The position numbers were made by a program, and so were the translations under genes. A stretch of 64,000 bases of DNA from an uncultured Spirochaetaceae bacterium (GTDB lineage Bacteria > Myxococcota_A > UBA9160 > UBA4427), in NCBI GenBank assembly GCA_964515335.1, contig CAZETS010000012.1, positions 19,974 to 83,973 on the forward strand, read 5' to 3'. The notes under the pieces are model-generated. The model searched no databases. It was given only the letters and a program-made list of their open reading frames with translations, and was not told the origin of the DNA. Within the stretch, counting starts at the first letter, position 1, and every line of letters begins with the position of its first letter. This document shows positions 1 to 64,000 of the stretch, in pieces.

Positions 1-889
1 CTTCGAGGGTCGGCGGCGTAGCGGGAATCGATCGCAGCACCACGTCGAAGCCGCGCTGCTGGCGGTAGGCGTTGGCGCGAAAGCGCCCGACTCCCTCGAG
101 GTCGAGGCAGAAGTCGAGCTCGCCGTCGCGGCAGAGCTCGGCGCGCTGCTCGGCGTCGAGGGCCGCGGCGACCAGGCGCCCGGCCGTCTCGCGATCGAAC
201 TGCGTGCCACCGTGCTCGCCGAGCTCGCCGGCAACGCGCAGCTCGAGGGCGCCCTCGCCGTGGATGTGGACGTCGCTCGCGCCGGCCTCGATGGCCGCGG
301 CGAGGATCCGGTGCAGCTGCTGCTCGGCGGCGGCATCGGGCTCGGGCAGAACGAGCTCGAGCGAGGCGGGCCCGTCCCCGGACGGAGCCGGCGCCGGCGT
401 GGCCTGGTCGGGTGCCGCGGGCGGGACGGCCGGGACCTGCGGCGGGCGAGCAGCCGTACCGGACCCGGTGGCGGCGTCGGTCGCCGGCGGCGGTGCGGGC
501 CGGGCCGCCGCAGGCGGTGGCTCGGCGATCTCGCGCACCACCTCCTGGGTGACCGGCGCCGCGTCGTGCAGCGCGCGGGTCGCCGCGCCGTGCACAGCGG
601 CCCCGTCCGGCGCCGGCGCGGCTGTTCGCTGTGCTGCGGGCCGCGGGCTCGCCGCGGCGGCGCCTCCCCCGGCAGCCGACTGCCGCGCGCGATGCTTCTC
701 CACCAGGTCGCGCTGCACGCTGACGAGCTTCGCGAGCTGCCTGTCGTCGACCAAACCCTGGGCGAGCAGCACCTCGCCGAGCTTCTGGTCGGGCCGCTGG
801 GCGGTGACCGCCTCGACGAGCTGCTGGGGCGTGATGAGCTTGAGCTGCACCGCCAGGCGGCCGATCAGCGCGGGCTTCTTCTGGGTCAT
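1..889 (-). CDS. PilT/PilU-family type IV pilus ATPase with N-terminal MshEN-like domain (runs off left edge)
   Basis: Not in the ORF track. Manual translation gives MTQKKPALIGRLAVQ...KLGEVLLAQGLV..., an Ala/Pro linker, then GASDVHI and ELDFCLDLEGVGRFRANAYRQQRGFDVVLRSIP, typical of the PilT N-domain. Alternative in-frame ATG at 904. Confidence 0.8.
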   Translation of the reverse strand, partial: MTQKKPALIGRLAVQLKLITPQQLVEAVTAQRPDQKLGEVLLAQGLVDDRQLAKLVSVQRDLVEKHRARQSAAGGGAAAASPRPAAQRTAAPAPDGAAVHGAATRALHDAAPVTQEVVREIAEPPPAAARPAPPPATDAATGSGTAARPPQVPAVPPAAPDQATPAPAPSGDGPASLELVLPEPDAAAEQQLHRILAAAIEAGASDVHIHGEGALELRVAGELGEHGGTQFDRETAGRLVAAALDAEQRAELCRDGELDFCLDLEGVGRFRANAYRQQRGFDVVLRSIPATPPTLE

Positions 890-1030
890 CGTAAACGGAC
901 TCATCGGCCGGCGTGATCGTGCCGTTGAGCGACGATCGCTCGGGCCCGGTACGCTGCCAGCCGTCGCGCAGGCCGCCCGGTCGCCGCGGCCGTGACGCCC
1001 CCGGATTCCCACCAGCCTGGAGAGCCCGCC

Positions 1031-1372
1031 ATGTCGCCGGAGCAGCCGGCCGCGCCGCCCGATCTGACCGGCCAGCAGCGCAAGTGGCTGCGCGGCCGCG
1101 CCCACGCCCTCAAGCCCATCGTCCACGTCGGCGAGGCAGGGCTGAGCGACGCCGTCCTCGCGGCCGCCGACGCCGCGCTCGGCGACCACGAGCTGGTGAA
1201 GGTGCGCCTCCACGACCCCGCGGACAAGAAGGCCGCGGCCCGGCAGCTGGCCGAAGCGACGCATGCGGCGCTCTGCGGCCTCGTCGGCCACACCGTCATC
1301 CTCTACCGGCCGCGGGCCGACGGGCCGCGCCTCGAGGTGCCGGGCCTGACCGACGCGAACGCGAACGGCTGA
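1031..1372 (+). CDS. yhbY: YhbY/CRM-domain RNA-binding protein
   Basis: LTGQQRKWLRGRAHALKPIVHVG...HELVKV...VGHTVILYR signature. Alternative GTG start at 992. Confidence 0.9.
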   Translation: MSPEQPAAPPDLTGQQRKWLRGRAHALKPIVHVGEAGLSDAVLAAADAALGDHELVKVRLHDPADKKAAARQLAEATHAALCGLVGHTVILYRPRADGPRLEVPGLTDANANG

Positions 1373-1446
1373 CCGGCCCGCCGCTCGCGGGTCACTCCCT
1401 GTTCAGCTCCGGCGCGTCCGGGGTCGCACACCCGGCACGCCGAGAC

Positions 1447-1776
1447 CTAGCGGGGCTGCCTGGTTGCGACCGCGGGCGGCGTCGCGGCCGCGGGCGTGCG
1501 GTACATGTGCTGGTACGAGACCGCATCGGGCCCCCAGCGCCACTCCTGCGGCAGCGGCGGAGCCGGCGACTCGGCGCGCACCGTATTCGAGGCGGGAATC
1601 TGCAACGCCGCAAAGCCCGCGGAGATCAGGGCAGCCACGACCGCTGCCAGAATCAGGTCGTGATACCCCTCGAGTGACGCCGCCACGCGCTCGGCGAGCG
1701 GAAGCCTGCTGCTAGCCGAAGACCTCGCCCCCTTGGCGACGAAGCCGTCGGAACCAATCGAACTCGAACCCACCAT
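1447..1776 (-). CDS. Small hypothetical single-pass membrane protein
   Basis: GGAGGAG RBS before the ATG at 1776; hydrophobic segment LILAAVVAALISAGFAAL; candidate sigma54 promoter upstream. Confidence 0.6.
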   Translation of the reverse strand: MVGSSSIGSDGFVAKGARSSASSRLPLAERVAASLEGYHDLILAAVVAALISAGFAALQIPASNTVRAESPAPPLPQEWRWGPDAVSYQHMYRTPAAATPPAVATRQPR

Positions 1777-1859
1777 CAAACCGATCTCCTCCAAGCACCC
1801 CGTGGCTCGCTGCACCGACACAGAACAACGCAAGCCAACGCGGTGCCTCACGAGTCAAC

Positions 1860-1875
1860 GCAAGCCGCATGCCAG
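1860..1875 (-). promoter_or_regulatory. Sigma-54 (-24/-12) promoter candidate
   Basis: Minus strand reads CTGGCATGCGGCTTGC = TGGCAY-N5-TTGC, about 85 bp upstream of the 1776 start. Confidence 0.65.
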
Positions 1876-2098
1876 CTCCGCCGCACCGGCTTCGTTCGAG
1901 ATCGGCCCGCTCCGATCGCGCAGCTCAGCGCTTCCCACCGCTGAAACGCGGGCTAGCGAGGCCTCGAGCACGTCGCATCGCCTCACGCCCGGGAGCACGC
2001 TCGCCCCCTGGCGCCCCCGGCACCCGGCCCGCATGCCACGCCAGGCGGCGGGTGCCTCCGGATGCGGCGGGATCGTTGCTGGCGAGTTGCCGCCCCGC

Positions 2099-3082
2099 CT
2101 ACCAGCCTCTCAGGTCGATCGCCCAGGCGTCGACTACGTCGTCACCGTCGACTACGTAGAGCCGCTCGTGGTAGGCGAGGGTCGGGTCGACGTGGGCCGG
2201 CACCACGCGGATCCGGTCGCCCGGCCGCATGGGGCGCTCGGGCGCGAAGGTCACATGCTCGTCCGAGCAGAACCACACGCGCGCGTCCGCGATCTCCGGG
2301 TTGCCGTGATCCATCCCGAGCGACTTGAGCCCGCAATCGCCCACCACGTACTGCTCCGACACGGAGATCACTGTGGAAAGTACCCAGAAGGCCTGCTCGA
2401 ACGGCAGGCCGAGCTTGCCGTACGCCGTATCCAGCAGCGCGTAGCTTCCGGCCTGGATCTCGGTGGCGACCTCGTTGCAGTCGAAGGTGCCGGTCCCGCC
2501 CGCCGAAACGACGTCGCCGCCGACGTCGACGTGCGCGGCCGCCAGCAGCGCCATGCTGTCGCGACAGCCGGCCTCGCGCTTCTCGCGCTCGGCAACGCCG
2601 ACCACGTGCCCCTCGTAGCCCATCACGCCCCGCACCGAGAGCCCCCGGCTGCGCGCGAGATCGGCGAGCCGGCCGGCCTCTTCCGGCGCGCAGCCGCAGC
2701 GCGGCAGTCCCACGTTCACGTCGATCAGGCACTCGCTCACGCCCCCGGCCACTGCGGCTTCGATGGTCTCGGCCGAGTCGACCGCCACGGTCACCCGCGC
2801 ATCGAGTGCCCCGAGCCGCCGAGCGTCGAGCACCTCGTTGGCGAGCAGCAGGTCCTCGCCGAGCCCGGCGCGCGCCATCCCCTCCATCTCGCGCACCGTC
2901 GCGCAGCAGAAGTTCGCGTGCCCGTGCGCAAGCTGCCTCTCCGCCAACGCCGTGCACTTGTGCGCCTTCACGTGCGGCCGCAACCGCGCCCCGGGCAGCA
3001 CCTCGCTCATCCTCGCGAGGTTCCGCTCGAGCACCGCCCCGTCGACCAGCAACGCCGGCGTAGCCAGATCACCGACCTTCAT
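2099..3082 (-). CDS. Fold-type III PLP enzyme, D-threonine aldolase/DSD1 family
   Basis: TPALLVD, RPHVKAHK (PLP Lys), GGTGT, EIQAGSY, SDEH. PAHVDPT carries His/Asp metal ligands as in D-threonine aldolases. Confidence 0.85.
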   Translation of the reverse strand: MKVGDLATPALLVDGAVLERNLARMSEVLPGARLRPHVKAHKCTALAERQLAHGHANFCCATVREMEGMARAGLGEDLLLANEVLDARRLGALDARVTVAVDSAETIEAAVAGGVSECLIDVNVGLPRCGCAPEEAGRLADLARSRGLSVRGVMGYEGHVVGVAEREKREAGCRDSMALLAAAHVDVGGDVVSAGGTGTFDCNEVATEIQAGSYALLDTAYGKLGLPFEQAFWVLSTVISVSEQYVVGDCGLKSLGMDHGNPEIADARVWFCSDEHVTFAPERPMRPGDRIRVVPAHVDPTLAYHERLYVVDGDDVVDAWAIDLRGW

Positions 3083-3146
3083 GCCGCTCCCACCCCATCC
3101 CCGAGGCCGTCACGCGCCGAAGTGCGGTCGGGCGTATCCCGCAGCC

Positions 3147-3923
3147 CTACCTGGTCTTCCCGACCGCGCTGTACCAATTGCTCTCGGGATACTTCTGCTT
3201 CCGCTTCGTGATCTTCTTGTTGATGTCGACGTCGAGCTTGACGTACGCCTGACCGTCGTACCTGGGCAGGTACTCGAGCACCGGCTCCTCGATCATCACC
3301 AGGGTCCGGGCGGCATTCTTCTCCTCGATGCGATCGAGCAGCGGAACGATCAGCTTCGACGAGCCCATCACCTGGATGTCCACGGTGCGCAGCGTGCCGC
3401 CCTTGTCGACGTACTTGCGCCGTCTTTCGATGATTTCCTTGATCGACGAGAGGGCCAGCTCACGCGTGCCTTCGTCGGTCGACGACAGCACCTTGACGAG
3501 CTTCGGCACCTCATCGACCTGCTTGATGTTCTTGAAGGTCACCTTGGAAAGCCGACGCGCCTCCTTGACGACCTCGGGCTTGTCGTTGCGATCGACGAAG
3601 TAGATCAGGTCGTCGATGTCCTTCGAGGTCAGCCTCTTCTCCAGCTGGAGCTTGAAGGACTTGAACATCTCCTTGTCGTACTTCGTGCCGTTGAAGACGT
3701 ACTCCTGCAAATAGCTGAAGGCGAGGAACATGGCGCCGACGGTCTGCTTGCGGTGCGGTTCGGCGAGCTCGATGACCTTGCCGTACTCGTCGTTATCGAA
3801 GAGCACCTTGGCGCGGCGTACCCAGGTCTGCTCGGCTGGAGCGACTCCGGCCAGCGCTACCACCGAAGCGCCGATCAGTCCCGCGATCAATCGCCGCCAC
3901 AAACCCGGCGACGCCGTGCCCAT
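3147..3923 (-). CDS. Hypothetical exported alpha-helical (HEAT-like) protein
   Basis: Signal-like N-terminus RRLIAGLIGASVVALAGVAPA; Lys-rich helical body; coding-like codon pattern. Confidence 0.7.
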   Translation of the reverse strand: MGTASPGLWRRLIAGLIGASVVALAGVAPAEQTWVRRAKVLFDNDEYGKVIELAEPHRKQTVGAMFLAFSYLQEYVFNGTKYDKEMFKSFKLQLEKRLTSKDIDDLIYFVDRNDKPEVVKEARRLSKVTFKNIKQVDEVPKLVKVLSSTDEGTRELALSSIKEIIERRRKYVDKGGTLRTVDIQVMGSSKLIVPLLDRIEEKNAARTLVMIEEPVLEYLPRYDGQAYVKLDVDINKKITKRKQKYPESNWYSAVGKTR

Positions 3924-4013
3924 GAGTACCTCTCGCTCACGATTCGGGTCGTTCATTGTGGTCCTGACCCCCGGATGGCACGGCACGCCCGACCGGTCTC
4001 GAACTCGCACTCG

Positions 4014-4637
4014 CTAGAACCGGCACAGCAGCCCCATCTTCAGGATGCCGACGCCGGTCAAGGCACCGTTGTTGGTTACGTAGTAGTTGCCCTCCACTAT
4101 GGTGCCCCAATGTTTCGTGAGCATCACGTCTACACCCACACCTATTCGTGTCAGAAGCACCGTCTGGTTGACCGAACCGAAGGCCGGCCCCACACCGACC
4201 GGCTGCTGCTCGGCCAGACCCGTACCGATGCCGAAGCTCACGTTCGGTTGGACCCACTGAGGGATCCAGGTCGGCACGAAGGCCATCGGGTACAGGACCG
4301 CTGCGACACCGAGTGAGGTCAGCGACGCGCGCTGCAGACTGCCGTCTGTGAGGCGCACCAACTCGCCCCCGCCCACCCAGTTGAACTCGACCTCGGCGGC
4401 CGCCCAGCGATTGAAGCGGTACCCACCGCCGAACGAGAAGCCGGTCATCGTGCCGTTGTCGATCGGCAACAACCCGGCGGCCAGGTTGTTCCACCCGAGA
4501 GCGAGACCGATGTCTGCGTAGAAGCCGTGAGCGTCCGTGTACGTCTGGGCAGACGCGGGACGCGCGGTGGCGACCACCAGCGCGCCCAACACGAGCAGCC
4601 ACGAGGCGGCCAACGCCGGGAGTCGGGACGAGGACAT
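4014..4637 (-). CDS. Outer-membrane beta-barrel protein (OmpA-like/porin family)
   Basis: Signal peptide ending ASA, GFYADIGLALG, GGGYRFNRWAAAEVEF, C-terminal Phe. Confidence 0.75.
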   Translation of the reverse strand: MSSSRLPALAASWLLVLGALVVATARPASAQTYTDAHGFYADIGLALGWNNLAAGLLPIDNGTMTGFSFGGGYRFNRWAAAEVEFNWVGGGELVRLTDGSLQRASLTSLGVAAVLYPMAFVPTWIPQWVQPNVSFGIGTGLAEQQPVGVGPAFGSVNQTVLLTRIGVGVDVMLTKHWGTIVEGNYYVTNNGALTGVGILKMGLLCRF

Positions 4638-4825
4638 CGATCGCCTGAACACGGGCGGCCGAGCTTAACAGCACCCCCATTCGGCGGGCCACGGCCGACT
4701 CGGCGCCCGCGGCGTCGAGAGCACTCGCATCGCGCAGCGGCCGGGGAGGAGGAGGGGGGAGGAAGGAGGAGGAGGGCGAGGAGGGGCGCGAAGGGGGAAT
4801 TCCCCGCACAGCCGCTGTCGTGCGG

Positions 4826-5509
4826 TCAGTCGGTCGAGCCCGCGCAGGCCCTGCAGACCGTCGTGTCGGTCAGTCCCTGTGCGCCGAGGCCGAGGTACGC
4901 GTGGGCGCCGCGGCGCAGCTCCACCCCGCAGCCCGCGCAGGTGCGAGCGTGATTCAGCACCAGCCGCTGCCAGCCGAGCACTTCGGAAAACTCCGGCCGG
5001 GCCCGCGCAGCGCCGGACGACCCGGCGGCCGGCTCGTCCACCGCACCGCCACCTGACTCCGCCTTCTCGTCGCGGCGCAGCTCGCGCTCGACGGTCTCGT
5101 CGAAGCGCTGCGCACGCTCGGGGCGCTCCTCGCTCCGCCGGCGGCCGCGCGCGCGCTGACGGCCCGCCCTTCGGCGAACGCGTTCGCGTGCCTCCTGGGC
5201 CTCGTCGAGCACGTCTTCGAAGAGCCCGCCGACGTCGTCCGAGACCGACTCGACCACCGTGAACACCTCCTCGAGCACGTTCCGCACGAGGTTCGAGGCC
5301 GGCACCCTCAAGTCGTCGGCGAGCCGACGGATGTCGTCCGCGAGCTGATCCGAGATGCGCGTGTGCAGGACGCGCTCCTTGCGGCCGCCGTGGTGATGGT
5401 GGCGCCGGCGAGGCCGACGGCGCTGCTGCCCGCCGCCGGCGCTGGACTCGCCGTGGCGAGGGTCTTCGGCCCGCTGCTCCCGTCCGTGATGGTCGTCGCT
5501 GTGTGTCAT
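4826..5509 (-). CDS. Ribbon-helix-helix-like protein with C-terminal CxxC...CxxC zinc finger
   Basis: VLHTRISDQLADDIRRLADDLRVPASNLVRNVLEE is RHH-like; C-terminal CAGC...CRAC. Confidence 0.65.
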   Translation of the reverse strand: MTHSDDHHGREQRAEDPRHGESSAGGGQQRRRPRRRHHHHGGRKERVLHTRISDQLADDIRRLADDLRVPASNLVRNVLEEVFTVVESVSDDVGGLFEDVLDEAQEARERVRRRAGRQRARGRRRSEERPERAQRFDETVERELRRDEKAESGGGAVDEPAAGSSGAARARPEFSEVLGWQRLVLNHARTCAGCGVELRRGAHAYLGLGAQGLTDTTVCRACAGSTD

Positions 5510-5692
5510 GGTGAAATACAATGTGCTTCATCGTGATACATCCGGCAATGCAGCACCCGGGCGGCACCTCGCACCGATCCGGCCGTGGACGCAGCTCCGC
5601 CCTCGAGCCCCGGAATCGAAGGGGAGATTTCGATTCGAAACGCCTTCCCCCGAAGGGGCGGTCGCCAGTCAGACCGCGCTTCAGACCGCGCG

Positions 5693-6628
5693 TCAGACGT
5701 ACGTGAGCCAGTCCGCGTAGCGCTCGTCGCGACCCGTCACGACATCGAAGAAGGCCGCCTGCAGCTCCTCGGCGACCGGGCCGCGCTTGCCCGCGCCGAC
5801 CTGCCGGTGGTCGACCTCGCGGATCGGGGTCACCTCGGCGGCGGTGCCGGTCAGGAAGATCTCGTCGGCCACGTACAGGTCGTCGCGCGTCACCGGGGCC
5901 TCGGCGACCCGGTAGCCCCGGTCCTCTGCGAGGCGGATCAGCGTGTCGCGGGTGATGCCGTGCAGCACGGTGGCGAGCGGCGGCGTGCGGATCTCGCCGT
6001 TGCGCACGACGAAGATGTTCTCGCCCGTGCACTCGGAGACGAGGCCGAGGGTGTCGAGCATGATCGCCTCGTCGTAGCCGTCGAGCAGCGCCTCGCGCTT
6101 GGCGAGGATCGAGTTCACGTAGTCGCCGCAGGTCTTGCCGTTGGTCATCTTGGCGTTGACGTGGTGGCGCGCGAAGGTCGAGACCTTGGCGCGGATGCCT
6201 CGCGCCATGCCCTCCTCGCCCAGGTACTTCCCCCAGGCCCAGGAGATGATCGCGACCCGCACGGGGTTGTCACCCGGGTCCAGACCCATCGCGCCGTCGC
6301 CCAGGAAGACGAGCGGACGAATGTACCCCTCGTCGAGGTGATTGCGGCGCAGGCTCTCGAGCACGGCGTCCTGCACGAGCGGTAGGGCGTAGGGGACGTC
6401 GAGCAGGTTGATGTGCGCCGACTCGTAGAGGCGCCGCATGTGCTCGGGGAGGCGGAAGACAGCCGAGCGCTCGTCGTGGGTGCGGTAGCAGCGGATGCCC
6501 TCGAACACGCCCAGCCCGTAGTGGAGGCTGTGGGTCAGCACATGCACGCGCGCCTCGTCCCACGGCACGAACTCGCCGTCGAGCCAGATCGCTTCGCCGG
6601 TCACGCCCTTGCTGGCGTCGTCGCCCAT
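5693..6628 (-). CDS. ilvE: Branched-chain amino acid aminotransferase
   Basis: IWLDGEFVPW, LHYGLGVFEGIR, GYDEAIMLD, GENIF, GITRDT, EIFLTGTAAEVTPI; GGAGG RBS upstream. Confidence 0.95.
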   Translation of the reverse strand: MGDDASKGVTGEAIWLDGEFVPWDEARVHVLTHSLHYGLGVFEGIRCYRTHDERSAVFRLPEHMRRLYESAHINLLDVPYALPLVQDAVLESLRRNHLDEGYIRPLVFLGDGAMGLDPGDNPVRVAIISWAWGKYLGEEGMARGIRAKVSTFARHHVNAKMTNGKTCGDYVNSILAKREALLDGYDEAIMLDTLGLVSECTGENIFVVRNGEIRTPPLATVLHGITRDTLIRLAEDRGYRVAEAPVTRDDLYVADEIFLTGTAAEVTPIREVDHRQVGAGKRGPVAEELQAAFFDVVTGRDERYADWLTYV

Positions 6629-6743
6629 CGCTCGACCCTGCCTCCCTGCGCCCACACCGACGCGGCGCGTAACGGCGCCGGATCGGGAAGCGGACATTCT
6701 CGCGATCCGCTCGCCCCCTCGCAATCCGGATCGCGAGGCGGTC

Positions 6744-8687
6744 TCAGCGGCGCTTGAGGACCCGGCCGATCAGTCCTCGCCCCTTGTCGCGACGCATGTT
6801 CAGCAGACGCAGCTCGCGCAGCGCCTCGACGCAGTCCGGTCGCAGCTGCACGGCCCGCGTGAAGGCCTTCTCGGCCGGCTCCGTTTTGCCGAGCACCTTG
6901 TAGAGGCGCCCGAGGAAGAGATAGGGCAGCTCGTGGTCGCGGGCGAGCCGCATCCCTTCCCGGACGTGTTCGATCGCCTCCTGGATCATCACGTCGTTGT
7001 CGGGATGACGCAGATGCAGACACCAGCCGTAGTAGGCGTGGTAGAGCCCCTCCTCGGGCATCTGCTCGAGGGCCCTGCCGAAGAAGGCCAGCGCGCCCTC
7101 GTAGTCGCGCTGGCTCAGTGCCGACTCGCCGCGCTGGAAGGCCGTCTCGGCCGAGAGGATCCGGCGCGAGCGCAGCTGCTCGCGCTGCGACTCGATGTCG
7201 CGCTTCAGCTCGTCCGCGTAGGCGGCGCGCGCGCCGGCGTCGCGCAGCGCGTCGTACGCACGGGTGAAGAGCCGGTAGATCTCGTCGGCCACCTGACGGA
7301 CGGCGCCGCTCGACGAGCGGTAGCGATCGGGGTGCACGCGCTCGATCTGCTGCTCGTACGCGGTCCGCACCGACGCGTCGTCGGCAATGGTCGGCAGGCC
7401 GAGCACCTCGTAGTGATTCTTGTCGCGCAGCGTCTGCCCGAGCGCCGTCAGCTCGCCGCGCAGCAGCGCGTCGTCGCGGACGGCCTCGGACTCGCTGTGG
7501 TCGCGAGCCACGCGCTCGGGCCGCGGCCCGGCCGGCGCCACCTCCGACGACAGCTCGAGCAGCTCGGTGATCGCGAGGGCGTAGAGGGTGCGGCGGACCC
7601 GCTCGGGCGCGTCGAGGTAGTCGGCCAGCGGGCGGACCGGATCGAGGTCGGCGATCAGCGCAGCCTCCTCGTCGCTCGGCTCGAAGCTCTGGAAGCGATT
7701 GAACGGGTTCTCGGCCGGCGTGAGGTACACCGATCCGTGCGCCGCGATGAATTCGTCGACGCGGCGGATCGTCACGTGGCGCCGGGCCGCCGCCCAGATG
7801 AGGCTCGCCGGCGAGTCGCAGAGTGCGAGCGCCGCCGCCCGCTGCAGCTTCTTGCCGGCTTCGAAGCGGTAGCGACCCCGCCGCCACTCGAAGATCTCGA
7901 GCAGCTTGGCCTCGCCCTGCTCGCGCAGCGCCGCGGCGACGGTCTCCTCGTCGAGAACCTGCATGGCGACGAGGATCTCGCCCTGCAGTCCCTCACCGCG
8001 CTTCACCCGGCGGAGCGACTCGTCGAGCACGTCCTGTGTGAGCTTGCCGCGACGCGCCAGCATGTTGCCGAGGCACTCGGTCACCAGGTTCGAGCGCACG
8101 GCCACCGGGTAGCCGTCGCGAAGCTCGATGGCCTTCTTCTTCTTGCCGTTCTCGGCGAACAGCACGCCGCGCGCCCGAGCGCCATGCAGCGCGTGCAGGA
8201 GCGCCCCGAAGTGCACCTCGCGCAGCGAGCCGCGGCCCGGCGGCGCCGTGCGCCGTTCGGCGTCGGCGTCGGCGTCGGAAGCGGTATTGGCAGCGGCAGC
8301 GGCGTCGCCTTCCACGGGCTTGACCAGCCGACCCACCTGCTCGACGAGGTCGCCGAGCGGGATCGGCTTCGCGCGTAGCACCAGGTCGCCCATCGCTTCG
8401 GCGCGTCGCCGGGCGTCGGGGCCGACCCGGCCCGAGCAGAGCAGCAGCGCCGGCAGCGAGCGCCCGGGCCCGTCGCCCGCGCGCAGCCGCTCGACCACCG
8501 TGTAGCCGTCGCAGCGCGGCAGTACGGCGTCGAGCACCAGCCCGTCGACACCTTCCTCGCCGGCGGCCGACAGCGCGAGGTCGCCGTCGTGCACCGGCAC
8601 GACCCGGTAGCCGGCGTCCTGCAGCGCCTGTCGGTGGATCGCGCCGAGGCCGGCGTCGGATTGGGCGTAGACGATGGTGGGGCGCAT
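6744..8687 (-). CDS. Receiver + DUF4388-like + DnaJ (J) domain + TPR protein
   Basis: REC: VLDAVLPRCDGY...KP. DUF4388-like: GSLREVHFGALL...EIFEWRRGRYRF. J-domain: NHYEVLGL...VHPDRY. C-terminal TPRs. Confidence 0.8.
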   Translation of the reverse strand: MRPTIVYAQSDAGLGAIHRQALQDAGYRVVPVHDGDLALSAAGEEGVDGLVLDAVLPRCDGYTVVERLRAGDGPGRSLPALLLCSGRVGPDARRRAEAMGDLVLRAKPIPLGDLVEQVGRLVKPVEGDAAAAANTASDADADAERRTAPPGRGSLREVHFGALLHALHGARARGVLFAENGKKKKAIELRDGYPVAVRSNLVTECLGNMLARRGKLTQDVLDESLRRVKRGEGLQGEILVAMQVLDEETVAAALREQGEAKLLEIFEWRRGRYRFEAGKKLQRAAALALCDSPASLIWAAARRHVTIRRVDEFIAAHGSVYLTPAENPFNRFQSFEPSDEEAALIADLDPVRPLADYLDAPERVRRTLYALAITELLELSSEVAPAGPRPERVARDHSESEAVRDDALLRGELTALGQTLRDKNHYEVLGLPTIADDASVRTAYEQQIERVHPDRYRSSSGAVRQVADEIYRLFTRAYDALRDAGARAAYADELKRDIESQREQLRSRRILSAETAFQRGESALSQRDYEGALAFFGRALEQMPEEGLYHAYYGWCLHLRHPDNDVMIQEAIEHVREGMRLARDHELPYLFLGRLYKVLGKTEPAEKAFTRAVQLRPDCVEALRELRLLNMRRDKGRGLIGRVLKRR

Positions 8688-8937
8688 CGGTCCGTACTCC
8701 TGCTGCCGCCGCCCCCGCTCCGGCATCCGGGACGAACCGCCGAGAGCGGATCGCCCGCCCCAACTGTGTTGATCGACCCACACTCGGGTCGATCTTTAGT
8801 GTGGGGCTCACGCAGGGGGCGGGGCGACGGCCCGCGGACGGCGCCGAGCCGGAGAGGGGGCGCTACAGCGCGACGGATACGCCCCGAGGGGCACGGGCCT
8901 GCACGCGCAGGCCAGCACCAATCTCGTGGGCACCCCT

Positions 8938-9996
8938 CTAGGCGAAGAGCGCCCGGATGCCTTCCGGATAGGGGGCCCGGACGACGCCCCTCTCCGTCAC
9001 GATGCCGCTCACCAGGCGGGCCGGGGTCACGTCGAAGGCCGACTGCTCGACGTCGACACCGTCGGGCAGCACGACGCGATCGCCGATGCGCGCCACCTCG
9101 TCGCGGGCACGCACCTCGATCGGGATCTCGGCGCCGCTCGCGATCTCTCGATCGATCGTCGAGAGCGGCGCCGCCACGTAGAAGGGGATGTCGTGGGCGC
9201 GGGCGAGGACCGCCACGCCGTAGGTACCGATCTTGTTCGCCACGTCGCCGTTGGACGCGATGCGATCCGCGCCGACGACCACCATGTCGACCTCACCACG
9301 CTGCATCATCCAGCCCGCCATGTTGTCGGTACAGACGCGAACCGGGATGTCGTCCCGCTGCAGCTCCCAGGCCGTGAGCCGTGCGCCCTGCAGCAGTGGC
9401 CGCGTCTCGTCGGCCAGCACGCTCACGCCAAGACCCGCTTCGGCGGCCGCGCGCACCACGCCGAGCGCCGTCCCGTAGCCTCCGGTGGCGAGCGCGCCGG
9501 CATTGCAATGGGTGAGGATGCGCGCGCCCTTCGTCACGACCTCGACGCCGGCCCGACCGATCGCCCGGCACGTCTCGATGTCGTCGGCCAGGATCCGCTC
9601 GGCCTCTTCGACGAGCGCCGCGCGGATGCCGTCGACCCCGGCGCCCGGCGCCGAGGCGAGATCGTCGACCAGCGACTGCATCCGATCGAGGGCCCAGAAG
9701 AGGTTGACCGCGGTCGGCCGCGTGCCGCGCAGGCGCGGAATCACCTGCTCGTGCAGGTCGTCGCGCAGGGACGCCGCGTCGCTCGCCTTGGATCGCACCG
9801 CACCCAGCGCCACACCCAGCGCGGCCGCGACGCCGATCGCGGGCGCACCGCGCACCGCCAGCCGCTCGATCGCGTCGGCGACACCCTCGACCTCTGCGAG
9901 CCGCAGGTAGCGCTCCTCGGTCGGGAGGAGCGTCTGGTCGAGGAGCTCCACGGCTCCATCGTTCCAGCGCAGCGTGAACCAGCTCGAATCATTCAC
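8938..9996 (-). CDS. mtnA: S-methyl-5-thioribose-1-phosphate isomerase
   Basis: LLDQTLLP, VRGAPAIG, TRPTAVNL, ILTHCNAGALAT, ETRPLLQGARLT, GDVANKIGT. GTG start overlaps the asmA-like stop. Confidence 0.95.
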   Translation of the reverse strand: MNDSSWFTLRWNDGAVELLDQTLLPTEERYLRLAEVEGVADAIERLAVRGAPAIGVAAALGVALGAVRSKASDAASLRDDLHEQVIPRLRGTRPTAVNLFWALDRMQSLVDDLASAPGAGVDGIRAALVEEAERILADDIETCRAIGRAGVEVVTKGARILTHCNAGALATGGYGTALGVVRAAAEAGLGVSVLADETRPLLQGARLTAWELQRDDIPVRVCTDNMAGWMMQRGEVDMVVVGADRIASNGDVANKIGTYGVAVLARAHDIPFYVAAPLSTIDREIASGAEIPIEVRARDEVARIGDRVVLPDGVDVEQSAFDVTPARLVSGIVTERGVVRAPYPEGIRALFA

Positions 9997-12205
9997 CCGC
10001 TCGGGATCCCCCGTCGTTGACCGGCGCCCCGGGCGCCGTGCCCGAGTCGTCGCGGCGACCGCCGCCGAACAGCACCCCCAGGCCCTCGTCCAGTAGATGA
10101 CCCGCGCCGGGAACCACCTTGTCGGCCCCTTCGAGCACGCCCTTGACCGCGATGTTGCTCGACACGAGCTGCGAGGCGAGCGAAGCGACTGCCTTCTTGG
10201 ACACATCGATCTCGGGCGAATCCAGGGTGCCGCCGATGTGGGCGACCGGCACGGTGATCTCACCGTCGCTCGCCTTCGCGCCGAGCGCGAGCGCCACCTC
10301 GGCGGCCAGCTGCACCGCGCCTTCCATGTCGAGCGCGAGGTCCGAGAGGCGAACCGTGCCGTGCAGGTCGGCGGCGTGACTGCGGTAGACGATGCGCGCC
10401 TGGTCGGTGTGGCCGAGGCCGTCCTCCAGGCGAAAGGCGACCTGCAGCCGCTCGAACGAGTCGCCCGTGTAGGCCGACAGATCCGGAGCCCGGCCCCCGA
10501 GCAAGAGCCCGGTCACGCGGCTGAGGTGACCGAGCTTGTCGAGGCCTTCGAAGATCGAGCCGAGCAGCGAGAAGCCCACGATCCGCCCGCCCTCGCTGCC
10601 GTCACCGACCGCCTCGCCCATGTCGAGGTGCAAGTCCCCGACGAGCGACGCGCCAGGGTCCGGGACGCCCGCGCGGCCGGTCAACCGGCCGCGCAGCGTC
10701 AGCGGACCGTAGACCGTGTCGGCGAGCGACGGATCGAGGCCGGTCAACAACGCGTCGGCGCGCAGCGCTTTGGGCGTATCGAGGCGCAGCGTGAAGGGCA
10801 GCGCGCCCTCGAGATCACGCACCGCGCCGCTGATCTCGATGCGTTGACCGCCGCTCGCCACGGCCACGTCCGCCAGATCGACGCCTTCGCCGCGCCCGAC
10901 GATGCGACCCGAGACGTCGACGGATCCGCCGCTCTCGAGCTCGACGATCAGCCCCTCGAGTCGCACCTCGCCGCCGATCGAGAGCGGATCGGTCGAGACC
11001 TCGAGGCCATGGATCGCGACTGCGCCCTCGACCTTCGCGTCCGCCGCCGCGGGCAGCAGAGCCAGCACGGAGGCGGCCGCGAAGGGGGCCGCGTCGAGCG
11101 ACAGCCGCAGCGTGTCACCCGACTCGACCTGCCCGGTCGCCTGCATTTCCGCGAGTTCGACCCGTTCGAGGGAGACCCGCATCGCACCGCCCGCGGCCGG
11201 CTCGAGCCGGCCGGCGAGCGTCGCGGGCGTCTTGGCGGGCTTGGCGAAAGCGTCTCCCGAGGAGATCTTCGCGGGCGTCGCGTCGAGCGTGAAGCTCCCG
11301 GCCAGACGCGACCACTCGCCGCCTAGCTCGGCTCGAAGCGAGACGCGCCCCTCGACGGTGGTCCCGCTCAGGGCCAGGCCACTCGCAAGCAGCGTCAGGT
11401 CGGCCTCGACGGCCTCCGGTGCGGCCGCCGCGCCCCGTACCTCGAGCCGCCCGCCGAGCGCGGCGTCGAGTGCGGCGCCCTCGCCCAGGTAGGGCGCGAA
11501 GCCGTCGAGCGAGACCTTCGTGAGTTCGAGAGAAACGTCCAACACGCCGGCGAGCGTCGTCGTGCCCTTCACGACGAGACGGCCGCCGGTCGCCAGGTCG
11601 CCGGTTCCGGCGATCTCGAGCGGCTCGTCGATGCCGCTGCCGTGGGCCGAGAGGTTCAGGGACTCGAAGCCGAGCTTCACCGGCGGATCCAGCGTCGCGT
11701 CGAGGAGCAGCAGCCGCGCATCGCTCACGTGCACCTCGCGGATGCCGAGTGCCATCAGCGACGCGCCTCCCGCCGGCTCGCTCGCAGCCTCTTCGTCTTT
11801 TCCGTCGCCCGCCCCGCCGGTCGGCAGCGGCAGGTCGAGTCCCGACGCGGTTCGCTTCAGCTCGACGTCGAGGCCTTCGATCGTCAACGAGTCGATCACG
11901 ATCGCGAGGCGGAGGAGCGGCAGGAGCGCGATGCGCAGGTCGACCCTGCGCGCGTCGAGGAGCGGCGGCGCGGTCGGATCGCCGCCGGGAACATGCGGAT
12001 CCGAGAGCTCGATGCGGGGCGGCAAGAGCCCGACGCCCAGCGCGCGATACGACAGGGGTCGCCCGAGCGCCTCGCGCGAAGCCTGCGTGATCCGCGAGCG
12101 CATCTCGGGCGTGTCCGCATAGCGCGGCAACGCGACCGCCAGCGCGATCGCGACGACGATCAGTCCTGCCAGCAGTGCGGCCACGAGCCGCAGCACGATG
12201 CGCAT
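9989..12205 (-). CDS. AsmA-family protein
   Basis: N-terminal TM anchor, EALGRPL, ARRVDLRIALLPLL, beta-rich body, C-terminal IGGTLDSPEI. Confidence 0.8.
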   Translation of the reverse strand: MRIVLRLVAALLAGLIVVAIALAVALPRYADTPEMRSRITQASREALGRPLSYRALGVGLLPPRIELSDPHVPGGDPTAPPLLDARRVDLRIALLPLLRLAIVIDSLTIEGLDVELKRTASGLDLPLPTGGAGDGKDEEAASEPAGGASLMALGIREVHVSDARLLLLDATLDPPVKLGFESLNLSAHGSGIDEPLEIAGTGDLATGGRLVVKGTTTLAGVLDVSLELTKVSLDGFAPYLGEGAALDAALGGRLEVRGAAAAPEAVEADLTLLASGLALSGTTVEGRVSLRAELGGEWSRLAGSFTLDATPAKISSGDAFAKPAKTPATLAGRLEPAAGGAMRVSLERVELAEMQATGQVESGDTLRLSLDAAPFAAASVLALLPAAADAKVEGAVAIHGLEVSTDPLSIGGEVRLEGLIVELESGGSVDVSGRIVGRGEGVDLADVAVASGGQRIEISGAVRDLEGALPFTLRLDTPKALRADALLTGLDPSLADTVYGPLTLRGRLTGRAGVPDPGASLVGDLHLDMGEAVGDGSEGGRIVGFSLLGSIFEGLDKLGHLSRVTGLLLGGRAPDLSAYTGDSFERLQVAFRLEDGLGHTDQARIVYRSHAADLHGTVRLSDLALDMEGAVQLAAEVALALGAKASDGEITVPVAHIGGTLDSPEIDVSKKAVASLASQLVSSNIAVKGVLEGADKVVPGAGHLLDEGLGVLFGGGRRDDSGTAPGAPVNDGGSRAGE

Positions 12206-12354
12206 GTGACTCGGGATCTCCCTCCACCGTCGAGCGACGCCAGCACCCGGGCGTCGGCAATGTACCCCACGGCGACGATCGGCCCGGAGCGGACCGCCGG
12301 GGGGTCCGCGACCGGCGTGTTGTTGGGCCGCATCGATCCGCCTACCGTCGCGGA

Positions 12355-13497
12355 ATGCCTTCCCCTGCGCGCGGCCGCGCGCTCGCCTACCGGCCGGGCC
12401 TCGCCGCCACGACTGTGCTCGCGGCGAGCGCGCTCGTCCTCCCGGCCTGTGGCGCCGGCGACGACGCCGCCGCGCGGCGGGGCGGTCGGCCGCCGGCCGC
12501 AGTCCAGGTGATCTCGGCCGAGGCGCGAGAACTCGAGCGCACCATTTCGTCCGTCGGCTCGCTCGAGAGCCCGAGCACCACCACGGTCGCGTCGGAGGTG
12601 CGTGGTCGGCTGACGCTGCTCGACGTGCCCGAGGGCCGCCGGGTCGAGGCCGGCCACGTGCTCGCGCGCGTCGACGACTCGGAGGCGCGCGCGGCGCTGC
12701 GCGTCGCGCGGGCGCGGCTCACCAACGCCGCCGACCGGCTGCGCCGGCTCGAGAACCTGCGCGCGAAGAGCGTCAGCTCCGAGCAGGCCTACGACGACGC
12801 TCACTCCGAGCACGACGCGGCGACCGGCGCCTTCGAGGAGGCCAGGACGCGGCTCGAGAAGACGACGATCCGCGCGCCGTTCGCCGGGGTGCTCGGCCTG
12901 CGGCAGGTCGACCCCGGTCAGTTCGTCGACGCCGGCGCGCCGATCGTCGAACTCACCCAGGTGGATCCCCTCGACCTGCGGTTCGGCATCCCCCAGCGCT
13001 ACGCGGCCGAGCTGGCGATCGGCCAGGCGGTGAAGGGCAGCGTCGGCCGTTGCGGGCCGCGCTTCTCGGGCGAGGTCGACGTGATCGACCCGCGCGTCGA
13101 CTCGGCGACCCGCAGCATCCAGCTCCAGGCGCGCGTGCCGAACACCGACGGCCGGCTCTACCCCGGCATGGCGGTCAGCCTGCGGCTCACCGTCGGTGAG
13201 ATCGCCGGCGCGATCGTCGTGCCGCAGGAGGCCGTCGTCCGCCAGGGCACGCGCCATCTGGTGTACGTGCTCGACGAGGAGGATCGCGCCCAGCAGCACG
13301 TCGTCGCGCTCGGGCAGTTCTTCGAGGACGGCGTGCACGTGCGCGAGGGCGTGCCGCCGGGCGCGCGCGTCGTGGCGGCCGGGCAGCAGAAGCTGCGACC
13401 GGGCAGCCCGACGGCGCCCAGCGCCTTCTTGCGCACCGACAACCCGAACCTCGCCCTGGGACGCCGCGCGACCGAGGGCTGCCCCGACGGGCCGTGA
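12355..13497 (+). CDS. RND efflux membrane fusion protein (lipoprotein)
   Basis: Lipobox LPAC, lipoyl motif EGRRVEAGHVLARVD, TTIRAPFAGVLG, LYPGM, IVVPQEAV. Confidence 0.9.
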   Translation: MPSPARGRALAYRPGLAATTVLAASALVLPACGAGDDAAARRGGRPPAAVQVISAEARELERTISSVGSLESPSTTTVASEVRGRLTLLDVPEGRRVEAGHVLARVDDSEARAALRVARARLTNAADRLRRLENLRAKSVSSEQAYDDAHSEHDAATGAFEEARTRLEKTTIRAPFAGVLGLRQVDPGQFVDAGAPIVELTQVDPLDLRFGIPQRYAAELAIGQAVKGSVGRCGPRFSGEVDVIDPRVDSATRSIQLQARVPNTDGRLYPGMAVSLRLTVGEIAGAIVVPQEAVVRQGTRHLVYVLDEEDRAQQHVVALGQFFEDGVHVREGVPPGARVVAAGQQKLRPGSPTAPSAFLRTDNPNLALGRRATEGCPDGP

Positions 13498-16400
13498 CCA
13501 TCTCCGAGCTATCGATCCGCCGGCCGGTGCTCGCCACGGTGATGAGTCTGGTGATCGTGGTCGCCGGGTGCGCGGCCTTCTTCGCCCTGCCCGTCCGTGA
13601 GCTTCCCGACATCGACAACCCGCTGGTGTCGGTGTCGACGATCTACCTCGGCGCCAGCCCCGAGACCGTCGAGGCGACGATCACCGAGCCGCTGGAGCGC
13701 GTGCTGAACGGCATCGATGGGATCCGAAGCATCGAATCCACCAGCGCCTTCGGGATGAGTGCCATCAACGTCGAGTTCGAGGCCGGCCGCGACCTCGACG
13801 TGGCGGCCACCGACGTCTCGAACGCGGTGCTGCGGGCCGTCGATCGCCTGCCCGAGATCGCGCGCCGGCCGGTCATCCGCAAGGCCGGCGCGAACTCGTC
13901 GCCCATCATGTGGATCAACGTCCAGGGCGACGACTACTCGCCCGAGGACCTGACCGACATCGCCGACCGCATCGTGCGCACGCCGATCCAGCTGCTGCCA
14001 GGCGTGGCCCAGGCGGTCATCGGCGGCGAGCGCCGTTATGCGATGCGCGTCTGGCTCGATCCGGCCCGCATGGCAGCGCACGGCGTCGACGCCCTCGACG
14101 TACGCAACGCCATCCGGCAGAGCAACCTCCAGCTGCCCGCCGGCGAGCTCGAGGCCAGCGGCCGCAAGTTCACCATCAACGCCGATGCGCAGATCGACGA
14201 CCCCAGCGAGTTCGAGCGCATCGTGATCCGCGAGGCCGGCGACGTCCCGATCCGCATCGAGGACGTCGGCTGGGTGGAGCTCGGCAGCGAGAACTACCAG
14301 GCGATCACGCGGTTCTACGCGCGCGACACGGTCGGCGTCGGCGTGATCCGCCAGTCGCGATCCAACGAGCTGGCCGTCTCGGAGGCAGTGCGGGCGGCGC
14401 TGCCCGGCATCCAGCGCGCCGTGCCCGAGGGCGTCGAGATCTCGATGTCCGTCGACTTCACCACCTTCGTCCGGGAAGCGCTGCGCGAGGTGAGCATCAC
14501 CCTGATGATCGCGATCGCGATCGTGGTGCTGGTGAACCTCGCATTCCTCCACTCGGCCACCACGATGGCGATCACGCTCACGGTGATCCCGGTCTCGATC
14601 GTGGGCACCCTGTCCGTGCTGCTCGCGCTCGGCTTCTCGCTCAACATCCTCACGCTGCTCGGACTGGTGCTCTCGGTGGGGCTGCTCGTCGACGACGCGA
14701 TCGTCGTGCAGGAGAACATCTATCGGCGCCAGCAGCTCGGCGAGACGAGACTGACCGCGGCACGGAACGGATCCCGCGAGGTCGGCTTCCCGGTGATCGC
14801 GACGACCGTGGCGGTAGTGTCGGTGCTGGTTCCGCTGTCGCTGATGACCGGTGACACCGGCCGGCTGTTCCGCGAGTTCGCCATCTGCGTCGCCGTGGCG
14901 GTGTCGATCTCGACATTCGTGGCGCTCACCCTGGTGCCGATGCTGTGCTCGCGATTCCTGACCGTCGGCGCGCCGACCGGCGCCATCTCGCGCGGCATCG
15001 AGGGCGGCCTGACTGCGGCGGCGGCCGCGTACCGCGGCGCGCTCGGTTTCTGCCTCGACCATCGCGCGGCGATCGGCGCCGTGCTCGTGATCATCGTAGT
15101 GTCGATCGCGGGCCTGCTTCGAATCACACCGACCACCTTCCTGCCGATCGAGGACCGGGGCCGCATCGTCACGGTGATTCGCGCTCCGGAGGGCTCCACC
15201 TCGGCTTTCACGCGGCGGGCCCTGCGTCAGATCGAGGAGCGGAAGCTCGCGATTCCCGAGATCGTCGGCTTCTTCGCCGCGATCGGAATGAGCTTCGGCC
15301 AGCCGGCGAGCTCGTCGGCCGGCATCATCTTCACGAGACTCCAGCACTGGAACGAGCGCGACGTCAAGCAGCAGGAGATCGTGGCGCGGCTCTTCGGCGA
15401 GCTGATGCAGATCCCCGAGGCGATGGTGTTCGCCATCAACCCGCCCTCGCTGGGACGCAGCAGCCGGGCAGACCTCGAGATGGTCATCAAGAGCTCATCG
15501 GCCAACCTCGACGAGTTCGCCGAGGCCAACGGCGCCATCCTGTCGCAGATGCGCGAGATGCCCGGGCTCGTCAACGTCGACAGCGACCTGCGCCTCGAGA
15601 ACCCGCAGCTCGACATCGTCTTCGATCGCGAGCGCGCCGCCGACGTCGGCGTGCCGGTGCAGGCCGTCTCGGAGAGCCTGCGCCTGCTCGTCTCCCAGAG
15701 CGCCGCCGACGACTTCGTGCTGCGCAGCAAGCAGTACGACGTCGTGATGGCGCTCGCCTCGCCGTTCCGCAGCGTGCCCGACCACCTCGGCGAGCTGCAC
15801 GTGCGCGCCCGCGACGGCGCCATGGTGCCGCTTTCGAGCCTGATCGACCCGGTTCCGCGCATCGCCCCGAGCCGCCTCAACCACTACGACCTGCAGCGGT
15901 CCGCGACGTTCACCGGCAACCTCGCCCCCGGCGCGACCCTCGGCGAGGTGCTCGAGCAGGCGCAGGAGATCGTGTCCGAGCTCCTGCCGGCGGGCTTCAC
16001 GACGGACCTGCGTGGCACCTCGCGCGAGTTCGTCGAGTCGCAGGCGCAGGTCTACCTCACCTTCGGGATGGCGCTGTTGCTGATCTATCTCGTGCTCTCC
16101 GCCCAGTTCGAGAGCTTCCTCCACCCGCTGACCGTGCTCTTCAGCGTGCCGCTCGCCTCGCTCGGCGCCCTGATCGCCCTCTACGTCACCGGCAACACCC
16201 TCAACCTCTACAGTCAGATCGGCATCATCCTGCTCGTCGGTCTGGTGACCAAGAACTCGATCCTGCTGGTCGACTTCGCCAACCAGGAGCGCGCTCGCGG
16301 CGCAGAGCTGCTGCCGGCGCTGATCGCGGCCGGGCGGACGCGCTTCCGCCCGATCCTGATGACGAGCACCACCTCGATCCTCGGCGCGATGCCCCTCGCA

Positions 16401-16583
16401 CTGGCCAGCAGCGCCGGAGCCGAGAGCCGTCAGGCGATCGGCATCGCGGTGGTGGGCGGCCTGCTCTTCTCGACGGTGTTCACGCTGGTGGTGATCCCGG
16501 TGGTCCACTACGCGCTGGTGCGCGGAGCCGAGCGACTGGGCTGGAACACCGTCCCGCCGCGGGTGGAGCTGGACGCGGCGTGA
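13494..16583 (+). CDS. RND efflux permease (AcrB/AcrD/AcrF family)
   Basis: IRRPVLA, GLLVDDAIVVQENI, AQFES, TKNSILLVDF, RFRPILMT; 1029 aa; GTGA overlap with the MFP. Confidence 0.95.
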   Translation: MTISELSIRRPVLATVMSLVIVVAGCAAFFALPVRELPDIDNPLVSVSTIYLGASPETVEATITEPLERVLNGIDGIRSIESTSAFGMSAINVEFEAGRDLDVAATDVSNAVLRAVDRLPEIARRPVIRKAGANSSPIMWINVQGDDYSPEDLTDIADRIVRTPIQLLPGVAQAVIGGERRYAMRVWLDPARMAAHGVDALDVRNAIRQSNLQLPAGELEASGRKFTINADAQIDDPSEFERIVIREAGDVPIRIEDVGWVELGSENYQAITRFYARDTVGVGVIRQSRSNELAVSEAVRAALPGIQRAVPEGVEISMSVDFTTFVREALREVSITLMIAIAIVVLVNLAFLHSATTMAITLTVIPVSIVGTLSVLLALGFSLNILTLLGLVLSVGLLVDDAIVVQENIYRRQQLGETRLTAARNGSREVGFPVIATTVAVVSVLVPLSLMTGDTGRLFREFAICVAVAVSISTFVALTLVPMLCSRFLTVGAPTGAISRGIEGGLTAAAAAYRGALGFCLDHRAAIGAVLVIIVVSIAGLLRITPTTFLPIEDRGRIVTVIRAPEGSTSAFTRRALRQIEERKLAIPEIVGFFAAIGMSFGQPASSSAGIIFTRLQHWNERDVKQQEIVARLFGELMQIPEAMVFAINPPSLGRSSRADLEMVIKSSSANLDEFAEANGAILSQMREMPGLVNVDSDLRLENPQLDIVFDRERAADVGVPVQAVSESLRLLVSQSAADDFVLRSKQYDVVMALASPFRSVPDHLGELHVRARDGAMVPLSSLIDPVPRIAPSRLNHYDLQRSATFTGNLAPGATLGEVLEQAQEIVSELLPAGFTTDLRGTSREFVESQAQVYLTFGMALLLIYLVLSAQFESFLHPLTVLFSVPLASLGALIALYVTGNTLNLYSQIGIILLVGLVTKNSILLVDFANQERARGAELLPALIAAGRTRFRPILMTSTTSILGAMPLALASSAGAESRQAIGIAVVGGLLFSTVFTLVVIPVVHYALVRGAERLGWNTVPPRVELDAA

Positions 16584-17797
16584 AGCGCCACCCCCGCCAG
16601 CAGAAACGTCACCCACAGCATCGGCGCGCGATAACGCAGCGAGAACTGCACCAGGTAGTAGGGAAGCGGCAGTAGAAGCGCCCAGGCGAGCAGCAGCGGG
16701 CCCGCCGGCAGTCGCCGGCGCAGCGTCACCACGACCCCGCCGATCGCGAGCAGCGTGCTGGCGTACACGACCGCGCTCGACCAGCGGCGCGGGCCGCGGG
16801 TGAGCTCGCGCCAGGGATCGCCCACCGGTGACGGCGCCCAGAACGAGGCCGCCCGCCGGGCGATCAGGCCTGCCGATCGCACGGGCTCGGCCGCGATGTA
16901 GTCGAGCGCAGAGGCGAGCGCGCGGCGGTTGTACTCGAGCTCGCCCAGCTCGCGAACGCGCCGGGCCTCGCCGGGTGAGCGGTTCGGATGGTGCCGCTTG
17001 AAGCAGCCGCTCAGCATGTTGTCGAAGAGGCTGACGCCCGTGCATGCGTTGAAGCTCACCGCCATCTCGATGCCGAGGTTGTCGCGCACGAACGTGAAGC
17101 CGCCCAGAGCCTGGTGGTTGCGCGCCAACCACGGAGCGAGGATCAGCACCGGCACGGCCACCATCACGAGCTGCCGCCGCCAGCAGGCGGCGAGGCCGGC
17201 GCGCCGGATCTCCCAGCCGGTCCACGCCAGCCAGACGATCGCCGCCACCGGGTAGGCGAGGATCAAGAGCCCCCAGCCGCCGCCGATCACGGCGTCCCGC
17301 CCGCTCGGCCCCGGCGCCGGCCGCCTCGCCCGCACGGCGATCAGCCCCGTCAGCACGATCATCAGCAGCGCGACGTAATCGCTCTCCCACCGCGCGGTCG
17401 GCGGCGGCGCGGCGAGCAGCGCGAGCACCGCGCCGCACAGCCCGGCGACGGCGCCGAGCCCCAGAGCGCGGCTCAGCAGAGGCAGCAGAGCGGCCTGTGC
17501 GGCGAGCGCGGCGGCGGCCGCCCAGTACAGCCACGCGTGCGCGGCGGGCGATCCGCCGAACGCGCGGAAGACGAGCGAAGCGGCGGCGGGATGCACCGGC
17601 GCGACGTGGGCGGTCGGGCCGGTGGGCATCGCGGCGAACGGATCAGCGAACTCGCCCCGCTCGGCCAGGGAGAGCGCCACGCGCGTGCTCTCCACCAGGG
17701 ACGTGGCCGGCCGCTCGCGAAGCGCCGACGTCACGAGGCTCGACGCGAAGATCACGACGCAGACGGCGGCGAGGCGGGCAGCAGCAGGACGAGGCAT
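16508..17797 (-). CDS. Multi-pass membrane protein, probable GT-C (ArnT/PMT-like) glycosyltransferase
   Basis: GEFADPF...PTAHVAPVHP, LAPWLARNH, LRYRAP; many TM segments. Confidence 0.6.
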   Translation of the reverse strand: MPRPAAARLAAVCVVIFASSLVTSALRERPATSLVESTRVALSLAERGEFADPFAAMPTGPTAHVAPVHPAAASLVFRAFGGSPAAHAWLYWAAAAALAAQAALLPLLSRALGLGAVAGLCGAVLALLAAPPPTARWESDYVALLMIVLTGLIAVRARRPAPGPSGRDAVIGGGWGLLILAYPVAAIVWLAWTGWEIRRAGLAACWRRQLVMVAVPVLILAPWLARNHQALGGFTFVRDNLGIEMAVSFNACTGVSLFDNMLSGCFKRHHPNRSPGEARRVRELGELEYNRRALASALDYIAAEPVRSAGLIARRAASFWAPSPVGDPWRELTRGPRRWSSAVVYASTLLAIGGVVVTLRRRLPAGPLLLAWALLLPLPYYLVQFSLRYRAPMLWVTFLLAGVALHAASSSTRGGTVFQPSRSAPRTSA

Positions 17798-17863
17798 CGC
17801 CCGAGAGCGTGCCGGACCCGGCGCCCCGGCGCAGCGCTCGGCCCGGGTGCCTATCTTGCCGTG

Positions 17864-18415
17864 ATGGACCGCCCCGCCAGCGAACGAGACCGGCGCGCCG
17901 CGCTCGGCGAGTTGGTCGCCCTGCACCGCCGGGTCGACGAGCAGGCCGCCGCGATCGCGGCCCGCCACGGCGAACGGCTGCGCTGCCGCCTCGGCTGCAC
18001 GGCCTGCTGCATCGACGGCATCACGGTCTTCGCCGTGGAGGCGGCGCGCATCCGCGAGGGCCACGAAGACCTCCTCGCCCGGGCCGAGGCCCATCCGCCC
18101 GGCGCGTGCGCGTTCCTGGCCGCCGACGGCGCCTGCCGGATCTACGCCGACCGCCCCTACGTGTGCCGCACCCAGGGCCTGCCGCTCCGCTGGCACGAGC
18201 CCGACGCGCACGGCCGGGCGGCCGAGCACCGAGACATCTGCCCCGAGAACGAGCCGGGGCCGCCGCTCGCCGGGCTGCCCGAAGCCGAGTGCTGGACGAT
18301 CGGACCGAGCGAGTCGCTGCTCGCCGGCATCGCCCGCCGCTACGACCCCGAGGCGCGCCGCCTGCCACTCCGGTCGCTCTTCCGACGAGCCGAGCCCCTC
18401 GACGGGCCCGGCTGA
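17864..18415 (+). CDS. YkgJ-family cysteine cluster protein
   Basis: CRLGCTACC...CAFL...CRIYADRPYVCR. Confidence 0.85.
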   Translation: MDRPASERDRRAALGELVALHRRVDEQAAAIAARHGERLRCRLGCTACCIDGITVFAVEAARIREGHEDLLARAEAHPPGACAFLAADGACRIYADRPYVCRTQGLPLRWHEPDAHGRAAEHRDICPENEPGPPLAGLPEAECWTIGPSESLLAGIARRYDPEARRLPLRSLFRRAEPLDGPG

Positions 18416-18418
18416 CCC

Positions 18419-19930
<1,512 letters not shown>

Positions 19931-19964
19931 CGCGTCTCTCCGGCCCGCTCGCGGCCGATCGGCT

Positions 19965-21413
19965 CTACGCGGGCGGCCTGCGCAGATGGTGGTCGGTGCG
20001 CCGCTGGAAGGCGTCGGCGACACGCAGCAGGGTCGCCTCGTCGAGCGCCGGCCCGACGAGCTGCAATCCGATGGGCAGCCCGCCGCTCTCCCCGCACGGC
20101 AGAGAGATGCCCGGCAGCCCGGCCAGGTTCGCCGACACCGTGTAGACGTCGCCGAGATACATGCTCATCGGGTCGTCGAGCTTCGCCCCCAGCTCGAAGG
20201 CGACCTCGGGATAGGTCGGCCCGGCGATCAGGTCGCACGCCTCGAAGGCCCGTTCGAAGTCGCGCCGCACCAGCGTCCGCACCTGTTGGGCCTTCTTGTA
20301 GTACGCGTCGAAGTAGCCCGCCGAGAGCACGTAGGTGCCGAGCAGGATGCGGCGCTTCACCTCGGACCCGAATCCCTCGGAGCGCGAGCGGCGGTACATC
20401 CGATCGACGTCCTCGGCGCCGCTGGCGCGCCGCCCGTAGCGGGCCCCGTCGTAGCGCGCGAGATTGCTCGAAGCCTCGGCGGTGGCGACCAGGTAGTAGG
20501 TCGAGACCACGTAGGGCGTGTGGGGCAGCTCGACCTCCACGAGCTTCGCGCCCCCGGCCTCGAGCTCGGCGAGACCCGTACGCACCGCGGCGAGAACCGC
20601 TGGGTCGGCGCCGTCTTCGACGAAGTACTGCTTCGGCACTCCGATGCGCACACCGGACACCTCGCCGGTGAGCGCCGCGTCGAGCGCGAGGGGCGGCTCG
20701 GGGAGCGACGTCGAGTCACGCGGGTCGTGGCCCGAGATCGCCTCGAGGACCCACGCGCACTCGCGCACGCTGTGACTGAGCGGACCGATCTGATCGAGCG
20801 ACGACGCGAACGCCACCAGTCCGAAGCGCGAAACGCGGCCGTAGGTGGGCTTCATGCCGACCACGCCGCAGAACGAGCCCGGCTGACGGATCGATCCACC
20901 CGTGTCGCTGCCGAGCGCCACGCCGGTGACGCCCGCCGCCACCGCCGCCGCCGAGCCGCCCGACGAGCCGCCGCACGAACGCGACGGATCCCAGGGATTG
21001 CGCGAGGGCCCGAAGATCGAATTCTCGGTCGACGAGCCCATCGCGAACTCGTCCATGTTGGTTCGCCCGACGATCACGGCCCCGGCGCCGCGCAGCCGCT
21101 CGACTACCGTCGCGTCGTAGGGCGAAACGAAGTCCTCGAGGATGCGCGACGCGCAGGTCGACAGCTCGCCGCGCACCACCAGGTTGTCTTTGAGCAGGAT
21201 CGGTGCGCCGTCGAGCGGAGAGCGGAGCTCGCCCGCGGCCCGCCGGGCGTCGGACGCGTCGGCCTCGGCGAGCGCCGCCTCGGCGCGCAGGCCGACCACT
21301 GCGTTCAGTCGCGTGCCCGCGCCTTCGGCCCGCTCCAGCGCGCGGGCCGCCAGCTCGCGCGACGACACGCCGCCGGCGTCGAGAGCGGCGCGCTGCTCCT
21401 CGAGGGTCTCCAC
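19965..21413 (-). CDS. gatA: Asp/Glu-tRNA amidotransferase subunit A
   Basis: NMDEFAMGSSTE, GGSSGGSAAA, GSDTGGSIRQP, EVKRRILLGT. Confidence 0.97.
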   Translation of the reverse strand: METLEEQRAALDAGGVSSRELAARALERAEGAGTRLNAVVGLRAEAALAEADASDARRAAGELRSPLDGAPILLKDNLVVRGELSTCASRILEDFVSPYDATVVERLRGAGAVIVGRTNMDEFAMGSSTENSIFGPSRNPWDPSRSCGGSSGGSAAAVAAGVTGVALGSDTGGSIRQPGSFCGVVGMKPTYGRVSRFGLVAFASSLDQIGPLSHSVRECAWVLEAISGHDPRDSTSLPEPPLALDAALTGEVSGVRIGVPKQYFVEDGADPAVLAAVRTGLAELEAGGAKLVEVELPHTPYVVSTYYLVATAEASSNLARYDGARYGRRASGAEDVDRMYRRSRSEGFGSEVKRRILLGTYVLSAGYFDAYYKKAQQVRTLVRRDFERAFEACDLIAGPTYPEVAFELGAKLDDPMSMYLGDVYTVSANLAGLPGISLPCGESGGLPIGLQLVGPALDEATLLRVADAFQRRTDHHLRRPPA

Positions 21414-21416
21414 CGT

Positions 21417-21719
21417 TCAGCCCTCCTCGCCCTCGAGGACCTTGGGGACCACGAAGGCCGTGCCGTCCCGCAGCGGGGCGTTCCCGAGCGCGAGCTCGGG
21501 ATCGAGCGGGGGCGACGGCTCGTCGGGCCGCGTGGGCGTGGCGAGCGGGATCGCGTGGGCGGTGGGCTCGATGCCGGCGGTGTCGAGCCGCGCCAGCTGA
21601 TCGACGTGCCCGAGGATCTGGTCGAGGTCGCGGGTCAGCGCCCCGATCTCGTCGTCCGACAGGTCGAGGCGCGCGAGATCGGCGGTGCGCTCGACGTCCT
21701 CCCGCGAGATACGTGACAT
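21417..21719 (-). CDS. gatC: Asp/Glu-tRNA amidotransferase subunit C
   Basis: ISREDVERTADLARL...NAP...FVVPKVL; first gene of gatCAB. Confidence 0.95.
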   Translation of the reverse strand: MSRISREDVERTADLARLDLSDDEIGALTRDLDQILGHVDQLARLDTAGIEPTAHAIPLATPTRPDEPSPPLDPELALGNAPLRDGTAFVVPKVLEGEEG

Positions 21720-21808
21720 TCGCGCAGGCTAGCAGCCCTCCCGCGGGACACGAGCCGCGGCGGCGCCATTGCCAAGCCACCGCCCCACCGATAGCCTGCC
21801 ACCCCGAA

Positions 21809-23335
21809 ATGACTGAACTTTCAGAGCTTTTTTCAGAGGTCTCCGAGGACGTCCAGGCGTCGCTGCACGACCTCGGCTGGCACAAGCCCACCCCCGTTCA
21901 GGCCAAGGCCATTCCGCTCATGCGGGGCGGCGGCGACCTGATCGTTCAGGCCCAGACCGGCAGCGGCAAGACCGGCGCCTTCGGGATCCCCCTCGTCGAG
22001 GCGGTCGACACCGACCGCGGGGTCATCCAGGCGCTCGTCATGCTGCCGACCCGCGAGCTCGCCAACCAGGTGGCCGTGGAGGTGACCACCCTCGGCAAGC
22101 ACCGCGGTGTGCGGGTGCTCGCCGTCTACGGCGGTGTCGGCTACGGCGAGCAGATCGAGAGCCTCGAACGCGGCGTCCACATCATCGTGGGCACGCCCGG
22201 CCGCATCCTCGACCACCTCAGCAACGGCCGCATGGATCTGGGGGACACGCGCGTGCTCGTGCTCGACGAGGCCGACGAGATGCTGTCGCTCGGCTTCTGG
22301 CCCGACATGCGCGAGGTGGCGACGTACCTGCCCGAGAAGCGCCAGTCGCACCTCTTCTCGGCGACGATCCCCGAGAAGGTCCGCTCGCTGTCGCGCTTCT
22401 TCCTGACCGACCCCGAGTTCGTCGCCGTCGACGACGGCGTGAGCGCGCCGCAGCAGATCGAGCACTACTACTACGTCTGCACCGCCAACGAGAAGGATCC
22501 CCTCCTCGCCCGGCTGCTCGAGTACGAGGACCCGGAGAGCGCGATCATCTTCTGCAACACCAAGGCCGACGTCCGCTACGTGACGGGCTACCTGCAGAAG
22601 CGCGGCTTCAACGTGGACCAGATCTCCGGCGACCTCCCGCAGCCGGCTCGCGAGAAGGCCATCCAACGCATCAAGGCCGGCGAGCTGCGCTACCTCGTCG
22701 CCACCGACGTCGCGGCGCGCGGGATCGACATCAGCGACCTCACCCACGTCATCGGCTACGCGACGAGCGACCAGCCGGAGGTCTACCTGCACCGCACGGG
22801 CCGAACCGGCCGCGCCGGAAAGTCGGGCGTGGCGATCTCGCTGGTGTCGGGTCTCGACATCGGCAACTTCAAGCACATGCAGAACGTCAACAAGATCGAG
22901 ATCGCCGAGCGCAAGCCGCCCACCGAAAAGAACATGCTCGAGCGCGTCCGCGAGCGCCTGCAGGTGAAGGTCGAGCAGGAGATGCGGGCCCGGCCGCCCG
23001 CCGAGGTGCGCTACGCGGTCGAGCGGCTGATCCCGGTGATCGAGGAGATGGCGGGCTCGCACGAGGGCCGCAAGGACCTCGCCGGCATCTGCGCCGCCTA
23101 CCTGGCCGAGCACCGGCCCGAGACGACGATCGCCGCCGAACCCGACGCCGGGTCCGGGCCTTCGCCCGCCGCGGCGCGCGAAGGCGAGGACAGCGGACCT
23201 CCGCGCCGGGACGACGATCCGGGCCGCAAGCGCCGGCGCCGCGGCGGGGGCGGGGGCGGAGGCAGAGGCGGCGGATCGGGCGGCGGGCGCGGCAACCGGA
23301 GCCGGTCTGGCGGCGGGCGCAAGAGCGGGCGCTGA
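21809..23335 (+). CDS. DEAD-box RNA helicase
   Basis: PTPVQ, AQTGSGKT, PTRELA, TPGR, DEAD, SAT, ARGID, HRTGRTGR; Arg/Gly-rich tail. Confidence 0.95.
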   Translation: MTELSELFSEVSEDVQASLHDLGWHKPTPVQAKAIPLMRGGGDLIVQAQTGSGKTGAFGIPLVEAVDTDRGVIQALVMLPTRELANQVAVEVTTLGKHRGVRVLAVYGGVGYGEQIESLERGVHIIVGTPGRILDHLSNGRMDLGDTRVLVLDEADEMLSLGFWPDMREVATYLPEKRQSHLFSATIPEKVRSLSRFFLTDPEFVAVDDGVSAPQQIEHYYYVCTANEKDPLLARLLEYEDPESAIIFCNTKADVRYVTGYLQKRGFNVDQISGDLPQPAREKAIQRIKAGELRYLVATDVAARGIDISDLTHVIGYATSDQPEVYLHRTGRTGRAGKSGVAISLVSGLDIGNFKHMQNVNKIEIAERKPPTEKNMLERVRERLQVKVEQEMRARPPAEVRYAVERLIPVIEEMAGSHEGRKDLAGICAAYLAEHRPETTIAAEPDAGSGPSPAAAREGEDSGPPRRDDDPGRKRRRRGGGGGGGRGGGSGGGRGNRSRSGGGRKSGR

Positions 23336-23392
23336 TCGAAGCACGCGCGGGGCCGGCCCGCCGGCACGCCGCGGCGCGTCGCGGCCGGCGGG

Positions 23393-24691
23393 ATGGGCTG
23401 CGCGTTGAGGGCCGAGCTGGGCGCGCTGCGGATGCTCGACGGGCCCTGGCGCCGACTGCGCGAACCCGGCGCGTGGCTGGCGGCCGTGATCGCAGTGGGC
23501 GCGCTGCCGCGCCTCTTCCTCGTGCTCGCCAGCGAGGGCACGCTGGACGCGGTCGTCTGGCTCGCGCTGGTGGACGACGTCCGCGAGCGCGGCCTGCTCG
23601 CCGCCTACGAGGGCGGCACCTACACCCTCAACCATCCGCCGGTCGCCGTCTGGCTCGGCATCGGCCTGCGCGAGCTCGGCCTGGCCACCGGCGTGCCCTT
23701 CGCGGTGCTCTTCCGTGCACCGGTAGCGCTGCTCGACGGCGCCACCTTCGCGGGCATCGTGTGGCTGTTCGGCGCGTCGGCGGATCCGCGCTGGCGCAAC
23801 GCGCGCTTCGTGATCGCGTCGGCCTGGTGGCTGTCGCCGGTGCCGATCCTGCTGTCGTCCTTCCACGGAAACACCGATCCGGTGGTGGCCCTCCTGCTGG
23901 TGATCGCCGCGGGCGCAGTCGCCCACGGCCGCTATGTGCTGGCGGGCCTGGTCGTCGGCCTGGGGCTCTGGGTGAAGATCCCCGGCGTGCTGGTGGCTCC
24001 GCTGCTCGCGCTCGCGGTGCCCGACTGGCCGAACCGCCTCCGCTTCACCGCCGCCGCGGCGGGAGCCGGGCTCGCCGGGTACCTGCCGTGGCTCCTGCAG
24101 GACGCCGAGACGGTGATCCGCTCGGTCTTCCTGTATCCGGGCCTGCGCATCCAGACGACCGCCGGCATGCCGATCTGGGGCCTCGAGCGCTTCGCGCCGG
24201 ATTGGCGCGACGTGGCCCCCGCCTGGCGGGACGGCTACCGGGCGCTGCTGATCGGCTGGCTGCGCGCCAACACGCTGATCTGCCTGGCGCCGATCGCGCT
24301 GCTCGCCGTGGCGCGCCGGGGCCGACGCGACGCCGCCGCGCTGGCGGCCGGCGTGGCCGGCAGCTACGCGATCCTCTACGGCCTCTCGAATCTCTGGTCG
24401 TTCCAATACCTGGCGTGGTCGGCCCCGTTCTGGTGGGCGCTCGGCTGGCGCTGGGGCGCCGCCGCGACCGCGCTCTCCACCGCGTACGTGTACGGGCTGT
24501 ACGCCTGGCTGTGCGACAGCTGGCTGCTCGTCGGGCCGTGGGACTTCGTCGGTCGACCCGAGTGGCCGCTCGCGCTCAGGCTGGCGCGCGACGCCTGCAT
24601 CCTCTTCTTCGCCGCCACGGCGCTCGCACAGATCGCCGGCGCCATCCGCGACGAGTGGCGCCGTCACCGGCGGCGCATCCTGGTAGGATAG
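23393..24691 (+). CDS. GT-C membrane glycosyltransferase (GT87/PIG-M-like)
   Basis: GTLD, NHPP, HGNTD, GLGLWVK, WSFQYLAW; multi-TM. Start may be a later ATG. Confidence 0.65.
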   Translation: MGCALRAELGALRMLDGPWRRLREPGAWLAAVIAVGALPRLFLVLASEGTLDAVVWLALVDDVRERGLLAAYEGGTYTLNHPPVAVWLGIGLRELGLATGVPFAVLFRAPVALLDGATFAGIVWLFGASADPRWRNARFVIASAWWLSPVPILLSSFHGNTDPVVALLLVIAAGAVAHGRYVLAGLVVGLGLWVKIPGVLVAPLLALAVPDWPNRLRFTAAAAGAGLAGYLPWLLQDAETVIRSVFLYPGLRIQTTAGMPIWGLERFAPDWRDVAPAWRDGYRALLIGWLRANTLICLAPIALLAVARRGRRDAAALAAGVAGSYAILYGLSNLWSFQYLAWSAPFWWALGWRWGAAATALSTAYVYGLYAWLCDSWLLVGPWDFVGRPEWPLALRLARDACILFFAATALAQIAGAIRDEWRRHRRRILVG

Positions 24692-24715
24692 GACGGACGG
24701 GGCCGAGACCACGCC

Positions 24716-26146
24716 ATGCTGTTCAGCTCGACGGTCTTTCTGTTCGCCTTCCTGCCGATCGTCCTGACGCTACACCTGCTGCTGCGGGACGTGCGCCACC
24801 GCAATGCGCTGCTGCTGGCGGCGAGTCTCTTCTTCTACGCCTGGGGGGAGAAGCTCTACGTCGCCGTGCTCCTGGCGTCGATCGCGGTCAACTACCTCTT
24901 CGGCCTCTGGATCGCTCGTAGCCGGGACCGCCGCGGCGATCGACTCGCCCTCTTCACGGCCGTCACGGCGAATCTCGGTCTGCTCGGCGCCTTCAAGTAC
25001 GCGAACTTCGTGGTCGACCAGCTCGCCCCGCTGCTGGCGGCGGCCGGACTCCCGCCGATCACGCTGTCCCCCATCCACCTGCCGATCGGCATCTCGTTCT
25101 TCACCTTCCAGTCGATCACCTACGTGGTCGACATCCACCGGCGGCAGGCGGACGCGCAGTCGAGCCCGCTGCGCGTCGGGCTGTACATCGCCCTCTTCCC
25201 CCAGCTGATCGCCGGGCCGATCGTCCGCTACCGCCGCATCGCCGAGCAGCTTGGCAGGCGAAACCCCCGCATCGACGACCTGGCGGCTGGCCTGCGCCGC
25301 TTCGTGACCGGACTCGGCAAGAAGGTGCTCGTCGCCAACACGCTGGCGGTGCCCGCCGACGCGATCTTCGCGATTCCCACGAATCAGCTCGAGACGCCGG
25401 TGGCCTGGTTCGGCATCGTCTGCTTCGCGTTCCAGATCTACTTCGACTTCGCGGGCTACAGCGACATGGCGATCGGCCTCGGGCGTTGCCTCGGCTTCGA
25501 CTTTCCCGAGAACTTCGACTGGCCCTACACGGCGCGCTCGCTACGCGAGTTCTGGCGCCGCTGGCACATGTCGCTGTCGACGTTCTTCCGCGACTACCTC
25601 TACATCCCACTCGGCGGCAACCGCCGCGGCACCGGCCATACGGCGCTGAACCTGCTCGCGGTGTTCCTGCTCTGCGGACTGTGGCATGGCGCGGCGTGGA
25701 CCTTCGTGGTGTGGGGCCTCGTGCACGGCCTGTTCCTCTCGCTCGAGCGCACCCGCGCGGGCCGCGGCCTCGCGCGCCTCCCCGCCCCGCTCCAGCAGGC
25801 GTACGCGCTGGCGGTCACGCTCGTCGCGTGGGTGTTCTTCCGCGCCGACACGCTCGACCAGGCGCTCGCCCATCTCGCGGTCATGGCGGGCCGGGGTGCG
25901 GCCCCGGGCGGAGCGTGGCCGCTGATCGTCTTCGCCGACACGGTCGTGATCGCGGCCCTGGTGGCCGCGCTGACCTCGCTGCTGCCGGCCACGCGCCGGC
26001 TCGCGGGCCGGCTCGCGGCGCTCTACGAATCACCGGGCTGGCCGCTCGAGCTGGCAAGGCTCTCCGCCGTGGTGCTGACGGGCCTGCTCTGCGCGATGTC
26101 GCTCGCCACGGGCACCCACGATCCGTTCATCTACTTCCGGTTCTGA
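24716..26146 (+). CDS. MBOAT O-acyltransferase (AlgI/PatA-like)
   Basis: LPIGISFFTFQ, FPQLIAGPI, YFDFAGYSDMAIG, FWRRWHMSLS, GLWHGA, PFIYFRF. Confidence 0.93.
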   Translation: MLFSSTVFLFAFLPIVLTLHLLLRDVRHRNALLLAASLFFYAWGEKLYVAVLLASIAVNYLFGLWIARSRDRRGDRLALFTAVTANLGLLGAFKYANFVVDQLAPLLAAAGLPPITLSPIHLPIGISFFTFQSITYVVDIHRRQADAQSSPLRVGLYIALFPQLIAGPIVRYRRIAEQLGRRNPRIDDLAAGLRRFVTGLGKKVLVANTLAVPADAIFAIPTNQLETPVAWFGIVCFAFQIYFDFAGYSDMAIGLGRCLGFDFPENFDWPYTARSLREFWRRWHMSLSTFFRDYLYIPLGGNRRGTGHTALNLLAVFLLCGLWHGAAWTFVVWGLVHGLFLSLERTRAGRGLARLPAPLQQAYALAVTLVAWVFFRADTLDQALAHLAVMAGRGAAPGGAWPLIVFADTVVIAALVAALTSLLPATRRLAGRLAALYESPGWPLELARLSAVVLTGLLCAMSLATGTHDPFIYFRF

Positions 26147-26164
26147 TCGGAGCACGAGCGCGCG

Positions 26165-27364
26165 ATGTCCGACCGACACGAAGATCAGAGCCACGGCGCC
26201 CCGAAGCAGCGGGCGACCCGCGCCGGTGTCGTCACCGTCGCGACGCTGCTGGTCGCGCTGTGGCTGCCGTTCGTCGCGCAGTGGTTCCTGCCGGTCCCGA
26301 AGCTCTCCTCCACGGAAAAGCGCTTCCGCGCACCGTGGCCCGTCCTCGAGGCGACGCGAGAGAGCCTAGTGACGTGGCCTTCCCGCGCCGAGGCCTGGTA
26401 CGACGACCACCTCGGGTTTCGCGACTGGCTGATCGGCGCCTGGGCGAACCTCAACATCCGCCTCTTCGGCGTCTCGCCGATCGAGCTGACGGTGGTCGGC
26501 AAGGACGGCTGGCTGTTTCTCGGCGACCGCGATGCGATCGCCCACTACCGCGGCCTCGACCCGCTCTCGCCCCAGGAGCTCGAGGCCTGGCGACGCGTCA
26601 CCGTCGAGCGCCGCGACTGGCTGGCCGAGCGCGGCATCGCCTACCTGCTGGTGCTGGTGCCCGACAAGCACCTCGTCTACCGCGAGCACATGCCCGACTC
26701 GCTGCCGCGGAGCAGCGAGTCCCATCCCCTCGAGCAGCTGTCGAGCCACCTGCAGGCCACCACCGACGTCGACGTGCTCGACCTGCGTCCGGCGCTGCTC
26801 GCCGCCAAGGCGCGCGGCCGGGTCTACCACAAGACCGACTCGCACTGGAACGACGTCGGCGCCTGGGAGGCGTACCGCGCGATCCACGAGCGGCTGCAGC
26901 AGATGCTGCCGGCGCTCGCCGGCGTGCCGGCGGCGGCGATCGATCCCGGTCGGCGCGTCGAGCCCGGCCTGGGCCTCGCCAACGCGATCGCGATGGCCGA
27001 CGCGTACCCGGAGGAGATCCTCGAGGCGCGCCTCGTGGCCCCGCGCGCGACGCTGCGACCGGATCGGGCCCCCGAAAAGCGCGGCATCGCGAAGACGCTG
27101 CGGCCCGTCCGGTACCAACACCCCGACCGCTCCCGGCCGCGCGCGGTGATGTTCCGCGACTCGTTCGCCAACGCGCTGATCCCCTACCTCGCCGAGGACT
27201 TCTCGCGCGTCGCCTTCGTGTGGGATCGCGACCTCGACCCGGAGCTGGTCCTGCGCGAGCGGCCGGACGTCGTCATCCAGGAGATCGTCGGGCGCTTCCT
27301 CGGCCGCCGGCCGAAGGACATCGACGAAGTGCGCGCCCGCAGCAGCAGACTGCGGGATCGGTGA
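26165..27364 (+). CDS. AlgJ/AlgX-family SGNH-like O-acetyltransferase
   Basis: GKDGWLFL, VPDK, KTDSHWN (DxH), RDSF. Confidence 0.88.
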   Translation: MSDRHEDQSHGAPKQRATRAGVVTVATLLVALWLPFVAQWFLPVPKLSSTEKRFRAPWPVLEATRESLVTWPSRAEAWYDDHLGFRDWLIGAWANLNIRLFGVSPIELTVVGKDGWLFLGDRDAIAHYRGLDPLSPQELEAWRRVTVERRDWLAERGIAYLLVLVPDKHLVYREHMPDSLPRSSESHPLEQLSSHLQATTDVDVLDLRPALLAAKARGRVYHKTDSHWNDVGAWEAYRAIHERLQQMLPALAGVPAAAIDPGRRVEPGLGLANAIAMADAYPEEILEARLVAPRATLRPDRAPEKRGIAKTLRPVRYQHPDRSRPRAVMFRDSFANALIPYLAEDFSRVAFVWDRDLDPELVLRERPDVVIQEIVGRFLGRRPKDIDEVRARSSRLRDR

Positions 27365-27373
27365 CCCGCGGCG

Positions 27374-27808
27374 CTACTTCACCGTCAGCACGGGGCAAGG
27401 CGCGTGGCGCAGCGTGCGCTCGGCGATGCTGCCGAGCAGCACGTGCTTGAGCCCCGTGTTGCCCCGAGTGCCCATCACGATCAGATCGCTGCCGAGCTCG
27501 CGCGCCAGCGCATCGATCGCGGCGTCCGGCGGCCCGTCGCGCAGGTGGCTCTCGACCGTCACGCCCCCCGCGGCCACCTCCTTCTCGACACGCTCGAGCT
27601 CGCGGCCCGCGGCGGCGCGCGCTTCACCGACGAAGTTGTCGGGCAACGCCACCTCGTAGGGGGTCATCACCGGAAGCGGCAGCTCGAAGGCGTGCACCAG
27701 GTCGACCTTCGCCGCGAACTGCTTGGCGATGCCGACGCCGGCCTCGACGGCCTTGTGGCTGTGCTCGGAGAAATCGACTGCGATCAGGATGCGCTCGTAC
27801 AGGGCCAC
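27374..27808 (-). CDS. Universal stress protein
   Basis: RILIAVDFS, DLIVMGTRG, LLGSIAERTLRHAPCPVL. Confidence 0.93.
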   Translation of the reverse strand: MALYERILIAVDFSEHSHKAVEAGVGIAKQFAAKVDLVHAFELPLPVMTPYEVALPDNFVGEARAAAGRELERVEKEVAAGGVTVESHLRDGPPDAAIDALARELGSDLIVMGTRGNTGLKHVLLGSIAERTLRHAPCPVLTVK

Positions 27809-27850
27809 GAAACCGGCCTCCTCTCTGACTCTGGATTCACCACGATCGAC

Positions 27851-28798
27851 TCACACCTCGACGAGGAGCTCCTCGCGCGGTGCGCCGGGCCGGCGCAGCT
27901 CGAGGCTCCGGCGCGTCGGGATGAGCCGCACCCACGCCCCCGCCGCCGCTTCGTCCGGCGGGCAGAGCGCCTTCTCGTCGAGCAGGCGTTCGCTGCCCGC
28001 GGCGTCGCGCAGCGCATCGGCGATGCGCTCGGGCCGACCGGCGGCCAGCGGCGCTTCGTCGGCGCGCTCGTGGCGACGCTTCGCTCCCTCGAAGTGCACC
28101 GCGGCCCGCGCCCCGTCTGCGTCGGCCACGAGCAACGTGCCGAACCCCCAGGCCGGCCGGCTCGTCGCCCAGTCGAGCGCCGTCTCGACCGACTCGAAGC
28201 GCTGCAGGCACTCCTGCACGAGCAGCAGCGGAGAAGGCCCCGCCACGACGGGCCCGGACGTCGCCGGCAGGGGGACCATGCAGGCCGCGAGCCCCGCGGC
28301 GTTCACCCCGGCCAGCGACGAGGCGAGCCACGGCTGCGCGAGCTCGACCGACTCGAAGCCGACGGCCGGGCTGCTTCGCCGGACCACGATTCCGCCGTCC
28401 CCGAAGAGCCGGCTCGGCAGACTCCGCGCCAGCGTCACGCCGGGCGAGTCGTGAAGCCCGATCGCCGAGATGGACACGGCGGGCTGCGTCTCGATCGCGT
28501 CGTCGCCGAGGCAGGCGGTCCGCGCGTGCAGGACCAGAATCGTATCGACCGGCACGCCGGCGCCGCGGGCGACGCCATCCATGCGTTCGGCGAGGTGCGT
28601 GTAGTGCCTGATCGTCTCGCGCGCGACTCCCGCGGAGCGGACCGGGCCGGACGTGAAGGGCGCAAGCGACGGCCAACGCCGGCGCTTCGTCGCGAGCCCG
28701 CGATGGGCGGCCGCCTCGCGCACCGAGTACGCCAGGGCGCGCCCCTGCGCGAGACCCATGTCCCGGGGATGCCCGGCGACGTCGACGGCCGAGAACAT
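27851..28798 (-). CDS. Peptidase C45/AAT-like Ntn-hydrolase homolog, apparently catalytically degenerate
   Basis: N-terminal GHPRDMGLAQG, MDGVARGAGV, LAGVNAAGLA, LLVQECLQRFESVETA. ATG overlaps the larE stop (TGATG). Confidence 0.6.
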   Translation of the reverse strand: MFSAVDVAGHPRDMGLAQGRALAYSVREAAAHRGLATKRRRWPSLAPFTSGPVRSAGVARETIRHYTHLAERMDGVARGAGVPVDTILVLHARTACLGDDAIETQPAVSISAIGLHDSPGVTLARSLPSRLFGDGGIVVRRSSPAVGFESVELAQPWLASSLAGVNAAGLAACMVPLPATSGPVVAGPSPLLLVQECLQRFESVETALDWATSRPAWGFGTLLVADADGARAAVHFEGAKRRHERADEAPLAAGRPERIADALRDAAGSERLLDEKALCPPDEAAAGAWVRLIPTRRSLELRRPGAPREELLVEV

Positions 28799-29664
28799 CA
28801 GTGGTCCTGCCGCGGATCGCCGACGAGCACGCGGCTCGACTCGGCGAGTCCGGCATTGAGGGATCCCATCCGGTACCCGTCGGCGTCGACGCACACCCAC
28901 CGGAAGCCGAGCGGCTTGATGGCCTCGGAGATGTCTCGCAGGCGGGCCGCATCGAGACCGTCGGCGAGCTCGCGCGGATCGATCTCGATGCGCGCCACCT
29001 CCCCGTGGTGCCGCAGGCGCACCTGGCTGAAGCCGAGCCCACGCAGCCGAGCCTCGCCCTCCTCGACCTGCGAGAGGCGCTCGGGCGTCACTTCGGTTCC
29101 GTACGGCAGCCGCGAGGCCAGGCAGGCGGAGGCGGGGAGATCCCAGCAAGGCAGGCCGGCCTCCCGGGCCAGGGTGCGAATGCCCGACTTGTCGAGCCCC
29201 GCATCGAGCAGCGGCGACAGCACGCGATGCTCGGCCGCGGCGCGGTGCCCCGGGCGATGGTCGCCGCGGTCGTCGACGTTGATCCCGTAGGCGAGCGCGT
29301 CGAAGCCGAGCTCGTCGAGCAGCGACTCCATGCGGACGAACAGCTCGGTCTTGCAGTGGTAGCAGCGGTCCGGCGCGTTGCGTCGGTAGCTCACCTGCTC
29401 CATCTCGTGGGTCTCGACGAAGCGGTGGGAGATGCCGAAGTCCTGCACGATCCGCTCGGCCATCTCGCGGTGACTCGCCGGGTAGGAGGGCGAGACCGCG
29501 GTCACCGCCAGCGCGTCGTCGCCGAGGGCGCGCGCCGCCGCCCAGGCCAGGTAGCTCGAGTCGACGCCCCCGGAGAAGGCGACGAGCAGGCGCCCGGCCG
29601 AGGCCAGACGCTCGAGCAGGACGTCCTGCTGGGACAGCAGCGCCGGCGGGAGGGGGGTGGACAC
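28798..29664 (-). CDS. larE: ATP-dependent sulfur transferase LarE family
   Basis: AFSGGVDS PP-loop, RCYHCK, DDRGDHRPG, PASACLASR, QVRLRHH, GYRMGSLN. Confidence 0.9.
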   Translation of the reverse strand: MSTPLPPALLSQQDVLLERLASAGRLLVAFSGGVDSSYLAWAAARALGDDALAVTAVSPSYPASHREMAERIVQDFGISHRFVETHEMEQVSYRRNAPDRCYHCKTELFVRMESLLDELGFDALAYGINVDDRGDHRPGHRAAAEHRVLSPLLDAGLDKSGIRTLAREAGLPCWDLPASACLASRLPYGTEVTPERLSQVEEGEARLRGLGFSQVRLRHHGEVARIEIDPRELADGLDAARLRDISEAIKPLGFRWVCVDADGYRMGSLNAGLAESSRVLVGDPRQDH

Positions 29665-29772
29665 CGCAGCAGAGTACGAACCCGCCGAATCGGGGTCAAC
29701 ACGGGCCCTCGGAGCCTGGGGGCCGGAACGATCCTCCCAGGCCCGGGGTCGGCTATGGTGGAGCACAGGGGG

Positions 29773-30882
29773 ATGAGCGTGGCCAAGCTGCGCGTGGGTC
29801 TGCTGTTCGGCGGGCGATCGGTGGAGCACGAGGTCTCGATCGCGTCGGCGACGTCGATCCTGCAGGCCCTCGACCCGGAGCGCTACGACGTGTCGCTGAT
29901 CGCCGTCGATCCCGACGGCCGCTGGCGCCTCGGCGCGGGGGCCGCGCTGCTGCCCTCGGGATCGATCGAGGGCAGCGAGGTAGTGCTGCCCGCTGCCCCG
30001 GGCGGCGGCGCCCTGCTTCCCGTCGACCGCGACGAAGACGCCATCAAGGAGACGCCCGCACTCGACGTCGTCTTCCCGATCGTGCACGGACGCGGCGGCG
30101 AGGACGGCACGCTACAGGGCCTGCTCGAGCTCGCCGACGTGCCGTATGTGGGCTCGAGCGTGCTGAGCTCGGCGGTGCAGATGGACAAAGACATCGCCAA
30201 GCGGCTGCTCGCCGCCGCCGGCCTGCCGGTCCTGCCGTGGGTGGCGCTGCGCTCGAGCAGCCTCGCCGACGGCGGCGCCGAGGAGGTCGCGCGGTCGATC
30301 GTCCGCGAGCTCGGGCTGCCGGTGTTCGTCAAGCCGGCCAACTCCGGCTCTTCGGTGGGCATCACCAGGGCCGCGAGCGAGAGCGAACTCGTCGCCTCGC
30401 TCCACGAGGCTGCGCGCTACGACGACAAGATCATCGCCGAGCGCGGCGTGGACGCGCGCGAGATCGAGGTCGCCGTGCTCGGCAACGAGAGCCCCGAGGC
30501 GTCGGTGCCCGGCGAGATCATTCCGCACCACGAGTTCTACGACTACGAGGCGAAGTACCACGACGAGTCGACCGAGCTGGCGATTCCCGCGGACCTGCCC
30601 GAGGAGGTCTCGAAGAGGCTTCGCGGCGTGGCGATCGAGGCCTACCGGGCCCTGGACGCGGAGGGCATGGCGCGGGTGGATTTTCTCGTGGAGGAAGGCT
30701 CCATCTGGATCAACGAGCTGAACAGCCTGCCGGGCTTCACCGACGGGTCGATGTATCCGCGGCTCTGGGAGGCGAGCGGACTGCCCTACACGGCCCTGCT
30801 CGACCGGCTGATCGAGCTCGCCATCGAGCGCCACGCGCGTCGCTCGAACCTCGAGACGCGCTATCGGCGCTCGGGCGGCTGA
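29773..30882 (+). CDS. ddl: D-alanine--D-alanine ligase
   Basis: FGGRSVEHEVS, HGRGGEDG, VKPANSGSSVG, FYDYEAKY, NELNSLPG. Confidence 0.95.
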   Translation: MSVAKLRVGLLFGGRSVEHEVSIASATSILQALDPERYDVSLIAVDPDGRWRLGAGAALLPSGSIEGSEVVLPAAPGGGALLPVDRDEDAIKETPALDVVFPIVHGRGGEDGTLQGLLELADVPYVGSSVLSSAVQMDKDIAKRLLAAAGLPVLPWVALRSSSLADGGAEEVARSIVRELGLPVFVKPANSGSSVGITRAASESELVASLHEAARYDDKIIAERGVDAREIEVAVLGNESPEASVPGEIIPHHEFYDYEAKYHDESTELAIPADLPEEVSKRLRGVAIEAYRALDAEGMARVDFLVEEGSIWINELNSLPGFTDGSMYPRLWEASGLPYTALLDRLIELAIERHARRSNLETRYRRSGG

Positions 30883-30904
30883 GCGGCAGGCCGGGCGCTC
30901 GTCG

Positions 30905-32374
30905 CTACTCGTCGCCCCACTTGCGATTGGCGGGCCGGGCCGGCTGCTGCGGTGCGGCGGCCTTGTTGGGGCTCGGCACCACGTAGCCCAGCGCGCGCAG
31001 CTGGGCGGCGTGCATCTCGTCGACATCGATCTCCGGCGTCGACCCCCAGGCGACGCCGCCTTCGAAGAACTCCTCGAGGTCGCCGCGAAGCTCGCCCCGG
31101 ACGTCCGCACGGCGACCGGCCAGGTTTCGCTGCTCACTCGGGTCGACCGACTTGTCGTACAGCTCGAGTCGATTCGGCGGGCGCAGCTGGTGGAGCATCC
31201 GGAAGTCCTTCTTCACGATCGACACCAGCGGGTCGGGCTCGCTGCCCGTGCGGCCCCAGGTGCGATCGAGCTGTGCGAACACGGGCCGGTTCGCGAGGTC
31301 TTCCGGCACCTCGCGCAGCCCGGCGGCGGCCTCGATGAGCGGCACCAGCGAGCGCCCCTCGGCATCCGGCAGAGGCGGCAGCCCCAGCAAGTCGAGCACG
31401 GTCGGCCAGATGTCGACGTTGGCCACGCGCTGCTCGACGACGAGGCCAGGCGAGAGCGACACCGGCGGGGCGATGATGAGCGGCACCTCCTGCACCTCGC
31501 CGTAGAGATTGCGCGCGTGCCCCTCCCCGCCGTGCTCGAAGAACGCCTCGCCGTGATCCGAGGCGACGATGATCCACGTCTCGTCGAGCAGCCCCGCCTG
31601 ACGGAGAACGTCGACGAGCAGCCCGATGTTCCTGTCCGTCCAGTGGATCGAGCTGTCGTAGATGTCGGAGAAGCCGGACCCGAACTCCGGGGACGTGTCG
31701 GCGTAGACGTACTGGTGGACGTCCATGTAGTGGGCGTACAGGAAGAAGGGCGCGTCTCCGACGCCGACCACGAACTCCGAGGCCGATTCGGTGATATCGA
31801 GATCGGTGCCCGTCAACGAGTGCGCGGAGGGATTGGGCCGGCGCACGTTTCCGACGGGCCGGTTCTTGAGCGGCCGGTAGTAGAGGTCGAAGCCCTGGTC
31901 GAAGCCGAAGTTGTTGGCCACCCAGCCGTTGCGCCAGACACCGGCCGTCCGGTAGCCGGCCTCTCGGAAAACCTCGGCGGGCAGCAGCGCCTCGGGCGGC
32001 AGCGCGTGCGGGAAGCGCATCACTCCCGTGCGCTGCGGATAGAGCCCCGTCCACAGCGACGCCATCGAGGCCTTCGTCCAGCTGCTCTGGCTCTCCACGT
32101 GCGCGAAGCGGATGCCGCGCGCCGCCAGCGCGTCGAGGTTGGGACTGGTGGGGCGCTGATAGCCGTAGGCCGAGAGGCGGTCGGCGCGCAGCGTGTCGAT
32201 CAGGATGAAGACGACGTTGTATCGCCCCTGGTCCCGCAGGGCGAGCACGTCCTCGACACCGCCCGCCGGCGCCTCGACGTCGACGCGGCGAAACTGCGAA
32301 AAAACCCCGGCCACGAGCAACAGCGCAGCCAGCCCGAAGTAGAGCCAGGATGATTTCAGCAGCTTGCCGAACAC
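30905..32374 (-). CDS. Membrane-anchored sulfatase-like (alkaline phosphatase superfamily) protein
   Basis: IDTLRAD, SSWTKASMAS, HYMDVH, SDHGE, C-terminal LRALGY. Confidence 0.85.
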   Translation of the reverse strand: MFGKLLKSSWLYFGLAALLLVAGVFSQFRRVDVEAPAGGVEDVLALRDQGRYNVVFILIDTLRADRLSAYGYQRPTSPNLDALAARGIRFAHVESQSSWTKASMASLWTGLYPQRTGVMRFPHALPPEALLPAEVFREAGYRTAGVWRNGWVANNFGFDQGFDLYYRPLKNRPVGNVRRPNPSAHSLTGTDLDITESASEFVVGVGDAPFFLYAHYMDVHQYVYADTSPEFGSGFSDIYDSSIHWTDRNIGLLVDVLRQAGLLDETWIIVASDHGEAFFEHGGEGHARNLYGEVQEVPLIIAPPVSLSPGLVVEQRVANVDIWPTVLDLLGLPPLPDAEGRSLVPLIEAAAGLREVPEDLANRPVFAQLDRTWGRTGSEPDPLVSIVKKDFRMLHQLRPPNRLELYDKSVDPSEQRNLAGRRADVRGELRGDLEEFFEGGVAWGSTPEIDVDEMHAAQLRALGYVVPSPNKAAAPQQPARPANRKWGDE

Positions 32375-32565
32375 TCAGCGGGCCTCCGTGGGATTACTCG
32401 GCGCCGCGAGCAGCCCTCGCCTCGTGGCCCTCGAATCGGACATCGGTCGCCGGAGCTTATCCGAAAAGACGCCACGGCCCACGATCGGGTGGCAGCCGGC
32501 ACCGGAGCAGAACCACCGGCGCCCCGCCAGGGAGGCAACCCGCGGGTCGAGGATGAGGATCGAGC

Positions 32566-32601
32566 AAAAAAAAGGGCGGCCACCCTTGCGGGTGGCCGCC
32601 C
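32566..32601 (-). terminator. Rho-independent terminator of the PEP-CTERM gene
   Basis: Perfect 12-bp stem GGGCGGCCACCC, GCAA tetraloop, then 8 U on the minus strand. Confidence 0.92.
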
Positions 32602-32636
32602 GACTCAGCTCGATTACGAACTCAAGTCTTCGCGGA

Positions 32637-33605
32637 TCAGCCCTTCATCCGCTTGCGGCCGATGAAGATCAGGCCAGCCGCACCGGACACCAGGAGCAGC
32701 ACCGTTCCCGGCTCGGGCACGAAGACGAACTTCTTCGTCAGCACGGCGGGAATGTTGCCAACGCCGAGCGCGCCCGTATTGATGCGAACGGGCGAGATCA
32801 GCGTGACCATGCCGCCGGCCGAGGCCGACGCCAGGACGTTGGTGCCACCGAGGGTCACCGTCATCTGGGTCGAAATCGGTCCGGTCGCCATGGTGCTGCG
32901 CCAACCGTTTGCCGTGGTGAACGTACGAACCGTCTCGGTGCCGGCCGGAGCCAGCGTCACGCCCACACCCTGGACGACGCCGCCACCGCGAGCGACCTCG
33001 AGCAGGTTCGTGGTAACGGCCGTGATGCGGGCCTTACCAGTGATGAACGGAGCGAAGGTCGCGACGATGCCACCGAAGCCGAGCGAGCCACTGCCACCGA
33101 TGCCGGCGAGGCCGGTCAGTGCGAACGCGGGGTTCAGGGTGGCGCCAATGCCGAGCACGATCTGACCGTTGATGCCCTCCGAGCCGCCGAGGCAGCCAGT
33201 GGGGCAGAGCGTGCCCGAGTTCGGGGTCGACAGGGGCGGGAGCTGGAGACCACCCAGCGGGTTCGCCGCGCTGAACGCAGCCGTGAGCGCGCCGGTCTGG
33301 TTGGTCGCCGTCAGAGTCAGGCGATCGAGCAGCGCAACACCGGTGAGCAGCGAGGTGCCGACCGAGTTACCCGCCGTCACCCAGATGCTGGCCGTGTCCG
33401 CCAAGTCGTGACCACCGCCGTTGTTCGTGAGCGTCGCCCAGCCGCCGTGCTGATACGTGCCGTTCACCGTAATGGTGGGCAGGCCGCCGAGGTTGAACTT
33501 GAGCGTACTGTCGAGCGGTAGGAAGATACCCGCCGACGCGGTCGAGGAGACCGCGCTCAACATGCCAACCGCAGCAACGAGACCGAGTAACTTGCGTAAC
33601 ATCAC
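32637..33605 (-). CDS. PEP-CTERM sorting-domain surface protein
   Basis: Signal peptide ending TASA; Gly/Thr-rich body; C-terminal VPEPGT + TM helix + RKRMK; AAGGGA RBS. Start at 33605 or 33602. Confidence 0.93.
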   Translation of the reverse strand: MMLRKLLGLVAAVGMLSAVSSTASAGIFLPLDSTLKFNLGGLPTITVNGTYQHGGWATLTNNGGGHDLADTASIWVTAGNSVGTSLLTGVALLDRLTLTATNQTGALTAAFSAANPLGGLQLPPLSTPNSGTLCPTGCLGGSEGINGQIVLGIGATLNPAFALTGLAGIGGSGSLGFGGIVATFAPFITGKARITAVTTNLLEVARGGGVVQGVGVTLAPAGTETVRTFTTANGWRSTMATGPISTQMTVTLGGTNVLASASAGGMVTLISPVRINTGALGVGNIPAVLTKKFVFVPEPGTVLLLVSGAAGLIFIGRKRMKG

Positions 33606-33667
33606 TAGGTTCCCTTTCTGTGTTTTCCTGGAGTCCTGCTTCCGGTCCTGCTGGTTGTTGCCGTTGC

Positions 33668-33725
33668 TCGCCTTACTAGATGCCGACTTACTAGATGTCG
33701 CCTTACTGATGTCGCCTTACTGATG
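33668..33725. repeat. Four tandem 14-15 bp repeats upstream of the PEP-CTERM gene
   Basis: tcgccttactagatg / ccgacttactagatg / tcgccttactgatg / tcgccttactgatg. Confidence 0.9.
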
Positions 33726-34244
33726 TGAGTGCCCAGCAAGGGGTAGGACGTGGCACAAAGAGTAGATCGATCAGGTCGAATCGGTCTAGCTCATCCGATC
33801 CGGCTGTTTTCTGCTGCTCCTGCTCTTGCTTTCTGCTGTCCTCAGATCCCGCTCGGCACCCGCCACAGCCTCCGCCGGCCCCGCAAGAAGGGCCGCCAAC
33901 TCCATTGGCACGACCACTTTCACCCGCCGAGGGCACGCATGTCCAGCATTTTTTCACTCACGCCGCTCGAATTTTTTTCTCGGCCGGAGCGCGAAGATGC
34001 CCTCGGGGGAACGGCCTGGTACAAGATTCACTCCGCGGGAAGATCCGCACCGCATTTCCCGGGGGGCCATGAGCCGGGCCGGCCGGCGCGGTGTCGCTCG
34101 AATGGGTGAGTTCACCTCTGCGGCCGAAATGGCCACCCACGCTCGATCAGGCGACCCGCTGGACTGCTTCGACTGGCTTGGAAGGCCCCTTCGATCCCTT
34201 ATTCTCCCGCGTCACCCGCGCAGGCCCGGAGACACACGCGCCCC

Positions 34245-36677
34245 ATGGACTCCGCACACCACACCAACCGCTTCCGCTTCGCTCCCGGAAAGTTCCACGG
34301 CGCCCACCGGGTCGCCGGAGTGCTGCTCGGCGCACTCGTGCCGCTGCTCCTCGCGCTCGGCTGCGGGGGCACCGAGTCGCGGCTCGAGGAGGTCCGCTCC
34401 CTGCAGGAAGCCGGACAGTTCGACCCCTCGATCGCTCCACTCCGGCGTCTTCTCGCCGACGAGCCCGACCACGCCGAGGCGAACTTCCGCCTCGGCATCG
34501 CGCTGCGCCAGACCGGCAGGCCGAGCCTCGCGGTGTGGCCCCTGCAGAAGGCAAGCGACAGCGACGAGTACGCGGTACAGGCCGGGTTGCTGCTCGCCAG
34601 CACGCTGGCCGCCAACCAGGGCTACCAGGAAGCGATCCGGGCGGCCTCCAAGGTGGTTGCCATCGAGCCCGCCAACCTGGCCGCCCTGCACACGCGCGGT
34701 CAGGCATACCTGAGTGCCGGGCAGCCCGATCTGGCCCTGACCGACGCCGAGAAGATTCTCGAGATCAACGCCAGCGATCATCAGGCCGCCCTGCTGCGGG
34801 GCAGCGCGCTGATCGATCTCGATCGGGCCGAGGAGGCGGAGGTCACCTTCAAGCAGCTCGCCAGCGAAGCCGAAGCGGGCGGCAACACGGAAAACGCCGC
34901 GCGCAAGTGCGCCGCACTAGCCACCTTCTACCGGTCCCAGAAGGACGACGCCCGCGCCCGGGAGACCTACGAGCAGTGCATCGAGAAGCACCCCGCGCAT
35001 GCGCTGCTGCAGCAGTGGGTCGCCGACTTCTACGTCGACATCGGCGAGCCCGATCTCGCCATCGACGTCTGGCGCAAGGCCGCCGAAGCGACTCCGGAGA
35101 ACCTCGGGCTGCGTGCCAAGCTCGCCGACCTGCTCTACGGCCAGGGCGAGGTCGACGAGGCCCGCGCCGTCCTCACCGAGAGCGTCGAGCTGTTCGACAC
35201 CCCCGAGTCGTGGCGGATGCTCGCGAGCTTCCACCGCAAGAACGGCGATCCCCAGGCGGCGCGCGAGGCCCTCGAGCAGGCGATGGACCGCACCCGCAAC
35301 GTGTCGGCCCCGATGCGTTTCGCGCTCGCCGACATGCTGATCGAGGAGGGCGCCTACGAGCGCGCCCAACAGATCGCCGACGGCCTCGACGAGCCCGCCT
35401 ACAAGCATCTGCTCCAGGGCGCGGTCCTGCTCAAGCAGGGCGACGCCAGGGCCGCGCTCGAGAGCTTCGAAGCGGGCCTGCGCCTCTGGCCCAACAACGC
35501 GGGCGCACGCTACCTCGCCGGCCGCGCCGCCCAGGAGCTGGGCGACCGCGACCGAGCCCTCGGCGAGTACCGCGAGGCGGTTCGCGTGGGCGAAGAGGAA
35601 ACCGACGCCGCGCTCCGCCTGGCCGAGCTGCACTTCTCGCACGGCGAGCTCGTGAGCGCCCAGCAGTTCGCCGAGCGTCACATCCGCAAGCGGCCGTACG
35701 TGGAGCCCAGCGCCCACGTCATCGCGGCCCGCGCCGCGGCGTCACTCGGCCGCAGCGACCGCGCCGAGACGCTGCTCAACAACCTCCGGGTCAAGGACCC
35801 GAAGAACCCCACCTCCTACGTCGAGTTCGCCGCGATCCGCCGGCGCAACAGCGGTCCGCTCGCCGCCCTCGAGATCATCGAGGGGAGCGGCCTCGACATG
35901 ACCGACCCCGCCAACGTCGACGCGATCCGGGCGGCGGCGGGTGACTACTTCAGCCTCGACCGCGGCGAAGATGCCGTCGCGCTCGTCGCGGCGGCCGTGA
36001 ACGCGCACCCGGACTCGGCGGAACTCCTCGACCTGAAGGGTCGCGTGCTGCTGCGCGTCGGTCGCAACGCCGAGGCCGCGAAGGCATTCGAGACAGCCCT
36101 CGCCGCCGACGCCGACTTCGCTCCGGCGCTCGAAGCCGTGGCAACGATGAAGCGCACCGCCGGCGACCTCGACGGCGCCATCGTGCTCTACGAGCGCGCA
36201 GCCGCCGCCGACGAGACGCGCGCCGAGGCGCAGTACCTGGCGGCACAGACGCAGCTCATGAAGGGCGACCAGGAGGCGGCGCAGCGGCTGCTGAAATCGG
36301 CCCTGGCCCGGGATCCGTCGCACGTCGGCGCCAACAACGACCTGGCGTGGCTGCTGGCCAGCTCCGGCCAGCAGCTCGACCGGGCGCTCAGCCTCGCGGA
36401 GCGGGCCGTGCGCGTCGGACCGAGCGCCGACACCCTCGACACGCTGGGCTACGTGCACCTCGAGAGAGGCGACCCGGCCGCGGCGGTGAGCGCGCTCGGC
36501 AAGGCCCTCGAGGCACGCCCCGACTCGCCCTCCATCGAGTACCGCCTGGGCGTCGCCCTGGCGGCGACGGGCGACAAGGAGAAGGCGCGAGCGGTTCTCA
36601 CGCGAGCGCTCGAGCGCCCCGGGTTCCCGGAGGCCGAGGCGGCACGGGCCCAGCTCGCGAGCCTGCAGGGCTCTTAG
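34245..36677 (+). CDS. Large TPR-repeat lipoprotein (PrsT-like by context)
   Basis: Lipobox LALGC; serial TPRs; C-terminal NNDLAWLLA...DTLDTLGYV...YRLG. Start uncertain. Confidence 0.85.
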   Translation: MDSAHHTNRFRFAPGKFHGAHRVAGVLLGALVPLLLALGCGGTESRLEEVRSLQEAGQFDPSIAPLRRLLADEPDHAEANFRLGIALRQTGRPSLAVWPLQKASDSDEYAVQAGLLLASTLAANQGYQEAIRAASKVVAIEPANLAALHTRGQAYLSAGQPDLALTDAEKILEINASDHQAALLRGSALIDLDRAEEAEVTFKQLASEAEAGGNTENAARKCAALATFYRSQKDDARARETYEQCIEKHPAHALLQQWVADFYVDIGEPDLAIDVWRKAAEATPENLGLRAKLADLLYGQGEVDEARAVLTESVELFDTPESWRMLASFHRKNGDPQAAREALEQAMDRTRNVSAPMRFALADMLIEEGAYERAQQIADGLDEPAYKHLLQGAVLLKQGDARAALESFEAGLRLWPNNAGARYLAGRAAQELGDRDRALGEYREAVRVGEEETDAALRLAELHFSHGELVSAQQFAERHIRKRPYVEPSAHVIAARAAASLGRSDRAETLLNNLRVKDPKNPTSYVEFAAIRRRNSGPLAALEIIEGSGLDMTDPANVDAIRAAAGDYFSLDRGEDAVALVAAAVNAHPDSAELLDLKGRVLLRVGRNAEAAKAFETALAADADFAPALEAVATMKRTAGDLDGAIVLYERAAAADETRAEAQYLAAQTQLMKGDQEAAQRLLKSALARDPSHVGANNDLAWLLASSGQQLDRALSLAERAVRVGPSADTLDTLGYVHLERGDPAAAVSALGKALEARPDSPSIEYRLGVALAATGDKEKARAVLTRALERPGFPEAEAARAQLASLQGS

Positions 36678-36687
36678 GCCGGGGCTG

Positions 36688-39201
36688 GTGGCGCGAGCGA
36701 GCGCAGGGGCGAGGCGGCTGCGCGTCGGCCGTGTCGCCGGGCTGTCGTCGATGGCCCTGCTGCTGTCGACGGTGCTCGTCTCCGGCTGCGGGCTGGGACA
36801 GGACCGCGTCGAGCGACACCTGGCCCGGGCCTACGAACTCCTCGAGGAGGGACAGAGCCGCGAGGCGCTGCTCGAGCTTCGCGCGGCCTCGCAGCTGAGA
36901 CCCGGCGATCCCGCGCTGACCCTGCGCGTCGCCGAGGTCGCCGCGAGCCACGGCCACCTCGACGAGGCGATCGAGTACTACGGCGACGCCCACGCCCTCG
37001 ATCCGAGCGACGACGCAACGACGCTCGCCTACGCGCGGCTACTGATCGGGGACGACCCGGAGCGTTCGGCCGCCCTCGTCGACGCCCTGCTCGAGCGGGA
37101 GCCACGACACGTCCGCGCCCTTCTGGTGAAGGCCGACGGGCTGCTCGCGGCCGGCAACGTGCAGGAGGCCCGGCGCCTCGTCGAGCTGGCACAGCGCATC
37201 GAAGCCGAGGATCCCGAGGTCGACTGGTCGCTCGCCCTGGTCCACGAGGCACGCACGCGCGCCATGCGGGCGCGTCCCGGAGTGGCCCTGCGCGATCGCC
37301 GCACCCTCGACGTGATCCTGGCCGCCTACGACCGCTACATCGAGAAGGGGGGCGAGCGCCGCGTGCTGGCAGCGCTGGGCCGCGCACGCTCCACCGGGGC
37401 CTGGACGGGCTTGCGGGCGGAGGCCACGAGCGCCTACCGCGCCGCCATCGAGCTCGCCGCCGCCGAGGGAACCCCCTACGAGATCGAGCAGGTGCTGCGC
37501 AACGCTGCCGACTACGCGAACGGCATCGGCGACCGGGCGCTCGAGCAGCTCGCCCTCCAGCAATGGGTGGAGGCATCGCCGAGTGCGATCTCGATCTGGC
37601 AGCGAATGGCCGCACTGGAAGCGGAGCAGGACGAGGAGGCCGCCCAGGCGACGTTCGAGCGCATGCTCGAGCACAACCGCGGGCGACCGGCGGCGCATGT
37701 CGCGTACGCCAGACACCTCGGCGACACGCGCGGCTATGGGGCAGCCCTCGCCCACCTCGAGAAGCAGCTCGGCCGGGGCATGGACGACGGCGCGTTGCTG
37801 AGCGGCCTCGTCGACCTGCAGCAGGCGCACGGCCGGCCGCGCGACGCGGCCCGCACGATCGAGCGAATCGAGCGCGAGTTCCCCGGCCGCGCGACCACCG
37901 CGCTGCTGATCGCACGCCATCAGATCAGCGAGACCCGCTACGAAGAGGCGGTTGCCACCCTGCGCCAGGCGTTGGCCCGGGACGACAGCGCCGAGGCCTG
38001 GCGGCTGCTCGCACGCGCCGAACTCGCGCGCCAGCACCATCAGGACGCCCTGGCGGCGATCGAGCGCGCGATCGCCCTGAGCGGCAGCCGGTCGCCCGAG
38101 AACGTCCGTCTGAAGGCGCGCATCCACGTAGCCCTCGGCCAGAACCGCAAGGCCGCCGACGCGCTGGCCCGGCTGGCGCGCTTCGAGCGGCTCACGCCGG
38201 ACGACCGGCTCATGATGGCGCGCGCCTACTACCAGTCGCACGGCGCGATCCACGGACGCCGCATCCTCGACGGCCTGCTCGCCGGACCGAACCCCCACCC
38301 GAAGGCCGCCGTCGAGCTGGCACGTTGGGAGATGGACAACCAGGACCGACGGCCGCAGGTTCTCGAGCACCTCGAGACCGCCTACCGGCGCCACCCGGCA
38401 GACATCGAGGTGCTCGAGGCGCTGACGCGCGCCGACCTCCAGAGCAACCGCGCGCGCGCCGCGCTCGCCCGGGTGACCCGGGCAATCCATCGGCGACCAC
38501 ACGAAGCGCGGCTCTACCTGATCCGAGCGCACGTCTGGCTGTCTCGGAACCGTGCGGGTGATGCCTTGCAGGACGCTCTCCGCGCCATCGAAGCCGCCCC
38601 CGAGGCAAACGACGACGCCTACGAGCTGCTCGCGCGGCTGTACCTGAGAGCGCCCGACCCGCAGCAGCCGATCCGCACGATCGAGCAGCGCGACGCGGCA
38701 GGCCTTGCGTCGGCCGACGAGATCGCACTGCTCGCCCGACTGTACCTCCAGCTCGGTGAGCGCGAGCGCGCGCGCGCCCTCTACGAGCGCGCCCTGACCG
38801 GGGGAAGCGACCTCGCCCTGCTCAAGAACGATCTCGCCTACATGCTGGCCGAGTCGGGCGAGGATCTCGAGCGGGCGCTCCGACTCGCCCGCGAGGCCAC
38901 CGACGCGCCCGGCGAGAGCCTGGCCGCCGCGGACACGCTCGGCTTCGTCTACCTGCAGTCGGGACAGTACGACGCGGCGTTCTGGCAGTTCAAGTTCGTC
39001 ACCGAGGAAGCCAGCCCGCCGGTCGCCGAGTACTGGTACCACCTCGGGCTCGCCCTCATGAAGCTCGAGCGGCGCAGCGCGGCCCGCAGCGCGCTCGACG
39101 AAGCGCTGCGCATCGCGCCCGACTACGCGCCGGCCGCGCGCGCGATGAGCGAGCTCGACGTCGCCCCGGCCCCCAGCGCATCCACCACACAGCCGTCCTG
39201 A
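36688..39201 (+). CDS. Second large TPR-repeat lipoprotein
   Basis: Lipobox VSGC; TPRs; KNDLAYMLA...DTLGFVY...YHLG. Start possibly at ATG 36751. Confidence 0.85.
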   Translation: MARASAGARRLRVGRVAGLSSMALLLSTVLVSGCGLGQDRVERHLARAYELLEEGQSREALLELRAASQLRPGDPALTLRVAEVAASHGHLDEAIEYYGDAHALDPSDDATTLAYARLLIGDDPERSAALVDALLEREPRHVRALLVKADGLLAAGNVQEARRLVELAQRIEAEDPEVDWSLALVHEARTRAMRARPGVALRDRRTLDVILAAYDRYIEKGGERRVLAALGRARSTGAWTGLRAEATSAYRAAIELAAAEGTPYEIEQVLRNAADYANGIGDRALEQLALQQWVEASPSAISIWQRMAALEAEQDEEAAQATFERMLEHNRGRPAAHVAYARHLGDTRGYGAALAHLEKQLGRGMDDGALLSGLVDLQQAHGRPRDAARTIERIEREFPGRATTALLIARHQISETRYEEAVATLRQALARDDSAEAWRLLARAELARQHHQDALAAIERAIALSGSRSPENVRLKARIHVALGQNRKAADALARLARFERLTPDDRLMMARAYYQSHGAIHGRRILDGLLAGPNPHPKAAVELARWEMDNQDRRPQVLEHLETAYRRHPADIEVLEALTRADLQSNRARAALARVTRAIHRRPHEARLYLIRAHVWLSRNRAGDALQDALRAIEAAPEANDDAYELLARLYLRAPDPQQPIRTIEQRDAAGLASADEIALLARLYLQLGERERARALYERALTGGSDLALLKNDLAYMLAESGEDLERALRLAREATDAPGESLAAADTLGFVYLQSGQYDAAFWQFKFVTEEASPPVAEYWYHLGLALMKLERRSAARSALDEALRIAPDYAPAARAMSELDVAPAPSASTTQPS

Positions 39202-39210
39202 GCCAGGGCG

Positions 39211-41034
39211 TCAGCGCCCGCCGTTCGATCGCGCACGCCGCCGCTCGGCCTCGAGTCGCTCCTCGAGCCGCAGCTGCCGCCGCAGCTGTTCGGCATCGGC
39301 GAGCAGGCCGTCGCTGATCGGTCCCGGACGCGCGGCCGCTCGCTCGATCACACGCAGCGCGCCGGCGAGGTCCCCCTTGGCCACGTAGGCCTGCGCGAGG
39401 GCGCGAGCCTTGTAGTGCGGGAGGTCGGGATCCTCCTCGAGCCGGGAGATCCAATCGTCCGCCATGTCGTGCTGCAGCGCGACGAAGTCCGGGTCCTGAC
39501 GCAGCGAAGCGTAGCGGGGATCGGCGAGCAGGTGGTCGACGCGGTTGTAGCCGCGCGCCCGCGCGGCGCGCAGGTGCTCGATGGCCCCGCGGACGTTGCC
39601 TGCCGCTGCGGCGCTGCCGGCGTTGCGCGTGTGCGCGGCCACGCCGTCGGGATAGTGGCGTGCAGCGTCGGCCATCAGCGAATCGGCCGTTCGATAGACG
39701 GGGGCGCGATCGAAGGTCTGCCAGCCCAGCCAGGCCAGCCAGGCGACGAGCAGCCCCGCCACCACCCGCCTCGAGAGATCGCGCTGGCGCGCATCGAGGG
39801 TGCGCGCGAGGAAGGGCGCCACCGTGTCACGCCACGCCAGGCAGGTGCCGCCGATCAGGCCCGGCAGCACGAAGTAGAGGTAGCGGTCGGCCATCGGGTA
39901 CGGCAGCGGCAGCACACCCGAGAGCGGCGCGAAGCCGATCGCCGCCCACAGCCACCACACCGCCTCCTCGCTGCCCCGGCGAAGCGACGCGATCGTCCGC
40001 CAGCCGAGCAGCGCCACCACCGCCGCCCCGCCGACCAGCCACGGGTCGGCGAGCGAGGTCACCGGCAGCGGCTCGTGGAAGGTCGAAAGGCCCGTCCCGG
40101 TGACCGCCATCAGCACGTAGCGGAGCGCCACCTTGAAGATCGTCATGTAGCGGGCGGCCAGGTCCGCATAGAGCGGCGGGGCCAGGCCCGCCGACTGACC
40201 GAAGGCCGCGGACTCGGCGAGCGCGAACGAGCCGACCACCGCCACCCAGCCGCCGAGCCAGGCCCAGTGGAACGACGCCTGGGTCGCCCCCCGTTCGGCG
40301 CGGTCGCCGCGGCGAAGCCACCCGAAGAGCGCCACCACCGGCAGCGCGAAGGCCGCGAAGGGCTTGGCGAAGAGCGCCAGGGCGAAGAGCAGCAGCGCGG
40401 CCAGGGGATGCGAAGGGTGCAGGCGAATCGCGAGCAGCGACAACACGAGGGCCGACGAACTCTTCAGCTGCGAGATCCAGGCGACCGACTCGACGTTCGC
40501 CGGGTGGACGAAGAAGAACGCCGCGCCCCCGAGCGCAGCCCACGCACCGATGCCGCTTCGCCGGTAGAGGGGCACCAGCAGGGCCGCCGCCACGGCGTGG
40601 AGCAGCACGTTGACGACGTGATAGCCCGTGACCTCCGGCCCGAAGACCTGCCACTCGAGTGAGTGCAGCATCAGGTGGACCGGTGCGTAGTTCTCGACGA
40701 GCACCGTGACCTCGCTGGTCGGACTCCACACGGCGACCAGGTTGTCGAGCGTGAGGTCGTGCACGTACTCGTTCCTGAGCACGTAGTGGGAATCGTCCGA
40801 GACGAAGTCCCCGTCGAGCACCGGCGAGTACAGGACGAGGCCGAGCAGGGCGAAGAGCAACGCGGTGGCCAGCGGACCGGGGGGCTGCGAGCGCGACCTC
40901 GAGGCCGGGTTCGGATCCTTCCCGCCCTGCCTCGTGCTGTCTTTCCTGCTGTCTTTCCTGCTCCTGGCCAGCGGTCGCTCCCCGTGCCCGGACGAACGGC
41001 GCGCGCCGGGCGAGGCAATCGGCGCGGGGAACAT
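39211..41034 (-). CDS. TMTC-like GT-C protein glycosyltransferase with C-terminal TPR-like region
   Basis: DFVSDD, YHVVNVLLH, FVHPANVESVAWI, ALFAK, ADRYLY. Start uncertain (41034 or about 40971). Confidence 0.8.
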   Translation of the reverse strand: MFPAPIASPGARRSSGHGERPLARSRKDSRKDSTRQGGKDPNPASRSRSQPPGPLATALLFALLGLVLYSPVLDGDFVSDDSHYVLRNEYVHDLTLDNLVAVWSPTSEVTVLVENYAPVHLMLHSLEWQVFGPEVTGYHVVNVLLHAVAAALLVPLYRRSGIGAWAALGGAAFFFVHPANVESVAWISQLKSSSALVLSLLAIRLHPSHPLAALLLFALALFAKPFAAFALPVVALFGWLRRGDRAERGATQASFHWAWLGGWVAVVGSFALAESAAFGQSAGLAPPLYADLAARYMTIFKVALRYVLMAVTGTGLSTFHEPLPVTSLADPWLVGGAAVVALLGWRTIASLRRGSEEAVWWLWAAIGFAPLSGVLPLPYPMADRYLYFVLPGLIGGTCLAWRDTVAPFLARTLDARQRDLSRRVVAGLLVAWLAWLGWQTFDRAPVYRTADSLMADAARHYPDGVAAHTRNAGSAAAAGNVRGAIEHLRAARARGYNRVDHLLADPRYASLRQDPDFVALQHDMADDWISRLEEDPDLPHYKARALAQAYVAKGDLAGALRVIERAAARPGPISDGLLADAEQLRRQLRLEERLEAERRRARSNGGR

Positions 41035-41165
41035 ACAACAGCGCCCGGGGCAGCCGTTGCGCGCGATCCGGACGACGGCCCGCACACAAGTCGGCAGCGC
41101 CGACCTGAACGGGACGGATGGGGCTGCTAGCCTGCGGCGTCCCCCCGACGCGGAGCCCGGCGCAA

Positions 41166-42392
41166 ATGCCCGACGCAAGCGCGGATGGACGCGCAGGACC
41201 TTCGACACGCACCGACGACGCCGCCCACGCGAGCGACGACATCGAGCTGAGCGTGGTGATTCCATGCCTCGACGAGGCCGACACGCTCGCGACCTGCGTC
41301 GGCAAGGCGCAGACCGCCTTCGCGGCGTGCGGGGTGCGGGGCGAGGTGGTCGTGGCCGACAACGGCAGCACGGACGGCTCGCCCGAGATCGCCGAGGGAC
41401 TCGGGGCGCGGGTCGTCGCCGTCGAGCGCCGGGGCTACGGAAGCGCGCTGATGGGCGGCATCGCGGCGGCCCGCGGGCGGTTCGTGCTGATGGGCGACGC
41501 CGACGACAGCTACGACTTCCTCGAGATTCCGAAGTTCGTCGAGCGCCTGCGGGAGGGCTACGACCTGGTGCAGGGCTGCCGGCTGCCGGCCGGCGGCGGC
41601 ACGGTGATGCCGGGTGCGATGCCGTTCCTGCACCGCTGGCTCGGCAATCCGCTGCTCTCGGCCCTGGCGCGCGGCATGTTCGGCGTGCCGGTCACCGACG
41701 CCTACTGCGGGATGCGCGGATTCAAGAAGTCACTCTACGAGCGTCTCGACCAGCGCTGCACCGGCATGGAGTTCGCCACCGAGATGATCATCAAAGCGAG
41801 CCTGCACGGCGCGCGCATCGCCGAGGTGCCGATCAAGCTCCATCCCGACGGCCGCGAGTCGCACGGGCCTCACCTGCGCACGTTCCGCGACGGCTGGCGC
41901 ACGCTGCGCTTCTTCCTGCTCTACAGCCCGCGCTGGCTCTTCCTGGTTCCGGGCCTCGTGCTGATGCTGATCGGCCTGCTCGGCTATGCGCTCGCGCTGC
42001 CGGGCATCGAGATCGCGGGTGCGCGGCTCGACGCCCACAGCCTGCTGGCGGCGAGTCTCGCATTGCTGATGGGCTTTCAGTCGGTGCTGTTCGCGATTCT
42101 CAGCAAGACTTTCGCGGTCGTGGAGGGACTGGTGCCGCCCGATCCGCGGCTGGACCGCTTCTACGAGGTCGCCACGCTCGAGCGCGGCCTGGTGGTCGGC
42201 CTGCTGGCCCTGACCGGCGGGCTCGCGCTGATCGGAGCCGCGGCGTGGGAGTGGCGGGCCACGGGCTTCGGGCCGCTCGACTATCCGCGCACCATGCGCT
42301 GGGTGATTCCGGGCGTCACGCTCGCGGCGCTCGGCTTCCAGACGATCCTCTCGGGCTTCTTCGTGAGCATCCTGGGAATGAGCCGGCGGTGA
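41166..42392 (+). CDS. GT2 polyprenol-phosphate glycosyltransferase (DPM1-like) with C-terminal TM helices
   Basis: SVVIPCLDE, DNGSTDGS, GYGSAL, GDADDSY, DAYCGMR, MEFATEM, DGWR. Confidence 0.9.
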   Translation: MPDASADGRAGPSTRTDDAAHASDDIELSVVIPCLDEADTLATCVGKAQTAFAACGVRGEVVVADNGSTDGSPEIAEGLGARVVAVERRGYGSALMGGIAAARGRFVLMGDADDSYDFLEIPKFVERLREGYDLVQGCRLPAGGGTVMPGAMPFLHRWLGNPLLSALARGMFGVPVTDAYCGMRGFKKSLYERLDQRCTGMEFATEMIIKASLHGARIAEVPIKLHPDGRESHGPHLRTFRDGWRTLRFFLLYSPRWLFLVPGLVLMLIGLLGYALALPGIEIAGARLDAHSLLAASLALLMGFQSVLFAILSKTFAVVEGLVPPDPRLDRFYEVATLERGLVVGLLALTGGLALIGAAAWEWRATGFGPLDYPRTMRWVIPGVTLAALGFQTILSGFFVSILGMSRR

Positions 42393-42997
42393 ACCCGTTC
42401 GAGCGGGTGCACGCGGGCTACGCGGCCGCGCGCCGCGTGCGGGTGCTCGCCGACCACTTCGCCCCCCTGCTGCCCGAGGGCGCCAGCCTGCTCGATGTCG
42501 GCTGCGGGGACGGTCGGCTCACGCATCTGCTGGCGACCCGAAGACCGGATCTGCAGGTGCGGGGCATCGACGTCTCGGTGCGTCCCGGCGCCGCGGTGGC
42601 GGTGACGCCCTTCGACGGCGCCCGCATCCCGGACGCCGACGACAGCGTGGACGCGGTGCTCTTCGTCGACGTGTTGCACCACGCCGACGACCCGAAGGCG
42701 CTGCTCGCCGAGGGCGCGCGAGTCGCCCGGCGCCACGTGCTCATCAAGGACCACCGCCTCGACGGACCGCTGGCCGGCGCGACGCTGCGCTTCATGGACC
42801 GCGTCGGCAACGCGCGCTTCGGGGTCGCGCTTCCCTGTGAGTACTGGCCCGAGCCGCTCTGGCTCGAGACCTTCGCGCAGCTCGGGCTCGGCATCGAGCA
42901 CTTCACGCGCGAGGTCGGCCTCTACCCGCCTCCCTTCAGCTGGATCTTCGATCGCGGGCTGCACTTCGTGGCCCGGCTCGGGGTCGACGCCTCGTGA
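42389..42997 (+). CDS. Class I SAM-dependent methyltransferase
   Basis: LLDVGCGDG, VDVLHH; GTGA overlaps on both sides. Confidence 0.88.
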   Translation: MNPFERVHAGYAAARRVRVLADHFAPLLPEGASLLDVGCGDGRLTHLLATRRPDLQVRGIDVSVRPGAAVAVTPFDGARIPDADDSVDAVLFVDVLHHADDPKALLAEGARVARRHVLIKDHRLDGPLAGATLRFMDRVGNARFGVALPCEYWPEPLWLETFAQLGLGIEHFTREVGLYPPPFSWIFDRGLHFVARLGVDAS

Positions 42998-44661
42998 TCG
43001 CCCGGGACGCGGCGCCGCAAACGCGCGCGGTCGTCGCGGTGTGGGCCGTGCTCGCCGCGAGCGTCTCTCTCGCCTCGCTGCCCGGCGTCGACGACCTCGG
43101 CCTCTACTACGACGAGGCATTCCTCGCCCAGCAGGCGCGCGACTTCGTCGAGCCGGGCCGGGAGGGCCTGCACGCCGCGAGCGTCCGCTACGTCGAGCTC
43201 TTCGGACGACCGTTTGCGGTGCGCAACGCCGCGTATCTCGGCTCGCTGAAGAGCCAGCTACTGATTCCGGTGTTCTGGCTGGCCGGGGCGGACGTGGTCA
43301 CGCTGCGCACCGCCACGCTCGCGACCGCGCTGCTCGCGCTGCTGCTCGGCATGCTCTGGACGGCGCGCATGTTCTCCCCCGGCGTGGCGATGGCCACCGG
43401 TCTCTTGATCGCGAGCGATCCCGGCTTTCTCTACTTCGGCCGCTTCGAGTGGGGCCCCTTCACCACCAACCTCCTCTGCCGCACCGCCGGCCTGCTGCTG
43501 CTCACCATCGCCTGGCAATCCGCTCACGCGAGGCGCCGCCTGCTCGCGGCGGCCGGCGGCGGCGTCGCGCTCGGGCTCGGCGTCTTCAGCCGCGCCGACT
43601 TCGCGGTGATCCTGGGCGCGGCGGCACTGGGCGCGGCGATCGGACACTGGCGGGTGCTCGTCTGGGGGCTGCGCGAGCGCCGGGGCGAGATCGCCGTCGC
43701 GGCCGGCGGCGCGGTGCTCGCGTCCGCACCCATGTGGACTGCGGCGGCCTCGCTGCTCGGCGCCGGCGGCGCCATCGCGGACCGGGGCGGTCTCGGCTTT
43801 CGCGCCGGCGTGTGGTGGAACGTGCTCGACGGCTCGCAGTTCCTCCGGCTCATGCAGACCGGCGGCCTGTTCGAGGGCGCGCGAGACGTCGATGCGCCGG
43901 GTGGCGTGCTGGGCGTCGCCTTCCTGGTGGCCCTCGGCGTCGTCGGCGCCGATCTGCTCGCCTCGATGCGGCGCGATCCCGTCGCCGCGCGAACGGACCC
44001 GCGCCGCTGGCTGTGGATCACGACGGTCCTGATCACGCTCGCCATGCTGGCGCTGCCCGGGGCGGTGCGCGCCCACCATCAGCTGAACGGCATGCCGTTC
44101 GTGCACATCGTGATCGCGTGTGCGGGCGCGGTCCTGTGGCGTCGCGGGGGCACCCGGGCGGGAGCGGCGCGGTGGGCGGCGATCGCGCTGCTGCTCGCCG
44201 TGGTGGGCGCGAACGCGCGCGTGGTCGCCGCGACGGCGGCCGAGATCGATGCGACCGCAGGGCGTGGGCGCTGGACGCGCTCACTCCACGCGCTGGCGGC
44301 GGACCTCGAGGCGACGCCCGGCGCCGAAGCGGTCAGCCTCGACTGGGGGTTTCACGAACCGCTGCTCTTCCTCACCGACGACGTCCCGCTCGAGGAGGCG
44401 ATCTGGGCGATTCCGCGCGAGTTCGCCGCCGGCCGTCCCTGGCAGCACGCCGGCGGGTCGAGCACCCGCTACCTGGCCCACGACGATCCCTACGACCTGT
44501 TCGGGCTCGGCCCGCTGATCCTCGACTTCGCCCGCGCACAGCCTCCGGGCCACGTATCGATCGAGCCCTGGGCGAGCGATGACGGCGAGGTCGCCTTCTA
44601 CTCGATCCGCATCCTGCGCCCGCATCGACTGCGGTACACCGGTCGCTTCACGATCGAGTGA
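42994..44661 (+). CDS. GT-C (ArnT/PMT-like) membrane glycosyltransferase
   Basis: GLYYDEA after TM1, YLGSLK, multi-TM body plus a soluble C-terminal domain. Confidence 0.7.
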   Translation: MIARDAAPQTRAVVAVWAVLAASVSLASLPGVDDLGLYYDEAFLAQQARDFVEPGREGLHAASVRYVELFGRPFAVRNAAYLGSLKSQLLIPVFWLAGADVVTLRTATLATALLALLLGMLWTARMFSPGVAMATGLLIASDPGFLYFGRFEWGPFTTNLLCRTAGLLLLTIAWQSAHARRRLLAAAGGGVALGLGVFSRADFAVILGAAALGAAIGHWRVLVWGLRERRGEIAVAAGGAVLASAPMWTAAASLLGAGGAIADRGGLGFRAGVWWNVLDGSQFLRLMQTGGLFEGARDVDAPGGVLGVAFLVALGVVGADLLASMRRDPVAARTDPRRWLWITTVLITLAMLALPGAVRAHHQLNGMPFVHIVIACAGAVLWRRGGTRAGAARWAAIALLLAVVGANARVVAATAAEIDATAGRGRWTRSLHALAADLEATPGAEAVSLDWGFHEPLLFLTDDVPLEEAIWAIPREFAAGRPWQHAGGSSTRYLAHDDPYDLFGLGPLILDFARAQPPGHVSIEPWASDDGEVAFYSIRILRPHRLRYTGRFTIE

Positions 44662-46963
44662 CGCCGCCGCCCGAGCCGGCTCGACGAGCCGGCTGCCTCG
44701 CTCGCACGCCCCCTCCCCGGCGCACGAGGTCCTCGCTGACGTCGACCTCGAGCACGGCGCCGTCCGCGCGCACCCGGTACGGCCCGTCGGCGCGCGCGCG
44801 CCGCCCGGCCGGCAACGTTCCGGCCCCGGGCGTCGCGTAGGGGACGCGCAGCCGCGCGACGCCGTCCCGCGCGGCCCGCGTCATGCTTCGCCAGGCGAAG
44901 CGGCGGCCGGTCGGTGTCACGACTTCGACGACCGCCGACACCCGGGAGCCCGGCTCGGCCGGCGTTTCGATGACGGCACCGGGCACGATCTCGAAGAGCT
45001 TGTAGGGAACCGCGCTCGCCGCGGCCTCGCCGAACAGTGCGCCGACGCTCAGCCCGCCGCGCGGAGCCTCGGTGACGAGCCGGAAGCGTCCGAGTGCTGC
45101 TTCGTCGCCTCGCCCACGACCGTCGGCATCGTGCAGCCGCCCGACGACGCTGCGCGCGGCGAGCCCCGGCATCGTGACGACGTAACGCGCCGACAGTGCG
45201 CGGGCGAGCGCCAGCGCCTTGCCCTCACGCGTCGCCTCGAAGAACGCGAGCGAGCGGTCCCAGTTCTCGCGGCCGATGTACCACCAGAACGGATCCGTCG
45301 CGGTGGCGCGGCGCGCGCGGTACTGCAGGGCGTGACCGAGGTTGGCGTGGGCGAGCACCCCGTACTCGGGTCCCCCCGACGCATCGAGATAGCCCGCCGT
45401 CGGACGCGTGACCGCACCCACCTCACCGGCGAAGCGATGCAGCGTGTAGGCGACGCTCGTGAGTGCACCGCGGGACGGCCCGGTTGGCGCGCCGAGCGCC
45501 GCCCACGACGCGCGCGCCCGGGGCAGATAGACGTCCGCGATGGCGGGGGCGAGGCAGAGGGGCACGAGCGCGGCCGCGAGCACCGCGGCGAACGTGCGAC
45601 GCAGCGGGGCGTCGAGACGCGGAAGCGCGAGCTCCGCGACGCGGCCGACCCCCCAACACAGCGCCAGGGCGAACAGCAGCGAAGCTGCCGGCGCCGCGTC
45701 GTTGCCGTAGCGGCGCTGCAGCGAGGCGAGCGTGCAGAAGAAGAGCCCCCAGCCGAACAGCACCCAGCCCGCGGCACGGCGCGTCGGCGGACCCGGCAGC
45801 CGGCGGCCGACGAGCAGCGCGGCGAGTGGGCAGAGCGGCAGGAGATACGCGAAGAACCCCCAGCTGTGCACCGCCGGCGGACCGAGCAGTCGGTCGCCGG
45901 CGCCGACCGCGAAGAGCGGCGTCTGCTCGCCGGTGATCCCGCCGACCTCGTCGCCGAGGCTGAGGAACTGATACGCGAAGGTGAGTCCATCGCGCGTATC
46001 CGGCACCACCACCAGCGTCAGCACGAAGGCGATGCCCGCCCCCGCCGACCACACGAGCCGGCGGCCTGCGGTCTCCGCGACGCCGAGGCGGCTCGCGAGC
46101 AGGATTCCGCCCGAGGTCACCACCACCGCCGCGACCGCAAGCCCGTGCAGGCGCGAGAGCGCGATCGACGAGTAGGGCCCGCCGAGGGGCGCCGGCGACA
46201 GCGACAACACCAGCGCGATCACGACGAGGCTCGCCAGCGCGCTGCCCGCCTGCGCGGCCAGCAACGCCCGGCGGCCCGTCACGACGCCCGCCAACAGGAG
46301 CAGGCCCTCGGCGGGCGCCAGGTACAGCAGGCTGCCGTGCCAGGTGAGCAGCATCGCCGTGCGCACCGCGAAGAGCAGCACCGCCAGCCCGATCATGCGG
46401 CGCCGCGTCGCCTCGGGGTCGACGAGCGAGAGCAACGCGTACAGCAGCCAGGCTCCGATCATGCCGACCGCCGCGTGGTGGTCGGCATTGCCGACGCGTG
46501 TGTAGACGACGCTGATCGGCAGCAATGCGAAGAGCAGCGCCGCGATCGCGCCTGTGCGGCGTGAAGCGATGCGGGCGCCGGTCAGGTAGATGGGCCACAC
46601 CGCGATCGCCGCGCAGCCCGGAGCGGCCCAGGCGGCCACGCGCTCGAGGTCCGCCGGAGTGCCGCCGGCCAGCCGCCCCAACCCGCCGAGCGTCCAGTCG
46701 AAGAGCGGTGGCCAGGGGACGGACGCGCCGCCGGGAAAGTTGATGTAGGGATCGAACAGCAGGACGTCCGGGAAGCGCGTCATCGTGTAGAGGGCCCGGC
46801 GCAGGTGGTACTGCGGATCGGCCGGCGGGAAGACGATCTCCTCGGCGACGAACACGTACTCGAATCCGAGCGCCCGCACGAGCAGCGCCAGAAGCATCGC
46901 CGTGAAGACGGCCAGCGCGCCTCCCAGAGCTGCGCCCGGCGACGAGGCCGAATCCCGCTTCAT
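44648..46963 (-). CDS. STT3/AglB-like oligosaccharyltransferase
   Basis: DPQYHLRR, FDPYINFPGG...WPPLFD, ADHH, ITGE, QRRY, then GVLAHANLGHALQY...TATDPF. Confidence 0.8.
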   Translation of the reverse strand: MKRDSASSPGAALGGALAVFTAMLLALLVRALGFEYVFVAEEIVFPPADPQYHLRRALYTMTRFPDVLLFDPYINFPGGASVPWPPLFDWTLGGLGRLAGGTPADLERVAAWAAPGCAAIAVWPIYLTGARIASRRTGAIAALLFALLPISVVYTRVGNADHHAAVGMIGAWLLYALLSLVDPEATRRRMIGLAVLLFAVRTAMLLTWHGSLLYLAPAEGLLLLAGVVTGRRALLAAQAGSALASLVVIALVLSLSPAPLGGPYSSIALSRLHGLAVAAVVVTSGGILLASRLGVAETAGRRLVWSAGAGIAFVLTLVVVPDTRDGLTFAYQFLSLGDEVGGITGEQTPLFAVGAGDRLLGPPAVHSWGFFAYLLPLCPLAALLVGRRLPGPPTRRAAGWVLFGWGLFFCTLASLQRRYGNDAAPAASLLFALALCWGVGRVAELALPRLDAPLRRTFAAVLAAALVPLCLAPAIADVYLPRARASWAALGAPTGPSRGALTSVAYTLHRFAGEVGAVTRPTAGYLDASGGPEYGVLAHANLGHALQYRARRATATDPFWWYIGRENWDRSLAFFEATREGKALALARALSARYVVTMPGLAARSVVGRLHDADGRGRGDEAALGRFRLVTEAPRGGLSVGALFGEAAASAVPYKLFEIVPGAVIETPAEPGSRVSAVVEVVTPTGRRFAWRSMTRAARDGVARLRVPYATPGAGTLPAGRRARADGPYRVRADGAVLEVDVSEDLVRRGGGVRARQPARRAGSGGGVTRS

Positions 46964-46990
46964 CGGATGGCGATGCGCAGGCGCGGCGGA

Positions 46991-47557
46991 TCAGTCCGCC
47001 GGAGAGAGCCCGAGTCGTTCATCGTCGCAACGGTAACGGCGACCGCACGCGCAGGCGAGATCGTCGGCGAGGGTCTCGCCGCAGCGACACGACCAGCCGA
47101 TCCGCCGCGCCGGCGATCCGGCGACGAGCGCGTGGGCCGGGACGTCGCGCGTGACGACGGCTCCGGCCGCGACGAAGGCGTTCGTGCCGACCCGCGTACC
47201 GGAGACCACGGTCGCGTTGGCCCCGATCGTCGCGCCGGCGGCGACGCGGGTCGGCGCCGGTTCGAAGGGTGCGCCTTCCCGAACCGCCCGCGGAGGCAGG
47301 TCGTTCGCGAACGTCGCGTTGGGGCCGACGAAAACACCGTCGCCGAGCTCGACGCCGCTCCAGACCTGCACGCCGTTCTTGATCACGCAGTCGTCGCCCA
47401 CCACGGCGCCGTCCTCGACGAGGCTGCCGCCGCAGACGTTGCAGCCCCGGCCGACCCTCGCGCCCCGCATCACGTGCGCGAACGCCCAGACGCGCGTCCC
47501 CTCGCCCACCTCGGCGCTCTCGCACAGGGCGAGCGCGTGCACGAAGACGCCGCCCAC
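46991..47557 (-). CDS. Hexapeptide-repeat sugar N-acyltransferase (WbpD/FdtC-like)
   Basis: GTRVWAFAHV, FVGPNATFAND, GATIGANAT, AGSPARRIGW, C-terminal Cys ribbon. Confidence 0.9.
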   Translation of the reverse strand: MGGVFVHALALCESAEVGEGTRVWAFAHVMRGARVGRGCNVCGGSLVEDGAVVGDDCVIKNGVQVWSGVELGDGVFVGPNATFANDLPPRAVREGAPFEPAPTRVAAGATIGANATVVSGTRVGTNAFVAAGAVVTRDVPAHALVAGSPARRIGWSCRCGETLADDLACACGRRYRCDDERLGLSPAD

Positions 47558-47560
47558 GCT

Positions 47561-48676
47561 TCAGCCCCGCGCCGCCGCGACGGCACCGCGCAGCACGTCG
47601 ACGACGCGCTCCTGCTGCTCGACCGTGATACCCGGAAAGAGCGGCAGCGAGACCATTTCTGCCGCGGCGCGCTCGGCGTTGGGGAAGTCGCCCGCGCGGT
47701 GCCCCAGGCTCGCGAAGGCTCCGAGCAGGTGGACCGGGGTCGGGTAGTGGACCCCCGCCCCGATGCCCTCGGCCCGGAGGGCCTCGAGGACGCGGTCGCG
47801 ATCACCCACGCGCACCGCGTAGATGTGCCAGACGTGCTCGTTGCCCGGGCGCACGCCCGGCACGATCACGCCCTCGACCTCGCCGAGCAGCGCACGGTAG
47901 CGGCCGGCGGCCTCGCGGCGCAGGGCGTTCCAACGGGGCAGCCTGGCGAGCTTCGCGCGCAGAACCACGGCCTGGACGGTGTCGAGGCGCGAGTTGAAGC
48001 CGCGCTCGGGGTGCTCGTACTTGGCCTCGCTGCCGTAGTTGCGCAGGCGTCGGACCTTCTCGTCGATCGCCGCGCTGCGGGTGGTGACCGCCCCGGCGTC
48101 CCCGTAGGCGCCGAGGTTCTTGCCGGGGTAGAAGCTCGTGCCCGACACGTCGCCGAAGCTGCCGGCCATGCGCCCGCGCTGCGAGGCCCCCTGCGCCTGT
48201 GCGGCGTCTTCGACGAGCGCGACGCCGCTCTCGCTCGCCAGCTTCTCGAGCGCCTCCATGTCGGGCAGCTGCCCGAACAGATCCACGGCCATCACGGCGC
48301 GCGTACGCGACCCGATGCGATCGGCCGCTGCGGCGGCCTCGAGCAGGTGATGCTCGGCGTCGCAGTCGACCAGCACCGGAGCCGCCCCGGCACGCGCGAC
48401 GGCCAGCGCCGAGGCCACGAAGGTGTTGGCCGGCAACACGACCTCGTCACCGGGACCGATGCCCAGGGCGCGCAACGCCAACTCGAGGGCGTCGGTACCG
48501 TTGGCCACGCCTGCGCAGTGCGGCACGTCGCAGAGCGCCGCGTACTCTTCCTCGAAGCGCGCGACGTCGGGCCCGAGCACGAAGGCCGAGCTCGCCATGA
48601 CTCGGTCGAGACCGGCGCGCACCTCCTCCTCGATCTCGGCGTGCTGCCAGGCCAGATCGACGAGGGGGATCGACAT
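47561..48676 (-). CDS. DegT/DnrJ/EryC1/StrS sugar aminotransferase
   Basis: IPLVDL, NGTDAL, EDAAQAQG, SFYPGKNLGAYGDAG, NSRLD. Confidence 0.93.
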   Translation of the reverse strand: MSIPLVDLAWQHAEIEEEVRAGLDRVMASSAFVLGPDVARFEEEYAALCDVPHCAGVANGTDALELALRALGIGPGDEVVLPANTFVASALAVARAGAAPVLVDCDAEHHLLEAAAAADRIGSRTRAVMAVDLFGQLPDMEALEKLASESGVALVEDAAQAQGASQRGRMAGSFGDVSGTSFYPGKNLGAYGDAGAVTTRSAAIDEKVRRLRNYGSEAKYEHPERGFNSRLDTVQAVVLRAKLARLPRWNALRREAAGRYRALLGEVEGVIVPGVRPGNEHVWHIYAVRVGDRDRVLEALRAEGIGAGVHYPTPVHLLGAFASLGHRAGDFPNAERAAAEMVSLPLFPGITVEQQERVVDVLRGAVAAARG

Positions 48677-49701
48677 CAGCCGTCCACCCGGATCTCGCGT
48701 CCGCCCTCGGCGAGCGACCGCGAAAGCGCATCGAGCGCACGCACGACCGCCAGTCCTTCGCGGCCGCCGGAGAGCGGATCCTTGCCGTCGACCACGCAGT
48801 CGAGGAAGTGCTCGCACTCGTTCGCGAGGGGCTCGCTCGCCGGCACGCGCGGCACCGTGATGTCCCCCTCGTGAACGCTCATCCGAAACGAATCGATCGA
48901 GTCGACGAAGGCCGGACTGCTCCTCGAATCCGTCACCTGCTTGTCGTAGAGGCGCAGCGGCTCGGCGGGATTCACGTCGTCGAAGGTGAGCATGCGGCGG
49001 TCGCCTACGACGGTGATGTCGCGGGCCTTGCGCGGATTGAGCCAGGAGGCGTGCAGGCTCACGAGCACGTCGCCGGGATAGCGCAGCGTCGCGAACACCA
49101 CGTCGGCGATGCCGGAATTGATGAACGCGCCCCCGGCCGCGCTGACCGTGAGCGGCTCGGCGTCGAGCCAGTAGCTCGCCAACGCGATGTCGTGGGCCGC
49201 CAGGTCCCACGCGGCGTCGACGTCGACCCGGATGGGCCCGAGGTTGGTCCTCACCATCGACACGTAGTAGACGCGACCGAGGTCGCCGTCGATCAGGTAG
49301 TCCTTCACGCGCCGGGCCGCGGCGTTGTAGACGAAGACGTGGCCCACCATCAGCACACGGCCGGCGCGCTCGGCCGCGGCACACAGCTCGCGGCTGGTCT
49401 CGACCGAGTGGGTGAGCGGCTTCTCGACGAGCACGTGCTTGCCGTGCTCGAGCGCCGCCCGCGCCAGCTCGAAGTGGCTGCGCGTCGGCGTCGCGATCAC
49501 GACCGCGTCGACCGAACCGTCTGCCATGACGGCGCCGAGGTCGCTGCCGGTGCGGACCGACGGAAAGCGATCCGCGACCTCGCCGAGCCGGCTCTCGTCG
49601 CTGTCCACCACCGCGACCACGCGACTGCGCTCGCTGCGCTCGAAGTTCGCGATGAGGTTCGGGCCCCAGCGGCCCGCTCCGATGACGGCGACTCCGACCA
49701 T
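48676..49701 (-). CDS. Gfo/Idh/MocA oxidoreductase (sugar 3-dehydrogenase-like)
   Basis: GAGRWGPN, HVLVEKP, MVGH, WDLAAHD. Confidence 0.92.
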   Translation of the reverse strand: MVGVAVIGAGRWGPNLIANFERSERSRVVAVVDSDESRLGEVADRFPSVRTGSDLGAVMADGSVDAVVIATPTRSHFELARAALEHGKHVLVEKPLTHSVETSRELCAAAERAGRVLMVGHVFVYNAAARRVKDYLIDGDLGRVYYVSMVRTNLGPIRVDVDAAWDLAAHDIALASYWLDAEPLTVSAAGGAFINSGIADVVFATLRYPGDVLVSLHASWLNPRKARDITVVGDRRMLTFDDVNPAEPLRLYDKQVTDSRSSPAFVDSIDSFRMSVHEGDITVPRVPASEPLANECEHFLDCVVDGKDPLSGGREGLAVVRALDALSRSLAEGGREIRVDG

Positions 49702-49707
49702 CCGAGG

Positions 49708-50430
49708 CTACTTCCTGATCCCGAGCCCGAGGTAGACGAGGGGTCGGAGCATAGACCACCACCCGGTGACGGGCTTCATCTTGGTCTGCCCGACGGCGCG
49801 GGGCGGATAGATCTTCGTGACCGGGACCTCGGCGGTGCGATACCCGAGGCGAATCGTCTTGATGTAGAGGTATGGCTCGAGCTCGTACTCGTCGAGCCAC
49901 GCCTGATCGAGGTCGAGTCGCGGGTCCTCGAGCACGCCGCGCCGGATCGCCCGGAAGCCGTTGGTCGATTCGGTGACTCGCCGCCGTGCGACGAGCGAGA
50001 AGAGCAGCGGGTGCAGGCGCGTCGCGATGCGGCGGTAGAGCGGCATGGGCCCGAAGTCCGCCCGTTCCTTGAGGAAGCGCGAGCCCTGCACGAAGTCGGC
50101 GCGGTCGTCGGCGATGGGATCGAGCAGCAGCGGGATCTCCTCGGGCGAGTCCTTGTTGTTGCCCGCCATCACGACCGCCACGTCGTAGCCCTTCTCGATG
50201 GCGATCCGGTAGCCCGCGCGGATGGCCGCGCCCACGCCCGCCACATAGCCCATCGGATGCACGCTGGCGCCGAGTTCCCGCGCGACCGTCGCCGAGCGGT
50301 CCGTCGAGCCGTCGTCGACGACGAGCACCTCGTCGACGAGCGGCCGCGGCGTACGCCGCACGACCTCCCGGATCTTGGCCTCCTCGTTCAGGACGGGCGC
50401 AATCGCGATGACCGAGAGGCCGCGGTACAC
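49708..50430 (-). CDS. GT2 glycosyltransferase (DPM1-like)
   Basis: APVLNEE, DDGSTD, GSRFL, TNGFRA. GTG 50430 is preferred over ATG 50439 because TACAAT overlaps the latter. Confidence 0.88.
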   Translation of the reverse strand: MYRGLSVIAIAPVLNEEAKIREVVRRTPRPLVDEVLVVDDGSTDRSATVARELGASVHPMGYVAGVGAAIRAGYRIAIEKGYDVAVVMAGNNKDSPEEIPLLLDPIADDRADFVQGSRFLKERADFGPMPLYRRIATRLHPLLFSLVARRRVTESTNGFRAIRRGVLEDPRLDLDQAWLDEYELEPYLYIKTIRLGYRTAEVPVTKIYPPRAVGQTKMKPVTGWWSMLRPLVYLGLGIRK

Positions 50431-50553
50431 GCGGTGCATTGTATCACCCGCACCGCACTCGGCGCGGGCCGAGTGGCGGACGAGCCCACACCGACGTGCA
50501 ATCGACCGGCAAAGCGAGCCTCGGCGACACGCAAGGCGGCGCCCGCCGCTCGG

Positions 50554-52002
50554 CTAGTCGCTCGGCGCGGTCCCGGTGGTGGCGCCGGGGTCGTCGGGGT
50601 CCGGCTCCGGAGGCAGGTAGCCCAGCGCACGCAGCTGCTCGACGTGCTCGGGCGGCATCGCCTCGGCGGCGACGAGCGGGGCGCTGCTCTCGAGGTATCG
50701 CATCAGGTCCTGCACGGCGTTCTCGTCCACTTCGACGACCCGCCAGGGGCCCTCGTGTCCCCACTCGAGGGTCTGGATCTGCGTGGGGCGGGTCCGGGCC
50801 TCGCCGCGTCCACCGACCATGGCCCCGCCGATGCGGGTCATACGGCCGAGGACGTAGAAGGCGGCCTCTCCGTCGGTGTCGGTGAAGACCGCGCGCTCGG
50901 CCAACGCCTCGCCCTCGACGATCGCCGAGCGCAGCGAGCGGCCGCTCTGCTCGTCGAGCGCCGGCAACCCGGCCAGCTCGAGCAGGGTGGGGGCGATGTC
51001 GACGTGGCTCACCAGCGCCTCGACGCGACGCGGACGCACCTCGGGCGCGACCACGATCATCGGCACCCGGACCAGGTCCGGCGTCGTCGCGTGGCCGTGC
51101 TGGAAGTACCAGCCGAGTTCGCCCATGCTCTCGCCGTGATCGGCGGTGAGCAGCACGACGCTGCCCCGCTCGCCCGCCCGCGCCTCGATGGCCGCGACCA
51201 CCTCGCCCACCTGGTGATCGGCGTAGAGCAGCTCTTCGGCGTAGCGGCCGGCGTAGACTTCGGGCCGGCGCTCGTCGCCGAGCCTCTGGTACGCGGGAAT
51301 ACCAGCCTGGCCGGTGTTGGCGTCCAGCGCCGCGAGCGGCCGGGTCAAGCGCAGGGGCCACGCACCGATCCGATCGCGGTAGTCGTCGGGCGGGGTGTAG
51401 GGGCCGTGCGGATCCTGGAGGTGCAGCCACAGGAAGACCGGCGCATCGCCGCGCTCGGCCAGCCACCGGGTGGCCCGAGCCGCCGTGTCGGCCGCGATCC
51501 GCTCGAAGTAGGCCTTTCGGTTCTGCTCGCCCCGCACGAGTTCGTCGTCGTAGACGTCGAAGCCGCGATCGAGGCCGCTGCGCCGCCGCAGCACCACGTT
51601 GCTCACGAAGGCGCCGGTCTCGTAGCCCGCCTCGCGGAAGCGCTCGGCCAGGGTCTCGATGCCTTCGAGCCGCGTCTCACCGTTCAGCGTGCCGATCGAG
51701 TGTTCGCGCGCGTAGCGGGAAGTCATGATCGAGGCGTGCGCCGGCGCGGTCAGGCTCGCGGCGGCGATGGCGTTCTCGAAGACCGCGCCCCTCGCGGCCA
51801 GCGCGTCGATCCGGGGCGTCGTCTCGGCCCCGAACCCGTAGGCGTGCACCCAGTCGGCGCGCAGCGTGTCGATCGTGACGAGCAGCACGTCCGGGGGCGG
51901 GCGGTCGCCCCCCGAGCAGGCGAGCACCAACGCGGTGAGCCACCCGACGAGCGCCGCGCCCCGGGCAGGCCCGCATCCGCGCAGCCGCCTTCGACCGCTC
52001 AC
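50554..52002 (-). CDS. Sulfatase-like lipoprotein
   Basis: Lipobox VLAC, IDTLRAD, ASLTAPAHAS, HLQDPHGPY, ADHGE, LRALGY. Confidence 0.85.
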   Translation of the reverse strand: MSGRRRLRGCGPARGAALVGWLTALVLACSGGDRPPPDVLLVTIDTLRADWVHAYGFGAETTPRIDALAARGAVFENAIAAASLTAPAHASIMTSRYAREHSIGTLNGETRLEGIETLAERFREAGYETGAFVSNVVLRRRSGLDRGFDVYDDELVRGEQNRKAYFERIAADTAARATRWLAERGDAPVFLWLHLQDPHGPYTPPDDYRDRIGAWPLRLTRPLAALDANTGQAGIPAYQRLGDERRPEVYAGRYAEELLYADHQVGEVVAAIEARAGERGSVVLLTADHGESMGELGWYFQHGHATTPDLVRVPMIVVAPEVRPRRVEALVSHVDIAPTLLELAGLPALDEQSGRSLRSAIVEGEALAERAVFTDTDGEAAFYVLGRMTRIGGAMVGGRGEARTRPTQIQTLEWGHEGPWRVVEVDENAVQDLMRYLESSAPLVAAEAMPPEHVEQLRALGYLPPEPDPDDPGATTGTAPSD

Positions 52003-53444
52003 TCGACGTAGCCCATCGCGCGAAGCCGCTCGCGGTCGCCCTCGGAGAGCTCCGGCGCCTGGGTGCCGGCGCGCTCGTAGCGGTCGCGCCACGCGGCGAT
52101 CAGCGCGCGCAGCTCGGCGACGCGCTCGGGCTCGCTCGCGGCGAGATTCACGCGCTCGGCCGGGTCGCTCGCGAGATCGAACAGCTCGAGCGTGCCCTCG
52201 GCCGGCCCCTCGATCAGCTTCCACGACCCCGCGCGCACGCCGTACTTCTCCCCCCTTGCCTCGAGACCATCGCCCACTTCCTCCTCGCCCGAGTAGTGTC
52301 GCCGATAGAGATGGATCGGCGCAGCGGACGCAGCGGCGCCCTCCCCTCCGAGCAGTCGAGAAGCCGCACCCGGCCGACCGAGTCCGCCTGCGTGGGCGTC
52401 GCCGAGCAGCTCGAGGACCGCCGGCGCCAGGTCGACCAGTGCGAACGGGCCCGGCACTTCGACGCCGGCGGCAACGCGGCCGGGCCAGCGCACCACCAAC
52501 GGCACCCGCACCGCCTCCTCGTACACGTGCACACCGTGGAACATGTGGCCGTGCGTCATCAGGCCCTCTCCGTGGTCGCCGGTGACGATCACGAGGGTGT
52601 CGTCGCCGAGCCCGGCGGCGTCGAGACCCTCGAGCAGACGGCCGATCTCCCGATCCGTGTAGGCGACGAGCACGTCGTACAGATAGATGGTGCGATTGAG
52701 CTTGAGGGCCTCCTTCTGCGACACCGGAAACGGCGGCGGGAAGTCGGCGGGCGGTGTGTACGGATCGTGGGGATCGTAGTAGTGGACGAAGAGGAAGAAG
52801 GGGCGGCCTTCGCGGCCTCGCCCGGCGAGCCAGCTCAGCGCCCTGTCGGTGGTGTCGTCGGCGCGGCCGTAGAAGCGTTCCTCGATCGCCTCGCCCTCCC
52901 AGAGCGTCGTGCCCACGGGCGTGCCAGCCTGCGAGAAGTCGTCGTCGAAGTGGTCGAATCCCTGCGCGTAGCCGAAGCGACCGCTGAGCACGTACGAGCT
53001 GACGACGGCCCCCGTCCGGTAGCCGATCTGGGACAGGCGCTCGGCGAGCGTGAGCTCGGTGTCGGCGAGCGAGTGGCCGTTCTTGCGCACACCGTGGGCG
53101 ATCGGCGGGAGCGCCGTGAAGAGGCTCGCATGGCTGGGGCCGGTGGTCGCGGACGGCGCGTACGCGGCCCGCACCCGCGTGCCGGCCTCGGCGAGTGCGG
53201 TGAGCGACGGCGAGGTCTCGCGCTCGTAGCCGTAGGTCGAGAGATGATCGGCCCGGATCGTGTCGATCGAGATCAGCAGGACGTTCGGCCCGGGTGGCCC
53301 CCCGCCCGGCTCGCCGGCCTCGGGCGTGCAGCCGAGGCCGAGCACCGCCAGCGCGACGAAGGCCGCGGCTCGCGACGTGGAGACATCGACGAGCAGGCCG
53401 CCGACGAGCCGATCGGCCCCGCTGACGAGTCGCCCCACCCGCAT
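51999..53444 (-). CDS. Sulfatase-like lipoprotein
   Basis: Lipobox GLGC, IDTIRAD, SATTGPSHAS, HYYDPHDPY, GDHGE, LRAMGY. Confidence 0.85.
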   Translation of the reverse strand: MRVGRLVSGADRLVGGLLVDVSTSRAAAFVALAVLGLGCTPEAGEPGGGPPGPNVLLISIDTIRADHLSTYGYERETSPSLTALAEAGTRVRAAYAPSATTGPSHASLFTALPPIAHGVRKNGHSLADTELTLAERLSQIGYRTGAVVSSYVLSGRFGYAQGFDHFDDDFSQAGTPVGTTLWEGEAIEERFYGRADDTTDRALSWLAGRGREGRPFFLFVHYYDPHDPYTPPADFPPPFPVSQKEALKLNRTIYLYDVLVAYTDREIGRLLEGLDAAGLGDDTLVIVTGDHGEGLMTHGHMFHGVHVYEEAVRVPLVVRWPGRVAAGVEVPGPFALVDLAPAVLELLGDAHAGGLGRPGAASRLLGGEGAAASAAPIHLYRRHYSGEEEVGDGLEARGEKYGVRAGSWKLIEGPAEGTLELFDLASDPAERVNLAASEPERVAELRALIAAWRDRYERAGTQAPELSEGDRERLRAMGYVE

Positions 53445-53611
53445 GGCGGCAACATACCCCCCGCGAAGCGGCCCATCCATTCGGCCCGTCGCGCCGACAC
53501 GGCGCAGCGGTCGTGCCGCGATACACTGCGCCCGCCCAGACACGCGCGATCGGTCGTCGCTGCGAGGACCGCACGGCCGTCTCACCGCGCACCCGACCCG
53601 CTGGGGAGGCC

Positions 53612-54595
53612 ATGCCGCCCGAACGCACGTCCGTCGCGATGGCCACCTGCGAGGGGGCGCGCTTCGTCGAAGAGCAGCTCTCGAGCATCGCGGCGCAGAC
53701 CCGGCCCCCGGACGAGCTCGTCGTCTGCGACGACGCTTCCACCGACGACACGGTCGCCCGGGTGGAGGAGTTCGCCGCGGGCGCGCCGTTTCCCGTGCGC
53801 ATCGAGCGGGGCGCCCGTCGCCTCGGCGCCACCGCGAACTTCGAGCGCGCCGTCTCGCTCTGCACGGGCGACGTGGTGCTGCTCGCCGACCAGGACGACG
53901 TCTGGGCCGCCCACAAGGTCGAGACGCTCGCCCACGCGCTCGAGCAGGCGCCCGACGCGGGGCTCGTCTTCTCGAACGGCGAGGTCGTCGACGAGGCGCT
54001 TCGCCCCCGCGGCTACGACCTCTGGCGTGCGCTCTTCTTCGAAGCCGGCGACCGCGACCGGGTTCGCCGGGGCGAGGCGCCGGCCGTGTTCGCGCGCCGC
54101 GTGGTCGCCGCCGGGACCACCCTCGCCTTTCGCGCGCGCTACCGGGCGCTGCTGCACCCCTTCCCCGACCTGCCGAGCACCCACGACGCCTGGATCGCGT
54201 TCCTGATCGCCTGCGTGGCGCCCTGCGCGCTGGTCGACGAGACGCTGATCCGATACCGGCTGCACGACGACAACCAGATCGGCATCCGACGCCTCGGCTG
54301 GCTGGGGCAGCTGCGCCAGGCCCGGCGGCAGCTCGAGCGCGGCACCTTCGCGCAGGACGTCGCGTTCTTCTCGCTCGCGCGGGATCGGCTGGCGAGCGCC
54401 GGCCCCGACTTCGTGCCGATCGGCGACGCGCTGGCCGTGATCGACGAGAAGATCGACCACGCGCGCCGGCGCGACACGCTGCCCGGGTCGCTCGCCGCCC
54501 GTCTCCCCGTCGTAGCCGGCGAGTGGCTGCGCGGCCGCTACGGACGCTTCGGCTACGGCTGGAAGAGCGCCGCGCAGGACCTCTGGCTGCGCTGA
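53612..54595 (+). CDS. GT2 glycosyltransferase (rhamnosyltransferase-like)
   Basis: SVAMAT, DDASTD, NFERA, ADQDDVW, HDAW, YRLH; GGAGG RBS. Confidence 0.88.
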   Translation: MPPERTSVAMATCEGARFVEEQLSSIAAQTRPPDELVVCDDASTDDTVARVEEFAAGAPFPVRIERGARRLGATANFERAVSLCTGDVVLLADQDDVWAAHKVETLAHALEQAPDAGLVFSNGEVVDEALRPRGYDLWRALFFEAGDRDRVRRGEAPAVFARRVVAAGTTLAFRARYRALLHPFPDLPSTHDAWIAFLIACVAPCALVDETLIRYRLHDDNQIGIRRLGWLGQLRQARRQLERGTFAQDVAFFSLARDRLASAGPDFVPIGDALAVIDEKIDHARRRDTLPGSLAARLPVVAGEWLRGRYGRFGYGWKSAAQDLWLR

Positions 54596-54634
54596 GCGGG
54601 CGGCCGAAGGCGGCCCGCAACGGCCCATCTCGGG

Positions 54635-56320
54635 TCAGGGCCTTTCGGCTCGTCGCGTATAGACGACCAGCGCAGGATCCGAGCCGCCCGGCACGGGCGC
54701 AGCGAACCAGTGGGTGCGGTCGAGCACCCGGCCCCGGTAGAGCTCGGGCAGGCTGTTGTAGGGCGTATCGGCGACGTCGAGGATACGAGACGCGTAGCCC
54801 CCGGCGAGCAGGTAGCGGCGCACCTCGCCGAGACGCTTCGGGTGGCCGGTTCGGGGAATCACGACGTCGGGCCGCTCGAGCCGCTCGGTGCGGATCCGTT
54901 CCGCGTCGGCGGCGTGGAAGCGTCCGACGACGCGGCTGCCGAGATAGAACATCAGCGGCTCGGCCTCATAGTTGGTGGCCAACACCAGCTGCTCGGGGCG
55001 TGGGTGCTCGCTCGAAAGCACCGAGACGATCCGATCGATCGGCCCCTCGACGGGCGCGACGATCTCGCGCACACGCCCGGAGAGCTCCCCGCCGCGCACG
55101 GCGAGCATCGCCGCGACGGCGATCCCGAGCACCGCGAAGACCCTGCGTCGCGACGGCGCGCCGGGGGCGGCGGCCGACAGCCGGGCCAGCAAGACCTCGC
55201 CGTCGAGCACAGCGGCCAGCGCCAGCACGGGCCCGACCGCCACGAAGTAGCGCTCGAAGAAGATCGGGTTGGCGGCCCCCACCAGTCCCAGCCAGGCGGC
55301 CAGCCGCAGCAGCACGAGCGCCGCGCCGCGGGCGGGCTCGTCCGGGGCGGCGCCGCTGCGCGTGAGCCGGAGCGCGCCTTCGAGCAGCAGCACCAATGGC
55401 AGCCACTCCCAGCGCAGCAGGTAGACGAGCAGGTGGCCGAGGTTGCCCAGGTAGAGGGCCGGCCCGAACGACCAGCGCTCGGCCAGAGCTCCGGACACCG
55501 CGAGCAGGTCGAAGCGCATCGCCAGGTGAATGCCGACCGCCGCGGCGACGGCCACCGGCGCGAGCAGCGCGAGCGTGCGGCGCGTGGCCGTGGCGTCGCG
55601 CCGGCCCGCGGCCCCCGGGCCCCGCCTCGCGCGCAGCCGGTCGAGCGCCGCCTCGCCGACGATCCACGCCATCGTGGCCGCCGCGGCCGGAAAGAAGACG
55701 TTGAGCAACACGACCAGGTCGACCGCCAGGGCCGCGGCCAGCAGCACCTCTCGCAGTCGCCCGCCGCCTCCGCGCCCGAGCGCGCGCACGAGCGCGACGG
55801 CGATTCCGACGCCGGCCACCATCGGCCCGTAGTACCGCACCTCGCGCAGGTGCAGCTGCAGCGACGTCGAGGCGCAGAGCAGCAACAGGAAGGCGGTGGC
55901 GGCGGGCAGCGCACTGCCGGACCGCCCGGCGAGCGGGCCGCGAAAGGCGCCGACGAGCAGGGCCAGACCGAGGACGCCGCTCAGCACGAACGGCAGACGC
56001 ACCCGGGCGGTGCGGGCGTACGGGTCGTCGTGGCCGGCCGACCAGGCGACCCCCGCCGCTGCCAGGTAGTACTGACCCCAGAGGCTGCCGAGGTAAGCGT
56101 CCGTCTCGGCGTCGACGGCGACCTCGAGCGGCAGCCCCATGCCGTACACGACGCCCTCGGCGCCGTGCACCTTGGGGTAGCCGTGATCGAGCACGCGGCG
56201 GCCGAACATCGCCGTCTCGCCCTCGTCCTGCCAGAAGAGCGGGTGTCCGATCGAGCCCAGCTGCAGCAGCGCGTAGAGGGACGCCGCCGCGACCAAGGCC
56301 ATCAGGCGCGTGCGCTTCAC
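54635..56320 (-). CDS. GT-C-like multi-pass membrane protein
   Basis: FWQDEGETA after TM1, RLPFVL, EVRYY, FERY. Start uncertain. Confidence 0.65.
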   Translation of the reverse strand: MKRTRLMALVAAASLYALLQLGSIGHPLFWQDEGETAMFGRRVLDHGYPKVHGAEGVVYGMGLPLEVAVDAETDAYLGSLWGQYYLAAAGVAWSAGHDDPYARTARVRLPFVLSGVLGLALLVGAFRGPLAGRSGSALPAATAFLLLLCASTSLQLHLREVRYYGPMVAGVGIAVALVRALGRGGGGRLREVLLAAALAVDLVVLLNVFFPAAAATMAWIVGEAALDRLRARRGPGAAGRRDATATRRTLALLAPVAVAAAVGIHLAMRFDLLAVSGALAERWSFGPALYLGNLGHLLVYLLRWEWLPLVLLLEGALRLTRSGAAPDEPARGAALVLLRLAAWLGLVGAANPIFFERYFVAVGPVLALAAVLDGEVLLARLSAAAPGAPSRRRVFAVLGIAVAAMLAVRGGELSGRVREIVAPVEGPIDRIVSVLSSEHPRPEQLVLATNYEAEPLMFYLGSRVVGRFHAADAERIRTERLERPDVVIPRTGHPKRLGEVRRYLLAGGYASRILDVADTPYNSLPELYRGRVLDRTHWFAAPVPGGSDPALVVYTRRAERP

Positions 56321-56485
56321 GGGCAGGCCCCACCCACCCTTGCTCGCCGGCCCATGCTCATCCGAGGCGTCCTTCCCACCAGCGGCCGCGCGACCGCGAC
56401 CCGGCCGCGCCGACTCCCTGCCGGACGCCGCAAGAGTACGAGCCCCAAGGCAGATCTCCAGGGTCGGGGTAGAATCGCGGGCGGC

Positions 56486-57268
56486 ATGGCGCAGACCACC
56501 ATCGTCGTTCCCTGCTTCGACGAGGCCGACCGACTGCCCGTCGACGCCTTCGCCGAGCATGCCCGCAAGCACGTCGACACCGACTTCGTCTTCGTGAACG
56601 ACGGCAGCCGCGACCGCACCCTCGGTGTCCTGCGCGACCTCGAGGCACGGGCGCCCGAGCGCATCGCGGTGCTCGACCAGCAGCCCAACGCGGGCAAGGC
56701 GGAGGCGGTTCGCATCGGCATGAACGCTGCCTTCGAGCGGGGCTGCCGCTACGCGGGCTACCTCGACGCGGATCTCGCGGCCCCGCTCAGCGAGATCGCC
56801 CGCCTGCGCGGCGTGCTCGAAGACCACGAGCAGGTCGAGATGGTGTACGGCGCGCGGGTGCAGCTGATGGGGCGGCGCATCCAGCGCAGCGGCGTGCGCC
56901 ACTACCTCGGCCGCGTGTTCGCGACGCTGGCCTCGGAGACGCTCGGCCTCGCCATCTACGACACCCAGTGCGGCGCCAAGCTCTTCCGTGTGTCGCCGCT
57001 CGTGCGCACGCTCTTCGCCGAACCGTTCGTGGGCGGCTGGATCTTCGACGTCGAGATCCTCGCCCGGCGCATCGCGGCGGGTCGCGACGGCGGGCTTCCG
57101 CCGGTCGAGGAAGCGATCTACGAGCTTCCGCTCGACACCTGGGTGGACGTCGCGGGCTCGAAGGTCCGCCCGGGCGACTTCGTCCGCGCCGCCCTGGCGA
57201 TGTGGCGCATTCGGAGGCGCTACCTCCGGCCGGGCACAGCAGGAGACGCCGCGACGGGGCGCGGGTGA
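56486..57268 (+). CDS. GT2 dolichyl-phosphate glucosyltransferase-like enzyme
   Basis: VVPCFDE, NDGSRD, GKAEAVRIG, LDADLA, DTQCGAKLF, WIFDVE. Confidence 0.9.
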   Translation: MAQTTIVVPCFDEADRLPVDAFAEHARKHVDTDFVFVNDGSRDRTLGVLRDLEARAPERIAVLDQQPNAGKAEAVRIGMNAAFERGCRYAGYLDADLAAPLSEIARLRGVLEDHEQVEMVYGARVQLMGRRIQRSGVRHYLGRVFATLASETLGLAIYDTQCGAKLFRVSPLVRTLFAEPFVGGWIFDVEILARRIAAGRDGGLPPVEEAIYELPLDTWVDVAGSKVRPGDFVRAALAMWRIRRRYLRPGTAGDAATGRG

Positions 57269-59265
57269 CTCCTCGATTCGGGCCGAAGGGGCTCGGCCGG
57301 TTGCAGGCCGCCGGCTGGGGGCTGCTGATCGTCGTCTGTGCGGTCGCCGTGGTGCGGGCGGCGCTCTTCGACGACGGCGTCCCGTTCGTGACGGCGGGTG
57401 ACACGGGAAAGTGGATCACGACCCCGACCCGCCCCACCGCCGACCTGATCGCGGTGATGCCAGACGATCCCCCGCGCTTCACCTTCGTGAAGCGCTTCGA
57501 CGGCACGCGTCCGGACGGGGCGGCCGTGCTTCGCGGACGTGCGCTGCGCACGGTCGCGATCGAGCTGAACGGGACCAGGGTCGAGGTGCCGGGCGACGGC
57601 GCCGGCTGGAAGCGCGGCTTCGAGATCGACGTGGCGCCCCTCCTGCGCGACGGGCGCAACGAGCTGCGCGCGACGGTTCGGAACGTGCACGGGCCTCCGC
57701 TGCTGCAGCTGTCACTCGACGACGGCGCCGGGCACAGCATCGAGACGAATGCGGATTGGCAGGTCGTGACGCCCGCAGGAGGCCGTGCCGGCGCAGTGAT
57801 CGCGCGCGACACCGCGATGCATCCCGAATCGCGCCTGCTCGCACCCTCGTGGCGGGTCGCGCGCGACCAGGCCCCGGTGCTGGTCGCGATCTTCGTCGCC
57901 TTCACCGCGCTGGCCTGGGTGCTCGCCCCGCGACTGTTGGCGCGCCCGTGGACGCGCGCCCCGGAAGCGACCTTCGGCGCGGTCGCGCTGCTCTGGCTGC
58001 TCGTCTACCTCACCAAGGGCACCCGGATGCCGGTCGCCCTCGGCTTCGACGCACACGCCCACCTCGCGTACATCGACTACCTCATCGAGCACCTCGCCCC
58101 GCCGACGGCCGCGTACGGTTTCTCGACCTACCACCCGCCCGCCTTCCACGGCCTGACGGCCCTGCTGGTCGGGCTGACGGGGGTCACGCCCGACAGCGTC
58201 GCCGGGCCCTCGGTCTACCGGATCGTGCCCATGCTGGCCGGCCTGGCCACGGTGTGGCTGACCGGGCGCGTGGCCCGGCGGCTCTGGCCCGACGAGGCGC
58301 TGCGGCCGACGCTCGCGATCGCCGTCGCGGGCCTGCTGCCGATGAACGTCTACATGTCGGCGTACGTCTCGAACGAGGCGCTGCACGCCGCCTGGATCAG
58401 CCTTGCGCTGCTGCTCGCCACCCACGCGATCCTCGCGGTCCGGCTCGACTGGCGGAGCGCCGCGGCGCTCGGCGGCGTGCTCGGCCTCGGGCTGCTGACC
58501 AAGTTCACCAGCCTCGCCCTGGCTCCGCTGATCGCCGCCTTCGTGGCCGCGCGGCTCTGGCTCGTCGACCGGGTCGCCGCGACGCGGGCGATCGGCGCGG
58601 GCGCCTTCGTGCTGAGCGTCGCGTTCCTGATCGCGGGCTGGTTCTACGTGCGCAACTGGATCGTCTTCGGCGATCCGCTGGTCTGGAACCTCGACGTGCC
58701 GGGCGCGGCCACCTGGTGGATGCTGCCGGGCTTCCACACCGCCGACGCGTACCTGCGCTTCGGCGAATCGCTCGTGCACCCGTTCTTCTCGGGCTTCGTC
58801 TCGTTCTGGGACGGCGTCTACTCCACGCTCTGGGCCGATGGACTCGTAGCCGGGATGATCCGCATCGCCACGCGACATCCCTTCTGGCGCTACGACTACA
58901 TGAGCCTGGTGCCGGCGCTCGCCCTGCCCGCGACCGGCCTCTTCGCCTGGGGCTTTCTGCTGTTGATCGCCCGGTCGTTTCGTGTTCGCGACACGCGGCA
59001 GAGGCTCGTGATGTCGATGCTCGCTGCGACGCTCTTCGTGCTGTCGTTCTCGCTGCTCTTCATCACCCTGCGCCTGCCCTTCTACGCCCAGGCCAAGGCA
59101 CCCTACGTGCTCGCCGCGACGTTGCCTCTCGCGATCTGCGCGGCCGAAGGCGTCGCCTGGTGGCCGCGTCAACCGCTGGCCGAACGCGCGACGCCCGCGC
59201 TCGCGGTGTACGTCGGCTGGCTCGGAACACTTGCCAGCGTAATCGTGATCGCGTTTCTCGGCTGA
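57265..59265 (+). CDS. GT-C-like membrane protein with N-terminal beta-sandwich domain
   Basis: LLRDGRNELRATV-type domain; GFDAHAHLAY, YHPPAFH, VSNEAL, LLTKFT, WFYVRNWIVFGDP, QAKAPY. Confidence 0.7.
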   Translation: MTPRFGPKGLGRLQAAGWGLLIVVCAVAVVRAALFDDGVPFVTAGDTGKWITTPTRPTADLIAVMPDDPPRFTFVKRFDGTRPDGAAVLRGRALRTVAIELNGTRVEVPGDGAGWKRGFEIDVAPLLRDGRNELRATVRNVHGPPLLQLSLDDGAGHSIETNADWQVVTPAGGRAGAVIARDTAMHPESRLLAPSWRVARDQAPVLVAIFVAFTALAWVLAPRLLARPWTRAPEATFGAVALLWLLVYLTKGTRMPVALGFDAHAHLAYIDYLIEHLAPPTAAYGFSTYHPPAFHGLTALLVGLTGVTPDSVAGPSVYRIVPMLAGLATVWLTGRVARRLWPDEALRPTLAIAVAGLLPMNVYMSAYVSNEALHAAWISLALLLATHAILAVRLDWRSAAALGGVLGLGLLTKFTSLALAPLIAAFVAARLWLVDRVAATRAIGAGAFVLSVAFLIAGWFYVRNWIVFGDPLVWNLDVPGAATWWMLPGFHTADAYLRFGESLVHPFFSGFVSFWDGVYSTLWADGLVAGMIRIATRHPFWRYDYMSLVPALALPATGLFAWGFLLLIARSFRVRDTRQRLVMSMLAATLFVLSFSLLFITLRLPFYAQAKAPYVLAATLPLAICAAEGVAWWPRQPLAERATPALAVYVGWLGTLASVIVIAFLG

Positions 59266-59337
59266 GCGCCAGGCGATCCGCAAGAACGGTCGGCGACGGA
59301 CGCCGCCCGCCCCTGCCTTGCGCGGGCGGCAGAGACA

Positions 59338-59363
59338 GAGGGGGGCGGGCGGCCGCCCCCCTC
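59338..59363. terminator. GC-rich hairpin, possible (bidirectional) terminator
   Basis: Perfect 11-bp stem GAGGGGGGCGG/CCGCCCCCCTC with a 4-nt loop between convergent units; weak U tail. Confidence 0.55.
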
Positions 59364-59368
59364 CATCC

Positions 59369-59512
59369 GGTCCCTACGAGCTGACACGCTCCTCGCGGCG
59401 AAACGTTGCCACTGAGCCCGGAGAGCGCCGGATGCGGTCGGCGCCCGGTCGCGCGGACCCGGCATTCCTTGCGGAGCCCGGTCCGCCAACCGGTGGGCTA
59501 CTCGCTGGGACC
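59369..59512 (-). ncRNA. Candidate structured ncRNA (~145 nt), family unassigned
   Basis: The ends pair (GGUCCCAGCGAGU/GCUCGUAGGGACC); internal helices have G-U pairs and a GCAA tetraloop; TATAAT sits just upstream of the 5' end. Confidence 0.65.
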
Positions 59513-59517
59513 CCGTG

Positions 59518-59523
59518 ATTATA
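59518..59523 (-). promoter_or_regulatory. Sigma70-type -10 element
   Basis: Perfect TATAAT in an AT-rich patch; predicted +1 about 59511-59513. Confidence 0.65.
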
Positions 59524-59677
59524 CACGCAACACCCGCGTCCAAAAGGGAGTACACATAACAGAGTACATACTGCACACTACTGCGTACGATCCCGCCCCT
59601 GGAGGGTCGGTGTATTCACCGAGCAGACGGTTCCCCCGGTCGGGCAGCTTGCCTTGGACGGACGACGAAGCGCTCGC

Positions 59678-61870
59678 TCAGGCCAACTCGAGGTTCGCGT
59701 AGCGCAGGACGACCGTCTTCATCCCGACACGCTCGAATCGGATCTTGAGCTTCTGATTGAGACCCGCCCCCTGCACGGCGACGATCTGCCCGGTCCCGAA
59801 GACGGCGTGACGCACGCGGGTGCCCGGCCGGATCTCGCCGTCGCCCGCCTCCTGGGAGTACGAGTAGTCGAAGCTGGCCTCGCGCGAGCCGGCGCGCGAC
59901 GCACGCTGGCCACCGCGACTGCGGCGCGACTCGAGCCGTTCGACCAGACGCTCGGGAATCTCGTCCAGGAAGCGACTCGGCGATTGGAACGAGCGCTCGC
60001 CGTAGCGCAGCCGCGCAGAAGCGTGCGTGATGAAGAGCTCGTCCATGGCGCGCGTCATCGCCACGTAGCAGAGCCGGCGCTCCTCCTCGATCGACTCCTC
60101 GTCACCCGACGAGCTGGCGTGCGGAAAGATCCGCTCCTCCATGCCGGACAGGAAGACCACCGGAAACTCGAGGCCCTTCGCCGAGTGGACCGTCATCAGC
60201 GACACGCGCTCGGAGCGATCCTCCCAGCCGTCGAGATCGGAGATCAGCGCCACCTGATCGAGGAAGAGCTCGAGCGGCGTGCGCTCTTCGTCGGCGATCT
60301 CCTCGTTGGCGGCCGCGAAGTCGCGGGCGCTGGCGATCAGCTCGAGCAGGTTGTCGCGGCGCGACTCGGCCTCGGGCGTCGACTCGCGGGCGAGCGCGTC
60401 GAGGTAGCCGCTGCGGTCGAGCACGCGCCCGATGATCTGGTCGAGCGGGGCGCCGGCGATCTCCTCGCGCAGGGCCGCGACCAGTTCGAGAAACGCACGG
60501 ACCTTGCCCGCCGAGCGCGTGCCGCCGCCTTCGACCAGGCGCTCGAGGGCGCCAGTCATCGGCAGGCCCTGCTCGGCCGCCAACGCGGCGGCGCGCTCGA
60601 CCGTCGTCTTGCCGATGCCGCGAGCCGGCCGATTCACGATGCGCAACAGCGCCTGGTCGTCCTGAGGGTTCACGAGTATGCGCAGGTACGCCATCGCGTC
60701 CTTGATCTCGGCGCGGTCGTAGAAGCGCACGCCGCCCACGACCGTGTAGGGCACGTCGTATTTGAGCAGCTCTTCCTCGAATGCCCTCGACTGCGCGTTG
60801 GTCCGGTAGAGGACCGCGAAGCCGCCGTACGATCGTCCGTCCGCCTTCGCCTGCATGATCCGGCGCACGACGAACTGCGCCTCCTCGCGGTCGTCTTCGG
60901 CCTCGAAGAAGTGGATCGGGTCGCCGCCCTCGCGCTGGGTGACCAGGCGCTTGTCCTTGCGGGCGACGTTGTTCTCGACCACCGCGGAGGCGCCGGACAG
61001 GATCGGCTGGGTCGAGCGGTAGTTGCGCTCGAGCTTGATGACGGTGGCGTCGTCGTAGTCGTTCTCGAAGTCGAGGATGTTGCGCACGTCCGCCCCGCGC
61101 CAGGCGTAGATGGACTGATCGGGGTCGCCCACCACGCAGAGGTTGCGGTGACCGGCGGCGAGCAGCTTGACGAGCTCGTACTGCACTCCATTGGTGTCCT
61201 GGTACTCGTCGACGAGCACGTACTGCCAACGCCGCTGGTAGAACTCGAGCACGCGCGGGTGCTGCCGGAAGAGCTGCACGGTGGCGAGGATGAGGTCGCC
61301 GAAGTCGAGGGCGTTGGCGTCGACGAGGAGCTTCTGATAGCCGGAGTAGATGCGCGCACAGAGCTCGTCGTCGATGTCGTAGGCCTCCTCGAGGGCGGCC
61401 GCGGGGAGCTTGCCGGCGTTCTTCCACTGGTCGATCCGCCAGCGGATGCGGCGCGGATCGTGGGCCTTCGGGTCGAGATCCTGGCGCCGCAGCACCTCCT
61501 TGATGACGCCGAGGCTGTCGGCGTCGTCGTAGATCACGAAGCCGCGGCTGCGGCCGAGATGCCCGATGTCGTGGCGCAGGATGCGCACGCAGATCGAGTG
61601 GAAGGTGCCGATCGCGAGGTCGCTCGCCTCGGGGCCGAGCAGCTTCTCGACCCGCTCCTTCATCTCGCCGGCGGCCTTGTTGGTGAAGGTCACCGCCAGG
61701 ATCGCGTCGGCCGGAATGCCGCAGCCGCCGATCAGGTAGGCGACGCGGCTCGTCAGCACGCGCGTCTTGCCGCTGCCGGCGCCGGCGAGCACGAGCAGCG
61801 GCCCCTCGGTGCACTCGACGGCACGCCGCTGCTCGGGGTTCAATCCCTCGACGATCGACTCGGTGAGCAA
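59678..61870 (-). CDS. uvrD: UvrD/PcrA ATP-dependent DNA helicase
   Basis: AGAGSGKT, TFTNKAA, VDEYQD, GDPDQSIY, NYRS, HSAKGLEF, EERRLCYVAMTRA, C-terminal Tudor-like domain; TTG start after GGAGG. Confidence 0.95.
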   Translation of the reverse strand: MLTESIVEGLNPEQRRAVECTEGPLLVLAGAGSGKTRVLTSRVAYLIGGCGIPADAILAVTFTNKAAGEMKERVEKLLGPEASDLAIGTFHSICVRILRHDIGHLGRSRGFVIYDDADSLGVIKEVLRRQDLDPKAHDPRRIRWRIDQWKNAGKLPAAALEEAYDIDDELCARIYSGYQKLLVDANALDFGDLILATVQLFRQHPRVLEFYQRRWQYVLVDEYQDTNGVQYELVKLLAAGHRNLCVVGDPDQSIYAWRGADVRNILDFENDYDDATVIKLERNYRSTQPILSGASAVVENNVARKDKRLVTQREGGDPIHFFEAEDDREEAQFVVRRIMQAKADGRSYGGFAVLYRTNAQSRAFEEELLKYDVPYTVVGGVRFYDRAEIKDAMAYLRILVNPQDDQALLRIVNRPARGIGKTTVERAAALAAEQGLPMTGALERLVEGGGTRSAGKVRAFLELVAALREEIAGAPLDQIIGRVLDRSGYLDALARESTPEAESRRDNLLELIASARDFAAANEEIADEERTPLELFLDQVALISDLDGWEDRSERVSLMTVHSAKGLEFPVVFLSGMEERIFPHASSSGDEESIEEERRLCYVAMTRAMDELFITHASARLRYGERSFQSPSRFLDEIPERLVERLESRRSRGGQRASRAGSREASFDYSYSQEAGDGEIRPGTRVRHAVFGTGQIVAVQGAGLNQKLKIRFERVGMKTVVLRYANLELA

Positions 61871-62075
61871 TGGATCTGCCTCCGCGTGGACGCCCTTCGC
61901 GGCGACGCGAGCGGGCGCGATGGCGCTCTGGAGGCCTGGGGGGAACCGGCAGGGTATGGGTTGCTGGTCCTGCGTCAACCTCGCCGGCGCAGCGCCGGCG
62001 AGGAGACCCGGGACGAGGACCCTCGGGCTCGCCCTGTACCGGCGGATCGCCGTGTGGGCGGCCGATCGCCGCCCG

Positions 62076-63905
62076 CTATTCGACCGTGACGCTCTTGGCG
62101 AGGTTCCGCGGCTGATCGACGTCGGTGCCGCGCAGCGTCGCCACGTGGTAGGCGAGCAGCTGCAACGGGATGGTGGCGAGGACCGAGGTGAGGAAGTCGC
62201 CGAGGTCCTCGATGTAGATCACTTCGTTGGCCTTCTCGGCGATCCCGTCGTCGCCCTCGGTCGCGATGGCGATCACCCGGCCGTCCCTGGCGCGCACCTG
62301 CTCGAGGTTCGAGACCAGCTTGTCCTGCAGCGGGCTGCGGTTGGCGATCACGACCACCGGCATGTTCTCGTCGATCAGCGCGATCGGTCCGTGCTTCATC
62401 TCGCCCGCCGCGTAACCCTCGGCGTGGATGTAGGAGATCTCCTTGAGCTTGAGCGCCCCCTCCATCGCGATCGGGTACATGATGCCGCGGCCGAGGAAGA
62501 GGAAGTCTTCGGCCTTGAAGTAGCTCCGCGCGATCTCCTCGATCTGCGCGTCGAGCTGCAGGGTGCGCTCGACGAAGCGCGGCAGCCGCATCAGGTCGTG
62601 CAGGCGATCGCGCATCTCGTCCCGGCCGATGCGGCCGCGCACCGCCGCCAGCTTGAGGGCGACGAGATACAGCCCGACCACCTGGGTGACGAAAGCCTTG
62701 GTGGAGGCCACCCCGATCTCGGGACCGGCGTGGGTGTACAGCACGTCGTCGCTCTCGCGGGCGATCGTCGACTCGCGCACGTTGCAGACGGCCAGCACAC
62801 GCGCGCCCTGGGACTTGCCCTCGCGCAGCGCGGCGAGCGTGTCGGCCGTCTCTCCCGACTGCGAGACCGGAATCACCATGCAGTTCGAGCCGAGGATGGG
62901 CTGGCGATAACGGAACTCGCTGGCCAGATCGACGTCGCAGGGGATGCCCGCGAGCTGCTCGATCATGTACTTGCCTACCATGCAGGCGTACGACGCCGTC
63001 CCGCACGCGATCAGGCTGATCGAACGCAGGCCGTCGGCGAACTCGCGCGTGATCTCGATGCCGTCGAGGTCGATCTCGGCATCGTTGACCCGGGTGCCGA
63101 TCGTGTCGGTGATGGCGCGCGGCTGCTCGAAGATCTCCTTCTGCATGAAGTGGTCGTAGCCACCGCGCTCGGCGGAGACCGGGTCCCACTGCACGGTCAT
63201 GAACTCGCGGTCGATCGGGCGCCCCTCGGCGTCGACCACCTGCACGCCGTCCTCGCTGAGCACCGCGAAGTCGCCGTCCCAGAGCGAAATGATCTCGCGC
63301 GTGTAGGGCAGGATGGCGGGGATGTCGCTACCGAGGAACGCCTGCTTCTCGCCCTGCCCCACGATGATGGGGCTGCCGCCGTTCTTCGCGGCGACGAGGC
63401 AGCCCGGGTCGCTCTCGCAGATGGCGCCGAACGCGTAGGAGCCGGTCAGACGCGCGCAGGCCTCGCGCACGGCGACGAGCAGGCCCTTGCCGGCCTGGAC
63501 GCCCTCGTCGATCAGGTGGGCGATCAGCTCGGTGTCGGTGTCGGACTCGATGGTGGCGCCGGCCGCCTCGAGCTCGGCGCGGATCGCCGAGTAGTTCTCG
63601 ATGATGCCGTTGTGGACGATCGCCACCGAGCCGGCGCGGTGCGGATGGGCGTTGCGCTCGGAGGGCTTGCCGTGGGTGGCCCAGCGGGTGTGCCCGATGC
63701 CAACGACGCCCTGCAGCGGCTGCTGACGCAGCGCGTGCTCGAGGTTGATCAGCTTGCCCTCGGCACGACGGACCTCGATCTGGTCGCCCTCGTAGACGGC
63801 GACGCCCGCCGAGTCGTAGCCCCGGTACTCGAGGCGCCGCAGCCCGTCGATCAACACGTCCACTGCCCGGTGCTCGAGCCCGATGTAGCCGACGATTCCG
63901 CACAT
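62076..63905 (-). CDS. glmS: Glutamine--fructose-6-phosphate aminotransferase
   Basis: MCGIVG, GHTRWATHG, SQSGET, EMKHGP, DQPRNLAKSVTVE. Confidence 0.98.
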   Translation of the reverse strand: MCGIVGYIGLEHRAVDVLIDGLRRLEYRGYDSAGVAVYEGDQIEVRRAEGKLINLEHALRQQPLQGVVGIGHTRWATHGKPSERNAHPHRAGSVAIVHNGIIENYSAIRAELEAAGATIESDTDTELIAHLIDEGVQAGKGLLVAVREACARLTGSYAFGAICESDPGCLVAAKNGGSPIIVGQGEKQAFLGSDIPAILPYTREIISLWDGDFAVLSEDGVQVVDAEGRPIDREFMTVQWDPVSAERGGYDHFMQKEIFEQPRAITDTIGTRVNDAEIDLDGIEITREFADGLRSISLIACGTASYACMVGKYMIEQLAGIPCDVDLASEFRYRQPILGSNCMVIPVSQSGETADTLAALREGKSQGARVLAVCNVRESTIARESDDVLYTHAGPEIGVASTKAFVTQVVGLYLVALKLAAVRGRIGRDEMRDRLHDLMRLPRFVERTLQLDAQIEEIARSYFKAEDFLFLGRGIMYPIAMEGALKLKEISYIHAEGYAAGEMKHGPIALIDENMPVVVIANRSPLQDKLVSNLEQVRARDGRVIAIATEGDDGIAEKANEVIYIEDLGDFLTSVLATIPLQLLAYHVATLRGTDVDQPRNLAKSVTVE

Positions 63906-63935
63906 GTGTTCGTTTCTCCCTTTCCGGAGGTCGCG

Positions 63936-64000
63936 CTAGCGCGTTCGCTTCCGGGTGGTCTTGCGCGCCCGGCTGCCGGCGGCCTTCTTCGCGGCCGACC
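63936..64000 (-). CDS. 3' end of upstream gene, probably glmU (partial)
   Basis: Basic tail SAAKKAAGSRARKTTRKRTR* ending 30 bp before glmS. Identity inferred from the common glmU-glmS order only. Confidence 0.4.
   Translation of the reverse strand, partial: SAAKKAAGSRARKTTRKRTR

Follow-up and report, generated by a model that had tools for sequence, protein, structure and literature searches.

The question raised by this locus is whether a strongly folding stretch of DNA, which lies on the minus strand downstream of a uvrD gene in a 64,000-nt segment (hereafter the window) of a contig from an uncultured member of the Myxococcota, encodes an RNA of its own and, if so, to which kind of RNA it belongs. 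To our knowledge, very few non-coding RNAs have been described in the Myxococcota, and the uncultured marine family to which this genome belongs is not known to have contributed any. Based on sequence comparison among genomes of the family, the locus is assigned to an RNA family that is new but falls within a familiar general category, the small non-coding RNAs. The minus-strand features that had been picked out in a first-pass annotation of the window, namely a TATAAT box, a 13-position stem with one mismatch, a set of inner helices and an 11-bp hairpin, are all present (Table 1), and RNAfold produced the same layout, in which P1 encloses P2 (with P3 and P4 inside it) and P5 and is followed by the 11-bp hairpin. 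The folding energy of the 186-nt stretch on this strand is -114.8 kcal/mol (z = -5.04), a value equalled by none of 200 dinucleotide shuffles, and the MFE of the 147-nt body without the terminator has a z-score of -4.50. The RNA body can be modelled as a compact five-helix fold, in which P1 encloses the three-way junction formed by P2, P3, and P4 together with the P5 hairpin.

Table 1. Positions in the window of the predicted RNA, its helices and motifs, and the flanking genes.
Feature	Position	Strand	Remarks
Whole predicted RNA	59338-59512	minus	Closing stem P1 to terminator hairpin, ~175 nt
TATAAT, -10-like hexamer	59518-59523	minus	Ends 5 nt before P1
P1, 5′ strand	59500-59512	minus	13 positions including one A·A mismatch; single-sequence fold
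P1, 3′ strand	59369-59381	minus	GUAGGG here, GUAGAG in most relatives
P2, 5′ strand AGCCC	59495-59499	minus	Single-sequence fold
P2, 3′ strand GGGCU	59415-59419	minus	Single-sequence fold and alignment
P3 peripheral hairpin	59445-59493	minus	49 nt; GCAA loop here; length and sequence variable; inside P2
P4 hairpin GCGCCG/CGGCGC	59425-59444	minus	6 bp; inside P2; apical loop 59431-59438; CAUCC 59430-59434
UCUCC 3′ of P4	59420-59424	minus	In this genome only UC can lengthen P4
P5 hairpin UGGCA.CGUUUC / GGAGCG.UGUCA	59382-59411	minus	Carries conserved CCGCGAGGAG at 59389-59398
Terminator-like hairpin	59338-59364	minus	11 bp; 4 bases after P1; G-rich 5′ arm, C-rich 3′ arm
Upstream gene, UvrD/PcrA-type helicase	59678-61978	minus	Pfam UvrD-helicase 1.4e-94, UvrD_C 3.6e-76, PcrA_UvrD_tudor 6.5e-09
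Convergent 765-aa ORF	56968-59265	plus	Adjoins the RNA in 13/13 loci; context only

Homologues of the RNA were found in 13 genomes, and all of them are flanked by the same two genes, with uvrD upstream on the same strand and the convergent 765-aa ORF downstream at 13 of 13 loci. The 765-aa ORF matches no Pfam or NCBIfam family and is regarded as a putative membrane protein because its C-terminal sequence is hydrophobic, as judged by eye only. The copies next to uvrD share 48-69% identity across the 13 RNA-bearing genomes, and the ORF is also kept in relatives that lack the RNA. In the neighboring 852-aa ORF (54710-57268, plus strand), a family-2 glycosyltransferase domain is confined to the last third of the protein (residues 595-764), and the maximal frames of this ORF and the next one overlap by ~300 nt, so that at least one of the two start codons lies further downstream than listed. 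Immediately 5′ of uvrD and in the same orientation is a 404-aa ORF (61975-63189, minus strand) that belongs to no Pfam or NCBIfam family. Tandem-like ~20-nt repeats occur in two relatives, G003 (locus L002, ~1330-1470, minus strand) and G005 (locus L009), in the DNA that separates the terminator hairpin from the convergent gene, and the window is without them.

The first-pass annotation had been unable to match the RNA to tRNA, SRP RNA, 6S RNA, tmRNA, or RNase P, and searches against known families gave the same outcome. The 4227 models of Rfam 15, including those for 6S, SRP, RNase P, tmRNA, and Y RNA as well as riboswitches and ribozymes, yielded no match in the 64-kb window at the gathering thresholds. 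At E <= 10, only two chance matches were obtained in the region 59200-59700, located on and just downstream of the terminator hairpin, and at E <= 5 the loci of the 12 relatives gave six weak matches, none of which coincided with the RNA in more than one genome. ARAGORN detected no tRNA or tmRNA gene in the region 59000-59900. The earlier suggestion that the RNA might be new is consistent with the lack of an Rfam family match in both the window and the 12 relatives. Retron msr-msd RNAs, which are common in myxobacteria, were considered and rejected, since no reverse transcriptase gene is adjacent and Pfam identified no RT domain in the flanking ORFs. Those parts of the full-text literature that were covered by a search contained nothing relevant to the RNA.

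A BLAST search of 40 relatives with a 193-nt stretch returned one match only, a congeneric copy, and a single-sequence model built on the window's fold (R1) was discarded as too specific, as it matched only its own genome among 68 genomes of the family and scored the congeneric copy at 20.5 bits. For these two reasons, the DNA downstream of the uvrD orthologues was collected from the 40 relatives, and in eight of them a GCAUCC-loop hairpin, UCUCC, CGAGGAG, GUAGAG, and a GC hairpin were recognized. A covariance model of the 3′ half of the RNA (R2) was then scanned over the 68 family genomes and gave 13 clear copies, with scores of 37.6-81.6 bits, in 13 of the genomes and 5 of the 19 genera. The weak R2 matches that were inspected comprise those of at least 27 bits from the family scan, five in number (27.4-31.3 bits; G060, G018, G015, G056, and G055), and seven from the order's other families (26.0-29.9 bits); both sets were rejected because they lie in coding-looking sequence and lack a terminator, and no credible match to R2 was found in 151 genomes sampled from the other 11 families of the order.

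A full-length model (R3), in which only P1, P2, P4, and a short inner P5 helix were annotated, was built from eight training sequences and scored three non-training members at 40.8-48.3 bits. Over the 68 family genomes, it matched 11 genomes with one match each (E <= 1.7e-6), and there was no other match at E <= 0.01; with this result and the single copy that BLAST detected in the window's own genome, a repeat or mobile element such as REP or MITE was rejected. Two divergent members from the window's genus, G001 and G002, were scored at noise level by R3 (~10-11 bits) and were counted as members because of their conserved gene order, the motifs they have in common with the others, and the 55-60 bits assigned by R2, which had been trained on both. 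Motif patterns, which are able to match only 8 of the 13 known sequences, were also scanned over 185,579 species genomes, and the seven loci detected are all from MAGs and all among the known members. In metagenomes, the pattern scan found two contigs that carry, as compared by eye, the same sequences as G019 and G047.

On a UvrD tree calculated from the C-terminal 240 residues of 37 genomes, the 13 carriers are located within one clade of 16 rows (support 98/92), and their distribution corresponds to three changes of state, a number as low as which was reached in none of 500 label shuffles; one gain and two losses could account for it. Two species of genus g17 cleanly lack the entire cassette, their uvrD stop being placed ~17 nt from the stop of the convergent gene, and the same short junction is present in more distant genera. 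Since the cassette-less genomes keep uvrD, the RNA is considered an accessory, clade-specific gene that is not required for uvrD. Within the searches made, the RNA family is limited to one family of uncultured marine Myxococcota, and its 13 sequences come from five genera only and are mutually related, not independent.

When the sequences were folded singly, the P4 hairpin and the terminator hairpin appeared in 13 of 13 MFE structures, and the full P1/P2(P3, P4)/P5 layout was obtained in nine of the 13, although the sequences of P1, P2, P3, and the outer P5 stem differ between genera. The layout is varied in G019, G051, and G047, and in G002 the fold is a single long rod that carries P4 at its tip. 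A hairpin at the position of P3 was seen in nine of the 13 folds with unrelated sequences, and the outer stems of P5 differ in sequence between genera with their pairing kept; for P3 and the outer P5 stem, the support comes from single-sequence folds only. The remaining helices were assessed in an 11-sequence alignment (A9), which was fitted to R3 and the pair counts of which consequently lean towards that structure. In A9, 87.8% of 263 cells pair, in comparison with 36-41% when the partners are slid by 1-3 columns, and both sides are changed in 15 of 26 pairs. None of 500 column shuffles reached the observed pairing, both-side changes, or covariation score, a control that does not provide a probability because the sequences are related.

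RNAalifold, run afresh on A9, recovered P1, P2, and an extended P4, to which it added a 3-bp outer helix formed in most relatives by GGG on the 5′ side of P4 and UCC of UCUCC. Both sides of this outer helix are altered to AGA/UCU in genus g19; its pair 77-104 is GC in seven sequences, AU in two, and other in two, and its pair 79-102 is GU in eight, AU in two, and other in one. With the outer P4 helix included, 88.2% of cells pair (36-46% when slid) and both-side changes are found in 16 of 29 pairs; homologues downstream of uvrD, for which a search had been proposed in the first-pass annotation, exist in 13 genomes. The both-side changes are distributed over P1 (five of eight modelled pairs), P2 (five of nine pairs), and P4 with its outer extension (five of eight pairs, 93% of cells pairing). 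The inner pairing of P5 is ambiguous, as either UCG/CGA or CC-GCGA-GG with a GNRA-type loop can be drawn. The possibility that UCUCC serves as a free anti-Shine-Dalgarno sequence, or pairs with GGAG of P5, was rejected because the covariation favors UCC-GGG pairing at the 5′ side of P4; GGAG is absent from 3 of the 13 sequences.

The same helices contain 39 G·U cells versus 6 A·C cells, and this asymmetry assigns the RNA to the window's minus strand, in agreement with the strand originally claimed; canonical cells in A9 amount to 87.8% on the uvrD strand versus 75.3% on the other. Furthermore, a second strain that is ~95% identical to the window is represented in seawater metagenome contigs of three further studies, one contig spanning the whole stretch. 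Of the 18 substitutions that distinguish this strain in the region 59266-59677, only two fall in the 175-nt RNA, at neighboring bases of the unpaired CAG that links P2 to P5, versus 16 substitutions and 2 indels in the 237 nt of flanking intergenic DNA (Fisher p = 0.006 for the substitutions). The differences of this strain are thus concentrated in the two intergenic spacers that flank the RNA. Covariation, the G·U strand test, and strain-level conservation identify the locus as a genuine structured minus-strand RNA, and its structure, strand, purifying selection, single copy, fixed synteny, and absence from Rfam have been demonstrated by comparison of sequences.

As for what this RNA does, the explanation favored here, to which we give about an even chance, is a clade-restricted, independently transcribed small RNA of ~175 nt that acts in trans via the invariant CAUCC apical loop. 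Transcription would start at the base that opens P1, or only a few bases away from it, and would end at the GC-rich terminator hairpin. The RNA would then act in trans with the exposed CAUCC of the P4 loop as its contact surface, and this contact would most probably consist of short base pairing with mRNAs, which is the default mechanism for such apical loops. The CCGCGAGGAG motif of P5 and the GUAGAG strand of P1 could hold the scaffold or bind a partner. The trans action and the role of the loop are inferred.

Regarding the 5′ end, a sigma-70 consensus scan found no promoter in the window, and it was silent at TATAAT for want of a suitable -35 hexamer. In 11 of the 13 genomes, P1 is preceded at 5-9 nt by a hexamer that begins with TA, and -35 elements are poor outside genus g17. 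In this genus, TTGC(C/A/G)(A/G) and TA(C/A)(A/T)G(A/G), separated by 16 nt, are conserved; the conservation starts ~40 nt before P1, and the sequence further upstream of this promoter-like block diverges. In the ~95%-identical strain, TATAAT is intact, and positions 59515 and 59517, between TATAAT and P1, differ. This upstream conservation may represent the phylogenetic footprint of a promoter, and it is not proof of one; we infer that the RNA is probably transcribed independently from its own promoter, with the 5′ end at or near P1. A sigma-54 promoter was rejected because of unsuitable spacing, as judged by eye. In an AT-richer stretch 30-90 nt upstream of P1, an inverted repeat, (A/G)GTA-N1-2-TAC(T/C), is located ~55-60 nt before P1 in two sequences only, the window (59540-59600, minus strand) and G003 (L002, ~1700-1760, minus strand), and could be a putative regulator site. 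At the 3′ end, all 13 genomes have a GC-rich hairpin after P1, in which G predominates in the 5′ arm (GGAGGGG-like) and C in the 3′ arm. In genus g19, a U7 tail directly follows the hairpin in one genome, and a U-run is located ~15 nt after it in the other; the hairpin of the window has no clear U-tract.

The alternative to be weighed against independent transcription is that the RNA is a structured 3′-UTR element of uvrD, that is, the tail of the uvrD mRNA or a piece cut from it, which would have no promoter of its own and would serve as a stabilizer, a terminator, or a processed sRNA. At 13 of 13 loci the RNA directly follows uvrD in the same orientation, the promoter scan was negative, and no convincing terminator hairpin was seen by eye in the spacer of 160-330 nt between the two; as no strong terminator was noticed in this spacer, the RNA may belong to the uvrD 3′ UTR, either exclusively or in addition to being transcribed separately. 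On the other hand, the spacer between uvrD and P1 is long and poorly conserved, with 11 of the strain substitutions, whereas conservation begins ~40 nt before P1 at the -35/-10-like boxes of g17, and the AT-rich TA-hexamer is kept at a fixed distance from P1. In addition, the cassette-less genomes retain uvrD with an intergenic gap of 17 nt, indicating that uvrD needs no such element. An origin solely as a uvrD 3′-UTR element has a low but appreciable probability.

For the favored trans-acting small RNA, the most conserved element is CAUCC of the P4 apical loop, followed by CCGCGAGGAG in P5, a motif conserved in alignments A7 and A8, and by the GUAGAG strand of P1. CATCC is present without change in all 13 sequences, and in each of them CAUCC has a predicted probability of 0.77-1.00 of being unpaired. 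The complement of the 21-nt loop-plus-junction stretch was searched for genome-wide, and the best trans match contained four mismatches, which corresponds to the noise level; inspection of the start regions of neighboring genes as targets was unproductive. Mimicry of an anticodon loop by the P4 loop was dropped because the loop size varies among 7, 8, and 9 nt. Against a trans-acting sRNA, the invariant loop of 5 nt is short for a seed, and a compact body of several helices closed by a stem is commoner in protein- or ligand-binding RNAs than in base-pairing sRNAs, a direction in which the possible GNRA-type GCGA loop of P5 also points.

A protein-binding or protein-sequestering RNA would offer its partner a recognition surface made up of the CAUCC loop, the CCGCGAGGAG motif in P5, and the GUAGAG/CUCUAC stem, and this would be consistent with the compact, stem-closed body, with short blocks whose sequence is kept in spite of their pairing, GUAGAG of P1 among them, and with the empty mRNA complementarity search. 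However, it is a rather improbable explanation, as there is no candidate partner, the neighbors being the same with and without the RNA so that no gene appears to have been co-gained; the single GGA-type motif is unlike multi-site sponges; and GCAUCC shows no genome-wide enrichment in hairpin loops (194 of 4340 occurrences, versus 104 of 2280 and 252 of 4340 for control words). The RNA could also be, in place of an ordinary base-pairing sRNA, a free-standing sensor or binder of a metabolite, an ion, or a dedicated protein, and as such the first of a new compact multi-helix RNA class in marine Myxococcota, with the CAUCC loop, the GCGA loop of P5, and the three-way junction forming a tertiary core. 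This proposal, too, has a low probability in our estimate.

More doubtful still is an orphan riboswitch-like ligand sensor, which would set read-through of the hairpin and thereby antisense transcription into the convergent membrane-protein gene. Such a role could be suggested by the multi-helix junction, the conserved junction and loop nucleotides, and the variable peripheral helix, as well as by P1 directly abutting the terminator hairpin with the same convergent gene always opposite. A riboswitch leader had been thought unlikely in the first-pass annotation because the next gene is convergent, and this arrangement holds at 13 of 13 loci; the RNA therefore does not occupy the 5′ leader position of a riboswitch, and the lack of any sense-strand gene further 3′ excludes a cis leader. 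In each of the 13 MFE folds the terminator forms alongside the P1-P5 body, which means that the hairpin is not a switchable platform, and neither an expression platform that excludes the aptamer nor a conserved alternative pairing that excludes the terminator was found. Furthermore, the convergent gene is unchanged in relatives without the RNA.

The absence of any function, with the fold explained as chance GC-rich pairing or as a decaying remnant, is very improbable; the genome is GC-rich, and the opposite strand of the 186-nt stretch also beats its shuffles (z = -3.53), but the covariation, the G·U asymmetry, the low strain substitution rate, the motifs shared across five genera, and the clean separation of the model scores contradict it. 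A small protein-coding gene on either strand is barely conceivable: although the reverse complement of the conserved loop-to-junction stretch resembles a ribosome-binding site followed by ATG, and a sense frame of 9-13 codons with an ATG or GTG start ends at a conserved UAG in 5 of the 13 genomes, the opposite-strand peptides have lengths of at least 10 to 26 aa (three of them continue beyond the end of the extracted sequence) and show no relationship from one genus to another, the sense frames are not kept among congeners (a 2-nt indel in G019 versus G051) and have no start in most genomes, the cores vary in length (122-146 nt) by steps that are not multiples of three, and the helix substitutions are compensatory.

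The locus thus provides a well-supported new RNA family, with 13 sequences from five genera, a helix model, an assigned strand, and evidence of purifying selection, which can be used for RNA family databases and for the annotation of MAGs. Its narrow distribution limits the immediate impact. Because base-pairing sRNAs typically have simpler folds, the RNA is a reasonable candidate for probing and for partner searches.

Among known systems, riboswitch aptamers include orphan ones that control antisense or non-coding transcripts, and the present RNA resembles riboswitch aptamers in the position of P1 beside the terminator, the multi-helix junction, the conserved junction and loop nucleotides, and the variable peripheral helix. 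In contrast to these aptamers, it lacks a sense gene under its control as well as a mutually exclusive expression platform, and it matches none of the Rfam riboswitches. The 3′-UTR-derived sRNAs of enterobacteria share the terminator of the upstream mRNA and are produced with or without an internal promoter. The RNA described here likewise follows directly 3′ of uvrD in the same orientation, and its end coincides with the one hairpin that precedes the convergent gene, whereas it is separated from uvrD by a non-conserved spacer of 160-330 nt, is preceded by promoter-like boxes, and belongs to a cassette that is dispensable for uvrD. The best-known myxobacterial sRNA, Pxr, is small and confined to a myxobacterial sub-clade, and the two RNAs are therefore alike in being small, non-coding, and limited to a sub-clade; compared by Rfam and by clade, they differ in that the present locus matches no Rfam model and its clade is a family of uncultured marine MAGs. 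Finally, RsaE/RoxS of Firmicutes and the AbcR-type sRNAs of alpha-proteobacteria are intergenic, terminator-ended RNAs whose C-rich apical loops contact their targets. The present RNA is unlike them in having a closed five-helix fold instead of a string of hairpins, an invariant loop of 5 nt, and no Rfam match, and it shares with them a single-copy position between protein genes, a promoter-like box, a terminator hairpin, and an exposed pyrimidine-rich loop.
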